Below are positions 1-23,253 of a stretch of DNA of 23,253 bases, piece by piece; the first letter of the stretch is position 1, and each line of letters begins with the position of its first letter. Where the stretch lies: IMG/VR virus record IMGVR_UViG_3300042874_000014, one strand, 5' to 3'. The DNA is from an uncultured virus (IMG/VR IMGVR_UViG_3300042874_000014). Taxonomy: Duplodnaviria > Heunggongvirae > Uroviricota > Caudoviricetes > Crassvirales. The notes beneath the pieces are model-generated. The model did not search any database. It was not told the origin of the DNA and saw only the letters and a list, made by a program, of their open reading frames with translations. A program made the translations under genes and the position numbers.

Positions 1-246
1 GAATTTCATATAACCTGCGGTATGTTCAATCTCACCACCCATACCTGTGGAGAATATAACACTAAGCTCTGGGGTATCTATCTTACCTATGAATGTAAAC
101 TCTAGTTTATCATGTTTAGAAAATCCAAGTTCGTTAGATATAGACTTATTGTCATTATTAACTACTATATTTCTAGCATGATTCCAAGAGCCGTGCTCAT
201 TCTTGTTAATCCGTTTATCTTTCGATAATCTTTTATTAATATCCAT
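1..246 (-). CDS. Muzzle / tail stabilisation protein (crAss Tstab, P22 gp10-like), N-terminal 82 aa, runs off the window
   Basis: Not in the ORF track. Manual translation from the ATG at 246 gives MDINKRLSKDKRINKNEHGSWNHARNIVVNNDNKSISNELGF..., open to base 1. The L.kD...gs...A.NI......I.NE.G pattern and the position right after the tubular ring gene fit crAss-like muzzle proteins. Confidence 0.75.
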   Translation of the reverse strand, partial: MDINKRLSKDKRINKNEHGSWNHARNIVVNNDNKSISNELGFSKHDKLEFTFIGKIDTPELSVIFSTGMGGEIEHTAGYMKF

Positions 247-248
247 GT

Positions 249-935
249 TTATCTATTATGAAATGATATATCCGTTGCATCAGGATTTAATACTAAGCTA
301 GTCCATAACTTTCTGTGTATTTCACGAGCGTCCCTGTCTAAACCCTTAGCACTATTCTTAGCTTTTAAAAACCATTTCTGCCATAGCTTATTTGGGTTAT
401 TATCGTTCAAATGTGATGCTAATGAGTAAATAGGGTGCTTGTAACCTCTAGCTATTATTCTAAACAATAGGTAATATTCTATTGCTAGTAATACCTTTTC
501 TCTGTTAGGTACTAATGGTATCTCCATGTTTAATTCCTCACAAAATTTACTAGCTAGTTTAAAATAATGAACTCTCATAGTAGCATCTTTATACCCACTA
601 ACAAATGTACCATCGTTGTTTAACTGATATGTACCTTTATTTGGAAATTCATCAGCTTGCTCTACGTCATGTTTGTTAGCACTATTTACTCTAATTTGTC
701 TAATCTTCATGTACTCTATTGCCTTAAGACCTTGTATAAAACATGGTAGCTGACCTATGTGATTTTTAACTTCTACGTCTTCGTGGCAAGGTATAAAACC
801 ATCATATATATTCATATGATTTAAAGCTTCACCTATCCATTCGTATGCTCTAGGTTCCCAATCACTTGATAGAATGTCATAGTGGTCATATACTCTACGT
901 ATTACCTCTCTACTTGATATTTGTTCATAAATCAT
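249..935 (-). CDS. Tail tubular / ring protein (crAss Ttub, P22 gp4-like; R1-type)
   Basis: 228 aa. N-terminal ISSREVIRRVY..WIGEAL, central GQLPC and YQLNN..FVSGY..MRVHY, then IPLVP...AIEYYLL. Lies between the IHF-like and muzzle genes, as in crAss-like phages. Confidence 0.75.
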   Translation of the reverse strand: MIYEQISSREVIRRVYDHYDILSSDWEPRAYEWIGEALNHMNIYDGFIPCHEDVEVKNHIGQLPCFIQGLKAIEYMKIRQIRVNSANKHDVEQADEFPNKGTYQLNNDGTFVSGYKDATMRVHYFKLASKFCEELNMEIPLVPNREKVLLAIEYYLLFRIIARGYKHPIYSLASHLNDNNPNKLWQKWFLKAKNSAKGLDRDAREIHRKLWTSLVLNPDATDISFHNR

Positions 936-1815
936 AATGCGGATTGTATTTATTAATATGGTCTGGATTCATGTTAGTTAATAATAATGCTCTTTGTACA
1001 TTACCCATACTTAAATTAGTTAAATCGTCAATCGTATAGTTCTTAGTTATATCCTCTATACTGGTTATGTATTTACCCTCTTCTGTGGGATAATAGCTAC
1101 TCGGGTAGAATCTATAATATTGAGAGTTCTTGGCATATCTATGGTTACTCCATTTCCAAAATATCTCTTTAGTTGTTTCATACACACTTAACCATTTCTC
1201 ACCATCGGGTGCTGTCTTTTTATTATATGGTGTACCGCCTTTATCTATAATCGCTTGCTTTCTCTTCATCGAATTAGGGAAGTCATAACAACGTTTCATA
1301 TCAGTAGTATCAAGTACCATTATCTTTATATCGCCTAAGTTAAATGGTATCTTGAATTTCTTATAGCCTTGTATTAATATTTCAGATATGTTAGTATTAT
1401 ACATATTGATTATATTATTAAATGTTCTATAATCAACTATGTCCATACTTTGATTCTCTAATTTATACTCTAGTTCTTTAAACTTTTTATACTTCTTAGT
1501 GTATGTTATAGCGAATGATAATAGTAACGCTTCTTCATCAACTGTAATAGTAACACCGTATCGTTGTGCTTCATCTTTTATTTTAGTTAGCATGGCTTCA
1601 TATGTTGAACCAATACTTGCGTTCTGCATATACTCATACACAAAACCTAATCGTTCTTTTAGTGCATAATTATCTTTAGCCGCTGTAATAAATAACATAT
1701 TAGATACACTTTCTAATGTATTTTCTAAAGCATCGTATGAATATATCATAGCTTTATACTCTTTCTCACTTTGTTCTACATAGTACTTATAGAACTTTCT
1801 AGCATGTGCTCTCAT
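925..1815 (-). CDS. crAss IHF/HU-like protein (IHF_53 type) with N-terminal helical extension
   Basis: 296 aa. C-terminal half FNNIINMYNTNISEILIQGYKKFKIPFNLGDIKI...GTPYNK...GEKWL...FWKW...YYRFYPS resembles divergent IHF-family proteins found at this locus. ATGA overlap with the upstream gene. Confidence 0.65.
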   Translation of the reverse strand: MRAHARKFYKYYVEQSEKEYKAMIYSYDALENTLESVSNMLFITAAKDNYALKERLGFVYEYMQNASIGSTYEAMLTKIKDEAQRYGVTITVDEEALLLSFAITYTKKYKKFKELEYKLENQSMDIVDYRTFNNIINMYNTNISEILIQGYKKFKIPFNLGDIKIMVLDTTDMKRCYDFPNSMKRKQAIIDKGGTPYNKKTAPDGEKWLSVYETTKEIFWKWSNHRYAKNSQYYRFYPSSYYPTEEGKYITSIEDITKNYTIDDLTNLSMGNVQRALLLTNMNPDHINKYNPHYDL

Positions 1816-2453
1816 TCTTTCTCATCGTTTAATTCAACATTAGCTGATATTGGTTTCTCTTTAAGTAGAGCTAATTCTTTAATAACTAAATCTCTAACTA
1901 AGATTAACATACTTGCATCTATTGGTAATTCATAATCTTCGTTATAGCAATTGTCATCATCACAACCAAACCTTATCTCACGAGGGTCGGCGTATATTGC
2001 ATCAACTCGTATTCTCATTTTCTTTATATTGTAAAAGTACAGATAGCCATCTCGCCATTCATACATTGGTACATTAGCTGTAAATCTAGCAAATCTTTGA
2101 TGTTTTTGAGAAGCTATAAACGTAGATATAAAAATAACTGTTCCGTCTACGTTTGATACATTTACAAAAGGTGCATCGCTTCTATAATATAAAGGTTTTA
2201 CTATCTTATTCTCAGTTCTAAATATCTTACAGTTTCCTGTAACTTTACAATCATCGCCTACATCAACACGTATTATTTCAGGTTTAAAAGATAGAAGATT
2301 ATGTCTACTAACACCTTCTTTATCTATCCTTTCTTTTATCACTTTAGCTATTACAGCTATTGTTAAATCTTTAATACGTTCTTTTAATACACCATCTAGT
2401 GCTCTATTAAAACTGTGGGCAATATCTGAACTAAACTGGTTAAGATTAGGCAT
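1812..2453 (-). CDS. Tail ring protein (R2-type)
   Basis: 213 aa. MPNLNQFSSDI start, Cys pairs (DDCKVTGNCK, GCDDDNCY), RT..KI.KP, DGYLYFYN and YADP...YELPID; synteny upstream of the IHF and Ttub genes. Confidence 0.7.
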   Translation of the reverse strand: MPNLNQFSSDIAHSFNRALDGVLKERIKDLTIAVIAKVIKERIDKEGVSRHNLLSFKPEIIRVDVGDDCKVTGNCKIFRTENKIVKPLYYRSDAPFVNVSNVDGTVIFISTFIASQKHQRFARFTANVPMYEWRDGYLYFYNIKKMRIRVDAIYADPREIRFGCDDDNCYNEDYELPIDASMLILVRDLVIKELALLKEKPISANVELNDEKE

Positions 2454-3936
2454 TGTTGACTAATGTTAAACTATCCATAGCACCATCAAATAAAGGTGCA
2501 AGTAGAATAAATCTCACAGTTCTATCGACAGTATCTGATGGAATAGTTATAGACCCAGTACCGTGAATATATGCTTCTTCTTCTGCATTAAATGGTGCTG
2601 AATATATTTTAGTTACCAGTGTAGTACCACTTGTTGTTTTTACTATAAGATGCATATGACCAGTAAGAGCACCTTGACCGTCATACAATATACCTGACAA
2701 GTCTACACTTAATGTAAATGTCTGACCAGCTGGAATCAACAACGTATGGTTACTATTATTGAATATATCAGATACGTCATAAGTATCTCCGACGTTATCG
2801 TATAATACTACACTATATTCGACAGCTTCTGTTAATGATACACCTCCGTTAGTTCTTATTTTAAAACTATTTTCAATAGTAGGATTAGGATTACTACCAC
2901 CACAAGCAGCCATGCAATATTTCAATGTCCATGCTCCACTTTCTTTACTATACCATTCACCAGTATTAGTATTAAGATAAGAGTCTCCATTAGCACCAGT
3001 TGAATTACTTGGTGTAACTATACCATATCTCATTGTAAAGCCACTACCTGACGTACTAGCAGGGATAGTAGTTATTAAATTAGTTATATTAACCGCACCG
3101 TTATATAGACTAATAGAACCATCGGGATTATTAAACGCAGTTACTAATATATTCTCTTGAATATCATGTGTCCATAGAACTCCCCCCGTAGGTGAGAAAT
3201 ATGTGAGCGTTGTTACTGTGCCTATTCTACTAGCTGTAATATAATTCTGTTTAGGGATAGATACTAGAGTAGTCGTTGAACCATTATAAGTTACCTCAAT
3301 GTCATAAGTTGCGGCTGTTTCTGTAACACTTGTTTGGTCAGATAGTCTAATAGTAGTGGGTATCCAATCAGCACCGTCGTGTGTAAATACTTGATTTTTA
3401 ATATCGGCTACGATTGCTACATCACCTGCTACACCGGCAAGTGTTAGTAAATCGTTTGTAGTATTTACAATATACCATCGCGGAGTACTTGACGTAGAAC
3501 CTAGATTGATACTTAATGTACTACCGTTTCTATAAGTAATTATTAAATTCGGTGCTGTATATGTAATATCAATAACATTACTCATTAATACATCTTCCAC
3601 TATACTGATAGGATATATTAGTGTAAAACCATCTGCGTCTACTGTAAGTCTTTGTAATAACTGTGCCTCTGTACCTACTTTAACTAAACCTTGTGTAGTA
3701 GTACTAGCAGTATCACCTACGTTTAGTTTAAAAGTCTGTGATTCAAATAGTTTTTTAAAGACATCTTCATTAGGGAAATGACCAGCTAGAAATCTATTCT
3801 TGACTACTTGATTAACCCCATCGGGTAATGTTATAGTGTACTCTATCGGAAACCCTGTCTCCATGTCAGCATTAGCACCTATCGGTACTTGAATAGCTCT
3901 TAAGAAAAACTCTTTTTTCTCTTTTATTGTACTCAT
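2446..3936 (-). CDS. Tail fibre / receptor-binding protein
   Basis: 496 aa, Thr/Gly/Ser-rich. Fibre repeat ASTTTQGLVKVG, trimeric knob-like motifs (GVAGDVAIV...FTHDGADW; PSNSTGANGDSYLNTNTGEWYSKESGAW) and a beta-rich C-terminal tip. Confidence 0.65.
   Translation of the reverse strand: MSTIKEKKEFFLRAIQVPIGANADMETGFPIEYTITLPDGVNQVVKNRFLAGHFPNEDVFKKLFESQTFKLNVGDTASTTTQGLVKVGTEAQLLQRLTVDADGFTLIYPISIVEDVLMSNVIDITYTAPNLIITYRNGSTLSINLGSTSSTPRWYIVNTTNDLLTLAGVAGDVAIVADIKNQVFTHDGADWIPTTIRLSDQTSVTETAATYDIEVTYNGSTTTLVSIPKQNYITASRIGTVTTLTYFSPTGGVLWTHDIQENILVTAFNNPDGSISLYNGAVNITNLITTIPASTSGSGFTMRYGIVTPSNSTGANGDSYLNTNTGEWYSKESGAWTLKYCMAACGGSNPNPTIENSFKIRTNGGVSLTEAVEYSVVLYDNVGDTYDVSDIFNNSNHTLLIPAGQTFTLSVDLSGILYDGQGALTGHMHLIVKTTSGTTLVTKIYSAPFNAEEEAYIHGTGSITIPSDTVDRTVRFILLAPLFDGAMDSLTLVNNA
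3180..3200 (-). repeat. 21-bp exact dispersed repeat, copy 1 (ATTTCTCACCTACGGGGGGAG)
   Basis: Plus-strand ctccccccgtaggtgagaaat is identical to 19760-19780. Confidence 0.9.
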
Positions 3937-3988
3937 TTTTAAAACATTTATTATATTAGTATTAGTACTATCGTCTTAAAAATATAGC

Positions 3989-4038
3989 AAAAAATAGCCC
4001 ATCGGAAAAATGTATTTTACTTTTCACCGATAGGCTAT
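3989..4038 (-). terminator. Rho-independent terminator
   Basis: Minus strand reads ATAGCCTATCGG-(21 nt, partly self-pairing)-CCGATGGGCTAT followed by a T run. 12-bp stem with one G-U pair, downstream of the 68-aa membrane gene. Confidence 0.75.
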
Positions 4039-4062
4039 AATAATAATTATAATACTTGTTAT

Positions 4063-4269
4063 CTATACATCAGTACGACCGACTATATCTTTAAGTATTG
4101 AAAATAATGTATTAGCTAGTTTAGTATAAGATACCATAAGTCCTATACCTATTGTATAGCCTACTATTATATATAATATACTATCTTCTGTGTACCACTT
4201 GTACGTACTCATAATGGTAATTAATATACCAATTATAGTCGTAACCCAGTTTTTAAATTCTTTATTCAT
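4063..4269 (-). CDS. Small two-TM membrane protein, putative holin
   Basis: 68 aa. Hydrophobic segments WVTTIIGILITIMSTY and ILYIIVGYTIGIGLMVSY, basic N-terminus, amphipathic C-terminus. Confidence 0.55.
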   Translation of the reverse strand: MNKEFKNWVTTIIGILITIMSTYKWYTEDSILYIIVGYTIGIGLMVSYTKLANTLFSILKDIVGRTDV

Positions 4270-4906
4270 ACTTTAAATTTTTACTTATATTACTATTAAA
4301 TTCACTTGTAAACTCTTCGAATAATGTACTTATCTTAGTATTGAATACCGTGTAACTCATATTATTAGTAAAAGCTATCACTATAAGTTCCTGTATCTTA
4401 TTAGACCATTCCTTATTCATACAGTTACCTACACTATGAGTAAGAGAATTTAGCTTATCGTATTTTATCTTATTCATTAAATCTAAATCAGAATTATATA
4501 GATTTCTTATTCTAGTCTTAGATACTATTATCTTATCATCAAGTTGCATACTACTATCCTTTTGATAGTCTGCGTACATTCGTGTTATCTTGAATCGGCT
4601 AAGTTGAAATATACGTTCAGCTATATTTAATATTAAATCTTCTGTTAAATAATTAGCATTACCACTAATTAATACTTCTGTTTGAATAACTGACCTTTGT
4701 ATCATAAGAGTTATATTAATCATAGATTCACCTAAGTCTATAATACTCTTAGTTAAGGTATCTGAATCCTTCTTCTTATCTCTAGTTTCTTTATATTTTA
4801 TCAGCCTATATACAATTAATAATATCATAACCCCTAGCAGAAACACAAGTGCTCCGCTAGGTGTTAGTTTTATAATTGCTTCTTTTGTTATATCTAAATT
4901 GTCCAT
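4262..4906 (-). CDS. Single-pass membrane protein (possible holin/antiholin)
   Basis: 214 aa. One TM segment GALVFLLGVMILLIVY followed by a basic patch (RLIKYKETRDKKK) and a helical soluble domain. Overlaps the next gene by 8 nt. Confidence 0.5.
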   Translation of the reverse strand: MDNLDITKEAIIKLTPSGALVFLLGVMILLIVYRLIKYKETRDKKKDSDTLTKSIIDLGESMINITLMIQRSVIQTEVLISGNANYLTEDLILNIAERIFQLSRFKITRMYADYQKDSSMQLDDKIIVSKTRIRNLYNSDLDLMNKIKYDKLNSLTHSVGNCMNKEWSNKIQELIVIAFTNNMSYTVFNTKISTLFEEFTSEFNSNISKNLKYE

Positions 4907-4924
4907 GATACTTACCTATAAGGC

Positions 4925-5437
4925 TTATACGTACTGAAATATATTAGCTGAATTTAGTAAAGATACTAAATGTGTTCTGTATTCAATTGGTATGTAAATA
5001 TCTATTGTATAATTACTCATTAATTGACTGGCTAAAGCTAAATCACCTAAACTCAAAGCCATAAACAAGGCAATGTTTGAGTTAATTACGTTAGTCTTTG
5101 TAATTGTATCGGCTGACAAATATCGTTCAACTATGTTGTTAGATATATGCTTTCCGATTGAAGTATTGTACATCAATTTAGAACCAACCGAATGTAAATC
5201 GAATTTATCCAAATAATACATATCATTATGTAATTCAGCAACTGCAAATAATGGTGTTTCTAATGGCATATCAGTACTATGAAAAGCAAGTAAATCGCCA
5301 TTTAGAATAGCAGCTGTTGCCTCTTCTATTTTACTATCGTCCGATAAAAAGTTAATATTAAAAAATACATACTGTGATGTACCTGCCGCTATACCAGCTA
5401 TTTCATTAGCTGATGTATTATATAATCGACCTATCAT
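4925..5437 (-). CDS. Hypothetical protein, possible fibre assembly/chaperone protein (170 aa)
   Basis: The track starts this ORF at 5467. The ATG at 5437 (MIGRLYN) forms an ATGA overlap with the upstream stop and is preceded by GAGGGAGGG, so it is the more likely start. Function inferred from position only. Confidence 0.45.
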   Translation of the reverse strand: MIGRLYNTSANEIAGIAAGTSQYVFFNINFLSDDSKIEEATAAILNGDLLAFHSTDMPLETPLFAVAELHNDMYYLDKFDLHSVGSKLMYNTSIGKHISNNIVERYLSADTITKTNVINSNIALFMALSLGDLALASQLMSNYTIDIYIPIEYRTHLVSLLNSANIFQYV

Positions 5438-6126
5438 AATGCCCTCCCTCTTATTACACATTGACACATTCTTCTTACTTTATTAATATTACCTGACAAA
5501 GCGATAGATAATCCTATATTCTTACCTAATGTTATCGACCCTGGCATCGGTTGTTCTGCTATGATATACCTATGTATATAATTCTGCTGACTTAAACTAT
5601 TATGCGACCATGCTGAACCAGTATATACGCCATATCCTGTTACGGAACCTAGTAATGTTTGTCCCGTAGTAGTTTGTTCAACAAACACTAGCTGAACTGA
5701 TAAATTATAACCTGAATTTATTGTTGAACCAGTTTCGTTATATAATTGACCTATCTCTATTACACCTGACACTAAATCCATTTGAGCAGGGGCTATCAGA
5801 TTACGATAATTACCTACTTGTTGAGTACCGCCGTTAATCCATGTAGTGTAACCATAAGCTTCTAATATATTTTGAGGGTTCTGCCAATTTGATAAACTTT
5901 GGTTACTGCTAGTTCCCCAATTCTTACCTAGACCCTGTATAATTTGCCATCTTTTATCTACATCTTCAATGATACCATTGTTCATTTGTCTAAATCTAGT
6001 TCTAGTACTATTCCACCATGTGTATTGACCTAGCTGACCAGGAGCTAAAGAACTCTCATCAGTATCTGTCAATGTTAGCATCTTCCCAGTTTCGAGAAGA
6101 TGTAAACCGTTAGATAAATATTGCAT
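5434..6126 (-). CDS. Putative small fibre/spike protein
   Basis: 230 aa, Gly/Asn/Gln/Trp-rich. APGQLGQYTWWNSTRTRF resembles fibre trimer knob motifs; beta-sandwich-like C-terminus; 17-nt overlap with the upstream fibre gene. Confidence 0.45.
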   Translation of the reverse strand: MQYLSNGLHLLETGKMLTLTDTDESSLAPGQLGQYTWWNSTRTRFRQMNNGIIEDVDKRWQIIQGLGKNWGTSSNQSLSNWQNPQNILEAYGYTTWINGGTQQVGNYRNLIAPAQMDLVSGVIEIGQLYNETGSTINSGYNLSVQLVFVEQTTTGQTLLGSVTGYGVYTGSAWSHNSLSQQNYIHRYIIAEQPMPGSITLGKNIGLSIALSGNINKVRRMCQCVIRGRAL

Positions 6127-7993
6127 TGCTTTCTGTTAATTTGTAAGTATTTCTTATTCTTCCGTTAGCGTTACTTGGGTCTAGTACATCAGTGTAATTA
6201 CCTAATGCAGATAGCCCTTCGTCTGTACAAGCTACTGCTATATTACCCAATACGTATAGTTTAATAGGGTCTGACCCAGACGTGTAATGGAATATCTTAC
6301 CGTCACCGTAATAACCGTAATAATGAAATATCATAGACTTCACTACAATTATAGCATTAGCACCATCAGATACAAACGGATAGTATTCGCCTGATACATT
6401 CTTTGTTATGAATACACCGTCTAGTGTTATACTACCGTCGCTAAATAATATGGATTGCATATTACCGAACTCTATCATAAATTTACCGTTTAAGTGTAAA
6501 TTACAATTAGTCATAGGTAAGTTATTTTCATCTAAATCAACAGTACCTACTAGGGCATACTTACCGTTTAATCTAACAGTCGATGCTGCAATATTTAATA
6601 TAATAAACGTAGTATCGTAGTTAGGCATCATGTCTAAATCAATACTTGTATCACATGTATCTAATTCTAAACTTACTCGTGATGCAGTATCAATAGTACC
6701 TAATTTTATTTTAGCTATAGGGTGTGATACATTAAACATTTGTATTCTTCTAGTTCGAGTAGTATTTATAATATTTTTAACATCTATGTTAAATATACTC
6801 ATGTCACTATGTGTATTTTTAAGTACTAATGTAACACCTTGCATAAAACCATAAGGTACTAATTCAGTTACTCTAAAATCTATATTCACTAAGTCGAACG
6901 TAATAGGGAAAACTGACGATAGGATTACTTTTTCGGCATACATACGAACTACCGAAAAATGTAATACTGAATTTGATATAGTACACTTATCCGTAAAAGT
7001 GATTGTATTAACGTCTAAAGTCAAATTTTTACTATAATAATTATTAGATATTAGAAACTTTTTAAAAGTTATTTTAATATCACCTGTTATACTAAGACTT
7101 AGTAAATTAAGACCTGCCGAACTTATGTCTAATGTTACATTTAATAATACTACTGGCAGTTCACTATGTATGCTAAGTGCCATATTCTCATATACCCAAT
7201 TTAAAGTATCTAAGTCATATGTACCTCTTTCTATAAATTCTATTCTAAAGTCAGTAGCGGCTATATCGTTAAGATAATCCTCTATTACAGCATGAGCTTG
7301 TGCGATAGACCACGCAGGTCTACTTCTATCACCTAATTTAAAATCAGGATTAATAGATGTTACACCTTGCATTACATATATTATACGCTTAGGTGTTATA
7401 CCGCAGTTTGCTATATATGACCATTCATCTTTGGCGGCATCGTAAAATATATAATCATCTGTAGTTACTATCCTACCTGCTAAATCACCAGTAGTATATT
7501 GGAATCTTTGATTTGCACTTAGTGCTATCTTTTTAATTATATATACTATCGATATAGGAGTATTACCAAAACCTAAAGGTGCTGAATAATCAGATATGGT
7601 AGGATATTGAGTACCAGTCTCAGGTGTCCATTCCCCACCATAATGTACACTATTCATATTAACAAAGCTAGGTACTCCGTTATCATCAACTAACAATAAT
7701 TGACTTGGTTGTATGACGGGTGCTATATCTAATAACTCAGTAAAGTTTTCGATACCTCCACCGCCACCACCTAGTTCTTCCCAATCATTAATATCATATA
7801 CTACTTTATTCAAATCTGTATTTATCAACTTATACGTCAAGCCTGTTTCTTCAACACTTACTATCATAAGTTTTTCACGTTGTACACGTGGTATTCTAAA
7901 CATGTCTGTAAGATATTTCTCAGTACGAACCGCACCTTTAATATACTTAGACTTGTTATCGGGTTTTACAGTACCCAGTTTTACATTTCTCAT
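6110..7993 (-). CDS. Fibre/tail spike protein with predicted beta-helix
   Basis: Likely start MRNVKLG at 7993 (627 aa), which avoids an 80-nt overlap with the upstream gene. N-terminal IP..QR...MIVSVEE...TYKL...W module typical of crAss fibres, a Gly6 linker, a YGGEWTP...DDYIFYD...W motif, then GDRSRPAWSIAQA leading into a long I/L/N-rich beta-solenoid-like region. Confidence 0.65.
   Translation of the reverse strand: MRNVKLGTVKPDNKSKYIKGAVRTEKYLTDMFRIPRVQREKLMIVSVEETGLTYKLINTDLNKVVYDINDWEELGGGGGGIENFTELLDIAPVIQPSQLLLVDDNGVPSFVNMNSVHYGGEWTPETGTQYPTISDYSAPLGFGNTPISIVYIIKKIALSANQRFQYTTGDLAGRIVTTDDYIFYDAAKDEWSYIANCGITPKRIIYVMQGVTSINPDFKLGDRSRPAWSIAQAHAVIEDYLNDIAATDFRIEFIERGTYDLDTLNWVYENMALSIHSELPVVLLNVTLDISSAGLNLLSLSITGDIKITFKKFLISNNYYSKNLTLDVNTITFTDKCTISNSVLHFSVVRMYAEKVILSSVFPITFDLVNIDFRVTELVPYGFMQGVTLVLKNTHSDMSIFNIDVKNIINTTRTRRIQMFNVSHPIAKIKLGTIDTASRVSLELDTCDTSIDLDMMPNYDTTFIILNIAASTVRLNGKYALVGTVDLDENNLPMTNCNLHLNGKFMIEFGNMQSILFSDGSITLDGVFITKNVSGEYYPFVSDGANAIIVVKSMIFHYYGYYGDGKIFHYTSGSDPIKLYVLGNIAVACTDEGLSALGNYTDVLDPSNANGRIRNTYKLTESNAIFI
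7754..7771 (-). repeat. Poly-glycine (G6) hinge coding tract
   Basis: GGT GGT GGC GGT GGA GGT directly after the N-terminal module of the fibre. Confidence 0.85.
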
Positions 7994-8003
7994 CTTATTA
8001 TTA

Positions 8004-8594
8004 TTAAGAACAACATACGTTATCGCATTCACTACGAACTCTGTACTCGGAATTAAAATTAAATGGTGGTATATAACATTCAATATAATTCAATGTACAG
8101 TATCTACCTTTAGCTGCTATATCAGCTATATTTATTTGACTAGCTGGTTCTGATGCTATATCTAATAATGTTCTAACATTATAAATATAATCCCATAACG
8201 CTGCTACTTGCACCATAAACGATGTTTGAACACCGTGTGTTATAGAACCTATACCTAATGTAATAGTTGATACATTATTAGTATATATCTCTTCAAATGT
8301 GTATAAATCTATATCGTTACATTTCAAATAATCTACAACTTCCTCTAATTGATTAGCTTGTATAAATTCTGCTAGTGTAACGTAGTCGTATATATTGTCT
8401 ATACTATATATGTACATTATGTAGAATGCAATATAGTAATTGTTTACAGCTAAATGTTTATCAGTAAATCCCTTATACAACTCGTCAGAATCAATCTTAT
8501 TGTATAATAATAAGATTGATTCTTCTGATAATTTAAACGTTCTTAAATAATCAGATATAGCCGAGTTTATATTATATGCTCCGTTAAGTAACAT
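8004..8594 (-). CDS. Putative tail hub protein B-like structural protein
   Basis: 196 aa, helical, with YLKCNDI and a Cys-rich end (ECDNVCCS). Follows the larger Cys-rich gene; the call rests on synteny. Confidence 0.4.
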   Translation of the reverse strand: MLLNGAYNINSAISDYLRTFKLSEESILLLYNKIDSDELYKGFTDKHLAVNNYYIAFYIMYIYSIDNIYDYVTLAEFIQANQLEEVVDYLKCNDIDLYTFEEIYTNNVSTITLGIGSITHGVQTSFMVQVAALWDYIYNVRTLLDIASEPASQINIADIAAKGRYCTLNYIECYIPPFNFNSEYRVRSECDNVCCS

Positions 8595-8599
8595 AACTA

Positions 8600-10765
8600 T
8601 TATTTACAAGATATACAATTAGATGGGGCTGTATCACACTCATTACAGTATTCAACAAGCCTTTCAAATATTTTAGCAATGTCTGGTATATTCAATAACT
8701 CAACATCTCTAATTACACTATCTGTGTTGATGTTGAAATTAGGATTACGTGAGCTAATTAAACTAATGTATGTTTGAAACTGCAACATCAATGCGTTTAT
8801 ATCGTAAAATCTAGTTTCTTTGCATCGTGTGTCGATACAACCACAAGCTAATGATTTAATAAGATTAAGCATACATTGATTAAACTTACAGGTAGATATA
8901 AAATAATAAATAGCATTATCTATTTCAATCTTATATATACCATCAGTAGGTAATACGATATCTCTACTAGCCGTAGGTAATAATGTCTCACTGATTACAA
9001 TGTTGTTAAATTGATATTGAGAATCAACACTTGTAACAACAAATGGCATATCGGCTGTTGTTAGATTCTTTACAACTATTGTATTACAAGTCTTACTAAG
9101 TAATAAATGATGAACATGACCATTTATCAATTCTGAATCAGTACATAGTATAAAAGGAGTTAATGTTCCATTTATTGTTTCATTTATACTCAATGTGTAT
9201 TTAACCACATATTGACCTCGTACAGGAGTATTGAAATTAAATACATAATTATCAGGATTAAAGTTATTCATAATCCATTCTGTACCAGTCCACTCGTTAG
9301 CTACAAATTGATACGTTTCGCTCTGTACAACACTACCTGTATAATCTATCAATTCCCATAGTATATCTATTTGATTAAACGGATATATAATACTATCGTC
9401 TCTCCAGAATTTACTAAGTATCGACAAATCCATATTTAATACACCAGTAGCATTATCTACAACTATACAGCTATCTGTACATTCAGCAGCTCCTTCTATC
9501 ATTAGATAGTGATTGAATGTTAAATTAGTCTTTTCTACAAGTCGTTTACTAACCTGACCGTTCACAGTACGACTAACACATACGGTATTCTTTTTACAAG
9601 TAGCACCATTATTAAAATTAAATGTATCAACTACTGTAGTAGTACTATCACAAATTATCTCATAGTAGTTATCTAATTCAGGGTCAATCATACTTTGACT
9701 ATTGAATAGATAAATAGTATTATAATAAGGGTGGCGATATGCGATAAAATCCGAATGCTTACCTTTAGAATAATCATTAGGGGTTGGTAATAATCTATTT
9801 CTAACTTCAGCTTGTACTCCACTTATCACATTAAGGTCGTCAGTTAATACGGCATTATAATAATCCATATATACTGATTCTAATATCGATATTACTGTAC
9901 CAGTAGGTATATGAGTACCATCAAAATCAGTTACATGATTCAAGGTATAAGTATGAACGCCATTATCAAAACTATGAGTGGTACTAACAGCTACTTGTAC
10001 TAACGAGAACGTATTATTATCAAATACGTTTATTGACAATATAGTTATATCAGAATCTATAATTATATATGTACTTGTACCTATTGTTATACCTACAGTT
10101 TGAGCTAAACTTTCGTAATTAGTTATTAAACCATTCTTATTACTAATAATAGGAATATCTGATGCTATTTCGGTAGGATATAACACTATACAAAATTCAG
10201 GACTATGCCATGTAAAATTAGGCTTATTTTGTCCTGAATATACAATATCGCAATTATCGTTAGCTCTTTGTGAATAGTTATGTTTATTATCTTCTACGGT
10301 TTCAGGTATCTCAGTATTATAATAAGGTACTATACCTGTAACATCATATTCATTTCGATTATTTCCTATATCGTACCCGAACACTCTAAAGTTATTTCGG
10401 TATGATTCAAATCTCTCTACTTCTAATTCTAATTCGAAATCAACATAGTTCCATATATTAATCAAAGGTATATTTAATTCTAATCCAATACTACGAAGAA
10501 TACCACCTTGATTATAGACTTTAAGACTTATTGTAGCATTTAATGTATTATGTATAGAATCTTGAATAAGAAAATCATATGGGGTGTTAGCTGTAAATGT
10601 ATTATTAATCTTTTCGAATATGATATTTCCGTTTTGATGTAATCTTATAGTTATAGGTCTAAGTAACCCATCGATTGACATCAAATCTCTAACGTTACTA
10701 CTGTAATCTCTATTGTTAAAACCTACAACAGTATCGGAACTTACTACATTTATTTTACATTTCAT
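8600..10765 (-). CDS. Large Cys-rich structural protein, putative tail hub A-like with extra beta domains
   Basis: 721 aa with 19 Cys. C-terminal LPTDGIYKIEI...CKFNQCML..IKSLACGC...YCNECD...CISCK. First gene after the auxiliary capsid gene, where crAss-like phages encode tail hub proteins. Confidence 0.5.
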   Translation of the reverse strand: MKCKINVVSSDTVVGFNNRDYSSNVRDLMSIDGLLRPITIRLHQNGNIIFEKINNTFTANTPYDFLIQDSIHNTLNATISLKVYNQGGILRSIGLELNIPLINIWNYVDFELELEVERFESYRNNFRVFGYDIGNNRNEYDVTGIVPYYNTEIPETVEDNKHNYSQRANDNCDIVYSGQNKPNFTWHSPEFCIVLYPTEIASDIPIISNKNGLITNYESLAQTVGITIGTSTYIIIDSDITILSINVFDNNTFSLVQVAVSTTHSFDNGVHTYTLNHVTDFDGTHIPTGTVISILESVYMDYYNAVLTDDLNVISGVQAEVRNRLLPTPNDYSKGKHSDFIAYRHPYYNTIYLFNSQSMIDPELDNYYEIICDSTTTVVDTFNFNNGATCKKNTVCVSRTVNGQVSKRLVEKTNLTFNHYLMIEGAAECTDSCIVVDNATGVLNMDLSILSKFWRDDSIIYPFNQIDILWELIDYTGSVVQSETYQFVANEWTGTEWIMNNFNPDNYVFNFNTPVRGQYVVKYTLSINETINGTLTPFILCTDSELINGHVHHLLLSKTCNTIVVKNLTTADMPFVVTSVDSQYQFNNIVISETLLPTASRDIVLPTDGIYKIEIDNAIYYFISTCKFNQCMLNLIKSLACGCIDTRCKETRFYDINALMLQFQTYISLISSRNPNFNINTDSVIRDVELLNIPDIAKIFERLVEYCNECDTAPSNCISCK

Positions 10766-10782
10766 ATCGTTTAGTATTTAGT

Positions 10783-10817
10783 AAAAAAGGGCTTATGCTT
10801 TTTATAACATAAGCCCT
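10783..10817 (-). terminator. Rho-independent terminator closing the capsid gene block
   Basis: Minus strand AGGGCTTATG-TTATAAAAAG-CATAAGCCCT followed by a T run. Perfect 10-bp stem 23 nt after the auxiliary capsid stop codon. Confidence 0.85.
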
Positions 10818-10840
10818 CGTAATTAAACTTATAACTATTA

Positions 10841-11791
10841 TTACAGAGCCATCATATTAGTCAAGATGGTCATTATTGTAGTAGTAGCAGCATTACCTGT
10901 TCTACAAGCTACTTCAATAACACCTCGATTGGTAGGCATAGGCTGTGAAAAACTAGCAGGTTGTAGGTCTTGACTCATGATAGTTACAACATCATAAGTA
11001 AGAGTGGTATCAACCATAGTTGGCATAGTAAACATACCTTGAATAGGACGCTCAGTGTGTTTACCACCGATACCATTAAAGTATATACTTTCCGATTCTA
11101 ACAATTGTGGAACTGTACCTACACCAATTTCTTGAGCTTGTAGTACGGTATAAGTAGGAGTATATACACCATTGATTAACTTACACTCTAGTTTATCAGC
11201 ATTGGCTAATATACCTGAACCCATAGCTCCGAATGATTTACCGGGAGTCTTAGCGGTCATTACTACACCAGTAGCACCAGCTCCATCGTCAGTAGCGGTT
11301 GCAGTTACAGGTGAAGTAGCGTCAGCGTTAATCTTATCCGCTAATTTAGTAGCAATGGTTACAGCATCGTCGGTATCGGTTATTACAATACTGTAATCAT
11401 ATCGATTGCGATATCTGTTATTCAATTGCTCTGAACTATCGGTAACAATAATCGTAGCCTCCATACCAGCTTCTAGTACAGGAAGGTTTAAACTACCAGT
11501 AGTGGCATTATCGTAACCGACAGCTACTTCCTTAGTTTGAGCTACAACGTAATTCTTACGTACACCTTTAAGTGATTTCTTATAGATGGGCTGAGAGTTC
11601 ATAATCTTGCCATCTTTTGTCTTACCTATGATTGAGAAATAGTCCGATACTCCAACAGAACCAGCTGTAATAAGAGCACCGTTAGCATCGTAAAAAGCAT
11701 ACTGACCATTAGTTAAAAGATTAACCTTACTAATATCTGTTGCTGTGGTGGTATAAGCACCTGATGCAGTATATGCAAAGAATTGTTTCAT
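10841..11791 (-). CDS. Auxiliary capsid / capsid stabilisation protein (crAss gene 73-like)
   Basis: 316 aa, Ala/Thr/Gly-rich. IATKLADKINAD..SPVTAT motif, GVGT..QL..E and YDVVTI; position after the ring gene and before a terminator. Confidence 0.7.
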   Translation of the reverse strand: MKQFFAYTASGAYTTTATDISKVNLLTNGQYAFYDANGALITAGSVGVSDYFSIIGKTKDGKIMNSQPIYKKSLKGVRKNYVVAQTKEVAVGYDNATTGSLNLPVLEAGMEATIIVTDSSEQLNNRYRNRYDYSIVITDTDDAVTIATKLADKINADATSPVTATATDDGAGATGVVMTAKTPGKSFGAMGSGILANADKLECKLINGVYTPTYTVLQAQEIGVGTVPQLLESESIYFNGIGGKHTERPIQGMFTMPTMVDTTLTYDVVTIMSQDLQPASFSQPMPTNRGVIEVACRTGNAATTTIMTILTNMMAL

Positions 11792-12840
11792 AATTTACTT
11801 AATAAATTTTCTTGAATAATATTTTTATAATTAACATCGTCTATGTAAGCCTTAATCTTTCTAACAGCTATATTAACAATCTCACGACCATTACGTTTTA
11901 AGTCAGTCATAATATCAAATTCACTATTTATAAGAATAGGCTTCTTTATGTAATGCAATTGTAATTCATCAATATTGAACTTACCATCACTGTATAAATA
12001 TATACGATTAGCTATTCTAGTTAGTAACGGACTATCTTTTTTAGAACGTTCGTAATAATCTCTTTGCATATCGTCTATACTTTCATAGTTAGCGTTTCGG
12101 CAAGGTATGTTTAATATATGACCTGAATCATTGCTTATATCTGAAATCGTGTAATCTAATACCTCAAAGGTATTTGTTAATACCAAACCATTATATTTGA
12201 TATTTACCTTACCTACAAGGTTTGGCGACCGTTTGACAAATATCAAAGTCTTAGGCTTATAAATATTGTCGTATCTTTCATAGTATATGTCTATACTATT
12301 ATTCGGTCTGGCTATAACGTTATTCAATACCATAAATAAAGCATCTAAACTGGCATACCCATTTGGATTTGGATAAACGATTGAATCAATTAATACGTCT
12401 GTGCTCGTTAAATACTCTATACTGAAATTATTAAAAAACGGAGTTGATATATTGCTATCTAATGTAATATAACTAACATATACATTATTGGTAGTGTTAT
12501 GATATACGGGTACATCACATGAATATTCAACTTTAACAACACCTTTAACTAGATATAAAAAATCATTTGGAATCACTACGAAACTACGTGTTTCATCTTC
12601 GTAATTAATATTTAGATAAAGTTTACTGCTTTTAAGTTCTTCAATATCCTCGAATCGTAATAAAGTATTATCGAAACCCTCTTTTATTTTATCACTAATA
12701 GAGTTATCTATAAATTCATAGATAGCATCATTAATAATCCAATCTTTTTCATGAGGTTTAATCGTCGCTACTTTATTACTATTCAAGTATTGTAACGCTA
12801 AGTTGAGAGCAATATGTAACTCTTTAGCAGTTTGATACAT
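11788..12840 (-). CDS. Ring protein (crAss gene 74-like)
   Basis: 350 aa. ELHIALNL.LQ..NSN......PHEKDWIIN.A...FI, GFD...LRFEDI..L, and C-terminal LHYIKKP...EIV.IAV match the gene 74 ring family pattern. Confidence 0.75.
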   Translation of the reverse strand: MYQTAKELHIALNLALQYLNSNKVATIKPHEKDWIINDAIYEFIDNSISDKIKEGFDNTLLRFEDIEELKSSKLYLNINYEDETRSFVVIPNDFLYLVKGVVKVEYSCDVPVYHNTTNNVYVSYITLDSNISTPFFNNFSIEYLTSTDVLIDSIVYPNPNGYASLDALFMVLNNVIARPNNSIDIYYERYDNIYKPKTLIFVKRSPNLVGKVNIKYNGLVLTNTFEVLDYTISDISNDSGHILNIPCRNANYESIDDMQRDYYERSKKDSPLLTRIANRIYLYSDGKFNIDELQLHYIKKPILINSEFDIMTDLKRNGREIVNIAVRKIKAYIDDVNYKNIIQENLLSKL

Positions 12841-12851
12841 TTTATCTTATT

Positions 12852-13844
12852 TTAGAATTTAGAACGATTACTGTATTTAACAATTATCTCTTTATTATCT
12901 GGATTCTTAAACCATTGAACAGCCTCTTCGACATTACGTCCGATTGTATCTTGTGTCATAGCATCTATGATTAAAGTACTACTAGGGTAACGTTTAAAAA
13001 TACCTGATTTAATATATCGCTCAATATCACCACGAATGGCTAAATCTACATCTTTAATAGTAGCTACAAACTTAGCAGGGTTGTTCATAATATATTGTAG
13101 TAACGCTGTTTGCTTACCGATTAATTCAACCTCAACACCGTGAGGTATTAGAACATCGTATAAATTACCAACTTTAACTTTATCAGCGATGATTTCATTA
13201 AATTTAGTACTAGCTGCTACAATTTGGTTATCTTTAGTTACCTTAGCTAATTCTGTATCTATCTTATCTGTAATGTAAAATCTAATATTAGATGATATAT
13301 TTACATCTTGTTCTCGGTTAGATACTTCGTTATTAATCAACGCATATCGCCATATCATGTAGTGTTCAATATTAACAGGTACTACACCCGTTCCAAGAAT
13401 CTCTTCTTCCATATTGATTAACCTAGATGTTCTATCTTCATATAAAGAACGTTGCTCATTATAATCGTTAGTACTTGACATCTTAATGTTATACTCTTTA
13501 CGCAAGGTAGTTTCAGAATCTTTGTACTTAGCTGCTTCATCAGCTGTTTTAAAGCGTAATGATATATCTAAGTCTTTACCTATTACTGGGACGATGATAG
13601 AGAGTGAATCAAAATATTCTTCAACTCTCTTATCATACATCACATCAGTAGAAGCGTTACGAATAATCTTAGAAACTACTTTAGTATTGAAGTTAGGATA
13701 AGCTAATAATTGATTAATAGCTGTCATATTTGAGCCTAATCTACGGGCTCGTGCAGGACGTGATTTAGCATTATAATAATTATAACCTGATGAACTTTGT
13801 CGGTTATTAAGCTTTACGGCACGTGAGTGAATTAATGTAGACAT
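12852..13844 (-). CDS. Conserved crAss protein (gene 75-like), function unknown
   Basis: 330 aa directly after the major capsid gene. PVNIEHYMIWRYAL...V, IRFYI.D and C-terminal IGRNVEEAVQWFKNPDN. Confidence 0.7.
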   Translation of the reverse strand: MSTLIHSRAVKLNNRQSSSGYNYYNAKSRPARARRLGSNMTAINQLLAYPNFNTKVVSKIIRNASTDVMYDKRVEEYFDSLSIIVPVIGKDLDISLRFKTADEAAKYKDSETTLRKEYNIKMSSTNDYNEQRSLYEDRTSRLINMEEEILGTGVVPVNIEHYMIWRYALINNEVSNREQDVNISSNIRFYITDKIDTELAKVTKDNQIVAASTKFNEIIADKVKVGNLYDVLIPHGVEVELIGKQTALLQYIMNNPAKFVATIKDVDLAIRGDIERYIKSGIFKRYPSSTLIIDAMTQDTIGRNVEEAVQWFKNPDNKEIIVKYSNRSKF

Positions 13845-13880
13845 TTCTTTTAAATTAAGTTATTGTCGTTAAGTTATTTA

Positions 13881-15380
13881 TTATCGAGAAGCTAATTTAA
13901 AACAACGTGAACCATCAAGGATATTGATAGAACGAGATTGTTTTACGTGGTATGATGTTTCATCTTTTTCAGTAGCCCATGAACTAGCATCTGGTAATTT
14001 ACCCCAAGATGCAGGTAGTGGAGCAGCTCCTTTAACAACACCTACGATATTAGCTTGACCCTTCATTTGAGCAATAATAATATTACGGTCTCCGTCGTAT
14101 GTAGAGTAGTCCATAAGAACACCTGTATGAGATGACATAGGATAACCTGTACGAGGGTGTAAGTTATTATTCTTACGGTCTAGTTCACCAAGGAATCCAG
14201 TATCGAACATTACGTCATGGATAACAGTTACTAAGTGTCCAGCTGGATTAACAAACTGACGGAAAGAGTTACCATATTTCAAGAAACCATCTTTACCACT
14301 CATTACAAATCTATCACCGACGGCAGTTAAGAAAGCAGAACCATGGCTAACTAATTCACCCATGATTGACTCACCGAAGTCCTCTACGAATCCCATACCA
14401 CCGTGAAAGATAAGTTCTTTCTTACCGCTATCTGATTTACCCCAGAAAGCCTCCGATAGAATATTCTTAACTTTACGTAATGGTAAAGTGAATCCGTAAG
14501 AATCAGCATTGCCCTCTTCCTCGATAGTTTCTTCGATACCTGCACCGATTGGAATAACTTTCTGTGATACTTTATCTCTCAAATGGATTACACCATTAGC
14601 GTCTTTATTGTAACGGCTAAGATATAAATCGTGGTTGTTATGTTCACGAATGTCCAACTCGAATTGACGTTGCTCCTCGTTAATCCATAAACTAGATGGC
14701 TTACCATCGACTGTATCACTACCACTAAATTCAATCTGAACAACTTTGTTAGCTAAGTTACCTTGAATACGCTTACTATATCGTTTAAACGATACCATGT
14801 TAGTCATACGACCAGGTCCCATAACATTACTTCTATTACCTACTGAACCAGATTCCGCAACGTTAGGAGCAGTCATTACCCAAAACTTACCACTAATCAA
14901 ATTAGCGATATCGCAACTAGCATTATAATCAGTTGTTTTCAACTGTAATGTGTACTTGAATCCGTTAACTAAACCGCTAACTTCTTCACCCTCGCCATGA
15001 ACATAAGCATGAGTCTTTCCATCAGGAGCTAACAAACCATACTGTGGAATGATATGACTATCCTTGAATACGACATCGAATGTACTATGTGCATATCCGG
15101 GTGCTGGGTTAGCTGCAACGTCAAATGATACAACCTCTGAAGTATGGTGCATTTCACCCATAGTATCCCAGAAGTAATCACGGTCATTTACATCTTTAAT
15201 ATTACCCTGACCCTCACTCATTGTTAAAAAGCCGAAACGGTTACCGAATTGACCATTACCCCAAAGATGCGTAAGCTTAGTACTAATCTTATCAGGTGTA
15301 CGAAGTATTAATTTATTTAATGAATCTTCGTCAGTGAATTGTTTAGATTCATAGTTTGCACTATATAATTCTCTTAACAT
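13881..15380 (-). CDS. Major capsid protein (crAss-like, HK97 fold)
   Basis: 499 aa. FTDEDSL...THLWG...F.FLTMSEGQG, SVGNRSNVMGPGRMTN, LWINEEQRQF, IPIGAGI, HPRTGYP, DYSTYDGDRNI are all characteristic of crAss-like major capsid proteins. Confidence 0.92.
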   Translation of the reverse strand: MLRELYSANYESKQFTDEDSLNKLILRTPDKISTKLTHLWGNGQFGNRFGFLTMSEGQGNIKDVNDRDYFWDTMGEMHHTSEVVSFDVAANPAPGYAHSTFDVVFKDSHIIPQYGLLAPDGKTHAYVHGEGEEVSGLVNGFKYTLQLKTTDYNASCDIANLISGKFWVMTAPNVAESGSVGNRSNVMGPGRMTNMVSFKRYSKRIQGNLANKVVQIEFSGSDTVDGKPSSLWINEEQRQFELDIREHNNHDLYLSRYNKDANGVIHLRDKVSQKVIPIGAGIEETIEEEGNADSYGFTLPLRKVKNILSEAFWGKSDSGKKELIFHGGMGFVEDFGESIMGELVSHGSAFLTAVGDRFVMSGKDGFLKYGNSFRQFVNPAGHLVTVIHDVMFDTGFLGELDRKNNNLHPRTGYPMSSHTGVLMDYSTYDGDRNIIIAQMKGQANIVGVVKGAAPLPASWGKLPDASSWATEKDETSYHVKQSRSINILDGSRCFKLASR

Positions 15381-15408
15381 AAACTTAAAATTTTAATTGA
15401 TTATTTTA

Positions 15409-16734
15409 TTATACTTTAATTCTATCAGCAGCAGATTTATGACTATTACGTGTAAAAGCTTGGCTGTTAGGTTTAGCCATTTGTTGCTTTCTATTAATAA
15501 TATCAGATACCTTTTTATTAGCTACTTGTTGTTTAATAAACTGTTCCATATCACCACCTAAGAAGAATAACAAATCAGAAAATATACGATACTCTAAATT
15601 GTTTTCAACAGATGCTCTATCTAGTTGTGCTTGACTATAACCCTCAGCCGTTACAGCCTTAGATATATACTTATAAAAGTCATCACGCGATGCTGTTTTA
15701 ATAGCACCCTCTTTGGTCTTAATCTTAAAGTTCTCTGGTATATTAAATCCTAAAGAATCAAACTTACCTGTTTTAATAATAGTGTTTACTCTACTCCAAT
15801 GTTCGTTTATCTTAGCCGATTGTAACTTCTCATTAGCAACACGTCTTTCTTCTAGTGCCGAATCTTCTTTAACCTTAATAGCTTTAAGTTGCATTTGAGC
15901 AGAGGTAGCCTCATCTAATAAAATCTCATTAGTCTTATACATTTCGATAAGTCTATCTATCTGCTGTGGATTACGACCACGTTTAGTTTCGATATCACGT
16001 ACTACTGTTTCCATTATATGAATATCGGTATCTTTAGTGAGAGGTGTTGTAAGTAATGTAACATCTCTGTTATATCCTTTAAGACTACCAACTGCCAACT
16101 TATACTTAAACATATCCTCTAACTCGGGATTCTCTTCGAAGAATGCATCGAAAGCTTTACCGACAGCATTCCTACTCTCCTGTTTAACAATATATGCGTT
16201 CCTAGATGCTAAACCTTCAATTGAATCTTCAAAAGTTATTTCATCACCTTGTTCGTCATAAGCTATTAAACCATCTATTTTAGCAATAGAATCAAGTATG
16301 CCGCTATCTCCAGATGCTTCACCCATTTGTTCAGCTATCTCAGCAGCACTTAGTACTATCTCACCATTGGTATCTACTGCATCACCTGTTGCGTTTATTA
16401 CGTAATCTACATTATCTACTGTAATACTATCACCTTGTTTAAAGCCAACTGCGTTATTATTTGCAGCATCACCGTCGGTATTATTGTTATTATTGTTGTT
16501 GTTGTCAGGATTGATAAAATATTGCAAACCATTCTTAAATTGGTCTGCGGTTACTCCGCTTTCTATAATCCCTTTATCTATTAAATCTTGTAATGTGATG
16601 CTTACGTTATCACCTGTTAAAATACCATCTTTAAAATCAGTTATTTTAAAATCGTTTATCAATACATCTGTTATCGAGGTGTCTGTTATACCCCTATTTG
16701 ATAGCTCTGTATTTATTGAATTGATATATTCCAT
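15409..16734 (-). CDS. Putative capsid scaffolding protein (crAss gene 77-like)
   Basis: 441 aa. Acidic low-complexity N-terminal half, FEDSIEGL..., coiled-coil segment and DFYKYI...GYS; located between portal and major capsid genes. Confidence 0.7.
   Translation of the reverse strand: MEYINSINTELSNRGITDTSITDVLINDFKITDFKDGILTGDNVSITLQDLIDKGIIESGVTADQFKNGLQYFINPDNNNNNNNNTDGDAANNNAVGFKQGDSITVDNVDYVINATGDAVDTNGEIVLSAAEIAEQMGEASGDSGILDSIAKIDGLIAYDEQGDEITFEDSIEGLASRNAYIVKQESRNAVGKAFDAFFEENPELEDMFKYKLAVGSLKGYNRDVTLLTTPLTKDTDIHIMETVVRDIETKRGRNPQQIDRLIEMYKTNEILLDEATSAQMQLKAIKVKEDSALEERRVANEKLQSAKINEHWSRVNTIIKTGKFDSLGFNIPENFKIKTKEGAIKTASRDDFYKYISKAVTAEGYSQAQLDRASVENNLEYRIFSDLLFFLGGDMEQFIKQQVANKKVSDIINRKQQMAKPNSQAFTRNSHKSAADRIKV
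16480..16503 (-). repeat. (AAY)8 trinucleotide tract encoding poly-Asn
   Basis: Eight consecutive AAC/AAT codons (NPDNNNNNNNNTDG). Confidence 0.85.
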
Positions 16735-16846
16735 ATCGTTAAATTGTTTAAATGAATAGCTTATTTATGCTTTATTGGTATGTGTACAAATTAAAGGTAC
16801 AAATCGGATTTACCTAGAATTTGAATTTTGTTAAAAGTAACTTTTA
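16735..16846 (-). promoter_or_regulatory. Candidate promoter/regulatory region for the capsid block
   Basis: 112-nt intergenic gap in an otherwise packed region. Contains the direct repeat ATTTGTAC x2, the palindrome TAAAAGT-N-ACTTTTA, and TACCTTTA (one mismatch to the Bacteroidota -7 element TAnnTTTG). Confidence 0.35.
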
Positions 16847-19195
16847 TTATTTGCTAGATTTAGCAATAGGTTTTCTATTAGCTACATATTTAGCGGTATC
16901 GGCTTGTATCTTAGCTACACTTATAGCTGTGTCTGCTTGTAGTTTAGCAATATTGTCTTTAATAGTATTGGCTTTATCAGCTATACTCTCAGTACTATCA
17001 CCGTCTGATGTTATTTCAGCTAATTGTAATTCTATATCTTTTAATTGTAAAGCTAATGTATTCTTCATAGACTGTAAATCATAATCTTTCTGTAATGTAG
17101 CACTAAATCTAGCATCTTCACGTTGAATCATTTCAGTTCTTATCGCATCGTTACGTTTAGCTGTTTCTTGTTCAGCTTTAGCTTGAGCATCAGCTCTACT
17201 ACGTTCTAACTTAGTCCAATCACTTACTATCTTTCTAAACTTAGTGCTATTATTAGCTTCAATAGCTTTAGCTGCTAATTCGATATTACCAGCATTTGCA
17301 GTACTCATTACTAATTGTTCATACATATTCTCTTTACGAGCTTCTGAATAACTATTAGCTATAAATATACCATAATTACTTTCGATATGGTCTTTACCAT
17401 TAACTGAAAAGTAAGCTAATTTATTATCGCTATTATTATATGCACCTTTTGCTTTAGTACCATCTTCCTCAGCCCACGCATACTTAGAGTGGTCTAGTAA
17501 TGACATATACTCTTTCTCCATAGCTTTAGTAAATACTTCGTTAATAGGTAATGAACCAATACTAGCTCTGAATACGGCATCTTCGTTAACACCTTTACCA
17601 TCACTAGCGTAAGTCTGACCAAATCTTTGTCGATTCATACTTACCTCGTCCCATGCTTCTTCTTTGATTTCAATAAGTATCTGACTAAGTGCCGATATAT
17701 ATTGAGTATCATTAGCATTAACAGTCTTCAAACCATTTATGGCATTAGCGAAATTATCAGCAGTTTCGTCTACATACACAACACCATCGGACTTAATATA
17801 ATATACCGCTTCTTCTTGACTTATTTCATCATCGTCTGACAATAGCCCTTTAGGTAGTACTAACAATTGTCCTTTGTTACGTGCTATCGTAAGCTCTCTG
17901 TAATAATGAATAACATTGAATAAAATCTGATATGGTATTAATGCTCTTATTATAGAATGACTAAATACATTAGTAAATAAAAAGTTCTTACCCCCGTAAG
18001 GTAATTTAACCATAGATGAATTATTCAAATCATCACGTTGTACTAATAATTCGCTAACAGGTAAATAAACACCTATCGCTTTTGGTCCAAGTCTATATGA
18101 TTCATATACTCTATTACGCCATACTGATTCTACTTTAATATCGCCATTAGCTTTATCCAATTTATAATCGGCACTAACTTCTTTAGATATTACTGAACCT
18201 AATGTGTCCTTATAGTAAACAATCTTTATTTCCTTTTGTCCTTTAAACACACAATGAGCAATTTCCGTGAAACGTTCACTATCAGCGAATGTGTTATTTA
18301 AAAGTCTATCGACTATTGTCATTGTTCGACTAGGATTGTCTATATCTCTAACTAACACAGGTCCACCGTTTGGTGTAGAAAGTAATAAATCCTCTAGTTT
18401 AGAATACTGCTCTTTAGATAGTTTATCACCAAATCTAATCATTATCCCGGGTATGCTATCTTTATATATTCTAACAAATGCATCATTATCTTCAATAAAG
18501 TCAGAAGTACCGATAGGATAACCCTCTAACGGGCTTACAATCTCTTCAACTATATCATCGTTACTAATGCCAGTATAAGTATAAAATTGACCAAGTGCTA
18601 CCCAATCAAGATACGCTTCCCAAAACTTATATTCTAAATCTAGTGTTTGCTCTAAGTAAGTAATAGCTTCTTGACCGAATAGAGCACGCTGGTCATTCCA
18701 GTTCTCTGTAAAGTCTTTAACAACACTAGCTATATCTACCTCTTCACCCTCTGGAGCAGGAGTACCAAAACTCTTACCCATTAATGATTGAAACTTCTTT
18801 TTTAATAACACAGTAGTTAAAGCTGTTAATTCTTCTTTAAACTTGTTTATACTATCTGGGTTATTAACACCTACTTTAATAGGTTTTCTACTCTTTACAA
18901 TCTCACCTAAGAATCGTTGCCAAATAGGTGTTATTATATTATAGTTACGAAGCTTTGCTGGAAATTGCGTAAGCTTAGGATTTTCAGAACCGTAAGGCTC
19001 AATCACATAACTATAACTCTTACTATCTACTTCGCCATTCATGGCTAGTATTAATTTTTCAATCTCGTCTTTATCATTCTGCGATGAACCGGTAGCACGT
19101 GAGATAAGTATATCAGTTACTGATTCAGTAAATGCTATACTATGTTTCACTTCTTCGCTAACACGCTGTTCCGGAAAATAATTAATTTTATCCAT
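16847..19195 (-). CDS. Portal protein
   Basis: 782 aa after TerL. FPEQRVS, FPAKLRNYNII.P...FLGE, KLPYGG, PYQIL.N..HY.RE..IA.NKG, MNRQRFG and a coiled-coil C-terminus match crAss-like portals. Confidence 0.92.
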   Translation of the reverse strand: MDKINYFPEQRVSEEVKHSIAFTESVTDILISRATGSSQNDKDEIEKLILAMNGEVDSKSYSYVIEPYGSENPKLTQFPAKLRNYNIITPIWQRFLGEIVKSRKPIKVGVNNPDSINKFKEELTALTTVLLKKKFQSLMGKSFGTPAPEGEEVDIASVVKDFTENWNDQRALFGQEAITYLEQTLDLEYKFWEAYLDWVALGQFYTYTGISNDDIVEEIVSPLEGYPIGTSDFIEDNDAFVRIYKDSIPGIMIRFGDKLSKEQYSKLEDLLLSTPNGGPVLVRDIDNPSRTMTIVDRLLNNTFADSERFTEIAHCVFKGQKEIKIVYYKDTLGSVISKEVSADYKLDKANGDIKVESVWRNRVYESYRLGPKAIGVYLPVSELLVQRDDLNNSSMVKLPYGGKNFLFTNVFSHSIIRALIPYQILFNVIHYYRELTIARNKGQLLVLPKGLLSDDDEISQEEAVYYIKSDGVVYVDETADNFANAINGLKTVNANDTQYISALSQILIEIKEEAWDEVSMNRQRFGQTYASDGKGVNEDAVFRASIGSLPINEVFTKAMEKEYMSLLDHSKYAWAEEDGTKAKGAYNNSDNKLAYFSVNGKDHIESNYGIFIANSYSEARKENMYEQLVMSTANAGNIELAAKAIEANNSTKFRKIVSDWTKLERSRADAQAKAEQETAKRNDAIRTEMIQREDARFSATLQKDYDLQSMKNTLALQLKDIELQLAEITSDGDSTESIADKANTIKDNIAKLQADTAISVAKIQADTAKYVANRKPIAKSSK

Positions 19196-19238
19196 AATAC
19201 TATGTATAATTTATAAGGCTTAAATATAATTTATTTAT

Positions 19239-21587
19239 TTACGAGTACCATTCTTTTTTGAATATACTTTTTTTAGATTTTTTGCTAGTATCTTTAACAG
19301 CTTGTTTACTAAGCGATAATTCCTTATCATCAAACATAGCTAGTAGAAAATCAGATAGTCTATCAAAGTTATCATCGGGGTTCCAATCTCTAATCTCTTC
19401 AAGAAAAGGTAAGTCAAAGATATAATGAAAATTATATTTAATAACACCCTCTGAATCATTACCTCTAGTAGAATGTAACCATTCTCTAAAGTAGGTTATT
19501 GCTTCACTTTTCCTATTACCTTTACCTATTGTTATACCATATGTATCTTCTTTTACATCTGATACTTTTAAATTGAATACGCGATGTGGTTGTTTAACCA
19601 ATCTATCTAATCGTTTATGTTTTCTAAAGAAAGCCACTGTATCACCCCTGTCTGTCTCAGGTAGTATCTTAGCGTTATACATATCGGCAGTATCTAATAA
19701 TAATCTAAACACTGTATCATTTTTATCAGGTCTACCTGTATATGATGCGACTATCGTATCTCCCCCCGTAGGTGAGAAATTGTTGATTCTCTGTCTAACC
19801 TTGAATGAGTGCAATGAATCTTTCTTTGTTAAAGTCTTTGTATCTTTATCAATAGCAACAGGGTCATAAGTTATTCTATAAAGATTGTCAGGAATAAGCC
19901 CTTCATCATTTGTTTCAGGAGGATAGAATACACGTAAAGCACCATGTAAATCATCACCTTTTTTAACTAATCTGTGAGGTATAAAGTCATGTATCTTTGA
20001 ACCCTCATTAGTTAGCTCACGGTTAGATTTAAAGACCGCACGACCTAGTTTATTTCGAGTAATCCAACCGTCAGTATAGAATCTATAATCGGGGTCATGT
20101 TCTACTCGGCTAATATGGTCTAATAATTCAGGCGTTACGAAGTCGTTATCCTTATTAACACCAAAGCTCTCTTGCGGGCTGTTAGAATATTGACCTACAT
20201 AAACGATATAGTCAGATGTACTCTTCTTAGATTTAGCGTCTAAGCGTTCAGCGTTTGATATTTCGAGGGCAGCCGTATAGTTAGAATTGCCGAATTTATC
20301 AATAGCTGCTGTACCATTTGAAGTAACACCCTCTAAATTTTGTATGTACATCTTATAATAACCACATACTCTATTTCGACTATTTTTATCCCATACGTTC
20401 TCAAACTCCATAGCGTCGTACATAGAGGGTTGATAGAACCATATTTTAAAGTTAAACCAATCACCCTCCGTACTACCACCAGTACCGAAACCTATTATAG
20501 TACCTACCTTATACGAACCTGCTCTAGTTGTTGGCTCAGTTACATTAAGGAATGCAAATAGATTAGGAGTATTAGATAACTCTTCAATCTTAATCTTAAT
20601 TGCATCTTTACCGATAGCAGCATCAACATCAGTACCGAAAGATAAAGATAATAGTTTAGATTGATAACCAGACGGTGTACCATCTTTTAATCTAAAGCCT
20701 AATTGTAAATCATCTAGTTCTTTCTTATATAATCCAGCAGGGTCGCCGTTAGGTTTCCTACCACAGCGATTAAAAGGTGTAAACTCTTCATAGAAGTTTA
20801 ATTGGTCAAAAGCCATACGAGCTATCGAACGACCTTTAGTTAAATACTTTAAATCATACGCTGCGAATATGTTAGTAGTGGAAGCATATAAATTAGCATC
20901 GTTAGCACTATCTATGGCTTCTTGATAAGACCAACCGGCACGTCTGGCTTTACCCATTACTAGATTAAGTCCGTTAATTCTAGCAAATCTTTTTATTTTA
21001 CCCCACCAGTACTGACTGATAAAGAATCTAGGAAAACCGTCTTTCTTAGTCTTAGATGAATCAGATACATCACTAGCTGAATTATCATCTTCTGTCCTAG
21101 ACATTCTACCATAGTTTAGAAGATTGTATTGCTCACCCGATATATGCAATGCTTTAACATACTTAGCTCTATCTTCGGGTCTAGTTGCGTTGTAAACTAA
21201 TACATCAGATTTCAAAACTTTACAGTATTCAGTAACTCCGTACTTTCGCTTCTCTACTTCTTCATCATGGAATCTTACATAGTCTACACTATCTATTTCA
21301 GCATCTGTGTATTTACCAGTTATCTCAAAGTGATTGGCTACTGTCGTAAATAAGTGTGTATTAATTACTACAAAATCCTCATTCATTAAGAAGCCACCAC
21401 TCGCACCAACTAAGAAATCCCCATCATCGTCGTAAAAGGCTTTACCTGTTTTCGGGTTTATAGTAGCATTAGCTTTAGGATATTTAGATTTATCTTCGTT
21501 ATACCACGATATGTAAGGGTGGTTTAAAGTTTCAGTTTCATTAGGAAACGCAACATCTAAGTCTATGTCGGGGAATGTTAGATACAT
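19239..21587 (-). CDS. terL: Terminase large subunit
   Basis: 782 aa. Walker A variant GKARRAGWS, Walker B IKIEE, motif III-like GFGTGG, and RNase H-like nuclease acidic motifs ITYDP..D and NFDRLSD. Confidence 0.93.
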   Translation of the reverse strand: MYLTFPDIDLDVAFPNETETLNHPYISWYNEDKSKYPKANATINPKTGKAFYDDDGDFLVGASGGFLMNEDFVVINTHLFTTVANHFEITGKYTDAEIDSVDYVRFHDEEVEKRKYGVTEYCKVLKSDVLVYNATRPEDRAKYVKALHISGEQYNLLNYGRMSRTEDDNSASDVSDSSKTKKDGFPRFFISQYWWGKIKRFARINGLNLVMGKARRAGWSYQEAIDSANDANLYASTTNIFAAYDLKYLTKGRSIARMAFDQLNFYEEFTPFNRCGRKPNGDPAGLYKKELDDLQLGFRLKDGTPSGYQSKLLSLSFGTDVDAAIGKDAIKIKIEELSNTPNLFAFLNVTEPTTRAGSYKVGTIIGFGTGGSTEGDWFNFKIWFYQPSMYDAMEFENVWDKNSRNRVCGYYKMYIQNLEGVTSNGTAAIDKFGNSNYTAALEISNAERLDAKSKKSTSDYIVYVGQYSNSPQESFGVNKDNDFVTPELLDHISRVEHDPDYRFYTDGWITRNKLGRAVFKSNRELTNEGSKIHDFIPHRLVKKGDDLHGALRVFYPPETNDEGLIPDNLYRITYDPVAIDKDTKTLTKKDSLHSFKVRQRINNFSPTGGDTIVASYTGRPDKNDTVFRLLLDTADMYNAKILPETDRGDTVAFFRKHKRLDRLVKQPHRVFNLKVSDVKEDTYGITIGKGNRKSEAITYFREWLHSTRGNDSEGVIKYNFHYIFDLPFLEEIRDWNPDDNFDRLSDFLLAMFDDKELSLSKQAVKDTSKKSKKSIFKKEWYS
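19760..19780 (-). repeat. 21-bp exact dispersed repeat, copy 2
   Basis: Identical to 3180-3200, same orientation, inside terL. Confidence 0.9.
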
Positions 21588-21590
21588 AAT

Positions 21591-22223
21591 TTAATCTTTT
21601 ATATGATACGCATTGATGTTAGTAGTTACACAATTACTATCTTTACTTATTACCTCTAGCTGTTCTCTACGCTTACGCCATTGCCATAAGTTCTTAAATC
21701 GCCATGTACCCTCTTTACTATTATGTAATATTATAGTTAAGTCAGGACTATAAGTATATGTATAATGAGCAATAGTTGTATCTCTCAAATCAACATATCG
21801 TTCAAATACTAGATAATCGCTTGTGAATAATTCATACTCTTTCGTATGTATAGTATCAGTATTTATTATAATTACAGTATCTCGCTTTATAGGTAACGTT
21901 AAAACATAATTAATTCTTTGTTGTAACCCTAATAGTAATTTAATATTCTTCCTATTAGCGTTAGTTTGCTCTAACATAGAATTTAGAATATTATCATTAC
22001 TATCGCTTAATCTATTATTTTCTAATTGTATAATCCCTCGTGTATATACTTCCTTATCTAACTTATTCCTATAATTAAGTACTTCGCTATTATTAACTCT
22101 ATCGTTATTTATTAAAATATCTTTATCAGCTCGTAGGTCTAATATCACATTAGCCATATATAAAATAGCCACTGTTAGTACAGTGGCGTATAATATTACG
22201 ATTAGTTTTATATAGTTAAGCAT
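21591..22223 (-). CDS. Membrane-anchored coiled-coil protein, putative spanin-like lysis protein
   Basis: 210 aa. N-terminal TM (LIVILYATVLTVAILYMA), coiled coil, and a beta-rich C-terminus with a Trp/basic patch. 8-nt overlap with the putative endolysin gene. Confidence 0.5.
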   Translation of the reverse strand: MLNYIKLIVILYATVLTVAILYMANVILDLRADKDILINNDRVNNSEVLNYRNKLDKEVYTRGIIQLENNRLSDSNDNILNSMLEQTNANRKNIKLLLGLQQRINYVLTLPIKRDTVIIINTDTIHTKEYELFTSDYLVFERYVDLRDTTIAHYTYTYSPDLTIILHNSKEGTWRFKNLWQWRKRREQLEVISKDSNCVTTNINAYHIKD

Positions 22224-22863
22224 TACCGTATAATAATTCGTTTTCTGAAATCATCGTTAAACATATACGGTCAATAGGTGAGTTAGATAATAATTCACGC
22301 TGCTTAGTATATTCTGCGAAATTAGGATTAACAATACAACCGGCACTCCATTTACCAATTAGTTTACTGATTACATTCTTACCAGCATGATGATAGTTTA
22401 ATCCGAATATACCGGTAGATTTAACATTACTACATTCTTTCTTAAACTCTAAAGCCGATTGCCAAGCTCTGAAATCTAATTGATTATTCTTATTGCCATC
22501 TCTTAATACGCTAATAGCAGTAGCTTGTACCAATGCAGCATCTCCTTTATGTAGTCCTTCTCTAAAGTAATTAATATATTGACCTAGCGGTATAATAGCA
22601 GTACCTTTAGAGTTCATTAAGTTCATTAGATAATGCGAACCTGCATTACTTGTAACAGCATTAGGCTTACTAAGTTCTAATTTAACGCCACCCTCAGTAG
22701 CTATCTTATATAAAACAACAGCCCAGTCATTATATACCGTAGTATCGGTATCGTTAGTTCTTATTACAATTAATTGAGCCTCGTTTATAAGAGATGGTAA
22801 TTTATATTGCAAGTTAGCGTATAATGCAAGTATGCGGTCGAGTGTTATATCTTCTTTTGTCAT
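22216..22863 (-). CDS. Putative endolysin of the L,D-transpeptidase (YkuD-like) Cys/His family
   Basis: 215 aa. GLNYHHAG...IGKWSAGCIV matches the H-x(14-17)-S-x-G-C catalytic layout of YkuD folds. Adjacent to a spanin-like gene. Confidence 0.6.
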   Translation of the reverse strand: MTKEDITLDRILALYANLQYKLPSLINEAQLIVIRTNDTDTTVYNDWAVVLYKIATEGGVKLELSKPNAVTSNAGSHYLMNLMNSKGTAIIPLGQYINYFREGLHKGDAALVQATAISVLRDGNKNNQLDFRAWQSALEFKKECSNVKSTGIFGLNYHHAGKNVISKLIGKWSAGCIVNPNFAEYTKQRELLSNSPIDRICLTMISENELLYGNA

Positions 22864-23252
22864 AGTAATGTTAATTGTCGATTTAATTCATTTTGTCTTT
22901 TATCCCAATGATGTTGTATCATCGCTTCTACTTCATATTTCCAAAAATCTATTTTATAGTATTCTACCACTTCGTCTGAAACTTCTGCAACGTGTGATAA
23001 TTCTCGTATATGGAATAATATAATTCCTACATTCTTATAACCAAATTGCTCAACCATGTGAGCATAAGTCGATAACTGTAATGTGTAAATAGAGCCATGT
23101 GAATCTTGCACACCATCTAAAGGATATTTTAATCGTTTATGTGGTTGTGCTACCCATTCGGTAGTATCGTTGCCATATACATCACGTTTAAAGTAACCAG
23201 CTTCGAATTGTAACTTATGCTTATTTGTCTTCCAATCTACAATCTTAAATTC
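22860..23252 (-). CDS. PD-(D/E)xK (RecB/Cas4-like) nuclease, C-terminal part
   Basis: The frame of the 83-aa track ORF stays open to the window edge: EFKIVDWKTNKHKLQFEAGYFKRD...YTLQLSTYA. DWKT is the D-x-K motif and QLSTY the RecB-type QxxxY motif. Confidence 0.8.
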   Translation of the reverse strand, partial: EFKIVDWKTNKHKLQFEAGYFKRDVYGNDTTEWVAQPHKRLKYPLDGVQDSHGSIYTLQLSTYAHMVEQFGYKNVGIILFHIRELSHVAEVSDEVVEYYKIDFWKYEVEAMIQHHWDKRQNELNRQLTLL

Positions 23253-23253
23253 T

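Follow-up and report, generated by a model that had tools for sequence, protein, structure and literature searches.

A G-rich octamer in a crAss-like phage genome fragment as the core of a longer repeat, and a similar gene-boundary repeat in its relatives

Chi and KOPS, which are read by RecBCD/AddAB and by FtsK, respectively, are words of 5-8 nt without conserved flanks that are strongly strand-skewed per replichore and mostly intragenic. REP-type repeats are imperfect palindromes that form a hairpin and have a cognate RAYT transposase, and genome-specific families of phage promoters are represented by the 23-nt promoters of the T7 type and by the T4 middle promoters with their MotA box. For the crAss-like phage phi14:2, tripartite middle promoters have been described, with 17 of 137 promoter motif hits placed in coding regions; its early promoters are reported to share no motif, and those of the middle and late classes to be sigma-70-like (bioRxiv 10.1101/2020.03.07.982082). 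For halovirus HF2, classes of short intergenic repeats, 29 and 58 bp in length, are reported to carry promoters (PMC8707807).

Here, these systems are compared with a stretch of 23,253 nucleotides from an uncultured crAss-like virus (the window) and with a repeat found in related phages. The octamer TACGGGGG of the window resembles Chi and KOPS in being a short G-rich word with exact copies on one strand only. It differs from both in that its flanks are conserved over at least 21 nt, that a reverse copy is present and that the version in the relatives is two-stranded and mainly intergenic. Like a phage promoter family, the repeat of the relatives is present in many near-identical copies of 25-35 nt in each genome, follows a consensus that changes from one related phage to the next, stands directly in front of genes, has a TAnnnN hexamer at a constant offset and now and then lies inside a coding region. 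Unlike in these families, some of the relatives' copies are antisense or are found where genes converge, their upstream block consists of a pyrimidine tract plus ACGGGG with no -35-like box, and the copies in the window lack the hexamer. The comparison with the phi14:2 middle promoters covers these general features. REP, BIME and REPIN elements are likewise 25-35 nt long, extragenic, present in both orientations and in inverted pairs, and follow a genome-specific consensus; they differ from the repeat studied here, which has no palindromic hairpin, resides in a phage genome, keeps a fixed distance to the start codon in four cases and has no RAYT-like transposase among the 53 of 66 ORFs inspected in the nearest long relative. 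The HF2 repeats are also short intergenic repeats of a virus genome, but belong to an archaeal virus, are AT-rich and bear no sequence relation to the motif described below (PMC8707807). What is new here, at the level of sequence comparison, is that relatives of the window phage carry a related gene-boundary repeat. A new polar system of the Chi/KOPS kind does not hold up, and the lead that remains is a genome-specific gene-boundary repeat in a poorly sampled environmental branch of the Crassvirales.

The octamer, its polarity and its statistics

A sequence-only reading of the window had proposed TACGGGGG as a strand-polar motif. Its positional claims were borne out: there are three exact copies, all on the minus strand (Table 1), the plus strand has C runs of at least five bases only at these three sites, and the copy in the portal gene is indeed read in another frame (TAC GGG GG(T), YGG) than the other two (T ACG GGG G, TGG). 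Two further claims stood in part. The stated lack of a reverse-orientation copy is correct insofar as the plus strand contains no G5 run; the extended motif, however, has a reverse copy that agrees in 14 of 16 bases. The one-mismatch copy in the large terminase gene exists, but it encodes a conserved peptide of this protein. All 21 ORFs used lie on the minus strand, which is also the G-rich strand of a window that is 97% coding. Polarity is thus inseparable from the direction of transcription, and the suggested distinction between gene direction and genome axis is confounded in the window.

Table 1. Coordinates of the octamer copies, the 21-nt repeat and the genes that carry them
Feature	Position	Strand	Remarks
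296-aa ORF, unknown function	925..1815	-	phrog_12177; contains the reverse-orientation copy
Reverse copy of the extended motif, ATTTCTCACCATCGGG	1194..1209	+	14/16 bases; antisense in the ORF at 925-1815; sense strand codes PDGEKW
Neighbour of the 496-aa ORF	1812-2453		PF25702 CrAss_Ring_2
496-aa ORF, unknown function	2446..3936	-	no family match; adjoins the gene for crAss tail ring protein 2
21-nt repeat, copy A	3180..3200	-	in-frame FSPTGG, residues 247-252 of the 496-aa tail-module ORF
TACGGGGG in copy A	3183-3190	-	TGG
One-mismatch octamer	10814-10821		part of a terminator-like hairpin
One-mismatch octamer	14150-14157	+
Portal protein gene, 782 aa	16847..19195	-	phrog_6547, E 5e-81; contains one TACGGGGG copy
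TACGGGGG in the portal gene	17991..17998	-	TAC GGG GG(T) = Y400 G401 G402, peptide KLPYGGK
Large terminase subunit (TerL) gene, 782 aa	19239..21587	-	phrog_6681, E 2e-89; contains copy B and a one-mismatch octamer
21-nt repeat, copy B	19760..19780	-	in-frame FSPTGG, residues 604-609, variable loop of TerL
TACGGGGG in copy B	19763-19770	-	TGG
One-mismatch octamer	20465-20472		in the TerL gene; codes the conserved TerL peptide GGSTEGDW

The number of copies is high only when the octamer is treated as fixed in advance, and the word was picked after looking. On this footing, dinucleotide shuffles yielded a mean of 0.09 copies on both strands and never three or more (0/100), and synonymous-codon shuffles of the coding strand yielded a mean of 0.069, with two copies in 11 and three copies in none of 5000. 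When the choice of the word is counted, the enrichment expected to persist under a codon-aware null is gone: an octamer as extreme as TACGGGGG, or more so, turns up in 159 of 200 shuffles of synonymous codons. AGCACCCG also occurs three times in the window, with a slightly smaller p, and when one copy of the 21-nt repeat is masked, the two remaining copies of TACGGGGG are no more surprising than 82 other octamers. Octamers with one mismatch are not enriched in the window (6 seen versus 3.9 expected; 19 of 100 shuffles reach 6). The copies starting at 3183 and 19763 both lie inside one exact 21-nt repeat and are therefore not independent of each other. The three copies of TACGGGGG are weak evidence for a polar octamer.

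The portal copy is most likely a coding coincidence, in which a conserved PYGGK is written with GGG, a rare codon that accounts for 5.7% of the glycine codons. PYGGK or PFGGK is retained in five of seven aligned portal proteins, and the nearest longer relative (L003, 55% identical portal) spells the same peptide TAC GGA GGT. As DNA, the octamer is retained only in the near-identical contig L002.

The exact 21-nt repeat in the terminase and tail-module genes

The other two octamers are the G-rich core of ATTTCTCACCTACGGGGGGAG, the longest exact repeat of the window, which is present once in the TerL gene and once in a tail-module ORF. FSPTGG, encoded by both copies, is the sole hexapeptide that proteins of the window have in common besides poly-N, and both copies spell it with the identical rare codons ACG, GGG and GGA. 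Synonymous shuffles never reached the information content of ATTTCTCACCTACGGGGGGAG (0/1000), and when shuffling was applied to the FSPTGG peptide pair, the 21-base identity was rebuilt in only about 3 of 1000 cases. The earlier statement that a shared peptide does not explain the octamer thus proved justified for the two TGG copies. In addition, the extended motif with up to two mismatches has three matches in the window versus 0.00 expected (100 shuffles), and the third of these, being antisense, codes for a peptide different from FSPTGG.

These figures have to be weighed against the view that everything is chance and coding constraint, i.e., that FSPTGG is a chance hexapeptide written with the same codons, the portal copy a YGG written with GGG, and the likeness to the relatives a superficial matter of low complexity, with pyrimidines bordering on a run of G. 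Besides the outcome of the look-elsewhere test, this view has on its side that an exact repeat of at least 21 nt arises somewhere in the window in 10 of 300 shuffles, and that hexapeptides which coincide by chance down to their codons (roughly p = 0.003-0.007 per window) are to be expected somewhere in a large scan. The identical rare codons and the antisense third copy speak against it, as does the sequence context of the G runs: AC stands directly before all three G5 runs of the window and before 13 of 22 in the close clade, compared with 6 of 36 where TerL identity does not exceed 41%. Taking both sides together, we consider chance throughout to be rather unlikely.

Five homologues of the 496-aa ORF were found, in which the N-terminal approximately 100 residues are conserved and the remainder is variable; two of them (P0001 and P0002, 90% and 85% identical) have LSPTGG where the window has FSPTGG, and a leucine for a phenylalanine means that strains do not share all 21 nt. 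Copy B is retained in L002 and P0006, both more than 99% identical, while TerL relatives with 49-67% identity have MNGTRG, LIPGNG or LVPGGG in the corresponding loop. The length of this loop equals that of the relatives, and copy B is thus no insertion. Broader homology between TerL and the 496-aa ORF was considered and rejected, as there is no further similarity in protein or flanking DNA. Among deposited phages, the best TerL matches are crAss-like phages with identities of at most 36%, and no relative of the window DNA was found there. Searches for ATTTCTCACCTACGGGGGGAG gave no match in metagenome contigs and only the near-identical 10-kb contig in IMG/VR; for the 496-aa ORF, no DNA relatives were found among viral or metagenome contigs. 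Contigs from four sequencing runs, which cannot show rare forms, contain no joint between the two copies of ATTTCTCACCTACGGGGGGAG. A match to a host genome or a CRISPR element was also rejected: a search of 185,579 species genomes returned a single Acidobacteriota MAG, which is at chance level and adds to the case for coincidence, and there the 21-mer is read in a different frame, within a gene that is duplicated, at a site where Rfam finds nothing.

An element acting at the RNA level was considered as well, either as a small hairpin bound by a protein or nuclease (formed by pairing of a pyrimidine arm with the G run, with UACG as the tetraloop and one A bulged out) or as a G GGG GGA slippery heptamer for -1 frameshifting. 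Both copies of the 21-mer lie in sense orientation and share one frame, in which G GGG GGA has the phase X XXY YYZ; the fold of the 25-nt core reaches -6.7 kcal/mol (z = -2.1; equalled in 6 of 200 shuffles). Folds that include the flanks are unremarkable (z = -1.0, -1.95 and 0.0), however, and the consensus fold of 22 copies reaches just -1.07 kcal/mol without any compensatory pair, all variation being C/U opposite G. Copies also occur antisense to transcription, and Rfam at its gathering threshold gives no match in the window or in L006, L012-L013 and L014-L019. The hairpin or tetraloop was therefore rejected as the main reading, with single folds that are weakly favourable and no covariation among the 22 copies, and so was frameshifting: the phase fits, but stop codons end the shifted frames some 5 and 10 codons downstream, which would leave only truncated products. 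An RNA-level element in either form appears very unlikely.

A repeat at gene boundaries in related phages

In relatives of the window phage, a repeat was found that follows the pattern pyrimidine tract, (T/G)AC, G4-6, N3-4, TA. The nearest long relative, G002 (65 kb; TerL 66-67% identical), contains 13 copies of tcCTCTnTatGACGGGGnAGCTAgaa, of which seven are on the plus and six on the minus strand without any genome-axis pattern. Ten of these copies are intergenic, although intergenic sequence makes up just 9.1% of this genome (p = 8.6e-9), and the flanks of the motif are conserved over 25 nt or more. In G002, the motif follows neither the genome axis nor the direction of transcription; three of its copies are antisense to genes, and one face-to-face pair lies at a convergent junction. 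Among the relatives' copies that stand between co-directional genes, seven are sense and two antisense. Sub-families are present in G002, and every genome has its own consensus. In three further loci (L018, L019 and L006), TTTCYTTTACGGGGG(G)AAYTA or a TTAAGGGGG variant occupies the whole stretch from the upstream stop codon to the ATG of the TerL gene. TA falls on offset 10-11 in 19 of 20 copies outside the window when counted from the A of ACGGGG, and in four of the relatives' copies the TA hexamer is exactly 7 nt away from the ATG of a real gene. The 15-mer TTTCTTTTACGGGGG occurs at 61 loci across IMG/VR, and judged by their flanks only L006, L018 and L019 are family members. Deposited phages contain no relative of the G002 motif, and our literature search, with the list of 126-137 promoter sequences of phi14:2 lying outside the comparison, returned no description of it.

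This distribution bears directly on the proposal of a polar octamer that would be the target of a nuclease, translocase, primase or terminase, of host or phage origin, and guide recombination, replication, packaging or ejection. The G-rich core, the one-stranded occurrence of the three exact octamers and their number in codon-aware shuffles are all in keeping with it, and the copies in G002 are spaced more evenly than expected from random placement (CV 0.40, P = 0.003), which would suit a role in genome structure. Against it, gene direction and polarity cannot be told apart in the window, the extended motif occurs in reverse orientation, the portal copy is not conserved as DNA, and the exact octamer is absent from G002 and present once on each strand in G003. 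Nor is this a short word with free flanks, since the two copies in the window share 21 bases and those of the relatives at least 25 nt. Two-stranded, intergenic and bordered by long conserved flanks, the G002 motif does not look like Chi or KOPS. The inference of the sequence-only reading is thus not supported, and a reading along the lines of Chi or KOPS appears close to refuted by G002 and hardly credible for the window.

The same features are compatible with a selfish or neutral interspersed repeat, similar to REP/REPIN or MITE elements, that would spread or be homogenized by copy-paste or short-patch gene conversion, be tolerated mainly between genes and occasionally in-frame, and bring no benefit to the phage. 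The genome-specific consensus with its sub-families would fit, as would the two-stranded and mostly intergenic distribution, the face-to-face inverted pairs (15408/15469 and 44691/45233 in G002, 398/622 in L006) and the in-frame intragenic copies, which are found in G002 as well as in the window. On the other hand, neither a hairpin nor a palindrome is conserved (four pairs and no compensatory change in the RNAalifold consensus), the TerL copy is not inserted, and the even spacing in G002 is not that of random placement. A Pfam scan of 53 of the 66 G002 ORFs, the other 13 belonging to the structural module or crossing locus ends, revealed no transposase (including the Y1/RAYT type), nicking enzyme, sigma factor or DNA-binding regulator. 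The fixed distance of 7 nt to the start codon in four cases and the position in front of the TerL gene in three genomes point to a function and argue against a neutral repeat, which we regard as improbable.

Affiliation of the window copies and a candidate expression signal

The copies in the window agree with the family of the relatives in part. All of them have the core, ACG5-6 with 10, 11 and 8 pyrimidines among the 14 bases upstream, and all of them have other bases at the offset of the family TA (TT, AT and GA); the TerL copy matches GGAG.UA only if a 1-nt insertion of G is assumed. They also lie inside ORFs without exception, and the motif is present in none of the seven gene junctions of the window that were read. 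A profile built exclusively from 20 copies of the relatives (R1, 36 positions) ranks the window sites 1, 2 and 4 with about 4 bits and E = 2-2.5, scores that are not significant and are mostly driven by ACGGGG. Such E values, along with the missing TA and the intragenic location, count in favour of chance, and membership in the family is suggestive but unproven. The copies of TACGGGGG do not represent three separate occurrences of a polar octamer; two of them form the core of one longer repeat, the window 21-mer. Our preferred reading, to which we give about an even chance, is that this 21-mer is a divergent family member lying inside genes, the family being confined to this crAss-like clade and marking gene boundaries in the relatives.

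Provided that the family is real, it may serve as a gene-start expression signal in the relatives, i.e., as a promoter-type element or an operator for a transcription factor; we put the prospects of this proposal somewhat below even. Transcripts from such a signal would be nearly leaderless. Indirect evidence for a promoter comes from the 7-nt spacing of hexamer and ATG in four of the relatives' copies. The three antisense copies in G002 and the face-to-face pair at the convergent junction stand against a promoter. The copies in the window, which lack the downstream TA hexamer and start codon, are probably relics of such a signal, or bind a factor at most. The upstream block does not match what we take to be the sigma-70 consensus and the -33/-7 consensus of Bacteroidota. 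A sigma-70-type motif was rejected: one copy scores as ATGACC-18-TAGAAT, but the distance of the upstream block varies among the other copies.

A more far-reaching version of the gene-start signal is that a crAss-like lineage of caves and biofilms uses an undescribed signal of 25-35 nt (pyrimidine tract, (T/G)AC, G4-6, N3-4, TAnnnN) about every 5.7 kb, mostly in short spacers and often exactly 7 nt before the start codon, that each phage has its own version, recognized by a phage-specific transcription factor or polymerase specificity, and that the 21-mers of the window, in the TerL gene, the tail gene and, reversed, a third gene, are working or recently working sites. This version is tentative, and we would sooner expect it to fail than to hold. 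To our knowledge, transcription timing in crAss-like phages is only partly understood, and a new class of promoters or operators would, if true, extend this picture and provide a motif with which operon starts could be marked in metagenomic crAss-like genomes. In a search of sequencing runs, with no RNA run among those listed, the sequence of the window was present only in metagenome runs from caves, biofilms and soil.

Genes of the window and its exact 21-nt repeat

The window covers 23 kb and represents a structural module from a divergent crAss-like phage; the closest deposited phages are likewise crAss-like, with at most 36% identity in the large terminase (TerL). Coding sequence makes up 97% of the window, each of the 21 ORFs used is encoded on the minus strand, and this coding strand is G-rich (plus-strand GC skew -0.07 to -0.22). 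Among public runs, the sequence is present in metagenomes from caves, biofilms and soil.

The octamer TACGGGGG occurs three times (3183-3190, 17991-17998 and 19763-19770), always on the minus strand. These sites are the only minus-strand runs of at least five G, with none on the plus strand. As stated in the sequence-only reading, the portal copy is read as YGG and the other two as TGG. Copies 1 and 3 are not independent. They form the centre of ATTTCTCACCTACGGGGGGAG, a direct repeat of 21 identical nt that is longer than any other exact repeat in the window, and FSPTGG, encoded in the same frame by both copies, is the only hexapeptide shared in the window besides one poly-N run. Comparison of TerL with the 496-aa ORF, proteins and flanking DNA alike, revealed no relation outside the 21-mer. 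Rare codons occur in both copies (ACG 7.4%, GGG 5.7%, GGA 13.5%); when synonymous codons were shuffled with the proteins fixed, the information content of the 21-mer was reached in 0/1000 cases, and the 21-nt identity at the FSPTGG pair was recreated in about 3/1000.

In TerL the 21-mer occupies a variable loop that has the same length in relatives, where MNGTRG, LIPGNG or LVPGGG is found at 49-67% identity; it is retained in TerL proteins that are more than 99% identical (near-identical contig L002 and protein P0006). Homologues of the 496-aa ORF with 90% and 85% identity have LSPTGG at this site, so that exact 21-nt identity is not preserved between strains. Five homologues of this ORF share a conserved N-terminus of ~100 residues, and the remainder is replaced or highly variable, a modular pattern typical of host-recognition tail proteins. 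A search of 185,579 genomes matched the 21-mer only in the Acidobacteriota MAG OZ252113.1, in two identical gene copies and another frame (ISHLRGE), which looks like chance.

Coordinates of features in the window and of motif copies in the related contig G002 (positions for G002 are those of the A of ACGGGG)
Feature	Position	Strand	Remark
Reversed extended-motif copy ATTTCTCACCATCGGG, 14/16 bases	1194-1209	+	antisense within ORF 925-1815
crAss tail ring protein 2	1812-2453	-	Pfam
496-aa ORF, function unknown	2446-3936	-	carries 21-mer copy A
21-mer ATTTCTCACCTACGGGGGGAG, copy A	3180-3200	-	within 496-aa ORF; encodes FSPTGG
Terminator-like hairpin, 13 pairs then TTTT	10787-10818	-	just upstream of ORF 8600-10765; includes TACGAGGG
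Major head protein	13881-15380	-	PHROGs
Portal	16847-19195	-	PHROGs
TerL	19239-21587	-	PHROGs
21-mer ATTTCTCACCTACGGGGGGAG, copy B	19760-19780	-	within TerL; encodes FSPTGG, same frame as copy A
G002 motif copies	7802, 15408, 28376, 40150, 44691, 51926, 61808	+	
G002 motif copies	45233, 36363, 30712, 21376, 15469, 4704	-	

A third, reversed copy lies where the sense strand of its host ORF encodes PDGEKW. At up to two mismatches, the 16-base extended motif has three matches in the window versus 0.00 expected (100 shuffles), which, given the reversed copy, shows that it is a DNA-level repeat. The earlier claim that no reverse-orientation copy exists holds for the exact octamer and falls at the true length of the repeat. 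The 21-nt repeat together with its reversed copy is a real DNA-level feature. Locus L005 has, at ~3080-3110, an ATCGGGG variant that resembles the reversed copy (...CACCATCGGG); it comes after a long run of pyrimidines (CTTTCTCCCTCTCCTATCGGGGTTCTTGAATA) and stands ~60 nt upstream of the ATG of TerL.

Octamer statistics and the portal copy

For a word fixed in advance, the count of TACGGGGG exceeds chance: dinucleotide shuffles gave 0.09 expected copies and never three (0/100), and within-gene synonymous-codon shuffles gave 0.069 copies on the coding strand (n=5000), with at least one copy in 334, at least two in 11 and three in none. The word was chosen after the sequence had been read, and in a look-elsewhere test all octamers with at least three copies were scored relative to the count expected from an order-2 Markov model. 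AGCACCCG ranked first and TACGGGGG second, and in codon-aware shuffles of the window the best octamer was at least as extreme in 159/200, so that the proposed over-representation disappears. With one 21-mer copy masked, 82 other octamers match the surprise of the then two-copy TACGGGGG. The coding strand likewise carries three copies of AGCACCCG, whose Poisson p is slightly below that of TACGGGGG, and three of CCCGATGG.

One-mismatch copies are not enriched in the window (6 versus 3.9 expected, 6 being reached in 19/100 shuffles), and one of them is on the plus strand. The copy at 20465-20472, cited earlier as having the same polarity, encodes GGSTEGDW, a segment that is largely conserved among TerL proteins and in which G, S, D and W are invariant; another, TACGAGGG at 10814-10821, supplies the 5' arm of a hairpin resembling a terminator. 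Because all window genes lie on one strand, octamer polarity is indistinguishable from location on the sense strand.

The portal octamer encodes Y400-G401-G402 of KLPYGGK, and PYGGK or PFGGK is present in 5/7 aligned portals. A 55%-identical portal (L003) codes the same residues as TAC GGA GGT, and among the aligned portals the octamer itself is retained only in L002. The simplest reading is ordinary coding sequence, in which a rare synonymous codon is used for a conserved peptide. The observation from which the Chi/KOPS-like signal was proposed is real but over-read, and we consider such a polar octamer unsupported and highly improbable.

A gene-boundary motif in related phages

The exact octamer was not found in G002, a 65,449-base relative (TerL 66-67% identical), and G003 has one copy per strand. 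Inspection of the bases preceding G runs brought to light a motif family instead: G002 contains 13 copies, roughly tcCTCTnTatGACGGGG(g/t/a)AGCTAgaa, seven on the plus and six on the minus strand, as a repeat tcCTCTnTatGACGGGGnAGCTAgaa of ~25-35 nt. Ten of the 13 are intergenic in a contig with an intergenic fraction of 9.1% (binomial p = 8.6e-9); 8/28 gaps of at least 30 nt hold a copy, and some copies fill the entire 36-61-nt spacer between co-directional genes. Their spacing is more even than random placement (CV 0.40, P = 0.003). Sub-families are visible, and a TTTG block stands ~23 nt upstream in 8/13.

In three further relatives with TerL about 50% identical (L018, L019, L006), TTTCYTTTACGGGGG(G)AAYTA or the variant TTAAGGGGG takes up the gap from the stop codon of the upstream gene to the ATG of TerL; additional copies lie within AT-rich, repeat-rich non-coding regions. 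Of the G5 runs in the close clade, 13/22 come immediately after AC; in 21 loci whose TerL is at most 41% identical the figure is 6/36, these six being three distinct sites, each in two near-duplicate contigs.

The window copies share with this family the ACG5-6 core and the pyrimidine tract, with 10, 11 and 8 pyrimidines among 14 bases, and the TerL copy matches GGAG.UA given a one-base insertion. They have no TA at the family offset and are 100% intragenic, unlike the mainly intergenic family, and the motif is absent from all seven window gene junctions read. A profile built solely from 20 relatives' copies ranked the window sites 1, 2 and 4 (~4 bits, E = 2-2.5). On these results, membership of the 21-mer copies is plausible though unproven, with the balance slightly in its favour; that of the portal copy is doubtful. 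Most likely, the 21-nt repeat echoes an undescribed gene-boundary repeat of this crAss-like phage clade, and that gene-boundary repeat is the part of interest.

Possible role of the motif family

Among the readings compared, a gene-start expression signal is probably the best fit because of intergenic position, sense bias, the TA-hexamer, its fixed short distance to the start codon and a genome-specific consensus. Of the 20 non-window copies, 19 have TA at offset 10-11, counted from the A of ACGGGG. In four copies from three genomes the gap between this TAnnnN hexamer and the ATG of a real gene is exactly 7 nt; the gene is TerL in two cases, and the others are a DNA-ligase gene and a small ORF located upstream of the DNA polymerase. 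Between co-directional genes, seven copies are sense and two antisense; relative to genes in G002, where GC skew tracks gene direction, six are sense, three antisense and four at junctions. The motif would then act as a promoter-type element, or as an operator bound by a phage-specific factor, and yield almost leaderless transcripts. Against a gene-start signal stand the antisense copies, a motif pair at a convergent junction, and the fact that none of the 53/66 G002 ORFs scanned was recognised as a sigma factor or regulator. According to a study of phi14:2, some crAss-like phages have middle promoters that are tripartite and sigma-70-like, and some matches to the promoter motif lie inside coding regions (17/137) (10.1101/2020.03.07.982082).

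A conserved RNA hairpin was unsupported (consensus fold -1.07 kcal/mol, four pairs, no compensatory changes), and Rfam searches of the window, L006 and L014-L019 gave no match. G002 has face-to-face pairs at a convergent junction (15408/15469) and in a long divergent region (44691/45233); the former, 60 nt apart where convergent gene blocks meet (15392-15485), could pair into a perfect stem of ~15 bp, which would resemble a bidirectional terminator lacking a T run. L006 (230-785) and L019 (1-535) each contain a long non-coding region that is AT-rich and has iteron-like direct repeats (for example ATGTTAAATAAT twice in L006, tagattatataag-type in L019). The G-run motif flanks or enters these regions, and in L006 two of its copies face each other at 398/622; the regions are possibly an origin or a regulatory switch. 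In L019 (5079-7452) the TerL frame is broken after ~415 codons and the tblastn match runs on, and in L026 (10001-13132) and L027 (7852-10983) the match covers 3132 nt for ~730 residues, which suggests an intron, intein or frameshift in these three TerL genes.
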